A stretch of DNA of 64,000 nt from Nitrosopumilus sp. (GTDB lineage Archaea; Thermoproteota; Nitrososphaeria; Nitrososphaerales; Nitrosopumilaceae), in assembly GCA_965207075.1 (NCBI GenBank), contig CBDBLO010000002.1, positions 1,632,001-1,696,000 of the forward strand. Direction: 5' to 3'. A model generated the notes under the pieces. That model was not told the DNA's origin. It made no database searches and saw only the letters and a list, made by a program, of their open reading frames with translations. Positions 1 through 64,000 of this stretch are shown piece by piece. The stretch's first letter is position 1. Each line of letters starts with the position of its first letter. Both the position numbers and the translations under genes were made by a program.

Positions 1-2
1 GG

Positions 3-89
3 GTGCGCGGGATAAACTTTGAGGAGACCTGCGATACCTACAAGGACGAGGACATAGACGGCCAGGGGATCAGGGTGTCCGTAGAATAG
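3..89 (+). CDS. 3' end of an upstream gene (partial), possibly isoleucyl-tRNA synthetase C-terminus
   Basis: Open frame VRGINFEETCDTYKDEDIDGQGIRVSVE* ending at TAG 87-89; identity is only a weak recollection. Confidence 0.35.
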   Translation: MRGINFEETCDTYKDEDIDGQGIRVSVE

Positions 90-94
90 CTTTT

Positions 95-772
95 ATGGGA
101 ACATCGGTGCACGACAGCATGGCAGGGACGGGTCGTACTGCAAAGCCGGGAGCGGCGAAGAGAAAGAGGAGCGGTTCGGCCGCCTCTGGGAAGAAAAAGT
201 CACCCGGTGTAATCGGGATCACGGTACTTGAGAAGAACGGCCTTGACGTCGACGCGCTGATAAACGAGCTTGTACGCAACGCCGCCGTCGAGTTCACCGC
301 GTACTACTACTTTACCAACCTCAGGGCGCACTGCACCGGAATGGAGGGCGAGGGGCTAAAGGGGATAATAGAGGACGCAAGGCTGGAGGATCTGAGCCAC
401 TTTGAGTCGTGCATAGAGCGCATATACCAGCTCGGGGGATCACTGCCCAACGACGCGACGGAGTTCATACGCATCTCGGGGTGCGACTTTCTAAAGCTGC
501 CGCCGGACCCGACTGACCACAAGGCGATACTCGAAAAGTGCCTCAAGGCGGAGCAGGGGGCCATAGTCAACTGGAACAACATATGCAACATGACACTCGG
601 CAAGGATCCGGCCACGTACGACATTGCAAAGGACATACTGGCCGAGGAGATAGAGCACGAGTCGTGGTTTTTGGAGCTCCTGTACGGGAGGCCGTCCGGA
701 CACATGAGGCGCAAGTATTCCGGCGAGAGGCCGCACACAAGAAAGCACTCGCGCGCGCTCGACATGGCGTGA
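95..772 (+). CDS. dps: Dps-like (DpsL) ferritin-superfamily protein
   Basis: AAVEFTAYYYFT, EDARLEDLSHFE and EEIEHESWF di-iron motifs; C-terminal PSGH; Lys-rich N-terminal extension. Confidence 0.9.
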   Translation: MGTSVHDSMAGTGRTAKPGAAKRKRSGSAASGKKKSPGVIGITVLEKNGLDVDALINELVRNAAVEFTAYYYFTNLRAHCTGMEGEGLKGIIEDARLEDLSHFESCIERIYQLGGSLPNDATEFIRISGCDFLKLPPDPTDHKAILEKCLKAEQGAIVNWNNICNMTLGKDPATYDIAKDILAEEIEHESWFLELLYGRPSGHMRRKYSGERPHTRKHSRALDMA

Positions 773-994
773 CCGGACATCGGTCGCGCCGCGGCGATTT
801 GGCAGGCTTTGTTGCAATTACGGCGCAAAAGGACCGCGCCGCAAACCGGGCAATCCGCGCCGGCCACCCCGCGCAAATTTGGAAAACGGCGGCCCGCTGC
901 AAATTTTATGCAGGTACGTGCAGGCGCACGTGCGACAGAACCCACGCACGCAGTCCCAGTTCACGGTTAAATACAAAACCACACAATGTAATTC

Positions 995-1354
995 ATGGTA
1001 AAGCAGGTAAGCCTTGACGCGTGGCAGGTCCAGCGCCTGCAGAATCTGCTCATGATGGGCTCGGATATCGCATCAAAGACTGACAGGGCCATAATACTGT
1101 ACAGGCAGACGCTAGAGGAGGAGGACGGGTGCTACGAGGAGATCGTGTGCACGCTTACCGCGGGCTTTGTCATAGAGCAGATAGTCACGTCAGGGGGGAT
1201 GCTGGTGCCGAGTTTCAGGCGCCAGGTGGTGCACTCCATAGTCGAGTACCCGCAGGTGCTTCTTGGCCAGAGCAAGGACAGGTTCGCGGATGTAACAAGC
1301 AGGCTCGAGGAGCAGCTCGGGATACAGGAAGAAGACGAAAGGGCGCCGGGCTGA
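995..1354 (+). CDS. hypothetical protein
   Basis: 119-aa ORF with host-like codon usage; TATA-like TTAAATA about 25 nt upstream. Confidence 0.75.
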   Translation: MVKQVSLDAWQVQRLQNLLMMGSDIASKTDRAIILYRQTLEEEDGCYEEIVCTLTAGFVIEQIVTSGGMLVPSFRRQVVHSIVEYPQVLLGQSKDRFADVTSRLEEQLGIQEEDERAPG

Positions 1355-1447
1355 CAGTGGGCGGCAGGCAGGCGGCAGGTGTTTTGGCGACCATTGCAGG
1401 AACCGCAAGTCACAGTCGTTAAATTACGGCGCCAAACCGATACAGGC

Positions 1448-2557
1448 ATGCGCCTCTTGGAGTACCAGGCAAAGGAGCTGTTCAGGGAGTACGGCATAAG
1501 GCTTCTTGACGGCAGGTCGTCTACCAGCATCGAGGAGGCCAGAGGGCACGCCGGGGAGCTAGGATACCCGTTTGTGATAAAGATACAGGTGCCAGTCGGA
1601 GGAAGGGGCAAGGCCGGCGGCGTCCAGTCCTGCAGCAACCCAGACGAGTTTGAGATAAGGTACCCGCAGGTCATGAACCTGGTGATAAAAGGCGAGAAGG
1701 CAAGGGCCGTGCTCCTTGAGAAGATGGCAGACATCAAAAAGGAGCTGTACGTGTCGCTGTTCCTGAACCGCTCAAAGAGGTGTTACACGATAATAGCGTC
1801 ATCGGAGGGCGGGGTCGAGATCGAGTCGGTAAAGAGCCAGACCATAAGGGAGGTCGGCATGGGCGACGTGTCGCGCGAGACCGCCCTGGAGGTCGCGGGC
1901 CAGATCGGCCTTGACGGGAGGCTGGCAGACGGCTTTGCAGACACCCTGGTCAGGCTCTCGAGGCTGACCATAGAGAAGGAGGCCGAGCTCGCGGAGATAA
2001 ATCCGCTGGCAATCACCCCTGACGAATCCATAATAGCGCTCGACGGCAAGTTCGTGACAGACGACAACTCCAACTTCCGCCACCCCGAACTGGCAAAGTA
2101 CCAGGAAAAGTCAGAGATAGAGGAGAGGGCCGAGAAGAGCGGGTTCTCGCTTGTAGAGCTCGACGGCGACATCGCGGTGGTGGGAAACGGCGCGGGGCTG
2201 GTAATGTCCACGTTTGACATGCTGTCAGACAGCGGCGGCAAGCCGGCGTGCTTTCTTGACGTGGGCGGGGGCGCCACCACCGAGTCGGTATACGAGGCCC
2301 TCACGCTGATAAGCCGCATAAGGGGCGTCAGGAGCATACTTGTAAACCTGTACGGGGGCATAGTCAAGACGACGGTGGTGGCCGAGGCCTTCCTGAAGGC
2401 GTACGAGTCGGGCCTGATAGACATGCCGGTATACGCCAGGCTGAAGGGGACCGAGTCCGACAGGGCCAAGGAGATGCTGAGGGATTCGAGGACAGAGATG
2501 TTCGACTCTGTAGAGGGCGCCATAAACGCGGCCGTTCTTGGGGGCAAGAAGAGTTGA
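1448..2557 (+). CDS. sucC: succinyl-CoA synthetase beta subunit
   Basis: MRLLEYQAKELF start, GGRGKAGG, EINPL, GNGAGL, FLDVGGGA. Confidence 0.97.
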   Translation: MRLLEYQAKELFREYGIRLLDGRSSTSIEEARGHAGELGYPFVIKIQVPVGGRGKAGGVQSCSNPDEFEIRYPQVMNLVIKGEKARAVLLEKMADIKKELYVSLFLNRSKRCYTIIASSEGGVEIESVKSQTIREVGMGDVSRETALEVAGQIGLDGRLADGFADTLVRLSRLTIEKEAELAEINPLAITPDESIIALDGKFVTDDNSNFRHPELAKYQEKSEIEERAEKSGFSLVELDGDIAVVGNGAGLVMSTFDMLSDSGGKPACFLDVGGGATTESVYEALTLISRIRGVRSILVNLYGGIVKTTVVAEAFLKAYESGLIDMPVYARLKGTESDRAKEMLRDSRTEMFDSVEGAINAAVLGGKKS

Positions 2558-3498
2558 GGGACATATTCGAGGTGCTGAGGGGAAGCCCGGGCGACGCGGA
2601 CCACAACAAAAAGGGCGTCATAGTGCAGGGGATAACCGGGGCGTACGGCTCGCTGCATACAAGAAACATGATTTCATACGGGACCAACGTAGTGGCAGGC
2701 GTAACCCCCGGCAAGGGGGGGCAGAGGTTTGATGATGCCATACCCATATACGACACGATGGCCGAGGCGGTGGAGACGACGGGCGCTAGGATGTCTGCCG
2801 TGTTCGTCCCGGCAAAGTTCTTCCTGGGCGCCGCAAGGGAGGCGCTCGAGGCCGGAATCGAGCTGCTGGTCGCGATACCGGAGCACATACCGATACGCGA
2901 CACCATGAGCGCGCTGGACATGGCGCAGAAAAAGGACGCCAGGATCATAGGCCCCAACACGCCGGGAATAATGATACCCGGAATCATAAAGATAGGCATA
3001 ATGCCCCCCACGCCGTTCAAGCCCGGCAAGATAGCGGTACTCTCAAAGAGCGGCACTCTGCTCTACGAGATATCCGACGCGCTGAGCAGCGCTGGGTTCG
3101 GGCAGGCGATCACCATAGGAATAGGGGGGGATCCCGTGAACGGGACCAGGCTTATCGACGCATTTGAGATGGTCAGGGACGTGCCGGACATAGACGGCAT
3201 GGTGGTGGTCGGGGAGATAGGCGGAGACTCCGAGGAGATGCTGGCGCAGCGCATAATGGACACGGGGTTTGCAAAGCCCACAGTCGCGTATATAGCCGGA
3301 AGGGCGGCCCCCAAGGAGAAGCGCATGGGGCATGCGGGCGCAATCGTGATGGGCACGTACGGCTCCGCAGAGTCAAAGATATCCATGTTCAACAAGGCAA
3401 ACATCCCGGTTGCAAAGAGGCCCGCCGAGGTGCCGGTTCTGCTTGCCAAAAAGATGGAGAATGGGGGCGGCGGCGGCACGACTGGCGGCAGCGATTAG
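2554..3498 (+). CDS. sucD: succinyl-CoA synthetase alpha subunit
   Basis: VQGITG, GVTPGKGG, IGPNTPG, SKSGTL, MGHAGA (phospho-His); overlaps the sucC stop. Confidence 0.97.
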   Translation: MRDIFEVLRGSPGDADHNKKGVIVQGITGAYGSLHTRNMISYGTNVVAGVTPGKGGQRFDDAIPIYDTMAEAVETTGARMSAVFVPAKFFLGAAREALEAGIELLVAIPEHIPIRDTMSALDMAQKKDARIIGPNTPGIMIPGIIKIGIMPPTPFKPGKIAVLSKSGTLLYEISDALSSAGFGQAITIGIGGDPVNGTRLIDAFEMVRDVPDIDGMVVVGEIGGDSEEMLAQRIMDTGFAKPTVAYIAGRAAPKEKRMGHAGAIVMGTYGSAESKISMFNKANIPVAKRPAEVPVLLAKKMENGGGGGTTGGSD

Positions 3499-3528
3499 AA
3501 TAAAAAGAGCAAGGAAGGCGATCCAGTG

Positions 3529-3696
3529 ATGCCCATTACAGACCCGGAAAAGAAGCGTATAGCCCAGCAGGCGCGCCTGGTCATGAAGATATGCTTTGAC
3601 TGCGGCTGCCGCAACGACATAGGCGCGACCAGGTGCCGCAAGTGCCGCAACCCGTACCTCCGGCTCAAGAACCGCAACCTAGGCATCAAGAAGTAG
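3529..3696 (+). CDS. rpl40e: 50S ribosomal protein L40e (not in ORF track)
   Basis: Manual translation MPITDPEKKRIAQQARLVMKICFDCGCRNDIGATRCRKCRNPYLRLKNRNLGIKK; CxxC...CxxC ribbon. Confidence 0.95.
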   Translation: MPITDPEKKRIAQQARLVMKICFDCGCRNDIGATRCRKCRNPYLRLKNRNLGIKK

Positions 3697-3816
3697 AGCG
3701 GCGGCACGTGCCGAAAACTGGAATCCCGCTGCAGGCCCCGCAAGGGCAGCAATGAAGACCGCAGGGCCGCGCTGTGGCGGCAGAAGTGCGGGCCTGAGCA
3801 CGGGTGCGCGCCCCCG

Positions 3817-5898
3817 TCAGCGGCAGACTCTCTGCGAGGGATCGATTGTAAATGCGTCCCAGTGGCCCGCCGCAAACGGGTACGACGGGTCGTCGAACCT
3901 TTTCACCGTCAGTTCAGTGATGGTGCCGTCCGAATCCGTCGAGTATGAGTCAAGGTAGAACGGCCCGTTGCTCACCACCGGGTGCCCCCTGGCGTCTATC
4001 CACTGTATGGCCGCGTCGTACCGCTCGCTTACGTACGCGGTTGTCCTGTCGATATACAGAAAGCCAGGCACGTGGGCGTCGTGGCTCGCGCCCTTGAGCG
4101 CGACCAGGTGGCCCCTTATCAGGGCGATGTCAGAGGCGTCAAGCATGTCAAGCCAGCTTACGCCACGCGCAGACGCCGCGGCCGAATCCCAGTGGGTCTG
4201 GTTGTTGCCAACCGCAGACTCCATGGCGGCGTACACCTCCCAAGGCAGCGCGCTCCACGTGGTCGCGGCGCCTTCAATCTCGGTCTCATCAGAGTGCCAA
4301 TAATCCAGATACACCTCGATCGTGTCCCGGCCCGCGTCCGGCACCCTCAGCCCCACCGGAATGCTCGGATCGTCGGGCAGATCACTATGCTCGACGGCGA
4401 ACCACACGGCATAAAATATGTCATTCATGTCCATCGACAGGCCGTGGTGCCACTTTGAGAGGAGTAGGTCGATCACAACCTTGCTGGTGGCAGTCGTGCC
4501 CGGAGGCAGCTCGGTCCACGCATCAGCCTCCGCGCTCCAAGCCATCGTGCCCGGCGGCACTGCAAGCGTGTCGTCAGGCCCCGCAGTCTCCACGGAGGTC
4601 CAGACGTTCCTTGCAGGCACCAAGTCCGCAGTGTGCGGATTGCGCACCGCCCCAGAATCGCGCAAAAGCCGCCACACATCAAGACTGTATGTGTCAGACA
4701 GCCCTTCGACCGGGTTCCAAGAGCTCTGCGCCACGTGGCGCACGCCGATATCCAGGTGGGCGCTGCCGTCCGGCAGCTGCGCGTTGATCGGCGTGTACCT
4801 GTTTGCGATTCCAGAGCCCGGGGCGTTTACCACGCCCGTGACGCCGTCCCTTACCGCGTACGACTGGTGTGCGGCGGCAAGAAAGATGCGTACGGACTCG
4901 TCGACGCCAAGCTCGGTCGCACGCGTGACCAGAGACGCCCTCTCGTCAGGCGAGCCATACCCCATACGGTAGAGGGTCTGCGTCAGCCTGTCAAGCTCCG
5001 CGTGCTCATACTTCCACAGGGCGTTGTCCTCCGCACCTCCCGGCAGCCTGCCCGCCCAAGGGGCATAGAACGACGCAAGTATGGAATCGTCGTATTTGAT
5101 CACCCCAGAGCCGCCCCAGGCCTCCGTGTACAAGTGCCACGTTTGGGCCGCGGGGTCGGAGCCGTACACGGCGCTGTATACGTCGGACAGATCCCCGTAT
5201 ACTGTATTCACTGCAAAGCCCGCCCTGCCAAGATCCGCCACGAGCCTGTCCCCTATCGACTTGCGCACCGCGTCGTCGTCTCTGACAAATACCGTTATCT
5301 CTATGGGCTCGCCCCCGTAGGTCCACCTGCCATCAGAATCCCTCGAGGCGCCCGCACCAACAAGGGCCCCTTCAAAGAGGCGGTCGGCCTCCGCCGGGTC
5401 GTACCGCAGTCCGAGGGCGGCCAGCATGTCCTTCACCAGGCCGTAGTCTGGGTGTTGCGGGGTTATGGCAGAGAAGAGTTTGGAGCCCGAGCTGGGCAGA
5501 ACGTTTGTGATTATGTCATCCCGGTCCACCAGATAGTTAATCGCATACCTGGCGTCTGGCAACGAGAACGGGTTGAAGCCATTTGTGTGGTCGTCAGTTG
5601 GGTTTACATACATCGAGTAGACGGTGCCGCCCGTGGACTGCAGCACTTGGTGTCCCGCATCGCGCACCGCCTGAGACTCGTCTTTGGTTATCGGGAGATA
5701 GTACATGTCGATGTCTCCGGCTATCAGGTTGTCTATGGCCGCGGCCGGATCCTGCTTGATGAACGTCACGCTGTCCACGTATGCCCCCGCCTCCGCCGCG
5801 GCGTCCTGCGGCATGATTGAGGCGGCAGCGGCCATTGCAACGACCAGCGCCACTGCGAAGACTAGTACCGCAGAAGGATGCTGCAACGATGTACTCAC
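3817..5898 (-). CDS. ABC transporter substrate-binding protein, family 5 (peptide/nickel-like), copy 1
   Basis: Signal-peptide-like N-terminus; FNPFSL..RYAINYLVDR, SWNPV.GLSD.YS and SNGPFYLDSY motifs; start set at GTG about 23 nt after TTTTTAAA. Confidence 0.88.
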   Translation of the reverse strand: MSTSLQHPSAVLVFAVALVVAMAAAASIMPQDAAAEAGAYVDSVTFIKQDPAAAIDNLIAGDIDMYYLPITKDESQAVRDAGHQVLQSTGGTVYSMYVNPTDDHTNGFNPFSLPDARYAINYLVDRDDIITNVLPSSGSKLFSAITPQHPDYGLVKDMLAALGLRYDPAEADRLFEGALVGAGASRDSDGRWTYGGEPIEITVFVRDDDAVRKSIGDRLVADLGRAGFAVNTVYGDLSDVYSAVYGSDPAAQTWHLYTEAWGGSGVIKYDDSILASFYAPWAGRLPGGAEDNALWKYEHAELDRLTQTLYRMGYGSPDERASLVTRATELGVDESVRIFLAAAHQSYAVRDGVTGVVNAPGSGIANRYTPINAQLPDGSAHLDIGVRHVAQSSWNPVEGLSDTYSLDVWRLLRDSGAVRNPHTADLVPARNVWTSVETAGPDDTLAVPPGTMAWSAEADAWTELPPGTTATSKVVIDLLLSKWHHGLSMDMNDIFYAVWFAVEHSDLPDDPSIPVGLRVPDAGRDTIEVYLDYWHSDETEIEGAATTWSALPWEVYAAMESAVGNNQTHWDSAAASARGVSWLDMLDASDIALIRGHLVALKGASHDAHVPGFLYIDRTTAYVSERYDAAIQWIDARGHPVVSNGPFYLDSYSTDSDGTITELTVKRFDDPSYPFAAGHWDAFTIDPSQRVCR

Positions 5899-6085
5899 GG
5901 GACGATTGAGGATGTCAGGTTTAAAAAACATTCGGAGTACAGCGTGAGTCCATCGCGTGACGCGTGATTCGGTCTGGTATCGTCCGGCAATGGGGGTGGT
6001 GTCGGCCTGATTCGCGGGCAGGCAAGAGCTTGCAAGTCCTGAACAAACGAACAAAAGACAAAAAACGTAATTGTCAGCTCAAAAC

Positions 6086-6166
6086 GGATCGGTCGTCTAG
6101 CCTGGTTTGGATGACACGCTCATACTGCGCAAGGCAAAGGTCGTGGGTTCGAACCCACGAGATTCA
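6086..6166 (+). pseudogene. degenerate copy of tRNA-Val (anticodon now CAT)
   Basis: Colinear with 8714-8804, with a mismatched anticodon stem, a 9-nt deletion in the intron, a 6-nt T-loop and a broken acceptor stem. Confidence 0.85.
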
Positions 6167-6448
6167 TGTTTTTTATCCATATTCGTGGAATAAGCTTTAG
6201 GATTATGCCGCATGCGACGGGCGCAGGGACCTTCATGCGGGGTGAATGCGATCGGGTCGGCCATATGCCGCAAGTGCCGCAACCCGTACCTCCGGCTCAA
6301 GAACCGCAACCTAGGCATCAAGAAGTAGAGCGGCGGCACGTGCCGAAAACTGGAATCCCGCTGCAGGCCCCGCAAGGGCAGCAATGAAGACCGCAGGGCC
6401 GCGCTGTGGCGGCAGAAGTGCGGGCCTGAGCACGGGTGCGCGCCCCCG

Positions 6449-8524
6449 TCAGCGGCAGACTCTCTGCGAGGGATCGATTGTAAATGCGTCCCAGTGGCCC
6501 GCCGCAAACGGGTACGACGGGTCGTCGAACCTTTTCACCGTCAGTTCAGTGATGGTGCCGTCCGAATCCGTCGAGTATGAGTCAAGGTAGAACGGCCCGT
6601 TGCTCACCACCGGGTGCCCCCTGGCGTCTATCCACTGTATGGCCGCGTCGTACCGCTCGCTTGCGTACGCGGTTGTCCTGTCGATATACAGAAAGCCAGG
6701 CACGTGGGAGTCGTGGCTCGCGCCCTTGAGCGCGACCAGGTGGCCCCTTATCAGGGCGATGTCAGAGGCGTCAAGCATGTCAAGCCAGCTTACGCCATGG
6801 TCAGACGCCTCGGCCGAATCCCAGTAGGTCTGGTTGTTGCCAACCGCAGACTCCATGGCGGCGTACACCTCCCAAGGCAGCGCGCTCCACGTGGCCGCGG
6901 CGCCGGCAATCTCGGCCTCGTCAAAGTGCCAGTAGTCCAGATACACCTCGATCGTGTCCCGGCCCGCGTCTGGCACCCTCAGCCCCACCGGAATGCGCGG
7001 ATCGTCTTCCAGCTGGCTGTGCTCAATGGCGAACCATGCGGCAAAAAATATGTCATTCACGTCCATCGGCAGGCCGTGGTGCCACTTTGAGGGACGGAGG
7101 TCGATCACAACCTTGCTGGTGGCAGTCGCGTCAGGAGGCAGTTCGGCCCACGCACGATCCTCTGCGCTCCAGGCCATCGTACCTGGCTGTACTGCAAGCA
7201 CGCCGTCAGGCCCCGCAGTCTCCACCGAGGTCCAGACGTTCCTTGCAGGCACCAAGTCCGCAGTGTGCGGATTGCGCACCGCCCCCGGGTCGTTCAAAAG
7301 CGACCACACGACAAGGCTGTACGAGTCAGACAGCCCTCCGACCGGGTTCCAGGAGCCCTGCGCCACATGGAACACGCCTATGTCGAGGTTGGTGCCACCG
7401 CCCGGCAGCTGCGCGTTGATCGGCGTGAACCTGTTTACGATTCCAAAACCTTGGGCGTTTACCACGCCCGTGATGCCGTCCCTCACCGCGTACAGCACGT
7501 TCTCGGCGGCAAGAAAGATGCGGACGGACTCGCTGACGCCAAGCTCGGTCGCGCGCTTTACCAGAGACGCCCTCTCGTCCCGCGAGCCATACTCCATATT
7601 GTAGAGAGACTGCGTCAGCTCGTCAAGCTCCTCGTTCTCATAATTCCACAGGTGCTCCTCCAGACCGCCTGGAAGGTAGCCCCACCAAGGGGCGTAGAAT
7701 GTCGCAAGTATGGAATCGTCATATTTGATCGCCCCGGGACCGTCCCAGGCCTCCGTGTACAAGTGCCACGTCTGATCCGCGGGATCGGAGGCGTACACGG
7801 CGCTGAATGCAGCGGACAGATCCCCGTATACTGTATTCACTGCAAAGCCCGCCCCGTCAAGATCCGCCACGAGTCTCTCCCCTATCGACTTGCGCACCGC
7901 GTCGTCGTCTCTGACGAATACCGTTATCTCTATGGGCTCGCCCCCGTAGGTCCATCGGCCGTCGGAATCCCTTGAGGCTCCCGCCGGGACAAGGGCCTCT
8001 TCAAAGAGGCGGTCGGCCTCCCCTGGGTCGTACCGCAGTCCGAGGGCGGCCAGCGCGTCGTGCACCAGGCCGTAGTCTGGATGTCGCGGGGTTATGGCAG
8101 AGAAGAGTTTGGAGCCCGAGCCGGGCAGATCGTTTGCCGCTATTCCGTCCCTGTCTACCAGGTAGTTGATCGCGTATCTGGCCTCTTGCAGCGAGAACGG
8201 GTTGAAGCCATTTGTGTGATCGTCAGTGGGGTTTACATACATCGAGTAGACGATGCTGTCCATAGACTGCAGTACTCTGTGTCCAGCATCGCGCACCACC
8301 TGGGACTCGTCTTCAGATATAGGGAAATAGTACATGTCGATGTCCCCGGCTATCAGGTTGTCTACGGCCGCGGTTGGATCCTGCTTGATGAACGTCACGC
8401 TGTCCACGTATGCCCCCGCCGCCGAGGCGTCCTGCGGCACGATTGTGGCGGCAACGGCCATTGCGACGACCAGCACCATTGTGGAGACCAGCACCATGGA
8501 ATGATACTGCAGCAGCGTACTCAC
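6449..8524 (-). CDS. ABC transporter substrate-binding protein, family 5, copy 2
   Basis: Paralog of 3817-5898 with an identical C-terminus; start set at GTG after TTTTTAAA. Confidence 0.88.
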   Translation of the reverse strand: MSTLLQYHSMVLVSTMVLVVAMAVAATIVPQDASAAGAYVDSVTFIKQDPTAAVDNLIAGDIDMYYFPISEDESQVVRDAGHRVLQSMDSIVYSMYVNPTDDHTNGFNPFSLQEARYAINYLVDRDGIAANDLPGSGSKLFSAITPRHPDYGLVHDALAALGLRYDPGEADRLFEEALVPAGASRDSDGRWTYGGEPIEITVFVRDDDAVRKSIGERLVADLDGAGFAVNTVYGDLSAAFSAVYASDPADQTWHLYTEAWDGPGAIKYDDSILATFYAPWWGYLPGGLEEHLWNYENEELDELTQSLYNMEYGSRDERASLVKRATELGVSESVRIFLAAENVLYAVRDGITGVVNAQGFGIVNRFTPINAQLPGGGTNLDIGVFHVAQGSWNPVGGLSDSYSLVVWSLLNDPGAVRNPHTADLVPARNVWTSVETAGPDGVLAVQPGTMAWSAEDRAWAELPPDATATSKVVIDLRPSKWHHGLPMDVNDIFFAAWFAIEHSQLEDDPRIPVGLRVPDAGRDTIEVYLDYWHFDEAEIAGAAATWSALPWEVYAAMESAVGNNQTYWDSAEASDHGVSWLDMLDASDIALIRGHLVALKGASHDSHVPGFLYIDRTTAYASERYDAAIQWIDARGHPVVSNGPFYLDSYSTDSDGTITELTVKRFDDPSYPFAAGHWDAFTIDPSQRVCR

Positions 8525-8713
8525 GGAGTAGGTGAGGGTGCCAGATTTAAAAAGCATTCAGAATACGGCAGGAGTCCGCCGCGCGATGCATGACTCGTGC
8601 CCAGTATCTTCTGGCAGATGGGTGATGTCGGCCTGATTCGCGGGCGGGCAGAGCCTGCAAGCCCCGAACAGACGAGCAAAAGACAAAAAAGCGGCGTATT
8701 TTCAAGCCAGAAC

Positions 8714-8804
8714 GGACCGGTCGTCTAGCCTGGTTTGGATGACGCACTCACACTGCGTAAGGCACAGCCCGCAAAGGTCGTGGGTCCGAATCCCACCCGG
8801 TCCA
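8714..8804 (+). tRNA. tRNA-Val(CAC) with a 16-nt intron (8760-8775) at position 44/45
   Basis: Acceptor GGACCGG/CCGGTCC, anticodon arm ACGCA-CTCACAC-TGCGT, T-arm GTGGG-TCCGAAT-CCCAC; bulge-helix-bulge TGCG/CGCA with TAA and AAG bulges. Confidence 0.9.
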
Positions 8805-8967
8805 TTTCCACTCTAGCTTTGAACCACTGTTTCCGATGATGTTACGTTACGATCGTTGGCGATGATATTGCAGGATGTAGGAGGCTCCACTATGATACGG
8901 CCGTCAGGCAGAGAGGCGACAAACCGGCACCCACGTGCCAGCACATGCTCGACCTCATCGCACGAGG

Positions 8968-9205
8968 CTACGAGCTGATTGCAGCCAGGCCTATCTTGCC
9001 GGCACCCGCCTTGCGAAACGCCTCTAGCGTCAGGTCCAGCTGCTCTGGCGTAGCTTTCTGAATCGTGTCGTACATTGCCTGCCTCTACTCCAGTACCGCA
9101 TCTTTTGGCGTGTTGGCCTCGAGGTCGAGGAGCTCTTCGGATCGCGTAAACGACTCGCGCATCTCCTGCAACAAAATCCCAGGTAGAATGCCTTTGTTTG
9201 TGCCC
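8968..9205 (-). pseudogene. probable C-terminal remnant of a tyrosine integrase
   Basis: Frame TNKGILPGILLQEMRESFTRSEELLDLEANTPKDAVLE*RQAMYDTIQKATPEQLDL with an internal TAG at 9085-9087; recalls the YTTNK..LP..EMR tail of archaeal integrases; lies next to the tRNA 3' end. Confidence 0.55.
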
Positions 9206-9500
9206 AGCGCAGTCGTGTCCGTCTAAAGATATGCAAAATGCAGGTTTGCCACTTCCGAACACCATGAGGCACTGAAGAACCTGACGCATGCGGCGTCCGA
9301 ATATTTTAGGACGTGCTCAATCAGGCCCGACATCTACAAATTTCTGTACCGCTGCATATGAGGCGAAATTTCAATAAGCGGCACTCTAGTCGGACTTGCA
9401 GAACCTGTTACGTCTGCATGAAAATCAGATGGGGGCGGACTGCCAACACGGATGCAAAACAGACACCAAGCCGCACCCGATTTTACAGGCAAGGTTCCAG

Positions 9501-10490
9501 CTACTCTATGACCTCGATCAATTCCTTCAGTTTGCGTCTTGACTTTGGCGGTCTCTTCCTGTCTGGGTATCCGATGCAGAGAATCGAAGACGGCCTTAGT
9601 TTTGTCCCAAGGATCGACTTTATCTTCTCCTCGTCGATCATGCCGATCCAGATTGAGCTCAGTCCCAGGCCCGCCGCAGCGATCAGCGCATGTGATGCTG
9701 CAAGCGTTGCATCCTGAACGGAGAACTTTTCCAGTATGTTTTCAGGGAACTTTAGCTTGACCCGTGACGGATCCATGCAGAACACAAGCACTACCGGGGC
9801 GTTGACATACGGCTGCTTGTTGGCAGCCTCCACAAGAGCCTCCTTTGTCCTGTCATTTTTTACATAAAATATCTTCAGGCCTTGAAAGTTTCCCGCGGTG
9901 GGTGCAGTATCTGCTGCTGCCAGTATCTTGTCAATCTTCCAGTCTTCCACCTTGGTTTTTGCAAACTTTCTCGTGGATCGTCGCGTTGCAAATATCCTAA
10001 AGACATCAGACTCTGGGAGCTGCAGTCCTGTTTTTGTGGGTTCGGAGTGGAGTATGGCGTGCACAAGAGACTGCCGGGTTGCCTGTCCTTCGTGGCTGCT
10101 GTCAGACGGATGTGCCTCTTTTTTCTCCCTGTCTTCCCTTATCCAGACTGAGGGGTAGAATTGTTTTGAGCTGGCGTAAATGTACTGCGGCTCATGCGGT
10201 ATCTTGGCATATTCAAGCACTTGTCTTTGGAGCTCAAAAGTGTCTGCTTCAAGCAACTCATGTCCCTGCAAGGAAAATTGGGTGACGTCTGAATTCACAA
10301 GGATCGTGCTGGTTTGATCCTCCAAGATTACCGTCCCCGTCGAATCCCTCTGCAAAATATCAATGAGGGAATCTAACTCATCCTTGTTGAGGATGACAGT
10401 ATCAGAGTCGTCTTCGTCAATGCCACGCCATACAAGCCTGCACCCGTGTTTTGAAGTGTAGGCCGGCTCTACTTTGCTAAATTTCATCAT
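9501..10490 (-). CDS. nitroreductase family protein with an N-terminal extra domain
   Basis: TRRSTRKF, APTAGNFQ, GLGLSSIWIG, LCIGYP; lower GC than the flanks. Confidence 0.9.
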   Translation of the reverse strand: MMKFSKVEPAYTSKHGCRLVWRGIDEDDSDTVILNKDELDSLIDILQRDSTGTVILEDQTSTILVNSDVTQFSLQGHELLEADTFELQRQVLEYAKIPHEPQYIYASSKQFYPSVWIREDREKKEAHPSDSSHEGQATRQSLVHAILHSEPTKTGLQLPESDVFRIFATRRSTRKFAKTKVEDWKIDKILAAADTAPTAGNFQGLKIFYVKNDRTKEALVEAANKQPYVNAPVVLVFCMDPSRVKLKFPENILEKFSVQDATLAASHALIAAAGLGLSSIWIGMIDEEKIKSILGTKLRPSSILCIGYPDRKRPPKSRRKLKELIEVIE

Positions 10491-10519
10491 GTCCTTTTCT
10501 CCCACCAATAGGATAAAAA

Positions 10520-10800
10520 AGGTGGGATGTGGGCCGGAGGCCCCTGATGGCCGCGTTGAACGGTCTGCCGATATACCGGCTTCCGCGGTCGATCCGTACG
10601 GTCAGCCGCGCCGGATTCGCACCGCCGTGACGGCCCAGCGCGTCCAGCAGCGCCTCGATGGCCGCCCACGCGGTGGCGCCAGTACTGGGCACATAGCCCA
10701 GCCATTAGGGCGCTCTCAATTTGAAAGGGTCCGCCCCATACACCACGTATCGCCATAAACAAAAAAATGACAGAGATGTTGTACGCGTCCCGATTCGCTT
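10520..10800 (-). pseudogene. DDE (rve-type) transposase remnant
   Basis: Fragment WLGYVPSTGATAWAAIEALLDAL...LTVRIDRGSRYIGRPF resembles the second-Asp region (TDxGSQY) of IS3/IS481 transposases; frameshifted. Confidence 0.6.
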
Positions 10801-10920
10801 TCTGCCGCCGTTTGTGAGAAGTGTCCAAACCCACTGCGGATCGGGACAACGCAGGCAAGGCACGCCTGAAAAGAACCAACAAGATCATGGTTTAAATACA
10901 TATGAAAAAGGGTGCCCGCG

Positions 10921-11601
10921 TTGGAGTACGAGATAGTAAAGAACCCGGTGGGACTGGTCGAGTTTACGCTGAACCGCGGGGAGGCAATTACCGCAGAGGC
11001 AGGCGCGATGGCGTTTATCCAGGGACCGGTGCGCACCGAGACTAGGATGCGAAAGGGAGGCCTCTTCAAGTCGCTAAAGGCGGCCGCGTTTGGTGGCGAG
11101 TCCTTCTTTGTAAACGAGTTCATCGCCGAGGAGGACGGCTGCAGGCTGGGCCTGACAGGTAACATGCTGGGTGACATCACGGTGATCGACGTGGACCAGG
11201 AGTTTATCGTCCAATCGGGATCATTTGTCTGCTCAACCACCGATCTGACACTGGATACAAAGTGGCAGGGGTTCAGCAAGGGGATCTTTGGAAGCAACCT
11301 CTTCATGCTCAAAACGGTGGGAACCGGGAAGATGTTCGTCAACGCGTGGGGCGGAATAATCGCCAAAAAGCTAGAGCGCGGGGAGAGGATGATTCTGGAC
11401 AACTACCAGCTGGTGGCGCTGACCACTACGGCCGAATACCGTGTGACGAAGCACGGCAGCCTGAAGACGTCGCTGTTCGGGGGTGAGGCCCTTGTCCTTG
11501 AGATCATGGGCCCGGGCACGGTCTACATCCAGACTAAGAATGTGATGGAGTTTGCAAGGGCGCTGATTCCGTTTCTTCCAAAGCGCGGCCTGGGCAACTG
11601 A
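10921..11601 (+). CDS. TIGR00266 / AIM24 family protein
   Basis: AEAGAM, GGESFFVN, FGGEALV, GPGTVYIQT; TTTAAATA box at 10891. Confidence 0.92.
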   Translation: MEYEIVKNPVGLVEFTLNRGEAITAEAGAMAFIQGPVRTETRMRKGGLFKSLKAAAFGGESFFVNEFIAEEDGCRLGLTGNMLGDITVIDVDQEFIVQSGSFVCSTTDLTLDTKWQGFSKGIFGSNLFMLKTVGTGKMFVNAWGGIIAKKLERGERMILDNYQLVALTTTAEYRVTKHGSLKTSLFGGEALVLEIMGPGTVYIQTKNVMEFARALIPFLPKRGLGN

Positions 11602-11753
11602 CTCGATCCTGCAGGCCGCCGACCATAGACAAGACCTCAAGCTCGGGACGACGCCAGAGGGCGCCATTTTCCCCCCCCCCCTCCCTCTCCCTCTCCTTCC
11701 CCCACAACCCCACCTGTTCACCTTCCTGAGGTATCCGGGCATGCCGGCGCCTG

Positions 11754-13220
11754 CTACCTGTGCCTCTTTCCGTGAAACATGAGGTGCGAGACGGCCATGG
11801 TGGCAGCGGCGAGAATAGCGCCGGCAAAGTTGCGCGCCACTATCACCTCGCTTGGCAGCGCCGCTATGATCGGTGAGCCAAGCGCAACGTGGGCGTTGTC
11901 GACAAGCCAGAATGCGACTGCCGCCGCGGACAGTACGCCGGCAATCAGGTATCCCAGCCGCGTCCCCGCAACGACCATAGCCGCCGCGGCCACAATGGCG
12001 GCAAGCCACAGTGCCGAGCCCGACAGCCAGAGAGGATGGTACGCGTCGGCCCTGCCGTCCAGCCAATAGTAGGAAGTTCCAATCGCCCCAAGCATAACCA
12101 GCATGGCCAGAACCGCGGCACGGCCAGCCCCCTGACCGCCGCCCCCGGTTTCCACTGCCCCCTTCTCTTGTGTTCCCCCTGCGGCGGCAAGCCTCCGAGT
12201 CTCCCCGATGGCAATATCGATGGACTCGCGCACGGGCTTGGGCCGGATCTTGATTATGTCAGACATCGAGTCGTCCGTAACCACCGTATCGTGCACAAGG
12301 CTGTCTATGAGTGGCCTGGCAAGCGACGCCCGGACGGGGGTCACCAGGTCCACCCAGTACGACGAGAGCCGCGTCGTCAGGAAGGGTATCTGCAGTATGA
12401 ACAATCTTCTGCCAAGTCGCCCGGCATACATCCTCATGAGGTCCTCGTAGGTGACCCTGTCGGGGCCTCCGATCTCAAGAATCCTTCCGACGGTGGCATC
12501 GGCCGTCAGGCACCTTGCCAGGTACTCTATTACGTCTCCCACTGCAATGGGCTGGGCCATGGACTTTACCCACGAGGGGCAGACCATCACGCTCAGCCGC
12601 TCCACAAGGTACTGCAGCATCTCGTACGAGCTTCCGCGGGCGCCGATTATCAGGGAGGCCCTGAGCTCCGTCACCGGGATGCCGCCTGAGGCCAGCGCCT
12701 CCCCGACCTCCTTTCTGCTCCTCATGTGGGGCGAGAGGTGGCGGCCCGCGTCGTGAAGCCCGCCAAGATAGATGATCCTCTTCACGCCCGCCCGCGTTGC
12801 GGCCCCAAGAAAGTTTCTGGCCTGGAGCATCTCCCGCTCTGCAAACTTCTGCCATGTGCCGCTTCCGCCCTCCATCGAATGTATCAGGTAGTACGCGACA
12901 TCCACGCCGCGCATGGCCCTCCCGAGCCCCTCGGGATCAAACGCGTCGGCCTGGACATATCGCACGTTTTTGGAGGGGCCGGCGCCCTGCCCGCCCGTCC
13001 GCCTCCGGCTCATTCCTACTACGTCAAACCCGTCTGAGGCCAGCCGCGGGATCAGCCTCGAGCCGATGAACCCAGTCGCGCCGGTAACCAGAACCGTGGG
13101 CGACGCGGCGCGGTGCGAGTCCGCGTCGTGCCTCTGCAGTTGCCGCGCGCCCCGCCTTTTCATATCGTCCTGTCCCTCGGCGCGCGCCGCACCGGGTGAC
13201 GCGTCTGGCGCATACTCCAT
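11754..13220 (-). CDS. NAD(P)-dependent epimerase/SDR (YbjT-like) with C-terminal membrane helices
   Basis: VLVTGATGFIG, AYYLIHSM, ELRASLIIG, QPIAVGDV; hydrophobic C-terminus; start uncertain. Confidence 0.85.
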   Translation of the reverse strand: MEYAPDASPGAARAEGQDDMKRRGARQLQRHDADSHRAASPTVLVTGATGFIGSRLIPRLASDGFDVVGMSRRRTGGQGAGPSKNVRYVQADAFDPEGLGRAMRGVDVAYYLIHSMEGGSGTWQKFAEREMLQARNFLGAATRAGVKRIIYLGGLHDAGRHLSPHMRSRKEVGEALASGGIPVTELRASLIIGARGSSYEMLQYLVERLSVMVCPSWVKSMAQPIAVGDVIEYLARCLTADATVGRILEIGGPDRVTYEDLMRMYAGRLGRRLFILQIPFLTTRLSSYWVDLVTPVRASLARPLIDSLVHDTVVTDDSMSDIIKIRPKPVRESIDIAIGETRRLAAAGGTQEKGAVETGGGGQGAGRAAVLAMLVMLGAIGTSYYWLDGRADAYHPLWLSGSALWLAAIVAAAAMVVAGTRLGYLIAGVLSAAAVAFWLVDNAHVALGSPIIAALPSEVIVARNFAGAILAAATMAVSHLMFHGKRHR

Positions 13221-13455
13221 CTTACGCACGGGGCGTGGAACCTCCGTATTTAATGCAATAATGCGGCAGCGGCATCCGGCCGTGTTGCATTTGTCCCCCC
13301 TCCCACCCCAAGCGGCACGAAGCCGCTTTCCGCACCGAACCCGCAGCAGACATCTTGCGCGCTCCACTTCAGATAACTCGCAAGAGGCGCCGCCGCAGAC
13401 CCGAGAAAGGGCCGCCGCCTGCCCTTGGGCCGCCCTGCAAAAACCGCAGCGGCCG

Positions 13456-15279
13456 CTAGCCCCCTCCGGATGCTGCCCTCTTCTGAATTCTGGCGTTGTT
13501 CGGATCAAGGTCGGGCCAGACAACGTCGTAGCCCATGCAGGACAAGAGCTCGGCGTGGCACTCCTCCGGGATTTTGGCGCCTGCCAGTATGCGGCACGCG
13601 TCCACAAACCCTTCGGGGCCGCCGTCAACCGCCTCTGACATCTCGGATACCTTTGCCGCCGATACCATAAACGGGCCCGCCCGGACGTACCTCCCGGGCG
13701 CGGACGCCTCGAACATGCCGGGCACGGCGCCCTCCGGCACCTTACGCCTGACTGCAACGTCCCGTATCGCAATCACGTCGGCGCCGACATCACCCGGCGA
13801 GAGCCGCGCGCCGGAGGCCGCCTCGCGCTCCAGCTCGGCGTCAATCTCGCCCAGGTGGTCCAGTATGGGCTTTACCGATATGTCCCTGCCGAACATAAAG
13901 ACGCCCGGCAGCCCGGCAACCTCCGAGGCCTGCGAGCACAGGAGCGAGGAGTCGATTCCCACAAGCATGTCGATGCCGCCACCGCCGCCGGCCCCCGGGC
14001 CTGCCCCGGGCCGGCCCCTGCCGGCGGTGGTGGCGGGCTCAACCAGCAGCATGTCGCGCAGCTTTGCGAACTTTCGGCGGATATAGTCGGGGGTCCAGAA
14101 CCCGACGATCTCAAGGTATACGCGCCGCCCAAGCCGCTCAAACACAAAGTCCGGCAGCATGGCCTTGTTTCCGGATATGAGCGGCCCGGGCTCCCGCGTC
14201 ATGCGCCATCCGAGCGGGTCGCCGCGCCCCAGATGCGCGTACAGGATGTCGGCAAACTTTTGCTCGACTGCGCTGTCGTACTGCTGCGGGTCCGCGTCGG
14301 TTCCATGCCGAGGCCCGTACTCGGTTCCCCTCAGGTGGGCATGCGCGGAGTCGCTTGCCATCTCAAATCTGTACAGTTTCACTCCGCCCGGCGTCTTTCT
14401 TGAGATTGTGGCGTCAATCCACCACGACGGGGTGCGGGTTATCACCGGAAGCAGGCGCGCAAAGGCGGTGCCGTACTTGGTGGTCATCTTGAAGACGCTG
14501 AGAGGCCCCTCAAGTATGCAGCGCAACGGGACCTCGCCTTCCTTGCTGCTGCTGCTGCCGCCGCCGTCCTTCCTCTTGCCCGCGCTGTCGCCTGCCTCCA
14601 GCACGTACATGAGCCCGCGCGCCTTTACCGCCCTCAGTATCTCCTTCCAGTACGGGCCCTCGCTGACGTAAAACTCCATCCTGGCGCAGCCAAACAGCAG
14701 GGTCTGAGCAAGCGACATGTTGTACCACAGCAGCAGGTCCCCGACGGAGATTGCATCAAAGCGCTCCAGCGCCTGGTTCTCCTCCAGGTCGGCCCACATG
14801 ACGCGCGGGACGTCGGGCGGCCGGATGCCGCACGCGTCGGCCGCCCTTCTCATTATCGCGTCCCTCTTTGCAGCGGACGTGGCAAGCCCCGCCGCGGACG
14901 ACTCGGCGAAGAGGGCGCGCCTCACGTCGTACGGGTCGAGCCCCGGCGGGCAGGACTCCGGCCTCTGCGTCGCAAACGAGGACCTGCGCTCAAGCAGCGT
15001 GCGGAGACCCCTGACGAGCTTGTAGTCATAGTCGGGCTCCATGTCAGATATCGTGCGGTGCAGCTGGCCCCGGCTCGTGCCGCTTGCAGACGCGTCTTCG
15101 AACTTTGAGATGAGTTCGGAGGCAAGCTCGCGCTCGGTGTCGGCGGCGGCAGCCGCGCCGCCCTTGGAGGCTCCGTCGCCGCCTCCCCCTGCCCCCGTAT
15201 CGGAACCGCCCACGCTGCAGAACATGGGGTATATCCTGCCCCTGCTCGTGCGGGCGCGCAGCAGCTCAGACGGCAGCAT
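13456..15279 (-). CDS. bax1: DUF790 family endonuclease (Bax1-like, XPB partner)
   Basis: MLPSELL start, YNMSLAQTLLF, YDSAVEQKF, PDF..EIVGFWTPDY; TAATG overlap with the helicase. Confidence 0.9.
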   Translation of the reverse strand: MLPSELLRARTSRGRIYPMFCSVGGSDTGAGGGGDGASKGGAAAAADTERELASELISKFEDASASGTSRGQLHRTISDMEPDYDYKLVRGLRTLLERRSSFATQRPESCPPGLDPYDVRRALFAESSAAGLATSAAKRDAIMRRAADACGIRPPDVPRVMWADLEENQALERFDAISVGDLLLWYNMSLAQTLLFGCARMEFYVSEGPYWKEILRAVKARGLMYVLEAGDSAGKRKDGGGSSSSKEGEVPLRCILEGPLSVFKMTTKYGTAFARLLPVITRTPSWWIDATISRKTPGGVKLYRFEMASDSAHAHLRGTEYGPRHGTDADPQQYDSAVEQKFADILYAHLGRGDPLGWRMTREPGPLISGNKAMLPDFVFERLGRRVYLEIVGFWTPDYIRRKFAKLRDMLLVEPATTAGRGRPGAGPGAGGGGGIDMLVGIDSSLLCSQASEVAGLPGVFMFGRDISVKPILDHLGEIDAELEREAASGARLSPGDVGADVIAIRDVAVRRKVPEGAVPGMFEASAPGRYVRAGPFMVSAAKVSEMSEAVDGGPEGFVDACRILAGAKIPEECHAELLSCMGYDVVWPDLDPNNARIQKRAASGGG

Positions 15280-16817
15280 TACCGGTCACCGGCCCCCCCC
15301 CCGCGGCGCCGCCCCTGTCCCGTGGCGCGGCTCCCCGCGGCGCGCCCCGCCGCGTTGCGGCGCAGCGCCGCGGTGCGCCTTGCGCTGCTGCCCACCTCCC
15401 GGGTCTCCTCGGATACGATCTCGATCAGTCTGGCCCTGGCGTCGTCCCTCTTTGGGCGCAGCAGCCTTCCAAGCCTCTGCACCATCTCCCTGCCGCTCCC
15501 CGTGCCGCTCACGATGACGCCGAGCTCCGCGTCGGGCACGTCGACCCCCTCGTCAAGCACGCGGGACGTGACGACGGCCACGTATCTTCCGTCCCTGAAT
15601 CCGTCAAGTACGTCCCTGCGCTCGGCCTTTGCGGTCTTGTGGGTTATTATCGGTATGAGGAACCTGTCGGATATGGAGTGCGCCATCTTGTTGTTCTGCG
15701 TGAATATTATGGTCTTCCTCCTCGCCCCCGGGGCATCCGCGGAGGCGTCACGGCCGCGCGCGGTGGCGCGCCCGCAGTTCTCGGACAGTATCCGCCCAAG
15801 CTCGGCCGTCTTCGCGGCGGCGTTGAATGCAATCTCGTTTGCCCTGTTCCTTGCAAGCAGCGCGCTGCGGGCCCCCTTGCTGCGGTTTGATATGAGGATG
15901 AGCCGCTTTAGGTTGTACATGGACTCGGTCCTCATGCCGAGCCCCCGCAGCCCCGCGAGGAACTTGGACCTGCACCTTGCATACTCGGCCTGCTCGGCGT
16001 CCGTCAGGCGCACGCGTATCCTCTGCACGTCATACTTGGCAAGGTGCCTCTTGGCGGCAAGCTCCCCCGAGCCCCTCGTGTACACGACGCCGCCGGCCAG
16101 CCTCGGAATCTCGGAGTGCAGCCCGTCCTCGCGCTCAAGCGTGGCAGTCAGCCCCAGCCGGAACGGCGCGATGCACTGCTCTGCGACCAGCCTGTAGCCC
16201 GGGGCGGGCAGGTGGTGCACCTCGTCGAACACCAGGAGCCCGAACCTGTTCCCAAGCTCCGCGGCCCTGGCGTACGCGGAGTCGTACGTGGACACTGTCA
16301 CCGCCCGGATGTCGTCGTACCCGCCGCCGAGCCGCCCGACTGCAACCGTTCCGCCGCTGCCGCTGCCGCCATCCGCACGATCGCGCTCATATCCCATTAC
16401 GCGCAGGTTGCCGCGGAGGAACTCCGTCCACTGGTGCAGCAGGTCAATGGTGGGGACCAGCACGAGGGCGGGCACGGCGGCCCTGCAGATGGCGTGCATG
16501 CCGACGGCCGTCTTGCCGGAGCCCGTCGGAAGCACCACGCACCCCCTCATCCCCGCCCTCTGCCAGCTGTCGACCGCGTCCTGCTGGTAGTCCCTCAGCT
16601 GCATCTCCGCGTGCAGCGCGGGCATGGCCTCGTACTGCCTCACCTCGTCGTCGTGCGCAATCTCGCTCTCCTCCAGATACCTGAGGACGCCGGGGTAGCT
16701 CATCCCGTACGCCCGCAGGGTCCCGCTGCGCTCGTCGTACCTGGCATCCGGGATCTCCAGCATCCGGGCGTTCTCGATGCGTATCGTCCCGTGGTCAAAG
16801 ACGAGGCGCGGGTGCAT
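15279..16817 (-). CDS. xpb: XPB/Rad25-type DEAD/DEAH helicase
   Basis: LRDYQ, LPTGSGKT, DEVHH, GLTAT, LDEGVDVPD, QRLGRLLR. Confidence 0.93.
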   Translation of the reverse strand: MHPRLVFDHGTIRIENARMLEIPDARYDERSGTLRAYGMSYPGVLRYLEESEIAHDDEVRQYEAMPALHAEMQLRDYQQDAVDSWQRAGMRGCVVLPTGSGKTAVGMHAICRAAVPALVLVPTIDLLHQWTEFLRGNLRVMGYERDRADGGSGSGGTVAVGRLGGGYDDIRAVTVSTYDSAYARAAELGNRFGLLVFDEVHHLPAPGYRLVAEQCIAPFRLGLTATLEREDGLHSEIPRLAGGVVYTRGSGELAAKRHLAKYDVQRIRVRLTDAEQAEYARCRSKFLAGLRGLGMRTESMYNLKRLILISNRSKGARSALLARNRANEIAFNAAAKTAELGRILSENCGRATARGRDASADAPGARRKTIIFTQNNKMAHSISDRFLIPIITHKTAKAERRDVLDGFRDGRYVAVVTSRVLDEGVDVPDAELGVIVSGTGSGREMVQRLGRLLRPKRDDARARLIEIVSEETREVGSSARRTAALRRNAAGRAAGSRATGQGRRRGGGAGDR

Positions 16818-16980
16818 ACACCGTACATGGCGGGGCGGCAGTTATAGGTATGCGGGCCCACGCCGGCTAGGCCGGGGCGGCGCAGGCCTCGCCCATGACT
16901 CCACACTTAAAAAGTCTACAAAATACTTATATAGTTGTTAAATCAACATTACAGAGTAGAATAAAAAGCTTTGGAGGCGT

Positions 16981-17913
16981 TTGGTAATGGAGATAGCAGG
17001 CTCGATCAATGCAAAGGAGAGGTGCCCGAGGTGCGCCCGCGACACCATGATCACGGACGGAAGCACGGGCGAGAACTTTTGCGGCAGCTGCGGCTACGTG
17101 GTGTCCGAGAAGGCAGAGGAGTCGGGCCCCGAGTGGCGCTCGTTCTCAAACGAGGGGGAGAACAAGAGCAGGGCCGGCGTGCCCACGTCCCTTGCCATGC
17201 ACGACATGGGGCTTGCAACCATCATCAACCCCCAGAACAGGGACGCCACAGGCAAGCCGCTGGCCGCGTCCATGAAGAGCACCATCGAGAGGCTGCGCAC
17301 GTGGGACAACAGGAGCCAGGTGCACGAGCCGGTCGACCGCAACTTCAGGCAGGCGTTCAGCGAGCTTGACAGGCTAAAGGACAAGCTCGGGGTCGGGGAG
17401 GCCGTCATCGAGAAGGCGGCCCACATATACAGAAAGGCCCTCGAGAAGGGGCTCGTCAGGGGGAGGTCTATATCGGCCCTCATAGCGTCCGCGCTGTACG
17501 CGGCGTGCCGCGTCACGGAGACGCCCCGCACGCTCAAGGACATAGGCCAGGCAAGCAACATAAAGCGCAAGGACATCGCAAGGTGCTACAGGCTGCTCCT
17601 CAGGGAGCTTGACATTACGATGCCCGTAGTCGATCCCATAAAGTGCATCTCAAGGATCGCAAGCAAGGCGGAGCTCTCCGAGCGCACAAAGCGCCACGCA
17701 ACGAAGATACTAAAGCTCGCCGAGCAGCACAAGATATCGGCCGGAAAGGACCCGATGGGGCTGGCTGCCGCCGCGCTGTACGTGGCGTGCACCGAGTGCG
17801 GCGAGAACAAGACCCAGAGGGACGTGGCCGAGGCCGCCGGCGTGACGGAGGTTACCATACGCAACAGGTACAAGGGGCTCAAGACGGCGCTAGACGGGAT
17901 GGTCTCGGCGTAG
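16981..17913 (+). CDS. tfb: transcription initiation factor IIB (TFB)
   Basis: CPRC..CGSCG zinc ribbon, GPEWRSF, two cyclin repeats, GVTEVTIRNRY. Confidence 0.98.
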   Translation: MVMEIAGSINAKERCPRCARDTMITDGSTGENFCGSCGYVVSEKAEESGPEWRSFSNEGENKSRAGVPTSLAMHDMGLATIINPQNRDATGKPLAASMKSTIERLRTWDNRSQVHEPVDRNFRQAFSELDRLKDKLGVGEAVIEKAAHIYRKALEKGLVRGRSISALIASALYAACRVTETPRTLKDIGQASNIKRKDIARCYRLLLRELDITMPVVDPIKCISRIASKAELSERTKRHATKILKLAEQHKISAGKDPMGLAAAALYVACTECGENKTQRDVAEAAGVTEVTIRNRYKGLKTALDGMVSA

Positions 17914-19044
17914 GGAACCGGCAGTTCTTGACGAAATTATTATCGCGATTACCGACAGGATCCCGCATACGGCCAGTATCACCTCCACTGAGAGCATCAT
18001 GGTGTGGGAGAACGCCTCCTCCAGCGGGACGAGGTGCGTCTGCGATATGAAGTGGGCGTGCGAGAATATGAAGTAGTTGGTGGCCCAGTGGACCAGGACC
18101 GACGCGACAAACCCGTACCTGACGTACACCCACCCCAGGATGATTCCGCCGGCGGCCGCCTGCGCAAACTTGCCCTCGCTCCACGGCTCGCCCAGCGCTA
18201 TGTGCGCAAAGCCGAACAGGAGCCCTACTGCCACGATCACCGCGAGCGCCCTCCTGTGATCGTCGATGCCGACCGCGTCGGGGCGCCACAGGCAGCGCGC
18301 CACGTACCGGAACGAGAAGCGCCCAGAATACATCAGGAAGACGGGTATCCCGACAAGCACGAGCCTAAAGCCGGTCTCCTCCACGATTGGCGCAAGCGAC
18401 ACGTAAAAGAACTCCACAAGGTCGTTTTCGGACTCGGGCGGGGCGGTCTCTATGCCTACATATCCCTGCGCGGCCGTTATTACGATTGACGCAAGCACCA
18501 GTATGGAGAACCACGTTATGACACCCAGCATGGAGTTGTCAAACCGGTGCGCCGTGCGCCGGCCCGCTATGACGTCAGATATGGCGCCCATAAACCCGCG
18601 GGCGGGGCCCATGCATGCGGTTGCAAACGCAACCAGGTACCCAAGCCACAGTATCACGAACGCGTCGCCGACTGACACCGGCGTGGGGGCAAGGTGCAGC
18701 CCCGTGCCCTCAAACAGGCTCAGGTGCGTCAGCGGCAGGTCGTAGTTGATGTCCCCCCCTATGCCGCTTGCAAAGACCACGAACGCCCCCATCGGGAAGG
18801 ATGCCAGAAACAGTCCGAACGTCACCGATATGAGGGCGGCGTGGGGGACTCCGAGCAGCTGCCGCGCAAGGGACTGCCTTGCCAGGGCGGCAGGCGCGGG
18901 GCTGCTGCCGCTGCTGCTGCCGGCAGCAGCGCCACTGTCGTCATCGGCGCGGCGGCCCGCGTCGTTGCAGTCGCCCCGGTCCTGTCCGCCCCGCGCGCCG
19001 CCGACGTCATCATCGTCAATGCTGCCGCTGCTGTCCGGGGGCAT
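17890..19044 (-). CDS. CPBP (CAAX-type) intramembrane metalloprotease
   Basis: APIVEETGFR, LFGFAH, VLVHWATN motifs; multiple TM segments. Confidence 0.88.
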   Translation of the reverse strand: MPPDSSGSIDDDDVGGARGGQDRGDCNDAGRRADDDSGAAAGSSSGSSPAPAALARQSLARQLLGVPHAALISVTFGLFLASFPMGAFVVFASGIGGDINYDLPLTHLSLFEGTGLHLAPTPVSVGDAFVILWLGYLVAFATACMGPARGFMGAISDVIAGRRTAHRFDNSMLGVITWFSILVLASIVITAAQGYVGIETAPPESENDLVEFFYVSLAPIVEETGFRLVLVGIPVFLMYSGRFSFRYVARCLWRPDAVGIDDHRRALAVIVAVGLLFGFAHIALGEPWSEGKFAQAAAGGIILGWVYVRYGFVASVLVHWATNYFIFSHAHFISQTHLVPLEEAFSHTMMLSVEVILAVCGILSVIAIIISSRTAGSLRRDHPV

Positions 19045-19045
19045 C

Positions 19046-19354
19046 TCAATGCAGCTCTATGCTCTCCTCGGCAAAGCCGAGCGAGACCAGCGTGTCCTTT
19101 ATCGTGTCGCGGTGGTCGCCCTGCAGAAAGATGTATCCCTCCTTTGCCGTTCCGCCGCAGGCGTACTTGTTTTTGAGATCCTTCGCGACCGTCTCAAGGC
19201 TGTTGATCTTGGGATCGAGCCCCTCGATCATCGTCCCCTTCTTCTTAAAGCGCCGCGTCTCCAGCCTGATTATAATCTTGGTGCTGTCCTTGGCAAGCTC
19301 CCCACATGCGCATAAGTCATCGGGTAGGCCACACGTATTACAGATTACCGCCAC
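19046..19354 (-). CDS. sui1: translation initiation factor aIF1/SUI1
   Basis: CNTCGLPDDLCAC, LKNKYACGGT, LQGDHR. Confidence 0.96.
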   Translation of the reverse strand: MAVICNTCGLPDDLCACGELAKDSTKIIIRLETRRFKKKGTMIEGLDPKINSLETVAKDLKNKYACGGTAKEGYIFLQGDHRDTIKDTLVSLGFAEESIELH

Positions 19355-19380
19355 GTTCGTTACCGATTGGCATCACATGC

Positions 19381-19394
19381 TATTAAGGTTTGAG
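19381..19394 (-). promoter_or_regulatory. BRE-TATA of the aIF1/SUI1 gene
   Basis: Minus-strand CTCAAA-CCTTAATA about 27 nt upstream of the GTG start. Confidence 0.65.
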
Positions 19395-19409
19395 GAGATC
19401 TTGACTCGT
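19395..19409 (+). repeat. 15-bp direct repeat GAGATCTTGACTCGT, copy 1 (target-site duplication)
   Basis: Identical copies at 20747-20761 and 21800-21814. Confidence 0.95.
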
Positions 19410-20746
19410 TGAAGAGTCGGGGAATCATGTCACCCCGACGCATAAGAGAGCCGACATGGAGGGAGGCGTAATGACACCTCAAACCAAGTATGACGAACAT
19501 GTCCTCATACAGGAACAAAGGGAGGAGACCGAGCGCATACTCAAGACCGCCAGCGAGAAGGGCAGGAAGCCCATACGCAAGCTGGACACGCTTGACGCAA
19601 GGTTCATCGTCCGCGAAAAGAGGAGGGGGACAAGCAACAAGACGATTGCAGGCATCCTGAAGGTCTGCATAAGGCAGGTGCAGCGCATCTGGAGCCGGTT
19701 CAGGCGCCTCGACACGGGGCGGATACTGTACCTTCCAAGGCGCCCCGGCAGGCACCGGAAGGGCGAGCCGGGGCGCAGGGAGCACTCCGCGGTTTTGGCC
19801 GCGTTCGGCCGGGTCGTAAACGGCGCGTCTGCCACATACTGGCACATCAGGAACGCGGGGGACCACGTCCCAAAGGACGCCGTGCACCGGGTGCTGCTTG
19901 AGAACGGGCTGGCGCGCGAGGAGCACGCCAAGAAGAGGCAGCGCAGGTACGTGAGGTACGAGCGGAGGCACAGCAACACGCTCTGGCACACGGACTATAC
20001 GCAGCTGGAGGACGGGAGGTGGCTGATCGTATACGTGGACGACTCGTCCCGGTACATCGTCGGACACGGCGTGTTTGACCGCGCCACGTCCGAGAACGCC
20101 ACCGCGGTCTTCAAGCAGGCCTGCCTGGCGCACGGGACGCCGTACTCGGTCCTGACCGACCACGGATCCCAGTTCTACGCCATGGAGTCCGAGGCAAAGC
20201 GCGAAAGGGGGCGCACGCACTTTGAGGAGCACCTCGGGGACGCCGGCGTAAAGCAGATCCTGGCGCGCGTGGGGCATCCCCAGACCAATGGCAAGGCGGA
20301 GCGCGTGTTCAAGGAGTACAAGTACAAGGTGGGGCACTTTGCCGACGTTGCGGGACCGCCGGGCACGGCGGCCCCGTTTGGCGCCCCCGCCGCAATGGAG
20401 AGCGACCCGACTGCCAGGTTCGTCAGGAACCACAACAACAAGCCGCACGGCAGCCTGTACGGGCAGACGCCCGCGGACGCATACCGCGAGCGGAGGCTCC
20501 CAGAGGGCCGGTCATACAAGGATGACGACGGGTAAGACACCTCAGTCAACCCCGCCGTAGGACCCTCCAGCGTATGCTGCGCACGATCATGTAAAAGCGT
20601 ACCTTTCGCGGCAGTTCGCGCACGTCGGGCACGCTGCCGGCCGCTTGGGCTGGCCCAGCGGAACCGGGAATTCAAAATTCATATGGAGTCCAGGCATGCG
20701 TGGAGCAATGTCACGACACACCGTGACATCATTTTCCGACTCTACA
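19410..20746 (+). mobile_element. IS481-family insertion sequence A (1337 bp)
   Basis: TIRs TGAAGAGTCGGGGAATCATGTCAC / GTGACATCATTTTCCGACTCTACA; flanked by 15-bp DR. Confidence 0.93.
19456..20535 (+). CDS. IS481-family DDE transposase A
   Basis: HTH, RYER.HSN.LWHTD, DDSSR, TDHGSQF, HPQTNGKAER; start may be ATG 19471 after GGAGG. Confidence 0.95.
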   Translation: MEGGVMTPQTKYDEHVLIQEQREETERILKTASEKGRKPIRKLDTLDARFIVREKRRGTSNKTIAGILKVCIRQVQRIWSRFRRLDTGRILYLPRRPGRHRKGEPGRREHSAVLAAFGRVVNGASATYWHIRNAGDHVPKDAVHRVLLENGLAREEHAKKRQRRYVRYERRHSNTLWHTDYTQLEDGRWLIVYVDDSSRYIVGHGVFDRATSENATAVFKQACLAHGTPYSVLTDHGSQFYAMESEAKRERGRTHFEEHLGDAGVKQILARVGHPQTNGKAERVFKEYKYKVGHFADVAGPPGTAAPFGAPAAMESDPTARFVRNHNNKPHGSLYGQTPADAYRERRLPEGRSYKDDDG

Positions 20747-20761
20747 GAGATCTTGACTCGT
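20747..20761 (+). repeat. 15-bp direct repeat, copy 2 (between the two IS elements)
   Basis: GAGATCTTGACTCGT. Confidence 0.95.
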
Positions 20762-21799
20762 TCTATTATACGGAAAGTAGGTCACCGCAGGATCAGGCGG
20801 ACTGTAGCCGATTATTTTAGGCTGTACCGATCACGAAAGCCAGTGTCAAAGGGACTGACAGAAAAGGCCGGGAAGCACCTGGTCAGGAGGCTCGGGAAGG
20901 GGGTGCCGGCTCCCGAAGTGGCAAGGGACCTTGGAATCTCCATCCGGCATGTACGAAGGCTGTGGGCAAGGTTCCAGAAGACCGGGACCATACGCGTGCA
21001 GATGGGCAGGCCGCGCTCCTGCATCACGGGGGCCCAGATACGGCTGATAACCGACGCCCACCAAAGGCGGCCGGTCGGAGTCGTACGCACCGCAAGGGAG
21101 CTGAGAAGGAATCACGATATTAGTTACGCCGCCGTGTACCGCGTGTTGAAGAAGAGCGGCGCCGTGGAGGCCTCGGCGGCAAGATCAAAGAGGCGCAAGT
21201 GGGTGCGGTACGAACGCACGTACTCCAACGCCATGTGGCATACGGACTGGCATGTCATGAAGGATCCCCGCTTTTCAGGCATGAATCTCATCACATATTT
21301 GGACGATGCGTCCCGGTGCGTTACGGGCGCGGCGCTCTTCGAGCACGCCACGTCCGAGAACGCGGTAATGCTCCTCAGGCTCGCAATCAAGAGGTTCGGC
21401 TCCCCCGCGTCCATACTGTCCGACAACGGATCGTGCTTTGTGGGGCAGAACGGCCGCAAGAAGGGAAAGGGGAAGTGGCAGCCCACCGTCTTTGAGGAGG
21501 AGCTGCTTGAGAGGGACATTGCCCTGATAAACGCCCGTCCCTACCACCCCCAGACTAACGGCAAGTTGGAGAGATTCCACCGCAGCCTGGAGGAGGAGAT
21601 ATACCACTATGGCAGCCTCAGGGAGTACGTAGACTATTACAACGAGTCAAGGCTGCACTTCTCGTTGGACATCGACAACTACGAGACGCCGCAGATGGCC
21701 TTCAGGAACAAGAGGGCGACCGAGGCGATCAGGAAGAACGACCCGAAATGGATGGAGAAGGATGCACATGAGTAGCGGACCGACTTTTCATATAATACA
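20762..21799 (+). mobile_element. IS481-family insertion sequence B (1038 bp)
   Basis: TIRs TCTATTATACGGAAAGTAGGTC / GACCGACTTTTCATATAATACA; flanked by the same 15-bp DR. Confidence 0.93.
20843..21775 (+). CDS. IS481-family DDE transposase B
   Basis: WVRYER.YSNAMWHTDW, DDASR, SDNGSCF, HPQTNGKLERFH; start set at GTG inside the element. Confidence 0.95.
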   Translation: MSKGLTEKAGKHLVRRLGKGVPAPEVARDLGISIRHVRRLWARFQKTGTIRVQMGRPRSCITGAQIRLITDAHQRRPVGVVRTARELRRNHDISYAAVYRVLKKSGAVEASAARSKRRKWVRYERTYSNAMWHTDWHVMKDPRFSGMNLITYLDDASRCVTGAALFEHATSENAVMLLRLAIKRFGSPASILSDNGSCFVGQNGRKKGKGKWQPTVFEEELLERDIALINARPYHPQTNGKLERFHRSLEEEIYHYGSLREYVDYYNESRLHFSLDIDNYETPQMAFRNKRATEAIRKNDPKWMEKDAHE

Positions 21800-21814
21800 G
21801 AGATCTTGACTCGT
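21800..21814 (+). repeat. 15-bp direct repeat, copy 3
   Basis: GAGATCTTGACTCGT. Confidence 0.95.
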
Positions 21815-22077
21815 GCGGGTTTGCCTGTCCATAAAAATATCAGAAATTACGCACAAATTTTGACGCCTCGATCAGGTTCAGGCAGGGGTGCCGAATCCAC
21901 ACCGCGATTCTCTGAAAACTGTTTGTAGCCGGCCGCATGCGCGGATTAGTGAAACCCGGTGCGGCCATCGGCAAGAGGCGGCGCAGAGAGGACGGGCGCA
22001 CGGGTCCCGCGGCGAGCGGCATCGGCTCGGAAGGGTGGACGGCGCAGTTTTTTAGCGCCCGTGTCATACGGGGCGCG

Positions 22078-22554
22078 TTGGCGCACAAGGACGGCGGCGG
22101 AGAGAAAGAGAGGGAGCGCGTCAGGCGCGCCGCGGAGATGCTGCTTGCCGGGGCCACCCTGCTGGGGCACCCATGCCCCTACTGCGGGGGCGTCAGGGTG
22201 ATCAAGGATGGCGACGCGCTGTGCGTCAGCTGCGGACAAGAACCGGAGAGACGGGACGTGCCGATAACGGCCCCCCAGGACGGCGGCAGCGACGCAGAAG
22301 ATCATGCGGGCGCAGAGAGGACGGGCGCACGCGCGCAACTGCGGGGGCGGCGGCGGCAGCAGCAGCAACGGCGCAACCTGATCGACGTTCTGGAGAAAAA
22401 GCTCGAGTCGCTTGCCGGCGAGCTTGAGTCGGAGACGGACAGGAAAAGGGAGATTGCCATACTGGATTCAATCGAGGGCGTACTCTCAGCCCTAGAAAAG
22501 GCCAGGGGCGTCACAGACGGCGGCAGTGGCGGCAACGGTGCGGGAACCGCATGA
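22078..22554 (+). CDS. UPF0148 / autoantigen p27-like zinc-ribbon protein
   Basis: AAEMLLAGATLLGHPCPYCGG...CVSCG; start uncertain (TTG after TTTTTTAG). Confidence 0.8.
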   Translation: MAHKDGGGEKERERVRRAAEMLLAGATLLGHPCPYCGGVRVIKDGDALCVSCGQEPERRDVPITAPQDGGSDAEDHAGAERTGARAQLRGRRRQQQQRRNLIDVLEKKLESLAGELESETDRKREIAILDSIEGVLSALEKARGVTDGGSGGNGAGTA

Positions 22555-22863
22555 CGGCCGCATGCTGCGCGCGGCAGCGCGGCCCGAGTCGCGGTCGTCG
22601 CCTTGCGCCGTCGGGCATATCGGCGCAACGTGGATGAGAAAACCCGCAACCGCAGGCCGCAGGACCTCAGCGCGCCGCGTATGCGCCGCCGACACAAAGG
22701 GCCCGGCGCATGCCAGCGGATCGCGCGGCGGCCAGCCAGGGCCGCCCGCGGCAGCACGCAGCAGGTGGAAGCTGGCCAGATTCTGACAGCAACCCGCGGC
22801 AGAACCGCGGCCGTCTAAAAGATGACCCCTGAGTTTAAATCAAGAGTCGTGTCCGCACATACA

Positions 22864-23709
22864 GTGCCACGAACATTTGCCGTGATTGGGGATCCAATCG
22901 ATCACTCGCTCTCGCCGCACATGCACAGCGCCGCGTTCAGGCAACTGGGAATGAGCGACTGCTCGTACATAGCATACCGCATACCAAGGGGCGAGCTTGC
23001 GCACGGAATCGAGTCACTCCTAAAGATAGGGACTGCCGGATTCAACGTCACCATACCCCACAAGGTGGAGATTATGCGCCACCTGTCAAAGACGGACGAG
23101 ACGTGCAGCATGGTGGGCGCCGCAAACACGGTGGAGGTTGCCGGCGACGGGTCGCTCAAGGGGTACAACACAGACGTCGAGGGGTTTGCAGATCCGCTCC
23201 GCAGGAGGTCGATCAGCCTCAGGGGGGCCTCGGTGCTGCTGCTGGGCGCGGGGGGCGCCGCGAGGGCCGTCATCGCGGCCCTGGCAAGACTCGGGGGCGC
23301 ATCGGAGATTACCATTGCAAACCGCACCCCAGAGGCCGCCTCGGAGATGGCCAGACTTGCAGGACTCGCGGGCCTGCCCAACGCCAGGGCCGTCCCGCTG
23401 TCAGAGGCCGACCAGGCCGCGAAGGGGTGCAACGTGATAATCAACACCACCTCGATAGGGCTGCCGGCATCGGCCGAGAAGATCATCCCGGTATCCCCAG
23501 AGTCCATTAATAGGGACGACATCGTATACGACACGGTATACATGCCCATGAAGACCGACCTCATACAGAAGGGCAAGGAGAGGGGCGCCACGTGCATAAT
23601 GGGGTACGAGATGCTGCTGGGGCAGGCCGCCAGGGCCTTTGAGATATGGCACGGGGTCGAGGCCCCCAGGGACGCGATGAAGAGGGCCCTTCTGGGAGTA
23701 GGGGTATGA
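22864..23709 (+). CDS. aroE: shikimate dehydrogenase
   Basis: IGDPIDHSLSP, NVTIPHK, GYNTD, GAGGAA; TTTAAAT box upstream. Confidence 0.96.
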   Translation: MPRTFAVIGDPIDHSLSPHMHSAAFRQLGMSDCSYIAYRIPRGELAHGIESLLKIGTAGFNVTIPHKVEIMRHLSKTDETCSMVGAANTVEVAGDGSLKGYNTDVEGFADPLRRRSISLRGASVLLLGAGGAARAVIAALARLGGASEITIANRTPEAASEMARLAGLAGLPNARAVPLSEADQAAKGCNVIINTTSIGLPASAEKIIPVSPESINRDDIVYDTVYMPMKTDLIQKGKERGATCIMGYEMLLGQAARAFEIWHGVEAPRDAMKRALLGVGV

Positions 23710-24674
23710 CGGCTGGAGGAGGGAGGGGAACGGAGAGAGCAGCAGGGGCGGCGCGGGGGCAGAAGGGCGCAAGCGCCACCGTGCACGGCGCCATATCAAT
23801 AGTAAACGCACTGGCCACCAGAAAGGGGGCCACCCTCGGCGTGGCGCTCAGGGTGGAGGCCGACGTGCTCGCGGTGCCAGGCAGGAGCGGGATCACGGTG
23901 ACAAGAAAGGACGGGCGGAAGGAGGGTGAGAGGCGCCCCGGTGGGGGTAGGCGGCGGCCAAACCACCCGTTCAGCTCGAGGCTGATACAGAAGACCGTGC
24001 AGCGCGTCGTCCCAAAGTCCGAGCTCGAGTCAAACAGGATAGAGATAGCAATATCCTCTGAGATGCCCGCCGGCTTTGGACTGAAGAGCTCGAGCGCCAT
24101 ATCGTCTGCCGTGGCCCTTGCATGCGACAGGGCATTCGGGCTCCGCATGTCGGATCACCAGATACTCCTAGCAGGCGTGGAGGCGTCCATCGCGTCAAAG
24201 GTAAGCATCACGGGTGCATACGACGACGCCTGCTCATGCTACTACGGGGGGTTCAACGTAACCGACAACGCGAGACGGCGCCTCGTGCGGCACCAGCGCG
24301 CGCCCCGCGGCATGTCGGCGGTGATATTCATACCAAAGAGCAGGAGGCGCGGAAACCTCAAGAGGCTCAGGCTGCTCAGGGAGGCCTTTGACGGCGCATG
24401 GGGACTGGCAAAGCGGGCGGAGTACTGGAAGGCCATGACCATAAACGGGCTGGCGACCGCGTCCGTACTCGGCTCCGACCCCGAGCTCGTGGCCAGGCTG
24501 GCCGAGAAGGGGGCCTTGGCCGCGTCCGTATCCGGAAACGGCCCCGCCATTGCCGCCGTCGCCAAGGACGCCGACGTGCAGGGGGTCAGCAAGGTGTTTG
24601 CCGCCTCGATGGAAGGCAGGACTATAGTGTCCGGACTGAGCAACAAGAAGGCAGAGGCCCATGACACACTGTAG
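23706..24674 (+). CDS. aroK: archaeal (GHMP-type) shikimate kinase
   Basis: GAISIVNA, GLKSSSA, TGAYDDA, SGNGP. Confidence 0.95.
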   Translation: MTAGGGRGTERAAGAARGQKGASATVHGAISIVNALATRKGATLGVALRVEADVLAVPGRSGITVTRKDGRKEGERRPGGGRRRPNHPFSSRLIQKTVQRVVPKSELESNRIEIAISSEMPAGFGLKSSSAISSAVALACDRAFGLRMSDHQILLAGVEASIASKVSITGAYDDACSCYYGGFNVTDNARRRLVRHQRAPRGMSAVIFIPKSRRRGNLKRLRLLREAFDGAWGLAKRAEYWKAMTINGLATASVLGSDPELVARLAEKGALAASVSGNGPAIAAVAKDADVQGVSKVFAASMEGRTIVSGLSNKKAEAHDTL

Positions 24675-26055
24675 CGTGTCACAGTCCGCGCTCTCGGGGG
24701 TCGTCAGGTGCCCCCCAAGCAAGAGCTATACGCACAGGGCCATATTCCTGGCCGCCCTAGCCGATTCCGGGGGCGGAAGGGTGTCAAACGTCCTGCGCTC
24801 GGCCGATACGGACGCCACCATCGAGGCGTGCAGGAGGCTGGGCGCGTCAATTACGGTAGAAGCAGGTCACGGCAGCGACACAGAGGCAGGCACCCTTACC
24901 GTCACGGACACCATACAAAAGGCCCGCAGCCCCGGCGGCGCGGCGGGGGCAGACGGCGGCGGGGGTGGCGGCGCAGAGATCACACGGATTGACGCGGCAA
25001 ACTCCGGCACCACGATCAGGGTTGCCGCGGGGGTGGCGGCCCTGCTTGACGGGCGCGTCGAGCTCACGGGGGACTCCAGCCTCAGAACCCGCCCCATGCA
25101 GCCGCTGCTCGACGCGCTATCCGCAATGGGCGCCTCGTGCAGCTCCGCGGACGGCCGCCCCCCGCTGCACATACGCGGGCCCATACGGGGAGGCGCCGTG
25201 GAGATACCTGGAAACGTCTCAAGCCAGTTTGTCACGTCGCTGTTCCTGTGCGCGCCCAAGACGGACTCCGGGATGAGCATCACGATAACGGGGGGCATGG
25301 TCTCAAGGCCCTACCTAGAGTCCACCATCAGCGCGATGCGCGAGTTCGGCGTGTCGGTCCAGACCCAGGTGCCCTACAGGATGTACCGCATAGCGCCGCA
25401 GAGAATCAGCCCGCCTGCAGGCGGGTTTGCCGTGCCGTCTGATGCCTCCAGCCTGGCCTTGCTGCTGGCGGCCTCCGCCCTCAACGGCGGGAACGTCGCA
25501 GTCGAGGCCCAGATGGGGGCGCTCCCGCAGGGGGACGAGGCGTTCATAGACATGCTCGAGTCGATGGGGGCGTCCATAGAGATAACGGATACGGCAGGCG
25601 GCGAGACGGTGCGCGTCGGCATGCCGGACGGCGGCCTGAGGGGAGGCAAGTTTGACCTTGGAAACCACCCGGACCTGCTGCCGCCGCTTGCCATAATGGC
25701 ACTCGGATGCGGAGGCAGCATTGAGATATCCAACGTGGGGCACGCGCGCATAAAGGAGACGGACAGGATATCCATACTGGCAAGGGAGCTCCCAAAGCTC
25801 GGAGTGAACGTAGACGAGCTGGAGGATGGGCTGGTGGCAGGCGCAAGCGCGGCGGCGCCCCGGGACGGCGGCGGCGCCGGCGCCACGCACCTGAATCCGG
25901 AAAACGACCACAGGCTCTTCATGGCGCTCTGCATAGCGGCCATGCGGGCGGGCGGCGAATACGTGATATCGAACCCCGGCTCGGTCTCCGTGTCATATCC
26001 CGGATTCATAAGGGACATGGTGGCGCTGGGCGCCCGCATAACGGACGCCGCGTGA
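24661..26055 (+). CDS. aroA: EPSP synthase
   Basis: PPSKSYTHR, NSGTTIR, SSQF, KETDR, DHR. Confidence 0.96.
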   Translation: MTHCSVSQSALSGVVRCPPSKSYTHRAIFLAALADSGGGRVSNVLRSADTDATIEACRRLGASITVEAGHGSDTEAGTLTVTDTIQKARSPGGAAGADGGGGGGAEITRIDAANSGTTIRVAAGVAALLDGRVELTGDSSLRTRPMQPLLDALSAMGASCSSADGRPPLHIRGPIRGGAVEIPGNVSSQFVTSLFLCAPKTDSGMSITITGGMVSRPYLESTISAMREFGVSVQTQVPYRMYRIAPQRISPPAGGFAVPSDASSLALLLAASALNGGNVAVEAQMGALPQGDEAFIDMLESMGASIEITDTAGGETVRVGMPDGGLRGGKFDLGNHPDLLPPLAIMALGCGGSIEISNVGHARIKETDRISILARELPKLGVNVDELEDGLVAGASAAAPRDGGGAGATHLNPENDHRLFMALCIAAMRAGGEYVISNPGSVSVSYPGFIRDMVALGARITDAA

Positions 26056-26199
26056 GCGCGGCGCCTGCTCCTTAGTATGACGACATATTGCGCAGCAGGT
26101 CCGCGGGGACAGTACGGCGGCGGCAGAGTCAAGAGGTACGGCCCCGACTGTCGCCCCGCAATTATTAGGAATTATAAGCACGTGCACAATACCACATGC

Positions 26200-27345
26200 G
26201 TGTCCCGAAACAGTATGGGCCAGAGACTCGTACTTACAAGCTTCGGCGAGAGCCACGGCCAGCAGATTGGCGCCACGCTTGACGGGTGCCCGGCGGGACT
26301 GGAACTCGCAGAGGACGACATACAGCCCATGCTGGACTGGAGGAGTCCCGGACAGAGCGCCATTACGACGCAGCGCGCGGAGAAGGACAGGGCCGAGATC
26401 ATCTCAGGCACGTACCGCGGGCGCACGACGGGCGCGCCCATTACGATAATCATGAAAAACTCCGACCAGCGCTCAGGGGACTATGAGAGCATGCAGATCA
26501 AGCCGAGGCCGGGACACGCAGACTACACGGCCATGGTAAAGTACGGCCGCTTCAACGACTACAGGGGCGGCGGCAGGTTCTCCGGCAGGCTGACTGCCAC
26601 GCACGTGATGGGGGGCGCGATTGCAAGAAAGCTTCTCAGGGAGTCGCTGGGCGTCGAGACCTGCTCCTACGTGCAGCAGATAGGGAGCGTCACAATGGGC
26701 GGCCAGGCCGGAGGGGCGGCCGCGCGCAGCGGCCCCGAGCGCTGCTACGACCAGTCACAGATATACGGAAGCGAGGCAAGGTGCCCGGACCCGGAGGCGG
26801 CAGAGGCCATGAGTAAGTCCATACTGGACGTGAAGAAGAAGGGCAACTCGCTTGGCGGCGTCATAAGGTCGGTTACAACAGGCATCCCCGTGGGACTCGG
26901 CGAGCCCGTCTTCGGCTCGCTCGAGTCCGACCTCAGCGCGGCCATGTTCTCCATCCCGTCGGTAAAGGGCGTCGAGTTCGGATCCGGGTTTGCCGGCTCC
27001 AACACCTATGGCTCCGAGAACAACGACGCGTACTACGTGACGGAGGGCGGGGACGGGACGAAGAGGGTCGTCACCCACACGAACAACTCAGGCGGCATAC
27101 TGGGCGGCATATCAAACGGCATGCCCATAACGATGCGCGTGGCCTTCAAGCCCACGTCGTCCATACCGCAGAGCCAGCCCACGGTAAACGTCGACACCAT
27201 GAGCAACGACACCCTGCGCGTGGTGGGCAGGCACGACCCGTGCGTGGTGCCCCGGGCGCCGCCCGTGGTCGACGCGCTGGTCTCGCTTGTGGTCGCAGAC
27301 CACGCGCTGGTATCAAGACACATCAAGCCGGTGCTAGAAAAATGA
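26200..27345 (+). CDS. aroC: chorismate synthase
   Basis: FGESHG, PRPGHADY, GGGRFSGR, GRHDPC. Confidence 0.97.
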   Translation: MSRNSMGQRLVLTSFGESHGQQIGATLDGCPAGLELAEDDIQPMLDWRSPGQSAITTQRAEKDRAEIISGTYRGRTTGAPITIIMKNSDQRSGDYESMQIKPRPGHADYTAMVKYGRFNDYRGGGRFSGRLTATHVMGGAIARKLLRESLGVETCSYVQQIGSVTMGGQAGGAAARSGPERCYDQSQIYGSEARCPDPEAAEAMSKSILDVKKKGNSLGGVIRSVTTGIPVGLGEPVFGSLESDLSAAMFSIPSVKGVEFGSGFAGSNTYGSENNDAYYVTEGGDGTKRVVTHTNNSGGILGGISNGMPITMRVAFKPTSSIPQSQPTVNVDTMSNDTLRVVGRHDPCVVPRAPPVVDALVSLVVADHALVSRHIKPVLEK

Positions 27346-28772
27346 CAGAAGACGAGCTGGGCGAGCTGCGCGAGGAGATCGGCCGCGTCACGGTCGAGAT
27401 GGCCAAGCTCTTCGTCAGGAGGGCCCAGATTTCATCTGACATAGGCAGGGCCAAAAAAGGGCTCGGCATGGGGATCACCGACGAGTCCAGGGAAGAGCAG
27501 CTCCGCGGCGCCGTGCTTGACGCGTGCAGGAAAGAGTTCGGGGGCAGCGCGGGGGATCCGGCGCCGCAAGAGGCCGCGGTATCCAGGTTCCTGAACTTTC
27601 TGCTCGACGAGTCCACGACGATACAGTCGCAGCACCGCGGAGACGGGAAGGGCAGGCCCACGCACCTGTCCGTATTCCAGGCCGCAAAGAGGCTGGAGGA
27701 AGAGGAGGGCAAGCAGATAATCCACATGGAGGTGGGCGAGCCGGACTATATGCCGCCAGACTCGGTGGCGACCGCGCTCTCCGAGTCGTACGGCAGGGGG
27801 CACATCAGGTACGAGGGCCCCAGGGGGGTGCCGGCGCTCCTAGACGCCCTTGCCGAGTACGGCTCCAAGAGGTTTGGCGCCAGCATCGGGCCGGGCAACA
27901 TAGCGGTCACCCCGGGAGGCCGCTTTGCGGTGTTCGCCGCCATGTCCGCGCTTTTGGGCCCCGGCGACGAGGTCATAACGGTGGAGCCCGCATGGCCCGC
28001 GTACAGGGACTGCGCCGCGCACGTGGGGGCCAGGGTGCGCGCCGTGCAGGCCTCGCTTGAGGAGGCGTGGATGCCCTCAGTCCAGGACATACAGGATGCA
28101 GTGAGCCCCAGCACCAAGATGGTGATACTGAACTATCCAAACAACCCCACCGGCGCGGTCCTGCGGCCGGACATAATGGACGGCATAATGGAGATTGCGT
28201 CGGACCGCGGCATCTACGTACTAGGGGACGAGATATACTCAGAGTACGTCAGCGGGGCCAAGCCGTGGAGGAGCGTCGCGTCATACGGGTACCAGAACGC
28301 CATCGCGGTCCAGTCCTTTTCAAAGTCGCACGCCATGACGGGGCTCCGCATCGGGTATGCAATGGCAGACGGGCACGTAGTCGACGGGATTGCGTCGCTC
28401 CTGTCGCTGTGCATGACAAGCGTCCCTGCTCCCGTGCAGCGCGCGGCGCTGTCCGCCGTCGGCCAGGACGTGTCAGGCAACGCCCGCACCATATCGGAGA
28501 GGCTCGGCGTCCTTGCGTCCGAGGCCCGCAAGATGGGCATGGAGTACGCGGAGCCGGAGGGCGCCATGTACCTGTTTGCGCGGGTCGGCACGGACGGGGC
28601 GCGCCTTGCAGAACGGCTGCTCTCCGAGCACGGGGTCGCCGTGGCTCCCGGCTCGGGGTTCGGCGAGAACTACCGGGACTACATCAGGATATCGGCCGCA
28701 CGCGAGGACACAAACAGACTAATTGAAGGAATGAATAGATTAAAGAGCATGCTAGACGGAGGTCACACGTAA
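27342..28772 (+). CDS. chorismate mutase fused to a class I/II aminotransferase
   Basis: AroQ-like N-terminus (LGELREEI..R..D..RE) plus NYPNNPTG, DEIY, SFSKSHAMTGLRIG. Confidence 0.9.
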   Translation: MTEDELGELREEIGRVTVEMAKLFVRRAQISSDIGRAKKGLGMGITDESREEQLRGAVLDACRKEFGGSAGDPAPQEAAVSRFLNFLLDESTTIQSQHRGDGKGRPTHLSVFQAAKRLEEEEGKQIIHMEVGEPDYMPPDSVATALSESYGRGHIRYEGPRGVPALLDALAEYGSKRFGASIGPGNIAVTPGGRFAVFAAMSALLGPGDEVITVEPAWPAYRDCAAHVGARVRAVQASLEEAWMPSVQDIQDAVSPSTKMVILNYPNNPTGAVLRPDIMDGIMEIASDRGIYVLGDEIYSEYVSGAKPWRSVASYGYQNAIAVQSFSKSHAMTGLRIGYAMADGHVVDGIASLLSLCMTSVPAPVQRAALSAVGQDVSGNARTISERLGVLASEARKMGMEYAEPEGAMYLFARVGTDGARLAERLLSEHGVAVAPGSGFGENYRDYIRISAAREDTNRLIEGMNRLKSMLDGGHT

Positions 28773-29644
28773 TGGCGGCGGCAAGGAGGAAGAACAGGCG
28801 CCTGACGGTGATAGGGGCCGGGGGCCAGATGGGCAGCTGGTTTGCAAAGTACTTTCTTGACCAGGGCTTTGTCGTGACCGGATACGACTCGGAGAAGGAC
28901 GTCACCGTCAAGGGCATAGAGACGACACAGTCGCTTGTCTCCGGCGTGCTGAGCACGGACTACGTGGTGCTGTGCACCCCTACCAGAAGGACGCCGGAGA
29001 TCATAAGGCTGATTGCAAAGGAGATGCCAAAGGGCACCTACCTGATAGAGATATCCTCTGAAAAGTCAAAGGTGGTCTCATCACTCTCAAAGATGCCAGC
29101 CAAGGTCAACCCCATATGCATACACCCCATGTTCGGGCCCGGGATCCGCACCATAAAGGGGCAGAACATCATATCTGTCCCGATACGGGACGCCAAGAAG
29201 GAGCTTACCGTGATAAAGTCGCTGTTTGCCGGCGCGAACTTTGTCACGATAGACGCCGCAGAGCACGACAAAAAGATAGCCGTCATACTGGGCCTCACGC
29301 ACCTGCTCAACCTGGTCTTTGCAAACATCATATCAAAGGACGAAAAGGTGCTGCTGACAGAAAAGATGTCGGGCACCACGTTCCGGCTGCAAAAGACGCT
29401 TGCCGAGAGCATAATGACGGAGTCCCCGGAGCTCATCGAGACCATCATTGCAAACCCCGAGATCAGGAGGGTGGCCGAAGAGTTCTGGAAGGACATAGGC
29501 AGGCTGCTGACCGCAGTGCAGGAGTCAAAGACCGACGAAGTAATAGGATACATCACCGACTGCCAGGACCGCCTGGCGGAGCACACTGACATCAGGGAGT
29601 CGTACAAGAGAATGACAAAGATGGTAAAGGTAGTTGAAAAGTAG
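28772..29644 (+). CDS. tyrA: prephenate/arogenate dehydrogenase
   Basis: GAGGQMG, IHPMFGP, EHDKKIA..LGLTH. Confidence 0.93.
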   Translation: MAAARRKNRRLTVIGAGGQMGSWFAKYFLDQGFVVTGYDSEKDVTVKGIETTQSLVSGVLSTDYVVLCTPTRRTPEIIRLIAKEMPKGTYLIEISSEKSKVVSSLSKMPAKVNPICIHPMFGPGIRTIKGQNIISVPIRDAKKELTVIKSLFAGANFVTIDAAEHDKKIAVILGLTHLLNLVFANIISKDEKVLLTEKMSGTTFRLQKTLAESIMTESPELIETIIANPEIRRVAEEFWKDIGRLLTAVQESKTDEVIGYITDCQDRLAEHTDIRESYKRMTKMVKVVEK

Positions 29645-30278
29645 CGCCGGGGATGCCGGCAGCAGAGTTATCAGAAAGGGAACAGAAAGGTGTGGCCGCG
29701 GCAGCGGGGGCGGCGAGAGTCATAATAGTGGCGGAGGCGGCAGCAGCCGCGGCAACGGCCGCAGCCGCAACATGTCGGCCGACAGAACCGCCAAAGGCAG
29801 AAGATACAGAAAGGAGAACGGCACGCGAGGCGCCGGCCGTCCGCCTGCCGCAGACGGCAACATGGCAGTGCGCACCACCGGCATAGTGACCGCGTTCGTG
29901 CGGGATGTCAGAACCGACAAGGTCCTGCTCCTGAGGCGCAGCAACAGGGTGAGGACCATGCGCGGCAAGTGGTCCGGGGTCAGCGGGATCATAGAGGGCA
30001 ACGAAAAACCCCTGAACCGCGCAAAGACGGAGATATTCGAGGAGGCGGGCATTACCAAAAGCAAGATCAGGCTGATAAGAAGCGCTGACGGCATACGGAT
30101 AAAGTCGCCGCAGTACAGGAACCACGAATGGGTCGTGTCGGCGTTCCTGTTTGAGGCCGACAGTCCTTCCGTAAGGCTCAACTGGGAGAACTCGGACTAC
30201 AGGTGGGTGAGGATATCAGAGATGGGCAAGTACGAGACCGTCCCCGACCTTTACAGGGTGATGTCCTGCCTGATATGA
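29634..30278 (+). CDS. NUDIX hydrolase (conserved core from about 29862)
   Basis: LLLRRS, WSGVSG, EIFEEAG, LNWEN; long G/R-rich N-terminal extension. Confidence 0.85.
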   Translation: MKSSAGDAGSRVIRKGTERCGRGSGGGESHNSGGGGSSRGNGRSRNMSADRTAKGRRYRKENGTRGAGRPPAADGNMAVRTTGIVTAFVRDVRTDKVLLLRRSNRVRTMRGKWSGVSGIIEGNEKPLNRAKTEIFEEAGITKSKIRLIRSADGIRIKSPQYRNHEWVVSAFLFEADSPSVRLNWENSDYRWVRISEMGKYETVPDLYRVMSCLI

Positions 30279-30454
30279 AGACAGGCGCGCAGATCAAACC
30301 GGCGATACCGATCTGTCATTGCGGGCTCGGGGCTCAGTAGCCTGCCCCAGCCACGCACAAGACTGGTGGCATAACCCGCCCGGAATGAACGTGCTCTGGA
30401 TCACGTCCGCATCCAGAGGCCCTTTCAAGATGATCCCGGGTGTCAGAACGGGCG

Positions 30455-31828
30455 CTATGATGGCAGGGTCGTGGCCGCGGCCGTGTTGCGGATCTCGGGT
30501 TTTGCGGATCCGCCGTCGCCGCTGTCGCCGTACTTTTTCTGCTGCGGCAGCATCATGTACACGCACGCCCCGCCGCACATCGTGCACGGCACGTTGTTTC
30601 CCGGGTGCTGCCCGGTCCTGCCGTGTATGCGCGCTGCCTCCTCGGGGTCGATTGAGAGCGCAATCTGCCGCTCCCAGTCAAGTGTGCGGCGGGCCTCGGT
30701 CATCGCGGCGTCCCACTTTATGGCCTTTTCACGCAGCTTGACAAGATCGCCGGCGTGTGCGGCAATCCTGTACGCGATGAGTCCCGCCTTTACCTCCTCC
30801 TCGTTTGGCAGCGCCAGATGCTCGGACGGCGTCAGGTAGCACAGCAGGTCGACGCCCTCGCTTGCCGACACGGCGGCGCCTATGGCGCTTGCGATGTGGT
30901 CGTGTCCGGACGCCACGTCGGTTACCAACGGGCCCAGTACGTAGTACGGCACGTCCCCGATCAGCGATTTTGCAAGCCGGACGTTTGCGGCCACCTCGTT
31001 GAGGGGCACGTGTCCGGGCCCCTCCACCATCACCTGCACGTCCTGCTCGTGGGCGCGCTTCGTGAGGCGCGATATGTTGATCATCTCCTGCACCTGCAGC
31101 TCGTCGTGCGAGTCCAAAATGGAGCCGGGCCTCAGCGCGTCGCCCAGGCTGAAAGTCACGTCGTACTTTTTTGCAATCTCCACAAGATAGTCATAGTGCT
31201 CGTAATAGGGATTCTCCTTGTCGTGCTTTAGCATCCACGCGGCCGTGATGGTGCCGCCCTTGCTGACCACCCCGCCGTGCCGCCTCACCTTTAGTATGCG
31301 CTTTGCAATGTCCTTGGTGATCCCGCAGTGGACAGTGGTATAGTCCACGCCGTCCTTTGCGTTGTTCTCAAACGCGTTAAGATAGTCGTCCTCAGTCAGG
31401 TTCAGCGGGTTTTTGTGCTCCTCGACGCCATAGTTGTACGCCTCGTATATGGGAACCGTCCCAAACGTTATCGGCGCCTCCTGCAGCAGCCTGCGCCGTA
31501 TTCCCTTGACGTCCCCCCCGTCGCTCAGATCCATTATGGTGTCGGCGTGGTACTTTACTGCCACCCGCGCCTTTGCAATTTCGCCTGGCAGGTCCACGTT
31601 GAGCGTGGAGGTCCCGATGTTGACGTTGACCTTTGTCTTGAGTCCGCGCCCTATCCCGACCCGGTGCACATGGGACTTTTGCGGGCGGGCGTTGTTGGCA
31701 GGTATGATAATGGCGCCAGACGCCATCTTTGATACCAGCCAGTCGGCAGAGACGTCCTCGTCACGCGCGACCTGCCTCATCTCCTCCGTGACTACACCGC
31801 GCCTTGCAGCGGCCATCTGGGTTGACAT
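30455..31828 (-). CDS. thiC: phosphomethylpyrimidine synthase
   Basis: KVNVNIGTS, SLGDALRPG, EGPGH, YLTPSEHL, CTMCG..C. Confidence 0.98.
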   Translation of the reverse strand: MSTQMAAARRGVVTEEMRQVARDEDVSADWLVSKMASGAIIIPANNARPQKSHVHRVGIGRGLKTKVNVNIGTSTLNVDLPGEIAKARVAVKYHADTIMDLSDGGDVKGIRRRLLQEAPITFGTVPIYEAYNYGVEEHKNPLNLTEDDYLNAFENNAKDGVDYTTVHCGITKDIAKRILKVRRHGGVVSKGGTITAAWMLKHDKENPYYEHYDYLVEIAKKYDVTFSLGDALRPGSILDSHDELQVQEMINISRLTKRAHEQDVQVMVEGPGHVPLNEVAANVRLAKSLIGDVPYYVLGPLVTDVASGHDHIASAIGAAVSASEGVDLLCYLTPSEHLALPNEEEVKAGLIAYRIAAHAGDLVKLREKAIKWDAAMTEARRTLDWERQIALSIDPEEAARIHGRTGQHPGNNVPCTMCGGACVYMMLPQQKKYGDSGDGGSAKPEIRNTAAATTLPS

Positions 31829-32130
31829 GCCATGCGCACGGGACGGCCCGATTTAAGTAGTAAGGAATGGCAACCGCCGCCCCGTTTGCGGCAGGGCGTG
31901 TCCGCAAATCCGCGCTCCAAAAAGCGCACCTGCACGTCACGGCCGGGGGGGGAGGTGTAACCCTGCCGACGGGAAGGAGCGCGGCGACCTCCAGGCCTGG
32001 CCCCCGATGCACTGAGAACGCCGGCAGGGCGGACATCCGACCTGCAGGGTACGCGCGTCCCGCGACGTGGTGTATGTGCTGAGCCGCGACACCCGGCCGT
32101 CCTTAAATACGGTATGGACGCACAGTACGC

Positions 32131-32229
32131 ATGAGGGCCATCAGGGTGTGCAGGCACTGCGGAGAAGAGTTCTACGACACGCGTGATGTCTTCTGCTCAT
32201 ACAAGTGCGCCTCGCAGTCATCAAGCTAG
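32131..32229 (+). CDS. 32-aa zinc-binding microprotein (not in ORF track)
   Basis: MRAIRVCRHCGEEFYDTRDVFCSYKCASQSSS; CTTAAATA box about 22 nt upstream. Confidence 0.75.
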   Translation: MRAIRVCRHCGEEFYDTRDVFCSYKCASQSSS

Positions 32230-32399
32230 CAGTGGTGGTGAGGGTGGCGGCGTGAAGGGGGCCGGCCGCAGCATGCAACATCAAGGGCGGCCAACGGGGC
32301 TACAGGCGTCATATGCGGTTGGGGAAGGCGCAGTATGCAGTAGACGGTTGCGGCTGCGGCTGCTGTTACCAGTCACCTAACCACAATGCAAAATAGCCC

Positions 32400-33836
32400 A
32401 TGCGCTCCATGTCACCCATGAACCTCCTGTCTATAGGTGGCTCCGATCCCTCGTCTGGGGCAGGCATCCAGGGCGACATCAGGACGTTCGGGGCTCACGG
32501 CGTCTACGGGCTGTCGGTAGTCACGGCCGTGACGTCCCAGAACACGTCCTCGTTTGTGGGGGCCGAGCCCGTCTCCCAGAGAATGCTAGAGTCGCAGCTC
32601 GACGCGATGCTGTCCGACTTTGAGGTGTCCGGGGTGGCGGTGGGAATGATATACACCTCGCGGGCCGTCAGGGCCGTGTCAAGGCGCCTGGCCGAACTGG
32701 CAGGCTCCGTGCCCATAGTGGCGGATCCCGTAATCGAGTCCACGACGGGAGGAACGCTCATGCGGCAGCCTGCGCTACGCGACTATGCAAGGCGCATAAT
32801 CCCACTTGCGACCGCGACGACCCCGAACGTGCAGGAGGCGCGCCTGCTGCTTGACTGCGCCCGGGGCGAAGGCAGAGGCGCGACCAAAGGGGCAGAAGGC
32901 GCCAGGACGCGCGCGGCGCATCCGGAACTCGACGGGGCCGCCGACGCATACGACAGGCTTGCGCTGCGGGTGGTGCACGAGCTTGGCGCAGGCTCTGCCG
33001 TGGTCACCGGCGTCAAGTCCGGCAATTATTATTACGACGTGGTCGCGGCTCGCGACGCCAGGGGAAGGACGAGGACGCGCCGCCTGCGCGGGCGGGCCGT
33101 GCCGTACGAGACGCACGGGGGCGGGTGCGCGTTTGCGGCCTCGCTTCTGTGCGGCCTTGCGTCCGGCATGCCGGTGACGGAATCGGCAAGGGGCGCGAAA
33201 AAATTTGTCGCGCGCCTCATGGGAAACGCCACCAATGCGGGAAAGGGCGCAGGCATTGCAGGAGATATTCACGCCCAGGATGGCGCAGGCATGTCCGGCG
33301 CCGCATCGGCCCTTGCAGGTGCGATAACGGAGTTTACGCGCATCAAGGGCATATACATGCACATACCAGAGTGCCAGACCAACTTTGTGCACTCCGAAAC
33401 GACGGGTCCGCGGAGCGCGGAAAATGTGCTTGGCATACGGGGCAGGATAGTCCGGACGGGCAGAAGGGTTGCAGTGGCGGGGGACATTGCATATGGCGGC
33501 TCAAAGCACGTGGCCGCGGCCCTGGTCGCCGCAAGCAGGAAATTCCCAAGGATAAGATCGGCAGTCAACATCAGATATGACAGGGGCACCATAGGCAGGA
33601 TCACGGGATCCGGGATGACCGTTGCGCGCTACGACAGGAGCCTCGAACCGGCAGGCACGAAGGCCAGGGGGTCGTCCGTGCAGTGGGGCGTCTCAGAGGC
33701 AATCAGGGACGCCGAGTCGGCCCCAGACGCGGTATGCCACGACGGCGACCACGGCAAGGAGCCCATGATCATAATATTCGGAGAGTCCCCCGACGACGTG
33801 CTGGCAAAGGTGCGGCAGGTAACCGCCCCCGCATGA
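32400..33836 (+). CDS. thiD: bifunctional HMP/HMP-P kinase and thiamine-phosphate synthase (ThiDN)
   Basis: GSDPSSGAGIQGD, TPN, HGGGC; C-terminal ThiN (IPECQTN, GGSKH, GKEPMI). Confidence 0.93.
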   Translation: MRSMSPMNLLSIGGSDPSSGAGIQGDIRTFGAHGVYGLSVVTAVTSQNTSSFVGAEPVSQRMLESQLDAMLSDFEVSGVAVGMIYTSRAVRAVSRRLAELAGSVPIVADPVIESTTGGTLMRQPALRDYARRIIPLATATTPNVQEARLLLDCARGEGRGATKGAEGARTRAAHPELDGAADAYDRLALRVVHELGAGSAVVTGVKSGNYYYDVVAARDARGRTRTRRLRGRAVPYETHGGGCAFAASLLCGLASGMPVTESARGAKKFVARLMGNATNAGKGAGIAGDIHAQDGAGMSGAASALAGAITEFTRIKGIYMHIPECQTNFVHSETTGPRSAENVLGIRGRIVRTGRRVAVAGDIAYGGSKHVAAALVAASRKFPRIRSAVNIRYDRGTIGRITGSGMTVARYDRSLEPAGTKARGSSVQWGVSEAIRDAESAPDAVCHDGDHGKEPMIIIFGESPDDVLAKVRQVTAPA

Positions 33837-33941
33837 GGGCGCCGGGGCGGGAGGGGGGGACATACGCGCCTGCGCCACGCGCGCAACACAGCACGCGCGA
33901 AGTCGCGAACATAAATAATGGCGCCAACGCCAGCACCCACG

Positions 33942-34646
33942 ATGAAGGCAATCATACTGGCAGGCGGCCTCGGAACCAGGCTCCAGCCGTACACCACGTT
34001 TCTGCCAAAGCCGATGCTGCCCCTGGGCGAAAAGCCGATACTGGAACATCTCGTAGACTGGATAAGGAAGAACGGCATCAAGTCCATGATAATATGCACC
34101 AGCTATCTGCGAAAGACCATCGAGGACTACTTCGAGGACGGCCAGAGGTTCGGCGTCAGCATAGAGTACGCGGCATCCACAAAGCCCCTTGCCACCGCGG
34201 GCCAGCTGAGGACCGCGGGCGACATGATAGACGAGACCTTTGTGTGCATGTACGGGGACGCGATATACGACTTTTCACTGAGGGGCATGATAAAGCACCA
34301 CAAGGAATCAAAGGCGTTTGCTACCATGGGCCTCAGCACGTACAAGACCAACCTGCCGTACGGGGTCATAGAGACGGCAGGATCCGGCAGGGTGACCGAC
34401 TGGAGGGAAAAGCCCGAGATTGCGGCCACGATAAACATGGGATGCTACGTAATGGAGCCGGGCATAATCAAGATGATTCCGGCAAACAAGCCGTACGGCA
34501 TGGACGCGCTCATCAAAAAGGCCATATCCCAGAAAAGGGCGGTGTCAGGGTACATCGCGCCAAGAAACAGTTTTCTGGACATCGGGGACAAAGAGTCCTA
34601 CGAGATGGCGCAGCAGGAGTACATAAAGCGCCTGGGCAAGATATGA
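33942..34646 (+). CDS. sugar-phosphate nucleotidyltransferase
   Basis: MKAIILAGGLGTRL.P.T..PKPML; CATAAATA box upstream. Confidence 0.92.
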   Translation: MKAIILAGGLGTRLQPYTTFLPKPMLPLGEKPILEHLVDWIRKNGIKSMIICTSYLRKTIEDYFEDGQRFGVSIEYAASTKPLATAGQLRTAGDMIDETFVCMYGDAIYDFSLRGMIKHHKESKAFATMGLSTYKTNLPYGVIETAGSGRVTDWREKPEIAATINMGCYVMEPGIIKMIPANKPYGMDALIKKAISQKRAVSGYIAPRNSFLDIGDKESYEMAQQEYIKRLGKI

Positions 34647-34730
34647 GCTCGCAGGCCAGTACAGCTGCGGCGACGGCTGCAGTGGAGCCGCGATGTCAAC
34701 AGTGGCGATGGCGGCAAGGCATGCGGCATG

Positions 34731-35171
34731 CTAGAAATACTCTTTTTTCGGCCGCCTCTTTCTGCGCTTGAAGAGGCGCGCGCCAAACGCCACCACGGGG
34801 GCCGACATCCCCATGAACACATAGGGGGTGATCGCCAGCGCGTCCGTGACGTACACCTCGTCTATCCTCTCAAGCATCACGTGGCACACGTACATTCCGG
34901 CCAGCATGACGGCGCCGCCGCCGATCAAAAGCAGGCCCACCGGCCTCGACCCATAATACCTGGACATGATGAACGCGATCGCCCCCATCACGCCGGCGGG
35001 CGCCGCGCCTATCGATATGAACTGGAGCAGCTTGGGATCGGCCTCAAAGGACAGCGCGTAGTCAAAGTCATCCGGCACGTCGGTCAGAAACCCATACACG
35101 CTTATCATGAGCCCCGAGAACATTGCAAAGAGCGCCAGACTTGCAAGCCCGAGCCATTTTTCAAGCGCCAT
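34731..35171 (-). CDS. hypothetical four-TM membrane protein
   Basis: Four hydrophobic segments and a basic C-terminus. Confidence 0.75.
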   Translation of the reverse strand: MALEKWLGLASLALFAMFSGLMISVYGFLTDVPDDFDYALSFEADPKLLQFISIGAAPAGVMGAIAFIMSRYYGSRPVGLLLIGGGAVMLAGMYVCHVMLERIDEVYVTDALAITPYVFMGMSAPVVAFGARLFKRRKRRPKKEYF

Positions 35172-35290
35172 CACGGCCGCACCGAGGCGTTGGCAAATAA
35201 ATCATTCAAGTCGGTGCGGGAATCCGCCTCCGCGCAAAAATCCCGGCGCGCCCGCCGAGCCTGCAGGTGGGGGCGGCGCAGCAGCAAGAC

Positions 35291-36304
35291 TCAACCAATG
35301 CCAACCATGTTTGCCAGCTCCTTTCTGCACGAGGCCCCCAGCCTTTTTGCCGCGTCCTCGGGAGACACGTCGTTGAGGTGTATGCCATACCCGCGCTCCA
35401 TGCCAGACCACTGCTTTGTTACGGGGTATACCTCGATGTGCCAGTGCATCAGGCGGCTGCTCTTGCGCTCCGCGGACAGGTGGAACACCATGCTGAACGT
35501 CACGTTCTTTATCATGCTTGCAAGCCCGCCAAGCGTGGCCCTGATCATCAGCGCCAGGTCCTCAATCTCCTTCTGCGACATCTTTGCAAAGCTGACCGCG
35601 TGCCTCTTGGGGGCGATGCAGAACTCAAACGGGTACGTCGGGGACCACGGGCAGTAGGCCACAAAGCTCTCAGTCTGCAGGACGCGCCTCAGCTGGTCGT
35701 CGCTCTCTATTATGTGGCACGTGGGGCACGTGCCGCGCTTCTCCTGCGTCCTCTTGTACGACTCCATCTCGTCGTTCACGGTCGGGGGAATCATCCGGAA
35801 CGATACGATGTTCAGGTGCGGGTGTACCTTTGACCTTCCCCTGAGCCCGCCGACGTGATCCGCGTATACGGCCACGTAGGCGACGCCCTTTTGCGTGTAA
35901 AGCCACCTAAGGCGGTCCTGCACCACTACGAGCGCGTTTGACCACTGCTCAGAGTCTATGGTGGCCAGCGTCTTTGAAGGATCCGGCGAGGCCACGAGCA
36001 CCAGGTGGTGCCCGTACGCCGGCTGGCTCTCAAACGGCTCCTTGCCATAATCGTTTCCGGCCGAAACGGACACGACGGGATTCTTGCTCTCAAAGACCCT
36101 GACGGCCCACCCCTTTACTATCTGGCCGTCTATGTCCTGCTGCCGCCGCAGTATGCCGTCCTTTATCACAAGGGAGAGCATCGAGGGGTTTGTCTTTTTC
36201 TCGTTTCCCGACGCGTATGCAGAGTTGGCGCCCACGCCCGAATCGTCCCCCTCATATATTATCATAAAGCGTTCCGAGGCGTAATCGACCCGTATGCTTC
36301 CCAT
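35291..36304 (-). CDS. galT: galactose-1-phosphate uridylyltransferase-like HIT-superfamily protein
   Basis: AYGHH, HPH, CPTC, HWHIE, GMERG. Confidence 0.82.
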   Translation of the reverse strand: MGSIRVDYASERFMIIYEGDDSGVGANSAYASGNEKKTNPSMLSLVIKDGILRRQQDIDGQIVKGWAVRVFESKNPVVSVSAGNDYGKEPFESQPAYGHHLVLVASPDPSKTLATIDSEQWSNALVVVQDRLRWLYTQKGVAYVAVYADHVGGLRGRSKVHPHLNIVSFRMIPPTVNDEMESYKRTQEKRGTCPTCHIIESDDQLRRVLQTESFVAYCPWSPTYPFEFCIAPKRHAVSFAKMSQKEIEDLALMIRATLGGLASMIKNVTFSMVFHLSAERKSSRLMHWHIEVYPVTKQWSGMERGYGIHLNDVSPEDAAKRLGASCRKELANMVGIG

Positions 36305-36716
36305 GCCAAGAGATACCGTATTGCTGTTAAAAAGTTTCCAGAAGGTTAGCGGCGGCGCAGGTGGCGCGGTGTCCGGTTGCCGCCCCGGCCCATGCGCGCA
36401 GCAGTGATCTCTGGAAATGGCGTCCGGGGATCATCGCAGATAGTACAAGAGCCGCGCATGAATCCGCGGCTCCTTCCCGGCTTGCTTTCCCCTCCTCCTG
36501 CTCCTGCTCCCTTCCCTTCCCTTCCATTCTCCTCCATTCCCCCCCCCCCCACCCCCTCCATCTCCACCACGCCTTCCCCCGTCCTGCCAGTCCCAAGCCA
36601 TGCCCGCAGGCAGGCGCCCAAACCGGAGCGCGCGCCAAGACGACAGTCCATGCAATTGCAACAGACCGCGGCAAAAGCAGCCAAGCTTTAAAACACAGCC
36701 CCGATTCTGCGAGTCA

Positions 36717-38111
36717 GTGTCTTCTTCTCGTTATGACGGCAGACATGACGGCAGCACCGCCGCTAATTATGGCGCCAGTCCGGGTGACGCTAACAATTCC
36801 GGCATCAGCATGATATACGTGCTGCTTGACGGGGTCGGGGACCTGCCGCACGCCGACCTTGGGGGCAGGACGCCGCTGGAGGCCGCATCCACGCCCGCAC
36901 TCGACGCAATAGCGTCAAACGGGGCGTCCGGCAGGGTGATATCAGTGGGCAAGGGAATCGCCCCGGAGTCGGATATTGCAGTATTCAACATGCTGGGATA
37001 CAAGTTCAGCCATGCAGACTATGCCGGGCGCGGCGTGATAGAGGCGATCGGCATAGGGATAGACTTTGCCGACGGGGACCTGGCCTTGCGCGGAAACTTT
37101 GCCACGCTTGACAGGGGCGGCGGCGACAACGTCATAACCGACAGGAGGGCCGGCAGGCACATAGAGCCGGCCGACTCGGAGGCCATATCAAGGGAGCTTG
37201 AGGAGAGCGTCAGGTTCTCGGACCCCCGCATGTCTGTAAAGGTCTCCCCGACCATCGGGCACCGCGTGACGGTCAGGCTGAGGAGGGGCGGCGGCAGGCC
37301 GTACTCGGCAAAGATATCAAACACGGATCCCGCGTACACCAACATCGGCGGGATGGGGGTCGCAAAGGCCGTTGCCGACTTTATGAAAGTCGAGAGGTGC
37401 GTCCCGCTTGACGGCTCGGGCGAGGCTGCGGCGGCCGCGGACGCGACAAACGAGTTCTCAGAGCAGGCAATCTCGATAATGGGGGGCAGTGAGATCAACG
37501 CGGCTCGCGTCGCGGCGGGGAAGAAGGAGCTCAGCTGCATACTGCTCCGAGACGCGGGCAGCAAGTACCCGCGAGTCGAGCCCATCAACCAGAGGTACGG
37601 GATGAACTTTTCATGCATAGTCGACATGCCAGTCGAGATAGGCATATCAAAGGTGCTCAGGATGAAGGCCTTCGAGGCCGGGGGCCTGACAGACTACGAG
37701 GAAAAGGCCAGGGTGGCCTCCGAGGCCATGGAGACCCAGAACGCGATATACGTCCACATCAAGGGCCCCGACGAGTTCGGGCACGACGGGGACGCAGTCG
37801 GGAAAAAGGAGAACATCGAGGAGATCGACAGGCGGTTCTTTGCAAGACTGCTTGACGGCATAGACACGTCGAGAACCGCAGTAGTGATCTCGGCGGACCA
37901 CTCGACGCCGTGCATAAACCACGGGCACAGCGACGACCCGGTGCCGGTGGTGATATCACACGACGGCATACCGGGGGACGGCACCACAAGAATGACAGAA
38001 TCCCAGGCGGCAAGGGGCAGGATAGGAATGCTTGCGGGGGCAGACGTGATCCCCACCGCGCTTGGCATGCTAAGGCGAATCGCTCAAGGAAGGGGCACGC
38101 GCCCCGATTGA
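36717..38111 (+). CDS. apgM: 2,3-BPG-independent phosphoglycerate mutase (archaeal)
   Basis: LLDGVGD, TPLEAA.TP, PESD, DEFGHDG, ADHSTP; start GTG 36717 or ATG 36810. Confidence 0.93.
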   Translation: MSSSRYDGRHDGSTAANYGASPGDANNSGISMIYVLLDGVGDLPHADLGGRTPLEAASTPALDAIASNGASGRVISVGKGIAPESDIAVFNMLGYKFSHADYAGRGVIEAIGIGIDFADGDLALRGNFATLDRGGGDNVITDRRAGRHIEPADSEAISRELEESVRFSDPRMSVKVSPTIGHRVTVRLRRGGGRPYSAKISNTDPAYTNIGGMGVAKAVADFMKVERCVPLDGSGEAAAAADATNEFSEQAISIMGGSEINAARVAAGKKELSCILLRDAGSKYPRVEPINQRYGMNFSCIVDMPVEIGISKVLRMKAFEAGGLTDYEEKARVASEAMETQNAIYVHIKGPDEFGHDGDAVGKKENIEEIDRRFFARLLDGIDTSRTAVVISADHSTPCINHGHSDDPVPVVISHDGIPGDGTTRMTESQAARGRIGMLAGADVIPTALGMLRRIAQGRGTRPD

Positions 38112-38220
38112 GAACCGCACGGCGAACAGCAGGCGGCCGCGTGCCACGCGGCCGCGTCGGCAGTTATTGATATTCCGGGTGTGCGGTGGGCGCACGGGCC
38201 CTGCAGCCCACAAGCGCGCG

Positions 38221-38790
38221 TCATATCTCGAACAGCGCCAGTTTCTTCGTTGTGCGCATATCAGATGCCCTCTCCCTGATCATGTCCACGTCTATGGCGT
38301 GATACTTGGAGGGGGACGTCCCAAGTTTTTCAAGGGCCCGCTTTAGCATCCTTATTCCTATCAGCGCCTCGTTTCTCTGGCCGTGCGCAAAGGCCACTGC
38401 GACCAGTATGATCCCCTGCACGAGCTCCTTTTCCCTGCCAAAGCACTGTTTCCAGACGCCCTCAAACGCCTCGTGGCTCTCCCAGAACCGCTCGCTGTTA
38501 AAGTAGAATATGCCGTCCCTTATGCCCTGCTCCTTTTCAATCTCCTCCTCTATCACGTGCCGTACGTTGTCGACGGGCCCGATCGGCGCCAGGTCCCTTG
38601 CCAGCTCATCAAGGCGTCCGGCCTCTACTGACACGTCAAGCTCTATGAACTGGGTTGCGATCCTTGCGACGCGCACAGAGGCGCCTGTCCGCATTCCCAG
38701 TCCGCGGGCCCTGTACACGACCCTGCGGGAGTCGCGGGGGCCGTACTTTCCGTCGTTTTTGAGGTGCAGCATGTACCTCTCCATGCGCAT
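38221..38790 (-). CDS. DUF309 domain protein
   Basis: FN.ERFWESHEAFEGVW, QGIILVAVA..H. Confidence 0.85.
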   Translation of the reverse strand: MRMERYMLHLKNDGKYGPRDSRRVVYRARGLGMRTGASVRVARIATQFIELDVSVEAGRLDELARDLAPIGPVDNVRHVIEEEIEKEQGIRDGIFYFNSERFWESHEAFEGVWKQCFGREKELVQGIILVAVAFAHGQRNEALIGIRMLKRALEKLGTSPSKYHAIDVDMIRERASDMRTTKKLALFEI

Positions 38791-39067
38791 AGCCGACAAC
38801 CCTTTTCATAAATTCCTTGTCTTGGGGCACGCACGAACGCACGCACAAACGCACAGACATGCAGGGCCCAACCCCGCATATGACAGGCACGCGCAGGCCT
38901 GCAAGAACCCACAGGATTACGAGTCCGCGTGTACCAACTGCCAAGGAGGGGTTGGCTGACTGTTATTTGCCATCCATGCGTTTTTCGCATCTCCCCTCCT
39001 ACACACATCCCCCCCCCCCACACACTGACTTTAGGTTTATATGAAATCTCTCGGGGGCACATGGTAC

Positions 39068-39457
39068 ATGTCAGTTGTGGGCAAGGTGTCTGATACCAAC
39101 AACGCGCTGCTATCAAGGCGCGAGATTACATGTGACTTTGCGGGCCTTGGCGGCAAACTCAGCAGGTTGGACGCAGTGGAGATGGTCTCAAAGGAGTACG
39201 GGTTGGACGGCAAGACGGTAATTCCGATGAGGCTCAGAAACCACGTCGGGAGGCCTGCAATAACGGGGCTGTTTTACGTATACGACGACGAGTCCTTGGC
39301 GCGCAAGCACGTCAATCCCACCATATTCGCAAGGCTTGAGAAAAGCAGGGCAAAAAAGGCAGAGGAAGAGGGGGCGGCCCAAGACGGCGATAACGCAGAG
39401 CCCGAGGCCTCTGCGGACGAATCATCAGGCGGCAAGGAAGCGGAGGCTGCATCGTAA
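39068..39457 (+). CDS. rps24e: 30S ribosomal protein S24e
   Basis: NALLSRREI, YVYDD; coupled to S27ae. Confidence 0.9.
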   Translation: MSVVGKVSDTNNALLSRREITCDFAGLGGKLSRLDAVEMVSKEYGLDGKTVIPMRLRNHVGRPAITGLFYVYDDESLARKHVNPTIFARLEKSRAKKAEEEGAAQDGDNAEPEASADESSGGKEAEAAS

Positions 39458-39633
39458 TGGGAGACGGCAAGAAGGGCTCGAGTCCCAGAATCAGCAGTTA
39501 TTACAAGTTGGACGGCGACAGCCTCAGCCGTACAAAAAAGATCTGCTCCCGGTGCGGCAAGGGCGTATTCATGTCAGAGCACAAGGACAGGCACGCGTGC
39601 GGCAAGTGCGGACTTACCGAGTTCAAGCAATAG
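39457..39633 (+). CDS. rps27ae: 30S ribosomal protein S27ae (not in ORF track)
   Basis: MGDGKKGSSPRISSYYKLDGDSLSRTKKICSRCGKGVFMSEHKDRHACGKCGLTEFKQ. Confidence 0.96.
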   Translation: MGDGKKGSSPRISSYYKLDGDSLSRTKKICSRCGKGVFMSEHKDRHACGKCGLTEFKQ

Positions 39634-39636
39634 GCG

Positions 39637-40341
39637 CTAGTAGAGCCGCTTTCTGCGCAGCTTCAGACTCCGTTCGCGTATCTGCTCCACGGTGGCAAGC
39701 AGTTCGGGGTCAAACCTTGCGGTGGCAAGCAGTTCGGCGGGTATCTTTACGTTGTTTTCAGCGATGTCCACCGTGGTGCTTGGAAGGCGCCGAGACTGCC
39801 AGTATTTTGAGACCTTGTCCTCGAGCTTGTAATCCCTGAATCCCGCCGGAAACCTCTTTGTTATGTGCCTGATCAGTGTGCGGTCATCAAAGACGGCCCT
39901 CGGATCAAACAGCCGGGACTCGTCGCTGTACACGTTCTCAAACAGGCTCGAGGACGTATAGTCGGAGGTTATCCTCATCTGCGAGACCCGCCACACGAGC
40001 TCCAGGTAATGCAGGAACTCGTGAGCAAGCACGGCGTGTATGGTGCCCTTGAGGCCGTACGCGATCAGCGGCGCCGTTATCTGTATGACGATCCCAAACT
40101 TGTCGCCGGAGCATACGGGTATGGTCCGGGCAAACAGTATTCCGTATCCTATGGTCGGATCCGCGCGGGTCATGACAACGGACGGCTCCACGTATGCGAC
40201 AGGAAACCTTGCCTGCGAGGCCCGCTCGATTCGGTTTATCCCGTCGACTGCGATGGGGAACCTCTTGGCCACGAGCTCAAATATGTCGTCCGGAATCATC
40301 GCGGTCCCGTGCGCATCTCTTAGCCGCTGTAGGGGGTCCAA
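39637..40341 (-). CDS. hypothetical protein with an HEXXH motif
   Basis: VLAHEFLHY; start uncertain. Confidence 0.75.
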   Translation of the reverse strand: MDPLQRLRDAHGTAMIPDDIFELVAKRFPIAVDGINRIERASQARFPVAYVEPSVVMTRADPTIGYGILFARTIPVCSGDKFGIVIQITAPLIAYGLKGTIHAVLAHEFLHYLELVWRVSQMRITSDYTSSSLFENVYSDESRLFDPRAVFDDRTLIRHITKRFPAGFRDYKLEDKVSKYWQSRRLPSTTVDIAENNVKIPAELLATARFDPELLATVEQIRERSLKLRRKRLY

Positions 40342-40587
40342 CTGTGTGGCAGAGCGGCAATGCACGTAAAAAAGCTTGCATGCGCAGCGGCCGTACGAGT
40401 CCCATGCATTGTCAGGCCTTTGGCTTGCCGGACGTTTTTCTCCTGCGCGTGGCGGCCATCTGGTCCGCGTGCCTCTGGTGCTTGCCGCGTTTCCTCTTTG
40501 TCATGCACTGCGCCAAGACGCCCGACAGTTAATTGTTGCCATTGCGCGCCAAGCAGGATCCGTGCAGGCGCCGCCGTCAGGTGTCAG

Positions 40588-41940
40588 TCAGGCGTCGCGT
40601 GCGCCAGAAGGGGCATCCGCGGGGCCGTCACGCAGCCACACGTCCTCAAAGTCAAACAGCACGCACTCGCACTGAACGCCCAGCACCTCGGATATGCTGG
40701 GCCGGACCCCGTCCCCCGTAACCAGCCGTTTTATGGGGATCCCCCCGTCCAGGTCGGCCGTTACTACAAACGAATTCGTTTCCTTCCTCCTGTATGCGAG
40801 GCGCGTTATGGACTTTACGGCTTCGCGGCCGTTCTTGGTGCGGATCATCAGCGGGCGGCCGGCGAGCCGCCTCAGCCTCCGAAGCAGGGACGGGCCGGTC
40901 GCGTCGTGGGCGGTAGGAGTGGTGGCGGCCGGCGAGCCTGCACCAGCGCCGCCGCCATCGCCGCCGCCACTGCCATGGCCGTCGTTGCAGCTACCGTTAG
41001 CGTCGGCATCGCCCCCAGTTTCTACAAACGCACGAGGCGTCATCCTGACCTGTATCCTTGCGCGCGACGAGAAGGCCAGGGGCCCCGCATCGGACGCGGC
41101 GACATCGCGCAGCCGGCTTACCAGAACGCCGTGACCGAGCGGCATGCCCCGGGATATCCGTACGCGCCTCCTTTTTGGACGCTGTATGCGGGCGTAAAAC
41201 GGCCTGCCGTGCCCTGCAACCAGGCTCTCCCTGTCCTCGCCGCCAATCCAGGTAAAGCGGATCGTTCTGCCCCCCAGCCGGTCAAACAGGAGATCCGATA
41301 TCTGCCCCTCCACACTTTCCCCGCATGCGGGTATTCCGTGAAACCCGCACGTCGAGCACCCCCGGCCAAGGCAGCTGGTGCACGCCTCTTGTTTTTGCGG
41401 GACGCCCCTTTTCTGCTTGAGGTACGTTCCAAAGACCGCGACCGGCTTTGGGCTCACCTCGCAGTACCGGTCCGCGGGCTGCACCTTGATCAGCACCTCA
41501 GGCTCGTGCCTGTCTTGCCGGCGGCGCGTCATCCTGGCAAACCGGCCTCCGAGCTCCCTTACGAGCCCCGTCTTTATGCAGTCGGACCCCTGCAGCCTGT
41601 ACACGGAACGCACGTGGTCGTCCCTGTCGAGAATGGAGGGCTTGATCGTGGCCCCCACGGCAAAAGTGTCAAACTCGTACTCTGCAACGGTCGTTTCCAT
41701 CAGGTCAAGCATGTCCGGCAGACTGTCAAAGAGCCCACGGCAGACATAGCACTGGGCGGATGGGCCGTCTGCAGCCTCTAGCGAGCTGCGCAGCCTCCTG
41801 CCGTACAGCTCGTATGATGCCAGTCCGGGGCTCCTTGCAAAGAGCCTGCCAAGGCAGTAATCGCACAGGTCATACTTGCCAAGCAGTGCAGACGCCTTTG
41901 AGCGGGCGGCATCCCGCGGGTCGGGCACGTCGGGCTTCAC
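40588..41940 (-). CDS. pus10: tRNA pseudouridine 54/55 synthase Pus10
   Basis: LCDYCLGRLF, GTYLK..RGVPQ, GGED, GRPF, DGGIPIK. Confidence 0.9.
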   Translation of the reverse strand: MKPDVPDPRDAARSKASALLGKYDLCDYCLGRLFARSPGLASYELYGRRLRSSLEAADGPSAQCYVCRGLFDSLPDMLDLMETTVAEYEFDTFAVGATIKPSILDRDDHVRSVYRLQGSDCIKTGLVRELGGRFARMTRRRQDRHEPEVLIKVQPADRYCEVSPKPVAVFGTYLKQKRGVPQKQEACTSCLGRGCSTCGFHGIPACGESVEGQISDLLFDRLGGRTIRFTWIGGEDRESLVAGHGRPFYARIQRPKRRRVRISRGMPLGHGVLVSRLRDVAASDAGPLAFSSRARIQVRMTPRAFVETGGDADANGSCNDGHGSGGGDGGGAGAGSPAATTPTAHDATGPSLLRRLRRLAGRPLMIRTKNGREAVKSITRLAYRRKETNSFVVTADLDGGIPIKRLVTGDGVRPSISEVLGVQCECVLFDFEDVWLRDGPADAPSGARDA

Positions 41941-42106
41941 GCCGCGCGCTGCCTCCGCAGGTACTTTTCAGCGTCATGTCCTACAATGCCGCCGACGCTG
42001 TTGCGGTTGCGGCTGCGGTTGCTGCTGCTGCTGCTGCTGCTGTTGTTGTTGTTGTTGTTACCCCAGCCCCCGTCCCGCCGGCCCCCACTTGCGACAGTAC
42101 GCACCG

Positions 42107-43441
42107 CTACCCAATCCCCATCCGCTTGAGCATGTCGCGCATGGCGCGCCCCTTGGCGGCCTTCATCATGTTCTTCGACGTTTTGTACGTCTTGAGGAGG
42201 TTCTTCACCTCCGAGTCAGGCCTCCCGGACCCGCGAGCTATGCGCTGCGTCCGGGACGCATTCTTTATCAGATCCGGATCGGCCTTTTCGGCGGGGGTCA
42301 TGCTCTGCATGATGTACCTCCACCTCTCGATGTTCTCCTCCAGCTTGTCCACCTTGTCGAGCTGATCCGAGCCGGCCCCGGAGAATCCGGGAAGATTCTC
42401 AAGCATGCCCCGCATGGAGCCGGACTTTGTGAACTCCTCGAGCTGGTAAAAGTAATCCTCCATGTTCATCTTGCCCCCCATTATCCGCTTCATCCTGACC
42501 TCGTCAGACTCGTCCTCTATGCGCTTAAAGTGCTCCAGAATGGCCTGCACGTCCCCGATCCCAAGCAGCCTGCCGACAAAGCCTGATGAGGAGAACTTTT
42601 CAAGATCGTCTATGCGCTCGCCGGTCCCAATGTACATCACGTGGGCCCCGGTCGCGGCCGCGGCGGCGAGGGCCCCGCCCCCCTTGGCGGAGCTGTCCAT
42701 CTTGGTGATTATGATGCCGCCCACGGGTATCGCCTTGTGAAACGCCTCCGCCTGCCCAAAGCACTGCTGCCCTATCGTGCCGTCTATGACAAGCATCGCC
42801 ATGTCCGGCGACGCGACCGCGCCTATGCGGCTCATCTCGTCAAGCAGGTCCTGCTCCTGCTTGTGGCGGCCCGCCGTATCAATCAGGATGATGTCAAGCG
42901 GCTCCCGCTCAAAGTGCCGCAGCCCGTTACCGACCACCGCGACCGCGTCGTCGTTCTTCTCCTCGCCGTACACCTCGACTCCTGCCTTCTCGCACATCGT
43001 GCGCAGCTGCACGAGCGCGCCCGGCCTGTACGTGTCGGCCCCGATCACCCCCACCTTGTAGCCCTGCCGCGTCAGCAGCCGGGACAGCTTCGAGGCTATC
43101 GTGGTCTTGCCGCTCCCCTGTATTCCAAGCAGCAGCACCTTGTTCTGCTTGCCGGACTGGAACTCAAACTCCGAGTCCCCGCCCAGAAGGCCAGCCAGCT
43201 CGTCGTGCAGTATCTTTACGAGGTGGTTCTTCCTTGAGAATCCGGGCGGGAGGTCCTCGCCCAGCGCGCGCTCCTTGAGCCGCTCTGTCACCTCCAGTAT
43301 GAGCCCCACTTTGACGTCGGACTGTATGAGAGCCCTCTGCACGTCCTTGGCAAGCTCGTCTATCAGTTCCTTGTCCACGGTGGAGGATCTTAGCACCTTT
43401 TTGAGGGCGGCCCCCAGGTTCTCCTTTAGCCCGTCAAGCAT
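42107..43441 (-). CDS. srp54: signal recognition particle protein Srp54
   Basis: GIQGSGKTT, DTAGR, TKMD, GTGE, SMT, RIARGSG. Confidence 0.97.
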   Translation of the reverse strand: MLDGLKENLGAALKKVLRSSTVDKELIDELAKDVQRALIQSDVKVGLILEVTERLKERALGEDLPPGFSRKNHLVKILHDELAGLLGGDSEFEFQSGKQNKVLLLGIQGSGKTTIASKLSRLLTRQGYKVGVIGADTYRPGALVQLRTMCEKAGVEVYGEEKNDDAVAVVGNGLRHFEREPLDIILIDTAGRHKQEQDLLDEMSRIGAVASPDMAMLVIDGTIGQQCFGQAEAFHKAIPVGGIIITKMDSSAKGGGALAAAAATGAHVMYIGTGERIDDLEKFSSSGFVGRLLGIGDVQAILEHFKRIEDESDEVRMKRIMGGKMNMEDYFYQLEEFTKSGSMRGMLENLPGFSGAGSDQLDKVDKLEENIERWRYIMQSMTPAEKADPDLIKNASRTQRIARGSGRPDSEVKNLLKTYKTSKNMMKAAKGRAMRDMLKRMGIG

Positions 43442-44237
43442 GGCGCATTATCCTCGCGTCCAATATTTCAAACCTTCCTCTGTACCCGTCCCAGACCGTG
43501 TCATAGTCGAGTATCTCGATGGGACTCTCAAACAGCGGGCAGTCCAGGACGAACGTCTCGGCCTCGCCGCCCTCAAAGTCGAGCGCAAAGCCGTGCCTTT
43601 CAGACAGGGCGCGCAGCTCGGCAAGCGAGTCCGGGGTGATGCTCCGCCCCAGCCACGAGCCGTCAAGCCCGCCTGCCGAGACGGCTGTTATTATAGCCGC
43701 GAACCCCGCGTCCAGCACGCGGCGCATGTACTGCCCGGCCGGCTCGCGCATCCAGAGCGGCGAGACTACCGCGAGCCCCAGGGCGCCGCAGACCTTGGCA
43801 AACCTCGACCGCTGAAACTCGCTTCTGATGCCGCCGTGCACCACGCCCTGCACGCCGTACTCGCGCTTTGCCCTCTGCAGCAGCAGCCTTAGGGCGCCCA
43901 GCTCCCGCTGTGTGTCATCGGAGCCGACCTCTAGGGACAGCAGGGGCGGCGCGCCGCGCATCGCCTCGGCCTGCAGCCCCACCCACCTGATGTTCGGGCT
44001 GTGCAGCAGCATGCTCTCCTCGGACTTGGCAAACGCCGACACGAGGCACGCGACCTCGTGTCCCTGCGCCTGCGCGTCGTACGCGGCATACGCGCTGTCC
44101 TTGCCGCCGGAGAACAGGGATGCCAGCCTCAGTCCTTTTTTGGATGCGTGGCCCGAACCCGGCTGCGCGCGCGTGTGGGGCGGGGGCGGTTGCGCATCCG
44201 TTAAGAGAGGTGCCTCATCACTCATAATCCTCATCAT
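43434..44237 (-). CDS. dph6: diphthine--ammonia ligase
   Basis: SGGKDS, SPLW, EGGEAETFVLDCPLF. Confidence 0.92.
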   Translation of the reverse strand: MMRIMSDEAPLLTDAQPPPPHTRAQPGSGHASKKGLRLASLFSGGKDSAYAAYDAQAQGHEVACLVSAFAKSEESMLLHSPNIRWVGLQAEAMRGAPPLLSLEVGSDDTQRELGALRLLLQRAKREYGVQGVVHGGIRSEFQRSRFAKVCGALGLAVVSPLWMREPAGQYMRRVLDAGFAAIITAVSAGGLDGSWLGRSITPDSLAELRALSERHGFALDFEGGEAETFVLDCPLFESPIEILDYDTVWDGYRGRFEILDARIMRHA

Positions 44238-44474
44238 GCCTCAGAAGGCTTTTCCGATTCCATCATCGGCACCCGGTGCTGCTGCAATGGCGCGGGTTAT
44301 TACCTTTGGGGTTGCGTCGACGGCCGAATCGGGGCAGGGCCCGCGCGCGAGCTGCCCGCACGCTTCATTCAAAATGTATGTGTATATTTAGGATCCTGTC
44401 GAAACGCGCGGGGCCGCCCAGAAACGGCGGCAGAGCCATGAAGCTATTTATTGGATGCGTGACTCCTCACTGCG

Positions 44475-45158
44475 ATGAAACAGTCATCGGATGATGACAA
44501 GCAGCATTACAAAACTGCGGGGCCAGAACCGCGCACTGGCGCAGGGCAAAAACCCGAAATCAGCCGGGACGACAAGAACACGCTGCGTATTATACACGCG
44601 TGCAGCATGACAAATACAGATCCCATTTCTGCAATGTCAAAGATCTTTTCAGAGTCAGAGACAGAGGAGCGGATCAGAAGCCTGGTGCGGCAGAACCTCA
44701 TAACGGAGGACGCAAGGGTGACGGAGGACGGCCGCGCCGCCCTCACGGTGGTGCTCACCGGAGGCGTGTTTGACATAATACACCATGGCCACGTACACAT
44801 GCTAGACGCGGCAAGATCCCTAGGCGACATGTTGGTGGTCGTGGTCGCCTCCGACAGCACGGCAAGAAGGAGCAAGAGGAAAGCCCCGTTGCGCCACGAC
44901 GAGGAGATACGCCAGTATCTCGTAAGCATGATCAGGACTGTGGACGCGTGCGTCATCGGGGCGGAGGGGAGCATCTTTGACACCGTGAAGGAGATAAGGC
45001 CCGACGTCATAGCGCTCGGATACGACCAGGCGCACAGAAAGGAGGACATCAAGGACGGTTGCAGCAAACTGGGGCTTGACGTGGAGATAGTCAGGATAGA
45101 ATCACCGATGCCCGACGTGTCAAGCTCAGACCTCAAAAACAACCTTGAGGACCTGTAG
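44475..45158 (+). CDS. ribL: cytidyltransferase-family protein, probable FAD synthase
   Basis: GGVFDIIHHGH, PDVIALGYDQ, SSS. Confidence 0.8.
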   Translation: MKQSSDDDKQHYKTAGPEPRTGAGQKPEISRDDKNTLRIIHACSMTNTDPISAMSKIFSESETEERIRSLVRQNLITEDARVTEDGRAALTVVLTGGVFDIIHHGHVHMLDAARSLGDMLVVVVASDSTARRSKRKAPLRHDEEIRQYLVSMIRTVDACVIGAEGSIFDTVKEIRPDVIALGYDQAHRKEDIKDGCSKLGLDVEIVRIESPMPDVSSSDLKNNLEDL

Positions 45159-45279
45159 CCGGCGGGCCGGGGGGCGTGGCCGCGGGCGCGCACCAGGAAT
45201 GGCAGGCAGCAACAAATGGAAGATCATCATACAAGACGCAGCAAGCATCTTCCCCCACGAGTATGATATCCGAATGCTG

Positions 45280-45558
45280 TTAGTGCTTTGGGTTGATCAA
45301 TCTAGACCTGTAAACTAGAAAACACCCCAAGCCAATAACTGCATAGAGCAGCACAGACAAACCGGTATTGTGAAGGCACCAATCAGCCTCCGCAAGTATT
45401 CCTCCAAAAGCCTCAAGAAAATGCTCCGAGCGCATATGGCATTGCACTGTAAACTCATGAACAGTTCTGAACTGTTCAGGATTGTATGGCCGTAATGACA
45501 ATACGATGCCTACTGACATTGATGCCAAACCTGCAAAAAACAGCTTTTTGCTTTTCAT
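45280..45558 (-). CDS. small hypothetical two-TM protein, AT-rich
   Basis: MKSKKLFFAG...; TTATAT box about 22 nt upstream; composition unlike the flanks. Confidence 0.6.
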   Translation of the reverse strand: MKSKKLFFAGLASMSVGIVLSLRPYNPEQFRTVHEFTVQCHMRSEHFLEAFGGILAEADWCLHNTGLSVLLYAVIGLGCFLVYRSRLINPKH

Positions 45559-45791
45559 GGTGAAAATAAAAAAGGCCATATAATATTCGTTACCGACTGT
45601 TGGGGGGGCAGTGCCACAAACCTTGTGTGTTGCCATAGGGCCGGCCTATGCCTGTAGTGTGCACAACATCATAAGAGAGCGCTGCACCATCACTGTCAGA
45701 AACAGCCTGTTTTATTGCAGAGTCTTGCCTTGGATTGGATACGAGATTACCCCTTCGAATCCTTTTTATCGACGTGACAAGTGGCACATCT

Positions 45792-46331
45792 ATGAAAATA
45801 TCACCGGCAATGAAAAAGCAGCTCGACGATCAGGTTGCTCTCGAGGCAGCCGCATCCCACTCATACCTGGCAATGGCCTCGTGGGCGGAGCTTGCAGGAT
45901 ATCCGGGGACCGCATCCTACTTTTACGCCCAGTCGGCCGAGGAGCGGGGCCACATGCTGAGGATAATCAACTACATGAACACCATAGGTGCGGGGGCTGT
46001 CATCCCGAAGATCGACAAGCCGTCCGTAACGGCGTTCAAATCAGTCGAGGATCTGATCAAGGCAGCCCTCAAAAACGAGCAGGCCGTCACAAAGGCCATA
46101 CACAAGATGGCCCAAGCCGCACAAAAGGGCGGTGACTATGCCACGTTTGACTTTTTGAGCTGGTTTGTAAAGGAGCAGGTGCACGAGGAGGCGCAGTTTG
46201 AGGACATACTGCAAAAGTTCGACACCATAGGAAGGGACGGCATTGCAGTAAACGAGATAGACAAGATTCTCGGGGCAGGAAACGGCGGCGGTACCGGCGC
46301 AGCCGCTCCGGCCGCGCCAGACACCCCATAA
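45792..46331 (+). CDS. ftnA: non-heme ferritin
   Basis: E..A...YLAMASW, QSAEERGH, FLSWFVKEQVHEE. Confidence 0.93.
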   Translation: MKISPAMKKQLDDQVALEAAASHSYLAMASWAELAGYPGTASYFYAQSAEERGHMLRIINYMNTIGAGAVIPKIDKPSVTAFKSVEDLIKAALKNEQAVTKAIHKMAQAAQKGGDYATFDFLSWFVKEQVHEEAQFEDILQKFDTIGRDGIAVNEIDKILGAGNGGGTGAAAPAAPDTP

Positions 46332-46394
46332 ATGCGGGAGTTTCACGCGCCGGCCTTACGACTTGCGGCAAATAGCCCGTCGCATTTTCAGAGA

Positions 46395-46574
46395 TTATCC
46401 CGGGGCTCGCCGCCGGTGCGTACGCGTACGATCGTGGGTGCGGCCTATGTGAAGGGCCAACCCCATCACGTCAGAGCCAAAGACCTTGCCGCAGAACGTG
46501 CATTCAAACACGTAGGGGGATGCGGCCCGTTGCGTGCTTTGGGCGCGCGCTTGGTTGTCTGGCACGAGATACAT
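46395..46574 (-). CDS. 59-aa C2H2 zinc-finger microprotein (not in ORF track)
   Basis: FECTFCGKVFGSDVMGLALHIGRTH; CTTTAATA box upstream. Confidence 0.75.
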   Translation of the reverse strand: MYLVPDNQARAQSTQRAASPYVFECTFCGKVFGSDVMGLALHIGRTHDRTRTHRRRAPG

Positions 46575-46885
46575 GCGGTTCCATAGTATTAAAGCATGAA
46601 ACTAGACAGAGCTATAGTCCGTTAGTTTCCGCGCAATCCTGCTGCCACCACAGGCGACATACGCTTGCGCCAGAAGTGAGGGGAGGGAAAATGGGACGGC
46701 GGTTACTTCTCGCCCTGATCTCCCCGTCACTCGGCGCGGCGCATTTTTTAGCACGGCCCTTGACCCAGTTGACTGCCCGGGATTACCGCGGTTGTTGGAA
46801 TCACCGGCGGCGGCGGAACGTGCCGTGGCCTCTGGCCGCAATGCGCGCGGGACATCTCGGCCGCGCAAGGAAGGCCGGTTCCGGA

Positions 46886-47059
46886 TCAGCCAAATATCAT
46901 GCACTGCTCGCATTCGCACGACTCTTGCTGGCCCGCCTTTTTGAAGCAGCGCTTGTGCTGGCCCGCCTGGCACTGCACGCAGATCTCATCTAGGTTGTCG
47001 ACGCTGCTGTATTTGCGGGACCGGTCGAATCCAAACCCTCCATCCTGTGGGCCAACCAT
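46886..47059 (-). CDS. 57-aa Cys-rich microprotein (not in ORF track)
   Basis: MVGPQDGGFGFDRSRKYSSVDNLDEICVQCQAGQHKRCFKKAGQQESCECEQCMIFG; TAAAAATA upstream. Confidence 0.75.
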   Translation of the reverse strand: MVGPQDGGFGFDRSRKYSSVDNLDEICVQCQAGQHKRCFKKAGQQESCECEQCMIFG

Positions 47060-47085
47060 GCAGACGGTTGCACGTGCTTGTATTT

Positions 47086-47391
47086 TTACCTCACTGTCAA
47101 GGCCGAGTCGACGGCGGCCCTGATCTCCGCCCGGTGCGACTCTATCACCCCCCGGATCTCAAACATGTCCAAGTATCCGCCCCCCGGAGCCCTAGTGGCC
47201 TTTAGCAGATACCGCAGCGAGCCCTCCTCTATCTTGCCAATGTAGTATCCATACAAAAAGTCAGGCTCGCTGCGGCACTTCCATATACGCCCCGCGCTCG
47301 GAAAGGACTGCCTGACCTCGCCCGGTATCTCCAGTATGCGCCGCTGCACGTACGAGTCAAGGGATCTCCGCGCCGCCGCGTCAAGCCGCAT
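47086..47391 (-). CDS. hypothetical protein
   Basis: 101-aa ORF with typical codon usage (DFLYGYYIGKIEEG). Confidence 0.7.
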   Translation of the reverse strand: MRLDAAARRSLDSYVQRRILEIPGEVRQSFPSAGRIWKCRSEPDFLYGYYIGKIEEGSLRYLLKATRAPGGGYLDMFEIRGVIESHRAEIRAAVDSALTVR

Positions 47392-47569
47392 TACTATAAT
47401 ATGCGGCGTTCTCTTTTAGGGGTTTTGTCACGGAAGGCGCACTGTACGCCCCAATCAGCGCGCTAATTACCATCTGTCGTCCTAGACCAATGCCGCAAAC
47501 CGGCGCATCGGCACTCTACCCCATCGACCTGCCGCTGTCAGCACCGCTGCCACCACCAGAATCACCGCC

Positions 47570-47761
47570 CTAACCGTCATCAGCGGCAGCGGCGGCGGCA
47601 GCAGCATCATCATCATCATTATCACTATCATCATCATCGGCATCCGACTTGGACCTGTCCCACATTCTCATGTTTCCCCTCAGCATGAAAAAACCCACTA
47701 TAATTACGGCGATGCCACCTGCAATGAAGAGAAAGAACCGGCCGACGCTTCTTATTCCCAC
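47570..47761 (-). CDS. small single-TM protein with an acidic low-complexity tail
   Basis: FFLFIAGGIAVIIVGFFML followed by a D/A-rich tail; start uncertain. Confidence 0.55.
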   Translation of the reverse strand: MGIRSVGRFFLFIAGGIAVIIVGFFMLRGNMRMWDRSKSDADDDDSDNDDDDAAAAAAAADDG

Positions 47762-47872
47762 TGGCAACAGACTGGCACCCTCGTAGGCCCAATTAGACTG
47801 TAGTGAGGCGGGGCCCGCTGCGCCGCACATGCCAGTCTCTAGATTCAATAATGACGAGGCCGCACGCCTGCC

Positions 47873-47971
47873 ATGTCAAGGGCAAAGCAGATCGCCGCGT
47901 GGGTTGCGATAATAGGCGGCGGCATAGGATTCTTCTTCTTCTCCCAGTATATGGCAGAGGTCATGCGCTGA
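47873..47971 (+). CDS. 32-aa single-TM microprotein (not in ORF track)
   Basis: MSRAKQIAAWVAIIGGGIGFFFFSQYMAEVMR; TTCAATAA about 22 nt upstream. Confidence 0.6.
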   Translation: MSRAKQIAAWVAIIGGGIGFFFFSQYMAEVMR

Positions 47972-48032
47972 TGCGCGCACCGGCAGGGGCGGCGGCACTG
48001 GCTGCGAGGAACGCCGCCGCGATTTTGCGCGA

Positions 48033-48530
48033 ATGATGGGATCGGGGCCGGACATGCCGCCAGACCCAGCAAACCGCACCGGTGCACGCATCATAACAGA
48101 CGAGATCTCGGCCTTTCTTGACAAGCAGAGGCTCGGGTACGTCGCGACGATCGGCCCCGACTGCAAGCCCAACGTCTCGCCAAAGGGCACCATAGCAAGA
48201 TTGGACGAGAGCACGCTGATTTTCGCGGACATCCGATCCCCGGACACGGTCAGGAACATAGAGGAGAACGGCAGCGTGGAGATCAGCTCGATCGACCCCG
48301 TCCTGCGCAAGGGGTACCTGTTTGAGGGCACGGCCTCAGTCATACGGGACGCCGACATGCTCAGAAGGGCCCGTGGAATGTACGAGAGGATGGGAATCAG
48401 GAGCAAGATACGCGCAGTCATCGCCGTAGAGGTGTCGAGAATATCCAGCGTGACGTCCCCACTGTATGACATGGGCGCGACCGAGGAAGAGGTGAGAAAG
48501 AAGTGGGGTGCGCGCCTTGCAGAGTCATAG
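48033..48530 (+). CDS. pyridoxamine 5'-phosphate oxidase-like FMN-binding protein
   Basis: GYVATI, PNVSPKG, FADIRSPDTVRN. Confidence 0.88.
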   Translation: MMGSGPDMPPDPANRTGARIITDEISAFLDKQRLGYVATIGPDCKPNVSPKGTIARLDESTLIFADIRSPDTVRNIEENGSVEISSIDPVLRKGYLFEGTASVIRDADMLRRARGMYERMGIRSKIRAVIAVEVSRISSVTSPLYDMGATEEEVRKKWGARLAES

Positions 48531-48555
48531 CAGCAGAGACGGTCGCTGGATCCGT

Positions 48556-49857
<1,302 letters not shown>

Positions 49858-49909
49858 GACGTGCCACCTGCCCACTGAAAAATGAATCTTGCCATTTACC
49901 GCCGGCCAG

Positions 49910-50107
49910 TCAGTCCCGTTTTCTGCCCCTCACGAAGCGCAGGAAGAACCCCAGGCCTCCTATCACCAGCCCCGCCGCAAACGCGGCCACTCCCATCTCA
50001 GGCTCCTCGGGGTGTATTGTAGGCGCCAGAAAGAGCAGGACTGCCCCCAGTATTATCAGCGCGAACCACCCGCCGTTTCTTGAGCGGTTGTGTTCAGAGT
50101 GGACCAT
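49910..50107 (-). CDS. small two-TM hypothetical protein
   Basis: 65 aa with two hydrophobic helices, directly after lysS. Confidence 0.65.
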   Translation of the reverse strand: MVHSEHNRSRNGGWFALIILGAVLLFLAPTIHPEEPEMGVAAFAAGLVIGGLGFFLRFVRGRKRD

Positions 50108-50108
50108 C

Positions 50109-51806
50109 TCAGCTCACGCGCTCCGTTATCATCTTTGACACCCGGGCCTCCCCGATGTCGGCTATGAACGGGCCCAGCCGCGGCCCGCGGCGGCTCCCCA
50201 GTATTATCTGGTACAGAGCGGCAAATACGTCCTTTGGTTGAGCCCCGCACGACTTTGCCGCGTCGTATATGCCCGTCTGGATGTCATCGGGGGTCCCGCG
50301 CCCGGAGTCTAGCATGCGCGCAATGCTTCCGAGCGCCGCGCGCATGTTGTCGTCAACCGTAATCTCAGCGGATCCGCCCCCCTCGTCAAACTCGTCGGCG
50401 TAGTTGCCGGCAAGGCGTACGAGTTCCTCCACCTCTGGCGAGGGTTCCGGTATGGTCCCGTACTCGAGCAGTTTTTCCACGACGCGCCTGGTCCGGTCGT
50501 TCTTGTACACCCTTGCAAGCTTCGCGGCAAGCATGTACCCGACGTGCGCGCCGGGGCGCTCTGGCGGCCTGAGCAGGTTTGCATAAAGGTACAGCCCCCT
50601 GGCCTTGGCAAGCTTGGCGGGGTTTCCGCGCAGCTCCTTCCGGACGCGCCCAAAGTAGGCGTCCTCGAGTTCGTTGAACTCGTCCATGAGGGAGGGCACG
50701 TCCTCGCGTATGCCAAGCTCGCGCGCGCCTGCGATTCTCTTGTAAAGCAGCAGCAGTATAGACTGCGGGGAGCCGAACTCCAGCCATCTTTGCGCCGTCA
50801 GTACGTTGCCTGCAGACTTTGATATCTTCTTGCCGCCCTTGTCAAGGAACATCTCGTATTTGGTGTGGTGCGGATGCGCGTACCCCAGCACGTGTTCGGC
50901 CACCCAGTCGTTGACCCTTACAGAGTCCATTATGTCCTTGCCGTATGCCTCGAACCTGACGTCAAATGCGGCCCACCGGGCGGCAAACTCCACCTTCCAG
51001 GCGAGCTTGCCAAGAGAGCCCCCGTCGATCTTGGCGCAGCCCGAATGGCCGCACCCGGATATGGCGCGTCCGGCCATCTGGGTGTCGCGGCACTCGTAGG
51101 ATACCGCGCGCGCCGACTCGTCGTAGGATACGGCCTGCGCCGTGTAGAGCCTGCTGCACGACTCGCACACCGGAAAGTACGGCAGCGACAGCTGGTACTT
51201 TGACTGGCCTACCATCTCGGCAATCTTCTCGCCGATCTCGGCGCTGCGGCACAGTATGGCGTGAATCTGGTCTCTAAGCAGTCCCTGCCTGTACGTGTCG
51301 TATGCCCGCCTGAACTCGTACTCGATGCCGACCCTGTCAAGCCCGTCGAGCAGTATGCTGCTCATGTGCATGCCGTACGAGTCGTGGCACGAGAACGGAT
51401 CCGGAATAAGCGAGACGGGCCTTGCCAGGTGTTCCTCAAGCGAGGCAGGCAGTCCGTCGGGCACCTTCCGCAGCCCGTCCAGGTCATCAGAGTAGGCGAC
51501 CAGCTTTGAGTCGTATCCAAGGTTGCCCAGCGCCAGCTTGACGCCGTAGGCCCTGGCCGCGTCACCCAGGCTGCCTATGTGGGGAATGCCAGAGGCGCCA
51601 AGCCCGCTCTCGACTATAATCATGCCGGTGTCGCGTCCAAGCGACTTTTCGCGGCGCACAAGCTCGTATGCAAGCTTGTCAAGCCACGTCCCGTGTCCGA
51701 TGACATCCCCGCCCCCGTCGCGGCTGCTGCTGTTGCCGCCGCTGCCGCGGCCGCCGTCGAGTGGGCCTTCCGCCGCCGCCTTTGCAGCATCCCGCGTGTC
51801 AGTCAT
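50109..51806 (-). CDS. lysS: class I lysyl-tRNA synthetase
   Basis: SGIPHIG, KL.WKVEF, FEAYGKD, KISKS, GPRLG. Confidence 0.96.
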   Translation of the reverse strand: MTDTRDAAKAAAEGPLDGGRGSGGNSSSRDGGGDVIGHGTWLDKLAYELVRREKSLGRDTGMIIVESGLGASGIPHIGSLGDAARAYGVKLALGNLGYDSKLVAYSDDLDGLRKVPDGLPASLEEHLARPVSLIPDPFSCHDSYGMHMSSILLDGLDRVGIEYEFRRAYDTYRQGLLRDQIHAILCRSAEIGEKIAEMVGQSKYQLSLPYFPVCESCSRLYTAQAVSYDESARAVSYECRDTQMAGRAISGCGHSGCAKIDGGSLGKLAWKVEFAARWAAFDVRFEAYGKDIMDSVRVNDWVAEHVLGYAHPHHTKYEMFLDKGGKKISKSAGNVLTAQRWLEFGSPQSILLLLYKRIAGARELGIREDVPSLMDEFNELEDAYFGRVRKELRGNPAKLAKARGLYLYANLLRPPERPGAHVGYMLAAKLARVYKNDRTRRVVEKLLEYGTIPEPSPEVEELVRLAGNYADEFDEGGGSAEITVDDNMRAALGSIARMLDSGRGTPDDIQTGIYDAAKSCGAQPKDVFAALYQIILGSRRGPRLGPFIADIGEARVSKMITERVS

Positions 51807-51879
51807 GGCAGCACCGCCCGCGTACCCGGCGTCGAAACTGCCAGCATCATAGTCACCGTCACCACCAACGTCGCCACCA

Positions 51880-53730
51880 CTACAGATCCCTTGCCATGTA
51901 GGGCCCATATAACGAGTATCCCAGCTTTCGATAGTATTCCCTAGTGCCAATGGCACTTATCACCAGGAGCCTGCGCGCGCCGAATCTTTCTCGCGCCACG
52001 TTCTCGGCGTTTTCCACTAGGGCCCGTCCCAGCCCCGAGTGCTGTATCGCGGCGCCTAAGGCAGGGGCAGTCGGCGGCGGGGCGCCCAGTCCCACCATCC
52101 TTCCATAGACGTGCAGCTCCCTTATGAGGCACGTCTCGGCCGAGACCTCGGGCCTGTGCGCGCCGGGCCCCGGACGGCGGAGCCGGACGAACCCGTATAT
52201 CCTCTCGGCATCGTCCTCGTACGATATGAACGCCTCGCTGCCGCCTGACGAGTCGTAGTGTACGACGTCAAGGCGCAGGGCGTCCGGCCCCGCATGCGCG
52301 GACTGTCCGGCGTCGCTGCCGTTGTTGTTGCTGCTGTTGCTGCCGATGCTATTGCTATTGCCCGCACGTCCGTGCGCCCCATCACGCCCGTCATTGCGAT
52401 CATAGCAGGCGTTGCGGCGGCGCGACAGCCCTGCCTCCCTGCACCTGATGCACCTGCACGGAGTCCCCTGCTCCTCGAGTCTCTGGCGCACCAGCTGCCT
52501 GAGGTTTCCCTGCCGGGGGCCCGCCACTATCTGCGACGGCGGAATCTCCCTCTGGACGCGCATTATGCGGACCCACTTTGGGATCCTCCTCTTTGCCTCT
52601 GCAAGGACGCGTATCATCTCCTGATCAGAGTACGGCTCATATCTTCCGTTCCGGTACTCCTCGTACAGGGGCGTGCCCCGTATCACGAGCGACGGGTATA
52701 TCTTCAGCATGTCGGGCCTCAGGTCCGAATCGTCGTACAGCCTGGCAAAGTCCTCGATGTCCATGTCCGGCGTCATTGTGGGCAGGCCCGGCATCATGTG
52801 CGCGGCAATCTTGTACCCGGCATCCTTTGCAAGCTGGAACGACCTTGTCACGTCCGCGTACGTGTGCCCCCTGTTGGTGATGCGGTACACGTTATCGCGC
52901 AGCGACTGGACGCCGATCTCCACCCGCGTGGCGCCGTAGCCAAGCATGGAGTCGATGTGCTCCTCCATGCAATAGTCCGGCTTGGTCTCCACCGTGAGCC
53001 CGACGCAGCGGACGCGCGACGTCTCATTGAGGAGCTGCGCCTGCGCCAGGCTGTCCGACGCGGCGCCGTTCAGCGCGTCATAGCACGATTTTACAAAGGC
53101 TTCTCGGTACTGCCGTGGCATGAACAGGAACGTCCCGCCCACTATCACGATCTCAGTCTTCGAGGTGTCGTGGCCGAACGCCTCCAGCTGCTCCAGCTTG
53201 GTGCGTATCTGCGGGACCGGATCGTGATCGTACCTTATGGCGTCCAGTGCTGGCGGCTCGGCCCCGGTATAGCTGTTAGGGGTGCCGTACTCGGGCCCTC
53301 CTGGGCAGTACGTGCACCGGCCGTGGGGGCACGCAAAGGGCTTTGGCATCACGGCCACCACGGCGACGCCGGAGGCCGTCTTTGCGGGCTTTTTGAGGAG
53401 CATCCGGCCCAGGGCCGCGAGCCCGGGATCATCCTGTAGCCGGATCTGCTGGCCGCCGCCGCTGCTGCTGCTGCTGTTGCTGCTGCTGTCGCACGCGCCA
53501 TGCGCCGGACTGTCGCCGGGCATGCCGGAGGCCGCGGCCGACAGAATCTCGCGGTTCTTCGGCACCCTCGGCAACCCATACCTAGAGCACGCGTCAAATA
53601 TGACCCGGCGCACGCGTCCCGGGTCGTGGCCGGCTCCCGACCCGTCCATCTCAAGGAGCGCGGACGCAATCTCGCGGCATGCGCGCCTCATCTTGCCCGC
53701 GTCCGTGCGCGAGGGGAAGGTCACGGCCAT
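51880..53730 (-). CDS. elp3: Elp3 radical-SAM/KAT tRNA U34 modification enzyme
   Basis: CPHGRCTYCPGG, ETKPD, EIGVQS, LKIYP, RELHVYG, QHSGLG. Confidence 0.96.
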   Translation of the reverse strand: MAVTFPSRTDAGKMRRACREIASALLEMDGSGAGHDPGRVRRVIFDACSRYGLPRVPKNREILSAAASGMPGDSPAHGACDSSSNSSSSSGGGQQIRLQDDPGLAALGRMLLKKPAKTASGVAVVAVMPKPFACPHGRCTYCPGGPEYGTPNSYTGAEPPALDAIRYDHDPVPQIRTKLEQLEAFGHDTSKTEIVIVGGTFLFMPRQYREAFVKSCYDALNGAASDSLAQAQLLNETSRVRCVGLTVETKPDYCMEEHIDSMLGYGATRVEIGVQSLRDNVYRITNRGHTYADVTRSFQLAKDAGYKIAAHMMPGLPTMTPDMDIEDFARLYDDSDLRPDMLKIYPSLVIRGTPLYEEYRNGRYEPYSDQEMIRVLAEAKRRIPKWVRIMRVQREIPPSQIVAGPRQGNLRQLVRQRLEEQGTPCRCIRCREAGLSRRRNACYDRNDGRDGAHGRAGNSNSIGSNSSNNNGSDAGQSAHAGPDALRLDVVHYDSSGGSEAFISYEDDAERIYGFVRLRRPGPGAHRPEVSAETCLIRELHVYGRMVGLGAPPPTAPALGAAIQHSGLGRALVENAENVARERFGARRLLVISAIGTREYYRKLGYSLYGPYMARDL

Positions 53731-53801
53731 GTCGCGGCACCGCGCCAGCCTTTGCGGCAAGTCACATACGGCGGCCCCCCGGCGGAAGTCGGTTCTCGCA
53801 T

Positions 53802-55079
53802 CTAGAACACCACCCTCTCTTCTCCGGGGCCGTCCTCTCCGTCCTCCCCGGACTCGGGCGCCTGTCCGGCCTCCGAGGCAGGTTCGTTCTTGTACAGCAT
53901 CTTGAGCCATATCGGCGTGATTATGGTGGTGAGCGCGACCATGATCACGACAGTCGAGTACACCTCCGACGTCAGTATCCCGGCGCCCACGCCGACGCCG
54001 GCCACGATGAGCCCCACCTCGCCCCTGGAGACCATCCCGACCCCGACGCGCATCCCGCGCATCCGGCTCTTCAGGAACAGCATCGCCGGAATGCCGCACC
54101 CGAACAGCTTTGTGGAGATTGCAATCACCATTATGACCCCGCTGAGCATCAGCACGGTCGCGTCAACCGACCTAAAGTCCACCTGGGCCCCTATTATGGC
54201 AAAGAAGAGCGGCGCGAATATCAGCGCAATCTTCTCCGTGTACAGCCCGACCACCTTGAATATCTTCGTGGTGGACAGCGCCATGCCGACTGCAAAGGCC
54301 CCCACTATGGGCGACAGCCCTATGGAGCCTGCAAACGCGGCGGCCCCGAAGAACGACGCCGTAGCTATGCCCTCCACGCTGCCCTCGGCCTTCCAGAACC
54401 GGGTGGACATCAGGCGGGGCATTATGACCACCGAGGTTATCAGCATGGCCGCGAAGAACCCGAGCACCTGCAGTATGGTTATAGTCACCTCCGTAACGTC
54501 GAGGCTCTCAAGCCCGTCTGCGCTGCCCGCAATCGACGTCACCACCGACAGCACCGCGATCGCGAGTATGTCATCCACGATTGCGGCCCCTATGATCAGC
54601 CGCGCCTCCGGCGACTTTATCTTGCCAAGCTCGTTGAGCACCTGGACCGATATCGCGATGCTCGTCGCGGTCAGCGCGGTCGCGATCATCATGGACTGGA
54701 GCGCGTCGAACCCGAACCACTGGAAGACCATCAGTCCCGCAAAGAACGGGACGACCACGCCGAGCGTCCCGACCGTAAAGGACGCCTTGCCGCCGCGTAG
54801 AAACTCCCGCGGCGTCATCTCGAGGCCCGCCATGAACAGTATCACGATCGCGCCAATCTCGCCGAGCAGCTTCAGCTCGGGCCCTATCTCCAGCAGCTTC
54901 GAGCCGTCTATGATGAGAAACGAGCCGAGCGCAAAGGGCCCCACGATCATGCCGGCGAGAAGCTCGCCGAGTACGATTGGCAGCTTTAGCCGCAGGAACA
55001 GCTCCGCCATCAGTTTTGCGGCAAACAGCAGGATCCCCACCGCAATGATAATCTCGATAAAACCGGCCTCGGCTGCCAT
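53802..55079 (-). CDS. CPA2 cation:proton antiporter
   Basis: LGELLAG..GP, ATSIAI, AIVDD, GAFAVG, SRGEV. Confidence 0.93.
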   Translation of the reverse strand: MAAEAGFIEIIIAVGILLFAAKLMAELFLRLKLPIVLGELLAGMIVGPFALGSFLIIDGSKLLEIGPELKLLGEIGAIVILFMAGLEMTPREFLRGGKASFTVGTLGVVVPFFAGLMVFQWFGFDALQSMMIATALTATSIAISVQVLNELGKIKSPEARLIIGAAIVDDILAIAVLSVVTSIAGSADGLESLDVTEVTITILQVLGFFAAMLITSVVIMPRLMSTRFWKAEGSVEGIATASFFGAAAFAGSIGLSPIVGAFAVGMALSTTKIFKVVGLYTEKIALIFAPLFFAIIGAQVDFRSVDATVLMLSGVIMVIAISTKLFGCGIPAMLFLKSRMRGMRVGVGMVSRGEVGLIVAGVGVGAGILTSEVYSTVVIMVALTTIITPIWLKMLYKNEPASEAGQAPESGEDGEDGPGEERVVF

Positions 55080-55333
55080 GCAGTTCGCGTGCCCAACGTG
55101 CAATATATACGGCCACGCCGTCCCGCCGCCTCGGAACACGCGCGCGCAAACCCGGATCCTGCATGGCGCCGGCAGTTGTCACCGCATGGCGCCGGCAGCC
55201 CTCCCCTCAGATGCACCGGTACCTGCGGGCGCCTCTGCGGGCATGGGCGGCGCCGCCGTACACGTCCGAGCTCCCGCGCATGCAGGCAGCGCCGCGCCGT
55301 CGGATCAGGCCAACGCGTCCTGTCAGGCCGACG

Positions 55334-56389
55334 TCACGCGATGCGTGTAGACCCGACCGTGACTCCGGCGTCGGCCGTAACGCGGCCTATGCGCCTCGAG
55401 CGTATGCGGTATCTTGAAAACGCCCTTGTGATGGCAGGGGCCGAGTCCTCCGGGGCCACCACGCAGAACCCCACGCCCATGTTAAAGGTGCGGTACATCT
55501 CGCTCACAGGGATGCGGCCGCGCTCCATCACAAGCTGCATTATCCTCGGCATGGGGGGCAGGTCGTCGATCTCAAACCCTATGCGCTTGAGCCTCGTCAG
55601 CTTGGTAAAGGAGCCCCCCGTGATGTGGGCAAGGCCGTGTATCTCGATCTTGGCGTCCCGTATCATGTCCAGCACGGGCTTGACGTAGATCTCAGTCGGC
55701 TCCAGCAGCGCATCCCCCACGGTGGGCCCTCCCCGGTACAGCTTTGAGCGGAGGGGCGTGCCGTCGAGCGCCTTTCTTGCAAGCGTGTACCCGTTTGAGT
55801 GCAGTCCCGTACTGTGGGCGCCAATTATGACGTCGCCCCTGACGATGCGGCCGCCGAGAATCCCCGCAGTGCCCCTCTTTGACTGGGGCAGGAGCCCGAC
55901 CACCGTGCCGGCAAGGTCGAACTCGAATTTTCTGCTGTTGCCGCCCCCAAACAGCCCCGGCATCACCGCAGTCTCGCCGCCGACTATGGGCACGGCGCCC
56001 CTTCTTGCCCCCCTGGCAAGCCCCCGGGCAATCTCGGCGAACTTGGACTCGTCGTTCCGGTTCGCCGCAATATAGTTTACAAACGATATGGGAGTGGCGC
56101 CCGTGCATATCACGTCGTTGACGTTCATGGCCACGCAGTCTATTCCGACCGTGTCGTACCTCTTCAGCGCGTTTGCGACCATCACCTTTGTCCCGACCCC
56201 GTCCGTATGGGTCGCTATGCGCGCGCCCCTGCCGCCGATCCTGACGATCCCAGCATAGTGCCCGAACCCGTGCTCCACCCGGACCGCATCCTGCGCCCGG
56301 TGCGTGCCGGCTATTATGCGGCCTATTCGGTTCTGGCTCTTCTTGATCGACGCAATGTCGACCCCGGCCGACTTGTACGTGGTGGCCGT
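55334..56389 (-). CDS. purM: phosphoribosylformylglycinamidine cyclo-ligase; start codon non-canonical or frameshifted
   Basis: TYKSAGVDI, TDGVGTK, GGETA, GLHSNGY, HITGG, TFNMGVG; the conserved N-terminus lies upstream of the first GTG (56278). Confidence 0.92.
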   Translation of the reverse strand, partial: TATTYKSAGVDIASIKKSQNRIGRIIAGTHRAQDAVRVEHGFGHYAGIVRIGGRGARIATHTDGVGTKVMVANALKRYDTVGIDCVAMNVNDVICTGATPISFVNYIAANRNDESKFAEIARGLARGARRGAVPIVGGETAVMPGLFGGGNSRKFEFDLAGTVVGLLPQSKRGTAGILGGRIVRGDVIIGAHSTGLHSNGYTLARKALDGTPLRSKLYRGGPTVGDALLEPTEIYVKPVLDMIRDAKIEIHGLAHITGGSFTKLTRLKRIGFEIDDLPPMPRIMQLVMERGRIPVSEMYRTFNMGVGFCVVAPEDSAPAITRAFSRYRIRSRRIGRVTADAGVTVGSTRIA

Positions 56390-56709
56390 TTCACATCGGC
56401 CCCCGCTCGACGCGCCGCGCGCGCCCGCATGCCGCCGCGTGTCGAGTCATAAATCCACACGCAAGCCGCACCAGATAAATTGTTTCACATGCATCCACAA
56501 CAACGCGCTGCACCATGCGTGTTAATTACCTTTGGCAGTCACGTTTGAGGGGCGGGGGAGAAAGAGTGACAAGTGGCGTCACATTCAGGGCGGGATGATG
56601 CCGTCGTGCCGCGCTTCTGACGCGCGCCCGGGGTTCCGGCGCCGGGACAGCTGCCAGCGCCGCGTCCCATGATCATCTCCTTTAAACATAACACCCATGC
56701 CGTACAGGC

Positions 56710-57699
56710 ATGGAAGAGGTCCTGGCCAGCGCCGCGCTCGTGGCGGCGGGACTGGCCCTGCTCTGCTTTGGCGGCAACTGGCTGGTGGGCGGAGGCGAGA
56801 AGATTGCAAAGAGGTTCAGGGTGAGCAGTTTCGTAATCGGCATGACAGTCATCGCATACGGGACGTCAACACCCGAGCTGGCGGCCAGCGTTGCAGCCGC
56901 CACGGGCGGGTACGGGGCCATCATACTCGGAAATATCATCGGCAGCAACATAGCAAACGTCGGCATGGTGATAGGAATATCCGCCGTGCTGATCCCGTTG
57001 GCCGTTGGAAGGGACGTCCTGCGCAAGGAGATCCCAGTCATGATCGGGGCATCCGTGCTCTTGGTCGCGCTCTCGGCAGACGGAGAGGTGTCGCAGTACG
57101 ACGGGTTCATCCTGCTTGCAGGTCTCGGTGTCGTCACGTACAGGACAATGAGGATCATCAAGGGGCAGAGGGCAGAGACAGGCGGGAAGGAGCCATCGAC
57201 ACCGCCGGACAGCCGGTCGGAACCGGGCGCGACGCAGGTCCAGCAGCCGGTCGGCAAGTTCTATGCAAGGAACGTGGGCATGATAGGCGCTGGAATCGCC
57301 CTGCTGTATGTGGGCGCGATTCTCACAGTCGACCATGCGGTAATACTGGCAAAGACGTTCGGCCTCTCAGAGAAGGTGATAGGTCTGACGGTGGTGGCAA
57401 TCGGAACGTCGCTGCCGGAACTGATTACGTCCATTATGGCGATCCGCAGGGGCCAGCAGGACATTGGCGTGGGCAACATAATCGGGAGTAACATCTACAA
57501 CGTGCTCATGATCATGGGGGTGGGCGCGGCGCTCGGGGGCGTCGCGATATCAGACGACACGTATGTGGACTATGGGATCATGCTGGCGTTTGGCGCCGCG
57601 CTACTGGCCGCGCTAAAAACGGGGCGGATAGGCAGGCCCGTCGGCATATGCCTGGCAGCGGGCTATGTCGCATACCTTGGAGTGTCGCTTGTAAGGTGA
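56710..57699 (+). CDS. calcium/sodium antiporter (YrbG-like, CaCA)
   Basis: Two GTSxPE and GNIIGSN alpha repeats. Confidence 0.93.
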   Translation: MEEVLASAALVAAGLALLCFGGNWLVGGGEKIAKRFRVSSFVIGMTVIAYGTSTPELAASVAAATGGYGAIILGNIIGSNIANVGMVIGISAVLIPLAVGRDVLRKEIPVMIGASVLLVALSADGEVSQYDGFILLAGLGVVTYRTMRIIKGQRAETGGKEPSTPPDSRSEPGATQVQQPVGKFYARNVGMIGAGIALLYVGAILTVDHAVILAKTFGLSEKVIGLTVVAIGTSLPELITSIMAIRRGQQDIGVGNIIGSNIYNVLMIMGVGAALGGVAISDDTYVDYGIMLAFGAALLAALKTGRIGRPVGICLAAGYVAYLGVSLVR

Positions 57700-57897
57700 G
57701 ACGCGGGATGCAGTCTCTACTGCCGTTTCGGTAGTGACAACAGCGGCAGCAACGGCGACGGCAACCGAATCTACAAAAGCGCTCGGTATGGCTCCCATTA
57801 TTATCCAAGGATCATGTTAGGCGATGATGGTTGAAAGCTACCTTCCGAGGCTGCACGCACGATCCACGCCCTGATGCGGCGCGCCTGATGCGGCGCG

Positions 57898-59538
57898 TCA
57901 CGATATGCGCATGACCGGGACGTCCTCCACCCGTATCGACGGGGTGACTGACGAGAGCGAGGCCCACTGTACCACGTTACGGGTGTCGTCGCCCACGCCG
58001 GAGACGTCCATCAACAGCCGTGGCAGGTTGTGCATTATGCGCACGGGCTTGGCCGGGCGCGTGATCCGCCCGTTCCGTATGAGCGCGATCCCGCTGCGCG
58101 CCGTGCATGAAAAGTCACCGCTTATCGGGTTTACCGCGTACGTGTACCAGAGGCGGCCTACCAGCAGCCCCCTTTTCACATCCCGAATCATCTCATCGGG
58201 TGGGATCCGCTCCACATCGGAGGATACGGACATGTTGTGCGGGGCGGACACCGGTATCGGGTCGGCGCCGCGGCCCAGTGGGACTGCCATGCGCGTCGCG
58301 TTTCCAGGCCTGGCAGCTGCCATCACACGATCTTCTCCGACGGGGCCGCGTGCCGCAGAATCAGAACCAGAGGCGCCTGCAGAGGATCCGTTTGCGGCAT
58401 CATGGCAGTCGGGCGTAGCGCTGTCGTTGGCGCCACCATGGTTGGTGTCACTGCCGTTATCACTGCCATCGTTATCATAAACGGCCCTGTAATAGTCAAA
58501 GAGGTCAGAGTATGTCTCCTCAAACACCCCGCGCTTTACAAGCGGGCGGCCTGCAGTCGGTATGCCTTCCGCGTCTATGCGATGCGAGCCGATGGCGTCC
58601 GGCGCGTGGGGGTCGTCTTGTATGGTGAGCATCTCGGATGCTACGGGGCGGCCCGCGTTGCCCGAAAAGCAGCTGCGCCCGTCCAGGACGCGCTTGAGCT
58701 CAAAGTTCGGTGCCACGACAAAGGCCAGCAGTTCACCGACCGAGTACGGCTCGAATATGACCGTGTACGTACCGTCGTCTACAGAGACAGGGTTTACCGA
58801 GCGGATGCACATATCGCGGGCGTCGGCCCCGGCCCGTTCCGGATCAAAGCCGTCAAGCGTCCTAGCGCTGCCGTATCCGATTCCAGAGACGGTTGGATAT
58901 GGCTGCGACTGCTGCTGCGCCGCTGCGCCAGACGCAGACGCGCCGCCCGCGCGCAGGGCCGACTCGGCATTTACAAGCCCCGCCACGTACGTGGACGTCT
59001 CGACATCATGCAGGCCGCGGGTGTTTGACACCTCGAACGTCTCGCATACGACGTGAAGCGAGCCCGTAATTGCCCCGACCTTTTTGTTCGAGGCGGCCAC
59101 AATCATGCGCTCTGCCAGATCCTCGGCCTCCCCACAGGTCATGCGGTCAAGGCGCGCGTCGTACGTGCCGCGCAGCTCGCCCGGCCTCCCGCGCGATGCG
59201 GGTTCTGCAAGCCCGCGCCAGAACCTGCAGGGCCGCTGGATGCTTCCGGACGCGTGTACCATGCGCCCGACGATCTCAGAAGCCCGGCCGGAGCCGGCGG
59301 GGACCGAGGCCGACGCAATGCGTCCTCGCGCCACCAGCCGTATGCCGTACTGGTCGTCTGAGACCTGCTTTGCCTCCGATACGGCGGAATCCGTGATCCG
59401 AATGGTGGTGACGCGGCGGGCCGCGCGCACGACCTCGCACTCGTCGGCGCCAAGCCGGACTGCCATACCAAGCAGGCGCTCGGGATCCGCTGGCGAGTCA
59501 GGCGGACGCGGCGATGCGGCGGACGGACCGGGCGGCAA
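57898..59538 (-). CDS. TldD/PmbA family protein (TldE-like)
   Basis: DDP..D.EG, NPISGDFS, TPSI. Confidence 0.87.
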   Translation of the reverse strand: MPPGPSAASPRPPDSPADPERLLGMAVRLGADECEVVRAARRVTTIRITDSAVSEAKQVSDDQYGIRLVARGRIASASVPAGSGRASEIVGRMVHASGSIQRPCRFWRGLAEPASRGRPGELRGTYDARLDRMTCGEAEDLAERMIVAASNKKVGAITGSLHVVCETFEVSNTRGLHDVETSTYVAGLVNAESALRAGGASASGAAAQQQSQPYPTVSGIGYGSARTLDGFDPERAGADARDMCIRSVNPVSVDDGTYTVIFEPYSVGELLAFVVAPNFELKRVLDGRSCFSGNAGRPVASEMLTIQDDPHAPDAIGSHRIDAEGIPTAGRPLVKRGVFEETYSDLFDYYRAVYDNDGSDNGSDTNHGGANDSATPDCHDAANGSSAGASGSDSAARGPVGEDRVMAAARPGNATRMAVPLGRGADPIPVSAPHNMSVSSDVERIPPDEMIRDVKRGLLVGRLWYTYAVNPISGDFSCTARSGIALIRNGRITRPAKPVRIMHNLPRLLMDVSGVGDDTRNVVQWASLSSVTPSIRVEDVPVMRIS

Positions 59539-59547
59539 TGGGGCGCC

Positions 59548-61005
59548 TCACTCCGACTGCTTTTTGCCGCGCGGGTTCTGATAGCGGAACTTTGAGATCG
59601 TTATCAGCTCTGCATAGGAGCCAAACGAGGACGCGTCGGCAGAGTCAAGCCCGTCTGATCCTGGACTGCCGCCGGGGCCGGGGCCGCTGCGCAGTCCGGC
59701 GGCGGTTTTGTCGTTGCCACCGTGGAAGCCACCATAACAGTCATCATCGTCGTCGTCTGACGGCGCAAACCTGCGCAGTATGTTGTACCTCGTGTCACGC
59801 TCGACCGGGACGCGTCCGGCCTCCCTGATCATGCGGCGTATCTCGCGGGGCCTGAGAAGCTGTCCGTACGCGGAGCCGGCAGAGGTCGATATGCTCTCGT
59901 TTATCAGCGTGCCCCCAAAGTCGTTTGCGCCCCACCTGAGCAGAATCTGGGACATGCCGGGGCCCTCCTTGACCCAGGACATCTGTATGTTGTCTATGTA
60001 GTTGTTGAGCATTATCCTTGCGATGGCGTGCGTCAGCAGTACGTCGCGCCCGCTGCCCCCCTTGCGTATGTTGTCATGCGTGCCGCGTATGTACATGGGC
60101 GCCTCCGTGTGCACAAAGTTCAGCGGCACGAACTCGGTGAACCCGCCGGTCTCCCTCTGTATGTCCCGTATGCGGGCCATGTGGGCGACTCTCTGCCGCA
60201 TCGTCTCGACGTGCCCGAACATCATGGTGGACGTGGTCCGGAGGCCCGCCGCGTGGGCGCCGCGTATCACGCGCTCCCAGTCGCTCACGGTTATGCGCCC
60301 CGGCGATATCGAGTCGCGCAGCCCCTGGTCGAGGATCTCGGCCGACGTTCCCGGCAGCGTGTCCACCCCGGCCTCTTTGACGCGCGCCAAAAACTCCTCC
60401 ACCGGTACGCCTGAGCGGGTCGCCCCGTACAGGATCTCCTCCGGCGAGAACCCGTGTATGTGTATACCCGGAACCTCCCGCTTTATCTCGCGGCATATCT
60501 GCTCGTACAGCCCCCCGTCCATGTCCGGCGGCAGCCCGGCCTGGATGCATACCTCGGTGGCGCCAAGCTCGTGCGCCTCCCTTGCGCGCCTCACGATCTC
60601 ATGGACGGGCAGCATGTACCCCTCCTTCTCCCCCCTAAAGTCGCGGCTAAACGCGCAGAACCCGCACTGCTTTATGCAGACGTTTGTAAAGTTGACGTTG
60701 CGGTTCACCACGTACGAGGCCACGTCGCCCACGCGGCGCCTGCGAAGCTCGTCGGCGGCCATCCCCACCAGGTGCAGGTCGGCATCAGGCACGGCGTACA
60801 GCGCCCGGGCGTCGCGCTCGGAGATCTCCTCCTCGGCAAGCGCCCGCTCAAGTATGTCGCGGATGTCCGGGTCCGCCCCCCTTGCGAGGCTGGAGAACGC
60901 GCCACCGTCGCCGCCCGCCGGGGCCGCGCCGGAAGACGCGTGTGCATCAGGTACAGTGACAGTAGTCGCTGCTGCAGTTGTCGTCACCGCCGTCATAGTC
61001 ACCAT
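59548..61005 (-). CDS. cofH: FO synthase subunit CofH
   Basis: NFTNVCIKQCGFCAF, PGTSAEIL, FTEFVPL, GANDFGGT.INESIS; TGATG overlap with cofG. Confidence 0.95.
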   Translation of the reverse strand: MVTMTAVTTTAAATTVTVPDAHASSGAAPAGGDGGAFSSLARGADPDIRDILERALAEEEISERDARALYAVPDADLHLVGMAADELRRRRVGDVASYVVNRNVNFTNVCIKQCGFCAFSRDFRGEKEGYMLPVHEIVRRAREAHELGATEVCIQAGLPPDMDGGLYEQICREIKREVPGIHIHGFSPEEILYGATRSGVPVEEFLARVKEAGVDTLPGTSAEILDQGLRDSISPGRITVSDWERVIRGAHAAGLRTTSTMMFGHVETMRQRVAHMARIRDIQRETGGFTEFVPLNFVHTEAPMYIRGTHDNIRKGGSGRDVLLTHAIARIMLNNYIDNIQMSWVKEGPGMSQILLRWGANDFGGTLINESISTSAGSAYGQLLRPREIRRMIREAGRVPVERDTRYNILRRFAPSDDDDDDCYGGFHGGNDKTAAGLRSGPGPGGSPGSDGLDSADASSFGSYAELITISKFRYQNPRGKKQSE

Positions 61006-62282
61006 CACTCCCAGAGCTCCCTTTTTACAAGCATCGCGCCGCCGTCGCCGTCCGCCTGCGCTACGCGCGACATCATGTCGCGGAGGCGTTCGGGCACCAT
61101 GTGCGCAAACTCCGGGTACACCGGGAACCTGCACTCGAGCCTGTACCCTGCCGCCTCCGTGTCCCGCCTCAGGCGCCGTATCGCGGGCCACGGAAACTCC
61201 GGGTTTACATAGTCCGGGGTGAGCGGGGAGACTCCCCCCCAGTCGTTTATCCCGACAGACAGAAACTCCCCGTACGTGCCAGGCGACAGGTTCGGGGGAA
61301 TCTGGATGTTCATGTCAGGCATCATCACCCGGCAGGCCGCCACGACGGCCATAAAGTAGGCCCTGTCGGCAGGGGGGGCGCGGCGCATGGCAGTGTCCGG
61401 CTTTGGCCAAAAGTTCTGTATTATCACCTCCTGGATGTGCCCGTACCGCCTGTGCATGTCGCGTATGACGCCAAGCGACTCGACGGCCTCGCGTACGGTC
61501 TCGCCTATCCCGAGCAGTATTCCGGTGGTCATGGGGATGCGGAGCCGGCCTGCGTCCTCCAGCACGGCGATCCTGGCCTCAGGGCGCTTGCTCGGGGCCA
61601 GGTAGTGGGCCCCCCCGGGCTCCGACGCGAGGCGGCCGCTCGAGGTCTCCAGCATCACGCCCATCGAGACGTTGGTTTTCTGCAGCTCCGCCATCTCGGG
61701 CCGCGTGAGGTTGCCGGCATTGGTGTGCGGAAACAGGCCCAGCTCAAGGGCCTTCCTAGACGCGTATGCGAGGCAGTCTGCCGTCGACTCGAACCCGTTC
61801 TCGCCGAGCCACCGGCGGGCCTCCTCGTACCGCTCCTCGGGGCGCTCGCCCGTGACAAGCAGCGCCTCTATGCACCCGTACCTCCTTGCCATCTGCAGCG
61901 AGAGGTCGATCTGCTGCCTGGACATCATCACGGACTTTGTCTGCCCCGGCTCGGCCTTGTACGTGCAGTAGGAGCAGATGTCGCGGCACAGGTTTATCAC
62001 GTTGATGAACGCCTTTTTTGAGAACGTCACGGTACGGGACTTGTGCCGTGACTGGAGTATCCGCGCGGCCGCGAACAGCGCGCGCGGATCGCCATCGCCA
62101 TGATCGCGGCTTGCAGGACGGAGGGACGCGTCACGGGCGCCGCGGTACTCCGAGCAGGCGGCGGCAGCGTCGCTCACGATATCTGTCATCTCAGGGACTC
62201 CTGCCGCCCTGCCGCCCTCCAGGACGCCGTTGAGGCATTCGGAACCGGGTACGAGCTTGCTCAACAGTTCGACTCGAGTCAT
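61005..62282 (-). CDS. cofG: FO synthase subunit CofG
   Basis: CRDICSYCTY, PHTNAG, TTGILLGIGE, IQNF, QIPPNL, DWGGVSP. Confidence 0.95.
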   Translation of the reverse strand: MTRVELLSKLVPGSECLNGVLEGGRAAGVPEMTDIVSDAAAACSEYRGARDASLRPASRDHGDGDPRALFAAARILQSRHKSRTVTFSKKAFINVINLCRDICSYCTYKAEPGQTKSVMMSRQQIDLSLQMARRYGCIEALLVTGERPEERYEEARRWLGENGFESTADCLAYASRKALELGLFPHTNAGNLTRPEMAELQKTNVSMGVMLETSSGRLASEPGGAHYLAPSKRPEARIAVLEDAGRLRIPMTTGILLGIGETVREAVESLGVIRDMHRRYGHIQEVIIQNFWPKPDTAMRRAPPADRAYFMAVVAACRVMMPDMNIQIPPNLSPGTYGEFLSVGINDWGGVSPLTPDYVNPEFPWPAIRRLRRDTEAAGYRLECRFPVYPEFAHMVPERLRDMMSRVAQADGDGGAMLVKRELWE

Positions 62283-62321
62283 GAGGTATTTATGCTTGTA
62301 CGGGAATGGCGCGTCCGGAAC

Positions 62322-62344
62322 GGTGGTGGTGGTGGTGGTGGTGG
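62322..62344. repeat. (GGT)n intergenic microsatellite
   Basis: About seven perfect units. Confidence 0.85.
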
Positions 62345-62512
62345 AAAGGAGCTGGGTGGAGACCGGCGCGCGCCTGCAGGCGCGGCGTGCGGCGCGGCCT
62401 GGCCGTTCCGGGCATTGGCCGGATTGACATGCGGACGGCCTCGGCGCCGGAGGGCTTGCAGCCTGCTGCGCGAACCATCATGGTACGCTCAAAGGTGACA
62501 ATTAGGAAAAGA

Positions 62513-63691
62513 TCAGCCCGGCCTCTGCTGCAGCGTCAGCTGCAGCTCCATCATCTGGCCGTCGCGCAGGATGTCGAGCTCCAGCGTGTCGCCCACCGAC
62601 TTTGAGCGCTGCAGGTGTATCAATATGTCGTCTATCTTCCTGACGTCCTGGCCGTCTATTCCAAGTATGACGTCCCCGCCTATCCTCAGCTCCTCGCCGC
62701 GTATCACCACCGTGTCCTCAGACGGCATCAGCCCGGCCTCGTCGGCGGGGCTGCCGCCGATTATGTCCACCACGAGGAACCCGACTGTCTCCTCAAGGTT
62801 CATGAGCCTGGCAGTCTCGGGGCCGATGTCCCTGCCGGATATCCCGATCCAGGGGTGCGCGTACGAGCCGTCTGTAATCAGGGTGGGGGCGACCTTTACC
62901 AAGGTCTGGGAGGATATCGCGAACCCGACCCCCGCAAACTCGCCCGTGGTGGACTGTATGGCGTTGTTTATGCCTATGACCTCGCCCCTCATGTTCAGCA
63001 GGGGTCCGCCGGAGTTGCCCGGGTTTATGGCCGCGTCGGTCTGTATCACGTCGGGTATCGAGTAGCCCGAGCCGGACGGCAGCAGCCTGCCCACCTGGCT
63101 CACTATTCCAGCCGTCATGGAGCCGGACAGCCCAAACGGGTTTCCGATTGCGGCAATCGGCTCGCCGACCCTGAGGCCGGAGGAGTCGCCAAACGCAAGG
63201 GGCCGAAGCAGGTCGGGATCCACGTCCACCCGCAGTATGGCAATGTCGGTGAACTTGTCCACGCCCACCACCTCGGCCACGTATGAGCGGCCGTCAAGGA
63301 ACGTGACGTATATGCTCTCGGCCATCTGCACCACGTGCGAGTTTGTCATGATGTGCCCCTTCTTGTCGTATACGAATCCCGAGCCGACCCCGCCGTCGTT
63401 GACCACCACGTCCGAGCTGCGCTGCACGTTGATCCGAACCACGCCGGGCTCGGTCTTTTCAAATATCTCCACGAGTGTGAGATCGCGAGAAGCAGACGCC
63501 TTTGCGCCCGAGGCGGCATGCTCGGAGAGCGTCTGCAGGTCGCCGCCGTGGCCGTTGGTAACAAAGGGCGCCGGTTCAGTCGGGTCGCCGCCGTCCGCGC
63601 TCCACATGGGCCCCACCACAAACACGAACATTACGGAGGCCGCGATTATGGCGCCCACCACGCCGCCGGCAAGCACGCCAGAGTTTCCCAT
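62513..63691 (-). CDS. HtrA/DegP-like trypsin serine protease with a PDZ domain
   Basis: GSGF, TNSHVV, DIA, QTDAAINPGNSGGPL, C-terminal PDZ. Confidence 0.95.
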   Translation of the reverse strand: MGNSGVLAGGVVGAIIAASVMFVFVVGPMWSADGGDPTEPAPFVTNGHGGDLQTLSEHAASGAKASASRDLTLVEIFEKTEPGVVRINVQRSSDVVVNDGGVGSGFVYDKKGHIMTNSHVVQMAESIYVTFLDGRSYVAEVVGVDKFTDIAILRVDVDPDLLRPLAFGDSSGLRVGEPIAAIGNPFGLSGSMTAGIVSQVGRLLPSGSGYSIPDVIQTDAAINPGNSGGPLLNMRGEVIGINNAIQSTTGEFAGVGFAISSQTLVKVAPTLITDGSYAHPWIGISGRDIGPETARLMNLEETVGFLVVDIIGGSPADEAGLMPSEDTVVIRGEELRIGGDVILGIDGQDVRKIDDILIHLQRSKSVGDTLELDILRDGQMMELQLTLQQRPG

Positions 63692-63820
63692 GACCCGCGA
63701 CCGCTAGGTTGACCTAAAAGGGTTTGCCAACCGGCGCGGTCCGGCCCCTTAGCCCTGCACTGGTCCGGATTCGTCGGGGGTGCTGGCAGTCGGACTCTGT
63801 TGCCGCTGCCGCCGTCACGG

Positions 63821-64000
63821 TCAGTCGACCTTGTACGCGACCTTGTAGTAGAATCTGGACACCTGGTCGTCCTTGAGCACGTTTACGGTCCACGTCATGT
63901 CCGGCAGATAGTCCTCCCCGGCCCCGGTATGTATGGCAAAGTATTCGAGCCTCTTGTCGGGCCCTCCGTACACCACCCTCAGGGGCGTCCCGTCCTCGAG
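63821..64000 (-). CDS. 3' end of a hypothetical gene (partial)
   Basis: Open frame LEDGTPLRVVYGG...FYYKVAYKVD*. Confidence 0.6.
   Translation of the reverse strand, partial: LEDGTPLRVVYGGPDKRLEYFAIHTGAGEDYLPDMTWTVNVLKDDQVSRFYYKVAYKVD

What the first reader, a model, noticed from the sequence alone, without database searches (positions are those of the whole stretch)
19354..19409. The IS target directly abuts the BRE-TATA of aIF1: possible TBP/TFB-guided safe-harbour transposition
Seen: on the minus strand the order is 15-bp target, CTCAAA, CCTTAATA, 26 nt, then the GTG of SUI1. The insertions therefore leave the promoter intact and point away from the gene. Established: IS481 transposases share the retroviral-integrase fold and TG..CA ends, and yeast Ty3 integrase is positioned by TBP/Brf1 (TFIIIB). 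Inference: an archaeal analogue positioned by promoter-bound TBP-TFB would explain identical site choice by two divergent transposases without a palindromic target. I know of no description of this.
Basis: inference. Interest (0 to 1): 0.78.

Follow-up and report, generated by a model that had tools for sequence, protein, structure and literature searches.

The report
Archaeal jumping genes land beside promoters
Two different insertion sequences sit stacked exactly at the upstream edge of the promoter of a translation-factor gene, and over a hundred related insertions in other archaea keep the same one-base register, so these mobile elements seem to home in on promoters, which leaves the genes intact.

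Summary
Three exact copies of GAGATCTTGACTCGT (19395-19409, 20747-20761, 21800-21814) bracket two IS481-like elements whose transposases are 34% identical. The first copy abuts CTCAAAC + CTTAATAG + 25 nt + GTG of aIF1/SUI1.

It is not a local oddity. An automatic finder using only inverted and direct repeats gave 114 distinct insertions with 15-16-bp duplications, from about 34 archaeal genomes. A BRE+TATA-like pattern (C-R-A-A-A-n-n-y-T-T-A-W-A-W-A) starts at the first base outside the duplication in 71 of 114, and within ±2 in 89 of 114. It lies on one side only, with no information inside the duplication. An ATG opening a long ORF peaks 36-40 nt further out, which is leaderless geometry.

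Triple-duplication stacks like the window's recur in two other genomes. A related population carries an IS-free allele of this site. IS5 and ISH3-like elements in the same archaea show their own fixed registers; IS630 does not.

Selection alone cannot explain the register, because the duplicated segment would preserve an overlapped promoter.

Whether bound TFB/TBP or the DNA itself is the cue is untested. I favour the bound factors (about 0.55). No description was found in four literature searches on transposon targeting at archaeal promoters.

The parts
19046..19354 (-). aIF1/SUI1 gene, 102 aa, GTG start; the 11 relatives examined in the same genus have ATG at the aligned codon
   Evidence: Pfam SUI1 E 4e-19. 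N-terminus MAVICNTCGLP conserved in relatives.
19355..19379 (-). 25-nt spacer between the TATA box and the start codon, consistent with a leaderless mRNA
   Evidence: Sequence. Genome-wide profile: T-rich at -30..-27, A-rich at -26..-24 and at -35..-32, with no Shine-Dalgarno signal.
19380..19387 (-). TATA box, CTTAATAG on the minus strand
   Evidence: The same octamer is conserved upstream of sui1 in 11 of 11 relatives' loci examined.
19388..19394 (-). BRE-like 7-mer, CTCAAAC on the minus strand, directly abutting the duplicated target
   Evidence: Fits the C-R-A-A-A-n-n positions of the pooled flank profile.
19395..19409 (.). Target-site duplication copy 1, GAGATCTTGACTCGT, nearest the promoter
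19410..20746 (+). IS-A, 1337 bp. Inverted repeats are TGAAGAGTCGGGGAATCATGTCAC and TGTAGAGTCGGAAAATGATGTCAC. Seven copies in the genome; six have 15-bp duplications, all of different sequence.
19456..20535 (+). IS-A transposase, 359 aa, rve core. D180, D235 and E282 are invariant in a 15-sequence alignment.
   Evidence: Pfam rve E 5e-15. Alignment A1. The best NCBIfam model is IS481, at 161.7 bits against a cutoff of 224.
20747..20761 (.). Target-site duplication copy 2, shared by the two elements
20762..21799 (+). IS-B, 1038 bp. Inverted repeats are TCTATTATACGGAAAGTAGGTC and TGTATTATATGAAAAGTCGGTC. Three close copies plus diverged ones, with 15-16-bp duplications.
20843..21775 (+). IS-B transposase, 310 aa from a GTG; the start is inferred. 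HTH_28 plus rve. 34% identical to the IS-A transposase.
21800..21814 (.). Target-site duplication copy 3, farthest from the promoter
21831..21838 (+). Second TATA-like octamer, ATAAAAAT, 16 nt beyond copy 3. It may be the promoter of the divergent Auto_anti-p27-family gene (ORF 21937-22554; start uncertain).
   Evidence: Pfam PF06677. Relatives have a divergent gene at this position. Function is inferred.

Best explanation
The window shows two successive insertions that were each aimed at the same promoter.

Shown: a clade of archaeal IS481-like elements makes 15-16-bp target duplications. These elements integrate so that the cut nearer the promoter falls exactly at the 5' edge of the BRE of a BRE/TATA promoter. 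That is about position -38/-39 relative to the start codon of a leaderless gene. The other cut lies 15-16 bp further upstream. The positional cue lies wholly outside the duplicated segment, on one side only, and the element can sit in either orientation.

Inferred: because the register is measured from the promoter, a second element re-uses the duplication copy next to the promoter and duplicates the same 15-mer again. This gives target / IS-A / target / IS-B / target. On this reading IS-A, which is nearest the promoter, arrived after IS-B. BRE, TATA and the gene stay intact.

Inferred and not tested: the cue is the TFB/TBP complex sitting on BRE/TATA, or the DNA geometry it imposes. It would both block cutting inside the promoter and position the transpososome against its upstream face, as TFIIIB does for Ty3.
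For: (1) Anatomy of the window.

(2) Generality. The finder used only inverted repeats plus a direct repeat and never looked at the flanks.
- First set: 88 of 124 loci gave ends, which reduced to 81 unique events.
- Held-out set: 47 of 80 loci gave ends, of which 33 events were new.

(3) Unbiased profile with both sides pooled, 162 sides. Reading outward from the duplication: C 0.36 at position 1; A 0.41, 0.47, 0.59 at positions 3-5; T 0.48, 0.52 at positions 9-10; A 0.48 at 11 and 0.51 at 13. A+T is 0.72 at positions 9-13, against about 0.46 further out.

(4) Held-out test of the pattern: at least 10 of 13 matches in 15 of 33 events, against 2.5% of 198 shifted control windows.

(5) Full scan from -16 to +60 on 228 sides. 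Windows scoring at least 10 number 47 at offset 0 and at most 8 at any other offset. The single best window per event is at offset 0 in 71 of 114, within ±2 in 89, inside the duplication in 5, and further out in 20.

(6) A test that does not depend on the motif: an ATG opening at least 80 codons and reading outward peaks 36-40 nt from the duplication edge. It falls in the 33-42 bin for 41 of 81 events; other 10-nt bins hold 2-11 events. The host genome-wide profile places TATA and BRE at matching distances from ATG.

(7) One-sidedness. The weaker side scores like the null: 18 of 114 reach 8 or more, against 12.9% expected. There is no information inside the duplication or on the far flank.

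(8) Stacks with three duplication copies also occur in G052 (L082) and in G135 (L077, a MITE plus an IS).

(9) A contig from a related population (run X9, depth 308) joins window 19396 to 21811 without either element.

(10) Argument against selection alone. The duplication keeps whatever it covers next to the gene, so insertions overlapping BRE/TATA would do no harm. Yet they are nearly absent.

(11) Unrelated transposase families in the same archaea keep their own fixed registers.
- IS5 with 8-bp duplications: offset -1 in 7 of the 13 events scoring at least 9, out of 16 events.
- ISH3-like with 5-bp duplications: 7-8 nt from the IS end in 10 of the 16 events scoring at least 9, out of 20 events.
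- IS630 (4 copies) and a TA-duplicating IS5-like element (3 copies) show no such register.
The cuts nearer the promoter line up at the BRE edge across families; the cuts farther away do not.
Against: - No evidence of any transposase-TFB/TBP contact was obtained.
- The transposases show only HTH domains plus the rve core, with no obvious extra tethering domain.
- Sequence or shape readout of BRE/TATA by a transposase DNA-binding domain would produce the same statistics.
- The conserved inverted-repeat core (C-n-R-A-A-A-K-T-A) shares a C-R-A-A-A run with the BRE-like flank.
- 25 of 114 events have their best promoter-like window away from the duplication edge. Examples are copies A1 and A3 in the window's own genome, which lie after gene ends.
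- Transcription starts are inferred, not mapped.
- The pattern was first derived from set 1. This circularity is removed only by the held-out set, by the pooled profile, and by the ATG test.
- Related genomes are not independent samples.
- The counts for IS5 and ISH3 are small, and some of their ends were set by eye.
- That IS-A arrived after IS-B is inference only.
Confidence: 0.55

Rival explanations
1. Direct DNA readout. A DNA-binding domain of the transposase, or of a non-catalytic subunit in the transpososome, recognises the BRE/TATA sequence or its shape (an A-tract plus a deformable TATA) on naked DNA. It places the active sites 0 and 15-16 bp upstream. No host protein is needed.
For: The cue is a well-defined DNA motif with strong positions: A 0.84 at +4, T 0.85 at +9, A 0.85 at +12 in oriented sites (though those sites were selected by score). 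The transposases carry two HTH-like regions and no extra domain. The conserved inverted-repeat core contains C-n-R-A-A-A, which resembles the BRE-like flank. This is the simplest mechanism. ISH6 elements are reported to prefer an AT-rich motif (PMC3942029, passages read).
Against: - Apart from the A-run, the inverted repeats do not match the target pattern. The best pattern scores over 60 windows per end are mostly 7-9.
- At least three unrelated transposase families (IS481-like, IS5, ISH3-like) would each have had to evolve readout of the same promoter motif.
- A two-fold symmetric transpososome that reads target DNA usually leaves symmetric preferences centred on the duplication. Here there is none.
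- The targeted promoters belong to genes such as thermosome and aIF1. If those promoters are occupied by TFB/TBP much of the time, which is an inference, the transposase would have to compete with them.
Confidence: 0.3
2. Another host cue at promoters, rather than TFB/TBP contact. Candidates are a chromatin-free gap just upstream of promoters, negative supercoiling behind initiating RNA polymerase, or another promoter-bound protein. Several transposase families would then insert in the only accessible DNA.
For: Several families behave similarly. The information is one-sided and external to the duplication.
Against: A register held to a single base (71 of 114 at one offset), with family-specific offsets of -1, 0 and +2, is sharper than an accessibility boundary or a supercoiling domain would be expected to give (inference). 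IS630 and the TA-type IS5-like copies in the same genome do not follow it.
Confidence: 0.08
3. Survivorship only. Insertion is random, and only copies that spare genes and promoters persist in a compact genome, so survivors pile up against promoters.
For: The genomes are compact, and all the insertions counted are old enough to have been assembled. Several IS families sit near promoters, as selection acting on all families would predict.
Against: - A 15-bp duplication keeps an overlapped BRE/TATA contiguous with the gene, so overlapping positions would be tolerated. Only 5 of 114 best windows start inside the duplication, against 71 at offset 0.
- Under uniform insertion into non-coding-like DNA of the window's genome, a score of at least 9 is expected in 5% of positions. 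It is observed in 9 of 12 events.
- Across families it is the cuts nearer the promoter that line up at the BRE edge, not the far edges, which are the ones that matter for promoter integrity.
- IS630 and TA-type IS5-like copies survive elsewhere.
Confidence: 0.04
4. The 15-mer itself is a sequence-specific attachment site recognised by both transposases, or the triple repeat arose by recombination or as an assembly artefact.
For: There are three identical copies at this one locus. The 15-mer contains an AGATCT palindrome.
Against: - The other copies of IS-A, IS-B and IS-C have unrelated duplications.
- There is no information inside the duplication across 73 oriented events.
- The 15-mer occurs nowhere else in the genome.
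- Contigs from independent runs cover the IS junctions, and an IS-free allele exists.
Confidence: 0.02

Closest known systems
IS481 family, archaeal members with 15-bp target duplications (ISMac4, ISA0963-1)
   Same: Single rve-type DDE transposase. Ends begin TGT/TCT and finish ACA. Size 1.0-1.4 kb. Duplications of 15-16 bp. PMC10045372 (passages read) states that the family makes 2-15-bp duplications and that these two archaeal members make 15 bp.
   Different: The passages read mention no promoter or TATA targeting. The transposases here score below NCBI's curated IS481 cutoff (162-178 bits against 224), so they form a diverged branch.
TnGBS, ISLre2 and ISKra4 elements (Mutator-like DDE transposases of bacteria)
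   Same: Insertion at a fixed distance upstream of a core promoter element, 15-17 bp upstream of the -35 box of sigma-A promoters. This spares the genes. The authors proposed contact with the RNA polymerase initiation complex (PMC3942029, passages read). Families with near-perfect inverted repeats insert in both orientations, as seen here.
   Different: A different transposase superfamily (Mutator/IS256-like rather than rve/IS481). Bacterial sigma-A promoters rather than archaeal BRE/TATA. Most of those elements insert in one orientation. Here the duplication abuts the promoter element directly.
Ty3 retrotransposon integrase tethered to TFIIIB (TBP/Brf1/Bdp1)
   Same: An rve-fold enzyme is positioned with near single-base precision by a TBP-containing factor bound to a TATA-type element, which gives harmless integration (10.1101/2021.07.27.453949, abstract read). 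TFB is the archaeal homologue of TFIIB/Brf1 (recalled).
   Different: Ty3 integrates at the transcription start, on the downstream side, and uses a chromodomain to touch TBP. Here the insertion is on the upstream BRE side, no chromodomain-like extra domain was seen, and no contact has been shown.
ISAba32 subgroup of the IS1202 family
   Same: Relatives of IS481 that insert at a fixed distance, 5 bp, from a site bound by host proteins (XerCD recombination sites). The family shows discrete duplication lengths of 5-6, 15-17 and 27-28 bp (10.1101/2022.12.17.520857, abstract read).
   Different: In that study only the subgroup with 5-bp duplications is targeted, and in one orientation. The partner is a recombinase site, not a promoter. 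The hosts are bacteria.
ISH6 group (archaeal Mutator-like IS)
   Same: An archaeal IS with a preference for AT-rich DNA that the authors suggested might favour promoter regions (PMC3942029, passages read).
   Different: There the AT-rich motif (AANATNTT) is itself the duplicated target. Here the duplicated segment carries no information, and the promoter lies outside it in an exact register.

Membership tests
IS481 family of insertion sequences | Single DDE transposase with an integrase-type (rve) catalytic core | tested here: met
   Pfam rve E 4.9e-15 for IS-A and 2.2e-13 for IS-B. D180, D235 and E282 are invariant in 15 aligned transposases.
IS481 family of insertion sequences | IS481 is the best-matching IS family model, over its full length | tested here: met
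   NF033577 is the top hit for 5 of 5 transposases, covering model positions about 2-284.
IS481 family of insertion sequences | Score reaches NCBIfam's curated cutoff for IS481 (224 bits) | tested here: not met
   161.7-178.2 bits for 5 of 5. This is a diverged archaeal branch.
IS481 family of insertion sequences | Terminal inverted repeats beginning TGT and ending ACA | tested here: met
   Across 115 distinct ends: T1 1.00, G2 0.70 (C 0.26), T3 0.92. IS-A has TGA.../...ACA and IS-B has TCT.../...ACA.
IS481 family of insertion sequences | Target duplication within the family's range (2-15 bp; 15 bp in archaeal members) | tested here: met
   15 or 16 bp in nearly all events. The range is taken from PMC10045372 (passages read).
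Promoter-upstream targeting elements of the TnGBS/ISLre2/ISKra4 type | Insertion at a fixed distance upstream of a core promoter element | tested here: met
   Offset 0 from the BRE edge in 71 of 114 events, and within ±2 in 89 of 114.
Promoter-upstream targeting elements of the TnGBS/ISLre2/ISKra4 type | Mutator-like (p-MULT) transposase | tested here: not met
   rve/IS481-type transposase.
Promoter-upstream targeting elements of the TnGBS/ISLre2/ISKra4 type | Conserved orientation relative to the promoter | tested here: not met
   51 versus 35.
Ty3-like tethering to a TBP-containing initiation factor | Integration window set with near single-base precision relative to the factor's binding site | tested here: met
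   The ATG peaks 36-40 nt away.
Ty3-like tethering to a TBP-containing initiation factor | Physical contact between the integrase or transposase and TBP, TFB or Brf1 | not testable with these tools
   This needs pull-down, structure determination or reconstitution. No usable computational answer was obtained.
Ty3-like tethering to a TBP-containing initiation factor | Targeting depends on the factor being bound | not testable with these tools
   This needs integration assays with and without TFB/TBP and with BRE/TATA mutants.

The most novel reading that the evidence does not exclude
Promoter-bound TFB/TBP is a shared landing beacon for transposition in archaea. At least three unrelated transposase families (IS481-like, IS5, ISH3-like) would dock against the upstream face of the BRE/TATA complex, each with its own one-base register. 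That would make archaeal core promoters general safe harbours, and it would be a prokaryotic counterpart of Ty3/TFIIIB targeting that can be reconstituted with two small recombinant factors.
Probability: 0.45. Interest if true: 0.9.

Novelty: new variant of a known kind. Interest (0 to 1): 0.8.

Why it matters
Targeting of transposons to promoters is known for yeast Ty3 (Pol III genes) and for a few bacterial Mutator-like elements. I found no description of it for archaea or for the IS481 family.

If the register is set by TFB/TBP, it is an unusually simple system for studying how a general transcription factor guides an integrase-fold enzyme: one transposase, two small factors and a 40-bp promoter.

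It would also explain how IS elements persist in compact archaeal genomes without killing genes, and why different elements pile up at the same site. It would give a free computational marker of core promoters and leaderless starts in uncultured archaea. It would also suggest a route to site-directed insertion tools for archaea.

Even if the cue proves to be DNA readout, a one-sided target signal lying wholly outside a 15-bp duplication is unusual for a DDE transposase.

Tried and rejected
**Complex prediction.** I submitted the genome's own TBP (residues 10-193), the core of the window's TFB (residues 105-310), and the IS-A transposase as alignment A1. The verdict was 'no answer' (score 0.00). 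It is reported here only and is evidence neither way.

**Closed or unavailable sources.**
- The archaeal IS review that I recalled as PMC1847376 is not held. A statement there about archaeal IS481 targets could bear on novelty.
- Supplementary tables of the papers were not opened. Tables S1/S2 of PMC3942029 and the ISfinder entries for ISMac4 and ISA0963-1 may hold target data that I did not see.

**Mimicry of the inverted repeats as the cue.** Only the C-n-R-A-A-A run resembles the flank motif, and the best pattern scores in the IS ends look like multiple-testing noise. I kept this only as a minor point in favour of the DNA-readout rival.

**Empty site in relatives of the same genus.** The promoter is conserved, but the sequence upstream of it is too diverged (AT-rich genomes) to show the 15-mer. 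The IS-free allele came from run X9 instead.

**Run coverage.** Runs X6 and X7 gave only partial cover of the stretch. Parts without cover are not interpreted.

**In-frame stops in relatives' transposases.** They are scattered in position, so I read them as pseudogenes rather than recoding. My codon extraction for hits with several stops was faulty, so only the count of 14 TAG, 4 TAA and 4 TGA is used.

**A7/B4 pair (C2:798726-801187).** These two elements are 15 bp apart and have no duplications. I did not resolve them; they are probably recombinants.

**Weak controls.**
- The null for uniform insertion uses a crude coding mask covering 70% of the genome, so it is only approximate.
- The pattern score is partly circular because the pattern was derived from the same set. 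I rely.

**Rows dropped.**
- 36 of 124 loci and 33 of 80 loci gave no inverted repeat plus duplication and were not counted.
- Duplicates were removed: 6 and 14.
- The window's two elements are counted as one site.
- In one search, 5 of 21 loci gave no ends.
- In one search, the ISH3-like ends were taken from copy-to-copy BLAST boundaries, and those of G041 are probably 5 nt off.

**Literature searches behind the 'not found in print' statement.** Four searches looked for transposon targeting at archaeal promoters. Three more covered IS481 targets in archaea, thaumarchaeal transcription starts and thaumarchaeal IS elements. In PMC6563490 the words promoter, TATA and IS481 do not occur in the main text.
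Full report
**What is in the window**

Reading the minus strand from 19409 down, the order is:
- ACGAGTCAAGATCTC (the 15-bp target)
- CTCAAAC
- CTTAATAG
- 25 nt of spacer
- the GTG of a 102-aa ORF (19354-19046), which is Pfam SUI1/aIF1 (E 4e-19).

My split follows 11 relatives of the same genus, which all carry ...CAAAC AAGG CTTAATAG, then 28 nt, then ATG GCA GTA ATT TGT....

The 15-mer GAGATCTTGACTCGT occurs three times in the 2.23-Mb genome, all at this locus: 19395, 20747 and 21800.
- Between copies 1 and 2 lies IS-A (1337 bp, ends TGAAGAGTCGG...CCGACTCTACA, a 359-aa rve transposase).
- Between copies 2 and 3 lies IS-B (1038 bp, ends TCTATTATAC...ATATAATACA, an HTH_28 plus rve transposase).

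The two transposases are 34% identical. Their best IS family model is IS481, over its full length but below NCBI's curated cutoff.

**The same elements elsewhere in this genome**

IS-A has 7 copies. IS-B has 3 close copies and 2 diverged ones. A third relative, IS-C (44% identical to the IS-A transposase), has 3 copies. All intact copies have 15-16-bp duplications, and the duplicated sequences are unrelated to each other.

I rebuilt the empty sites. A TATA-like octamer lies 6-8 nt outside the duplication in 8 of 12 events. An ATG or GTG opening a long ORF that points away from the element follows, 36-40 nt from the duplication edge. Those ORFs are real genes: thermosome (Cpn60_TCP1), a MetH-like protein, an amidohydrolase, a solute-binding protein, a DUF7482 protein, and aIF1.

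**Generality**

Relatives of the transposase were found in 31 of 201 sampled genomes of the same family. Record titles name that family as Nitrosopumilaceae. Relatives also occur in Nitrososphaerales, Bathyarchaeia, Thermoplasmata, DHVE2 and Iainarchaeum records.

I fetched loci and ran a finder that uses only three things: terminal inverted-repeat complementarity, a 14-17-bp direct repeat with at most one mismatch, and a T at both tips. It never looks at the flanks.
- First set: 88 of 124 loci gave ends, which reduced to 81 unique events.
- Second set: 47 of 80 loci gave ends, of which 33 were new events.

Together this is 114 events from about 34 genomes or records. That figure is my own hand count from the locus lists.

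**Statistics**

- **Pooled profile.** Both sides of all 81 first-set events were pooled, with no orientation chosen. The composition outward from the duplication edge reads C-R-A-A-A-n-n-y-T-T-A-W-A-W-A. A+T is 0.72 at positions 9-13 and about 0.46 further out. The second set gives the same profile.
- **Held-out test.** The pattern was derived from set 1 and tested on set 2. At least 10 of 13 matches occur in 15 of 33 events, against 2.5% of 198 shifted control windows.
- **Full scan from -16 to +60 on all 228 sides.** There are 47 windows scoring at least 10 at offset 0, at most 8 at any other offset, and at most 2 beyond ±2. The single best window per event is at offset 0 in 71 of 114, within ±2 in 89, inside the duplication in 5, and further out in 20.
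- **A test independent of the motif.** An ATG that opens at least 80 codons reading outward peaks at 36-40 nt. It falls in the 33-42 bin for 41 of 81 events; other 10-nt bins hold 2-11.

The host's own genes have the matching architecture. Aligned on the first ATG, 779 crude ORFs are A-rich at -35..-32, T-rich at -30..-27 and A-rich at -26..-24, with no Shine-Dalgarno peak. This agrees with the report that 11 of 11 Thaumarchaeota fall in the leaderless group, with the promoter box about 26 nt from gene starts (PMC6028130, passages read).

The duplication edge therefore lies at about -38/-39, which is the 5' boundary of a 7-bp BRE followed by an 8-bp TATA box. The archaeal BRE consensus 'cRnaAnt' is recalled from memory and comes from no call.

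**One-sidedness and orientation**

- The weaker side of each site scores like the null.
- Neither the duplication nor the far flank carries information: at most 0.12 bit per position across 73 oriented events.
- The element's orientation relative to the promoter is not fixed: 51 versus 35.

**Stacks**

If the register is measured from the promoter, a second element must land in the duplication copy next to the promoter and duplicate the same bases again. That is exactly what the window shows. The same triple-copy structure occurs elsewhere:
- in G052 (L082, two different IS481-like elements)
- in G135 (L077, a 232-bp MITE-like element plus an IS)
- partial cases in L022 and L188
- two ISH3-like copies sharing CTTGA (L235)
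- two IS5 elements sharing CAATCATT.

The model predicts that IS-A, the element nearest the promoter, arrived after IS-B. This is inference.

**An IS-free allele**

Laying contigs of four public runs on 18900-22300 gave one informative result. In run X9 (labelled sponge metagenome; about 4-8% diverged from the window) a 6273-nt contig of depth 308 joins 19396 to 21811 with 7 letters between. This is the same promoter and right flank with a single, 13-nt version of the target and no IS. Run X2 covers the IS junctions with no differing letters.

**Why selection alone does not explain the register**

A target duplication keeps whatever it covers contiguous with the gene. An insertion whose 15-bp duplication overlapped BRE/TATA would still leave an intact promoter. 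Selection for promoter integrity therefore constrains the far edge of the duplication, not the near edge.

Three observations bear on this:
- The near edge is the one fixed at the BRE boundary, and promoter-like windows starting inside the duplication are rare.
- Under uniform insertion into non-coding-like DNA of this genome, a score of at least 9 is expected in 5% of positions. It is observed in 9 of 12 events. The mask is crude and the pattern partly circular.
- IS630 (4 copies) and a TA-duplicating IS5-like element (3 copies) in the same genome are not at promoter edges.

**Other transposase families**

I set these up as negative controls, but several turned out to behave similarly.
- **IS5 with 8-bp duplications.** 21 loci gave 16 events. 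The pattern scores at least 9 in 13 of them, at offset -1 in 7, at 0 in 1 and at +1 in 2. In the window's own genome it is at -1 in 3 of 3.
- **ISH3-like with 5-6-bp duplications.** There are 20 events and 16 score at least 9. The pattern starts 7-8 nt from the IS end in 10. It starts at 2-3 nt in 4 events of G041, whose ends I probably set 5 nt too far out.
- **An IS5-like element with 9-bp duplications** shows offset -1 in 3 of 3, and **an IS66-like element** shows +6 in 2 of 2. The counts are very small.

Family names come from NCBIfam. Across families, the cuts nearer the promoter cluster within about 2 nt of the BRE edge, although duplication lengths range from 5 to 16 bp.

**Mechanism**

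Shown: integration (or at least fixation) in exact register with BRE/TATA, one-sided, outside the duplication, for transposases as little as 32-50% identical.

Inferred: something occupying BRE/TATA both excludes cutting inside the promoter and positions the transpososome against its upstream face. The obvious candidate is the TFB/TBP complex. The C-terminal cyclin repeat of TFB reads the BRE immediately next to the near cut (recalled knowledge). TBP-containing TFIIIB does the same job for the rve-fold Ty3 integrase (10.1101/2021.07.27.453949, abstract read).

The 15-16-bp stagger equals a 5-bp stagger plus one helical turn. This fits the discrete duplication lengths of about 4, 15 and 25 bp noted for IS481 relatives (PMC10045372, passages read).

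The main rival is direct readout of the BRE/TATA sequence or shape by the transposase. It explains the IS481-like data equally well. It is less economical once three unrelated families are included, and it does not explain the lack of any symmetric signal. I put the bound-factor cue at about 0.55, DNA readout at about 0.30, another host cue at about 0.08, and selection alone or chance at about 0.06.

**Comparison with what is known**

- IS481 elements with 15-bp duplications in archaea are known (PMC10045372).
- Promoter-upstream targeting by DDE transposons is known in bacteria for the Mutator-like TnGBS, ISLre2 and ISKra4 elements. They insert 15-17 bp upstream of the -35 box, and the cue is proposed, but not shown, to be the RNA polymerase initiation complex (PMC3942029, passages read). 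The same paper notes an AT-rich duplicated target for archaeal ISH6.
- The ISAba32 subgroup of the IS1202 family inserts 5 bp from XerCD sites (10.1101/2022.12.17.520857, abstract read).
- A survey of thaumarchaeal mobile elements lists 244 IS of 13 families, and the words promoter, TATA and IS481 do not occur in its main text (PMC6563490, passages read).

Four searches of the held library for transposon targeting at archaeal promoters, and three related ones, found no description of archaeal IS elements registered on BRE/TATA. Subscription journals, ISfinder and supplementary tables were not visible to me.

I file this as a new variant of a known kind: promoter-targeted transposition, here in archaea, on BRE/TATA, by IS481-like elements and apparently by IS5 and ISH3-like elements too.

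**Verdict**

Interest 0.8.

Noticed in passing
window 16981-17913 (+): One of the genome's four TFB (TFIIB-family) genes lies about 1.4 kb from the insertion site, separated from sui1 by an Rce1-like gene (17890-19044, minus strand). The genome also has two TBP genes. This is probably coincidence.
   Followed up: partly
G000:C2 412051, 568475, 1021860, 1060052; loci L234-L252: ISH3-like elements with 5-6-bp duplications also sit at promoter edges. The BRE/TATA-like pattern starts 7-8 nt from the IS end in 10 of the 16 events that score at least 9, out of 20 events.
   Followed up: partly
G000:C2 153953, 422735, 1586438; loci L254-L273: IS5-family elements with 8-bp duplications show the pattern at offset -1 from the duplication edge in 7 of the 13 events that score at least 9, out of 16 events. 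An IS5-like element with 9-bp duplications shows -1 in 3 of 3.
   Followed up: partly
G000:C2 763912, 1495537, 1938710, 2150461 (IS630); 237257, 773582, 1952923 (TA-type IS5-like): These two families, which both duplicate TA, show no fixed promoter register. They are useful negative controls, but the counts are only 4 and 3.
   Followed up: partly
L082 (G052), L077 (G135), L235 (G065), L256 (G000:C2 about 1586438-1589200): Further stacks in which two elements share three copies of one target duplication. One case involves a 232-bp MITE-like element whose ends resemble IS481-type ends.
   Followed up: partly
G000:C2:798726-801187: A degenerate IS-B-like copy and an IS-A copy lie 15 bp apart, and neither has a duplication. 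This is probably the product of recombination between copies.
   Followed up: no
G000:C2:142853-144103: One copy of an IS5-like element sits between a TATA-like box and an ATG 26 nt downstream in the rebuilt empty site. That places it inside a likely promoter-to-start interval rather than upstream of it.
   Followed up: no
window 19352-19354 and loci L192-L202: aIF1 starts with GTG in this genome but with ATG in all 11 relatives examined. The TATA-to-start distance is 25 nt here and 28 nt in the relatives.
   Followed up: partly
IS481-like events, offsets -12 to -9 inside the duplication: There is a small excess of promoter-like windows starting 9-12 nt inside the duplication: 4, 3, 7 and 5 windows scoring at least 9, against a background of about 2. 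This may be a secondary register one helical turn away, or it may be noise.
   Followed up: no
transposase matches in relatives: Among single in-frame stops in broken transposase copies, TAG predominates (14 TAG, 4 TAA, 4 TGA). The positions are scattered, so these look like pseudogenes rather than recoding.
   Followed up: partly
window 20752-20768 and 21635-21651: A 17-nt inverted repeat, 88% complementary, pairs the junction of the target with the IS-B left end to a stretch inside the IS-B transposase gene. Unexplained; it may be chance.
   Followed up: no
G000 contig C1 (45.9 kb) and the first ~87 kb of C2: Much of C1 matches the start of C2 at 90% identity or more. This suggests assembly redundancy or a large duplication.
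   Followed up: no

Follow-up and report, generated by a model that had tools for sequence, protein, structure and literature searches.

Integration tethered to promoters or to bound factors is known from the yeast elements Ty3/Ty1 and Tf1, from Tn7 at attTn7, and from the IS1202 subgroup at XerCD sites. As described in the available sections of PMC10045372, the archaeal IS481 members ISMac4 and ISA0963-1 generate 15-bp target-site duplications and the family as a whole ranges from 2 to 15 bp; these sections mention neither a preference for a promoter register nor stacks sharing a duplication, and the word "tandem" is absent from them. The terms "promoter", "TATA" and "target site" are likewise absent from the available part of a survey of archaeal insertion sequences (PMC13343696). 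The targeting of its own ends by IS30 is reported, in the sections available, to give left-to-right junctions only, between copies of the same element (PMC9333248), and thaumarchaeal casposons, in the accessible part of PMC6563490, are characterized by duplications of about 14–15 bp and by tandem integration at the same site.

The locus described here belongs to a Nitrosopumilus sp. genome and is contained in a window, that is, the whole stretch of 64,000 nucleotides that was analysed, in which two different IS481-like elements, ISa and ISb, are separated and flanked by copies of the 15-mer GAGATCTTGACTCGT. Its features are the following.

19046..19354, minus strand: SUI1/aIF1 translation initiation factor gene, 102 aa, GTG start at 19354 (Pfam SUI1, E 4.2e-19)
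19381..19391, minus strand: predicted SUI1 promoter, with an A-tract (BRE-like) at 19389-19391 and a TATA box CTTAATA at 19381-19387
19395..19409, no strand: target-site duplication copy 1 (promoter-proximal), exact match
19410..20746, plus strand: ISa, IS481-like, 1337 bp, with 7 full genome copies at 98-100% identity
19410-19434 (TGAAGAGTCGG...) and 20722-20746 (...CCGACTCTACA): ISa inverted ends, imperfect, 25 nt, 20/25 matching
19456..20535, plus strand: ISa transposase, DDE/rve, 359 aa (Pfam rve, E 4.9e-15)
20747..20761, no strand: target-site duplication copy 2 (spacer between ISa and ISb), exact match
20762..21799, plus strand: ISb, IS481-like, 1038 bp, with further copies in the genome
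20762-20786 (TCTATTATACGG...) and 21775-21799 (...CATATAATACA): ISb inverted ends, 19/25 matching
20843..21775, plus strand: ISb transposase (Pfam rve, E 2.2e-13, and rve_3)
21800..21814, no strand: target-site duplication copy 3 (distal), exact match

The succession DR-ISa-DR-ISb-DR with three perfect 15-bp repeats, as given in the first-pass annotation, is exact: the 15-mer starts at 19395, 20747 and 21800, has no further match with up to two mismatches in the 64-kb window, and is found three times against 0.09 occurrences expected, at least three being reached in none of 100 shuffles. The same orientation and clear divergence of the two transposases were also borne out, since both are encoded on the plus strand and share 35% identity over 255 aa. 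Two close (100% and 97%) and two diverged (83% and 79%) further copies of ISb are present in the genome; the reading frame of its transposase is open from the first base of the element, and the GTG at 20843 is the likely start, set by the position of the initial Met in related families. No RNA genes were detected at the site when 17-24 kb was scanned with Rfam and for tRNAs.

The outer junctions are bridged without differences by contigs of the public runs X19 and X20, which come from two studies and one of which possibly supplied the assembly itself (left flank to ISa, 18600-19439; ISb to right flank, 21770-22700). The central ISa-15mer-ISb junction is taken from the assembly and is not among the read-derived contig pieces listed; this fact, together with the multi-copy nature of both elements, is what could be adduced for an assembly artefact in which elements from different places were joined via a spurious 15-mer. 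Such a misjoin, however, would not yield three identical 15-mers that are missing from all other copies, nor does it agree with the bridged outer junctions or with the equivalent stacks of four other independently assembled genomes, and the artefact is consequently the least probable of the explanations considered, and a very improbable one. An empty allele, which the first-pass annotation had proposed to look for, exists in a related strain, where a contig of run X2 joins 19394 to 21802. Among the species representatives of the genus no exact empty site was identifiable because the intergenic DNA is too diverged, the gene itself having 70–83% identity.

Alignments with the other genome copies are confined to query positions 16-1352 for ISa and 16-1053 for ISb, and the flanks of these copies differ. 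A perfect, differing 15-bp duplication surrounds five of the six other full ISa copies, all three solo ISb-type copies are bordered by duplications of 15-16 bp, and at the 69 solo sites the duplication measures 15 bp in 55 cases and 16 bp in 14, with sequences that differ from site to site. The 15-bp duplication is thus the normal footprint of ISa and ISb-type elements. Two candidate explanations of the 15-mer were rejected: that it travels with the elements as part of their ends, because other copies lack it and have their own duplications instead, and that it is a sequence-specific target, because the duplication sequence differs at every site.

Concerning the family, each element carries a single long frame with a DDE/rve core and no programmed frameshift, as is characteristic of IS481, and residues D133, D192 and E241 of the ISb transposase occupy invariant columns in alignment A1. 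The NCBIfam IS481 model NF033577 is the best-scoring IS family for both transposases (161.7 bits for ISa and 174.9 bits for ISb), followed by IS3 and ISNCY at 61-76 bits, but both scores are lower than the curated cut-off of 224 bits; the original assignment to IS481 is therefore retained as the best family match, with the label "IS481-like" replacing full membership. Solved structures gave only distant matches to the IS5376 transposase (E about 1e-4). The right ends of ISa and ISb terminate in ACA and the left ends begin with TGA (ISa) and TCT (ISb), the IS481 type being TGT...ACA; the consensus tip of the clade is TGTATTATAC, and the end consensus common to the element families is TGTATTATACGAAAATTAGTTC, with A in at least 90% at positions 13-15. 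The duplication length of 15-16 bp is at or just above the top of the IS481 range (2-15 bp in the available sections of PMC10045372), in keeping with this family. ISa and ISb probably both belong to an IS481-like clade of Archaea.

The flanks of the 69 solo sites contain, at a fixed distance from the duplication, an A-tract and a TATA motif that point away from the element, on one side only at 49 of the 69 sites, whereas the orientation of the element relative to the motif is random (25 vs 24); this is the one-sided determinant at fixed distance from the cut that distinguishes promoter-directed integration. In the 138 outward flanks of these sites, the counts are 77 for A at position 5, 78 for T at position 9, 84 for T at position 10 and 78 for A at position 13, and TTWAW pentamers start at positions 8-11 in 38 of 56 cases and beyond 11 in 15. 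Leave-one-out scoring against randomly chosen positions within these sequences gave p≤0.05 for 56 and p≤0.01 for 39 of the 69 sites, 10 having only a weak motif, and a matrix trained on 30 sites of 6 genomes gave p≤0.05 for 25 of 38 sites of other genomes, the matrix and the sites all describing one clade whose related genomes do not count as independent samples.

Of the 68 best flanks, 29, only a minority, have an ORF of 50 aa or more beginning at positions 35-43, in comparison to 9 of the 68 remaining flanks and 17% of places taken at random. The motif has 444 matches in this genome, and for 83 of them the first outward ORF begins 36-40 nt further on, while the profile upstream of the first ATG of 1042 long ORFs displays no more than a weak A/T enrichment at -35 to -24, owing to a crude calling of start codons. 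The flank motif is the general promoter of the host. A different insertion sequence of the same genome (1245 bp, 3-bp duplication) has only three copies, which is not enough for a control.

In the window, the flank on the SUI1 side scores 6.6 at the canonical register, with 41 nt between the SUI1 start codon and the duplication edge, and the right flank of the distal duplication scores -1.6, with no promoter-like motif at the register. The SUI1 gene is present in 38 of the 41 searched genomes of the genus, and the 29 loci examined in relatives share cAAAC..CTTAATAG as a conserved upstream block. The promoter aimed at in the window is probably that of SUI1.

A pattern of this kind could also arise with no targeting at all, if elements landed at random, survived only in the narrow neutral stretch that precedes promoters, and coincided there twice. 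The genomes are indeed compact, so that most surviving insertions must be intergenic, and selection certainly bars insertions into the TATA box or A-tract, which accounts for the minimum distance. Selection against insertions at other places must contribute to the promoter-proximal pattern but cannot set the upper bound, which is sharp too, as indicated by the TTWAW starts. In addition, the 1-kb interior of a resident element is equally neutral, yet a single insertion nested in a resident (L068) was found versus nine tip-abutting pairs, and two random hits identical to the base pair in a 2.2-Mb genome are expected about once in a million per pair; chance landing is accordingly very improbable.

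These nine tip-to-tip pairs were collected from this genome, its relatives and public Nitrosopumilaceae genomes, and the spacer is 13-17 bp in eight of them. Facing tips were sought with a position weight matrix (PWM) of inverted-repeat tips over a range of -5 to 200 bp, which returned 8 distinct pairs with spacers of 13, 14, 15, 15, 15, 15, 17 and 25 bp (the last in L192) and no facing tips at 0-12 or 26-200 bp, the empty upper interval being a further argument against random landing; the ninth pair, with a 17-bp spacer, was spotted by eye. The duplicated core is present in triplicate in five stacks (15 nt in the window and in L154, 13 nt each in L068, L069 and L213), and the distal duplication is missing from the older partner in L161 and L163. 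Junctions are right-to-left in the window and L068 and left-to-left in L069 and C2:799834/799850, and stacks of more than two elements were not seen. The triple repeats of L215 were rejected as a stack, since they belong to a separate MITE family.

The clustering of tip-to-tip spacers at one duplication length is compatible as well with a newcomer drawn to the inverted repeat of a related resident element, where it would cut at the junction between tip and flank and duplicate the resident's flanking duplication again. In line with this, the newcomer's cut is located -2 to +2 nt from the resident tip in 7 pairs, the common end consensus makes cross-recognition conceivable, one pair of this genome (C2:798726-801187) has a 15-bp spacer with neither duplications nor a promoter-like flank, and a dual specificity for hot spots and own ends is documented for IS30 in the available sections of PMC9333248. 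Element tips agree in part with the flank motif by eye (tip positions 8 and 13-15), with no convincing match. Attraction by ends does not account, however, for the promoter register already seen at the 69 solo sites, which have no resident element, and the IS30 type as described in the same sections is limited to left-to-right junctions of the same element, whereas the stacks have mixed orientations and different partners, the two transposases in the window being 35% identical.

The order of insertion is also informative. Only one outer flank is promoter-like in seven of the nine stacks. In L068, L161, L154 and L213 the promoter-proximal element has an intact duplication that carries 1-2 nt copied from its partner's tip, so this element was the second to arrive, and in L163 the element with the intact duplication is again the proximal one; the younger element is therefore promoter-proximal in all five stacks with a readable order, while a random choice of tip would give this result with p about 0.03. 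In L068, moreover, the newcomer's duplication holds the boundary on the promoter side and enters the resident tip, with no fixed distance from the tip. Attraction to resident ends is therefore a weaker, unlikely rival, or a contributor. Nine stacks to 69 solo sites are about 10-fold more double hits than a uniform choice among about a thousand promoters per genome predicts, an excess that speaks for end attraction and that implies either that few promoters are permissive or hot, or that a resident element adds attraction.

Promoter-directed insertion appears to be the cause of stacking, and the explanation that fits best, and is held to be probable, is insertion in the promoter register by an IS481-like clade with re-cutting of the same 15 bp. 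The DDE transposases would cut the target with a stagger of 15-16 bp, in a constant position immediately before host promoters. From the end of the duplication it is then 2 nt to the BRE-like A-tract, 7-8 nt to the TATA box and some 38-41 nt to the start codon, the gene reading away from the element. Since the promoter and the adjacent 15-bp copy would remain untouched, the target would be regenerated, so that a second element steered by the same promoter could re-cut the same bases and produce promoter-DR-IS(new)-DR-IS(old)-DR. In the window, whose three identical repeats give no readable order, ISb would have been inserted first and ISa second. Less easily accommodated by this explanation are the pair at C2:798726-801187, the older partners of L161 and L163, the 25-bp spacer of L192, the solo sites with a weak motif or with no ORF start at the expected distance, and the excess of double hits. 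The promoter may be sensed by direct reading of DNA or by contact with bound TBP/TFB or their bend, and a copy-out-paste-in chemistry is presumed by analogy with the IS3/IS481 families.

The genome encodes four TFB and two TBP proteins, and guidance of the transposases by the basal transcription complex (TFB/TBP on BRE/TATA, or the bend) is a tentative possibility; no firmer is the idea, which is part of it, that these elements are a prokaryotic counterpart of Ty3/Ty1-type promoter-tethered integration, Archaea having eukaryotic-type promoters. This guidance may extend to other IS481 elements with 15-bp duplications, including the eukaryotic IS481EU, and, if true, would entail a polar growth of stacks like that of a CRISPR array at its leader.

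With regard to the first-pass annotation, its claim of two independent insertions of different elements into the same 15 bp is supported, as is that of a shared targeting mechanism; random targets without stacking, which it had named as a possible refutation, are contradicted by the nine stacks and by the solo-site motif. Reuse of an identical site is upheld as targeting, with the adjacent A-tract and TATA motif as its aim in place of the 15-mer itself. Its analogy with repeat-spacer or cassette acquisition is valid formally, as polar growth at a fixed flank that duplicates the repeat, and not functionally, since nothing suggests an array with a function.

If the preferred explanation is true, this family of archaeal insertion sequences spares a compact genome by settling before promoters at a spot defined to the base pair, a strategy familiar from yeast retrotransposons and Tn7-like elements; a description of promoter-register targeting by an archaeal DDE insertion sequence was not found in the accessible parts of the literature searched. 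Duplication-sharing stacks would then be explained without a site-specific sequence, the elements would act as natural landmarks for where promoters lie in uncultured Nitrosopumilaceae, and whether the BRE/TATA DNA is read by the DDE transposase itself or through a TBP/TFB complex would become a testable question, which would bear on what enabled IS481-like elements with 15-bp duplications to enter eukaryotes.

In comparison to known systems, ISa and ISb resemble the IS481 elements with long duplications (ISMac4, ISA0963-1, IS481EU) in the single DDE/rve frame, the ACA of the right ends, the size of about 1-1.4 kb and the duplications of 15-16 bp, and differ in the transposase scores under the curated cut-off and in the left ends TGA or TCT. 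Casposons and CRISPR spacer acquisition share the polar addition at a fixed flank and the duplicated repeat, a formal likeness only, but use a Cas1-type integrase in place of a DDE transposase and target gene 3' ends or leader-repeat junctions, unlike the sites upstream of promoters described here. IS30 and IS911, in the available sections of PMC9333248, are IS3-related copy-out-paste-in elements that insert beside a resident end with a fixed short spacer; their partner is the same element and is joined by branched single-strand transfer, whereas the Nitrosopumilaceae stacks, which do not follow the left-to-right, same-element rule, combine different partners in any orientation, the newcomer is fully duplicated on both sides, and solo insertions show the promoter motif. 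The promoter- or factor-tethered systems involve other enzymes and hosts, the partner protein here being only putative and a reading of the DNA motif equally possible, and from Tn7 in particular ISa/ISb-type elements differ in their random orientation relative to the motif; common to both are a one-sided determinant that sets the distance of the cut, a gene that is spared ("safe haven"), and the possibility of repeat hits.

The 15-mer GAGATCTTGACTCGT is present in the window in three exact copies, with no fourth match at up to 2 mismatches in a search of the whole window, and three matches were obtained in 0 of 100 shuffles. These repeats bound two complete elements, ISa and ISb, arranged as follows:

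17338-17883, + strand: TFB (TFIIB-type) gene, ~1.5 kb away from the stack and one of four in the genome, whose two TBP genes lie elsewhere
19395, 20747, and 21800: the three copies of the 15-mer
19410-20746, + strand: ISa, 1337 bp, complete, ends TGAAGAGTCGG.../...CCGACTCTACA
19456-20535, + strand: ISa transposase
20762-21799, + strand: ISb, 1038 bp, complete, ends TCTATTATACGG.../...CATATAATACA
20843, + strand: likely GTG start of the ISb transposase; its open frame extends back to base 1 of ISb

Both transposases contain an rve integrase core and have the NCBIfam IS481 model as best match (161.7 and 174.9 bits, under the curated cut-off of 224). They share 35% identity across 255 residues; the first-pass annotation was right in placing two different elements at one identical 15-bp site. 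The open transposase frame reaches back ~27 codons from its likely start to the outermost base of the left end in most families of the clade, and the peptide S-I-[IV]-x-K-[VL]... is conserved at such ends (window; loci L068, L069, L103-L142); owing to this open frame, an ORF of the window (20645-21775) runs from inside the ISa right end via the middle repeat into ISb.

In the host genome (2.23 Mb, two contigs) ISa has seven full copies with 98-100% identity and ISb three close and two diverged copies. Outside the window the match is confined to the element proper, and a perfect 15-bp duplication, different each time, surrounds 5 of the 6 other ISa copies; duplications of 15-16 bp are found in 3/3 solo ISb-type copies and at ISc, a third element of this genome (1131 bp, three copies). 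The repeat is thus an insertion footprint and no cargo of the elements, which removes the reservation that it might travel as part of their ends. The empty allele, whose search in reads had been proposed, was found in a related strain, where a contig joins 19394 to 21802 with flanks ~92-94% alike. Two runs, each from a different study, have contigs that bridge both outer junctions without difference, and the assembly may derive from one of these runs; the central ISa-15-mer-ISb junction is not among the contig pieces listed. In X2, a public run of a related strain, the summed contig depth at 19422-20790 (ISa) is ~14-27x the flank depth, pointing to a greater expansion of ISa in that strain.

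IS481-like loci were sampled from the own genome, five congeneric genomes, and 80 public loci, mostly from long-read Nitrosopumilaceae and Cenarchaeum assemblies, and scanned with a tip matrix based on 76 different validated sequences (consensus TGTATTATACGAAAATTAGTTCCCC). The scan yielded eight distinct pairs whose tips face each other within -5 to 200 bp, with spacers of 13, 14, 15, 15, 15, 15, 17, and 25 bp and none at 0-12 or 26-200 bp in the sampled loci; a ninth pair, L163, with a 17-bp spacer, was spotted by eye. Stacking at a shared site is therefore not unique to the window. The duplicated core is triplicate in five stacks, measuring 15 nt in the window and in L154 (copies at 1026, 3899, and 4983) and 13 nt in L068, L069, and L213. 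A single nested insertion occurs among the sampled loci, L068 (genome G002) 2171-4692. Given this and the recurrent stacks, a coincidence of two random insertions at identical base pairs is excluded, as is a mere tolerance of insertions close to resident elements. In the nested case the inner element (1434 bp, 2330-3763) has the duplication AGACGTCCCAGATTG and the outer one, of a 1074-bp type, retains its own, CTTTCAAGCGGTTCC. An element of 1042-1061 bp is shared between a contig labelled Cyclobacteriaceae (L207) and a Nitrosopumilus assembly from the same series (L205-L214), probably due to a binning error rather than transfer.

The target was analyzed on 77 distinct elements, 69 solo and 8 stacked, in which both ends were present and the duplication was perfect and 15 or 16 bp long. 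The duplicated sequences themselves have nothing in common, whereas their flanks do share a pattern: in 138 flanks read outward from the duplication, positions 3-5 are A-rich (A in 77 at position 5), a pyrimidine is found at position 8, T at positions 9 (78) and 10 (84), and A at position 11 and at position 13 (78). TTWAW pentamers, counted with no matrix, begin at 8-11 in 38 of 56 cases, before 8 in 3, and beyond 11 in 15. Leave-one-out scores, compared with 500 random places within the same sequence, give p<=0.05 at 56/69 sites and p<=0.01 at 39/69; with a matrix trained on 30 sites of six genomes, the sites of other genomes reach these levels in 25/38 and 16/38 cases, respectively. The motif is one-sided at 49 of the 69 sites, two-sided at 10, and weak at 10, and adjoins the left end of the element 24 times and the right end 25 times. 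The shared targeting initially proposed thus holds for a flank motif at fixed register and not for the duplicated sequences, which are unlike. A fourth rve element of the host genome, 1245 bp long and unrelated-looking (ends TGGAGTGGACCCC...), occurs in three almost identical copies at 446842-448086, 724537-725781, and 1515651-1516895 of its contig G000:C2, with duplications of 3 bp; it showed no promoter register at these copies, too few for a control.

Of 444 strong genome-wide hits of the motif, 83 are followed by the first outward ORF start at a distance of 36-40 nt, with 18-25 hits in each adjoining 5-nt bin. ORFs of 50 aa or more begin at positions 35-43 in 29/68 best flanks, compared with 9/68 of the other flanks and 17% of randomly chosen places, and the regions upstream of 1042 long ORFs, profiled crudely, have the same A-then-T enrichment from -35 to -24. 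On this sequence basis the target motif is a predicted host promoter, in which a BRE-like A-tract and a TATA box are followed by the start codon ~27-30 nt further, a layout that we take to be that of archaeal promoters of leaderless mRNAs. The genome encodes four TFB and two TBP genes as basal factors. The sequence of the left flank in the window, taken outward, is ctcAAAccTTAATAg, with the SUI1 GTG start at position 41, and the block cAAAC..CTTAATAG upstream of SUI1 is conserved in 29/29 relatives' loci examined, the sequence beyond being not conserved; the flank to the right of the stack lacks a promoter-like motif (score -1.6).

Insertion at this register spares the promoter and the adjoining duplication copy; with both left in place, the promoter would direct a second element to re-cut the same bases, within a register scatter of 1-2 nt in either direction. 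The transposase may sense the DNA motif itself or the TBP/TFB complex on it. In the window, whose three identical repeats leave the insertion order unreadable, ISb would, by the polarity of the other stacks described next, have arrived first and ISa second. A promoter-like flank is present on one side only in 7 of 9 stacks (scores 4.3-8.7 vs -1.6 to 2.0). Nucleotides copied from the partner's tip are included in the intact duplication of the proximal element, the one near the promoter, in L068, L161, and L154 (1 nt each) and in L213 (2 nt; here a 232-bp MITE, flanked by an intact 15-bp duplication of its own, is the older partner), indicating that the proximal element was the second to arrive; in L163 the intact duplication belongs to the proximal element. 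In L068 the two duplications coincide at the promoter-side boundary and the far boundary extends into the resident tip, which fits a ruler at the promoter better than one at the tip. This proximal polarity (5/5), together with the promoter register at solo sites, the variable orientation of the ends, and the dissimilarity of the partners, argues against end-directed targeting as sole cause, a process of the IS30/IS911 kind (PMC9333248) that would also yield one-duplication spacers. It may nevertheless contribute to stacking, given that double occupancy (9 stacks vs 69 solo sites) is, by our estimate, ~tenfold over uniform choice among about a thousand promoters, that the older partner in L161 and L163 lacks a distal duplication, that the L192 spacer measures 25 bp, and that the pair at G000:C2:798726-801187 has a 15-bp spacer and neither duplications nor promoter. 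The latter pair lies outside the window; in it, the left end of an ISb-like copy on the - strand (degenerate, 83% identity) faces that of an ISa copy on the + strand (98%) across exactly 15 bp (CACAAGTTCCGGCGC), and it is perhaps a stack remnant after adjacent deletions.

Other repeats were encountered in these loci. In L099 (genome G028, 1835-2165) two different ~140-bp MITEs with common ends GTATGACTT...AAGTCATAC lie upstream of the promoter of the SUI1 orthologue in another species, stacked on a shared 8-bp duplication (GTTTTGCA, GTTTTGCA, GTTCTACA); the perfect pair flanks the promoter-proximal MITE, and, relative to the IS481-like register, the start of the stack is 3 nt farther from the TATA box. 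No insertion was found at this site in the remaining 28 relatives' loci. L215 (3580-8080) contains a family of ~100-bp MITEs, ends GTATGAGTTCAC...GTGAACTCATAC, with an IS481-like element (3838-4796) inside one copy. Noise in the triple-repeat scan derived from ~920-1180-bp long tandem repeats within very large ORFs, possibly repeat-domain surface proteins, at G000:C2:802849-806159, 1110027-1113400, 1822421-1825800, and 2033076-2036500.

The promoter-register preference and the polar stacks sharing a duplication were not found in full-text literature searches (ISfinder/TnPedia and supplements lay outside their scope), nor in the available portions of the IS481EU paper (PMC10045372), of a 2026 archaeal IS survey (PMC13343696), and of a thaumarchaeal mobile-element survey (PMC6563490), in whose available text 'IS481' is absent and tandem casposons and proviruses are mentioned. 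By sequence, ISa and ISb are putative new, diverged members of an IS481-like clade, and their long duplication is an already known trait, 15-bp duplications being on record for the archaeal IS481 members ISMac4 and ISA0963-1 (available portion of PMC10045372).
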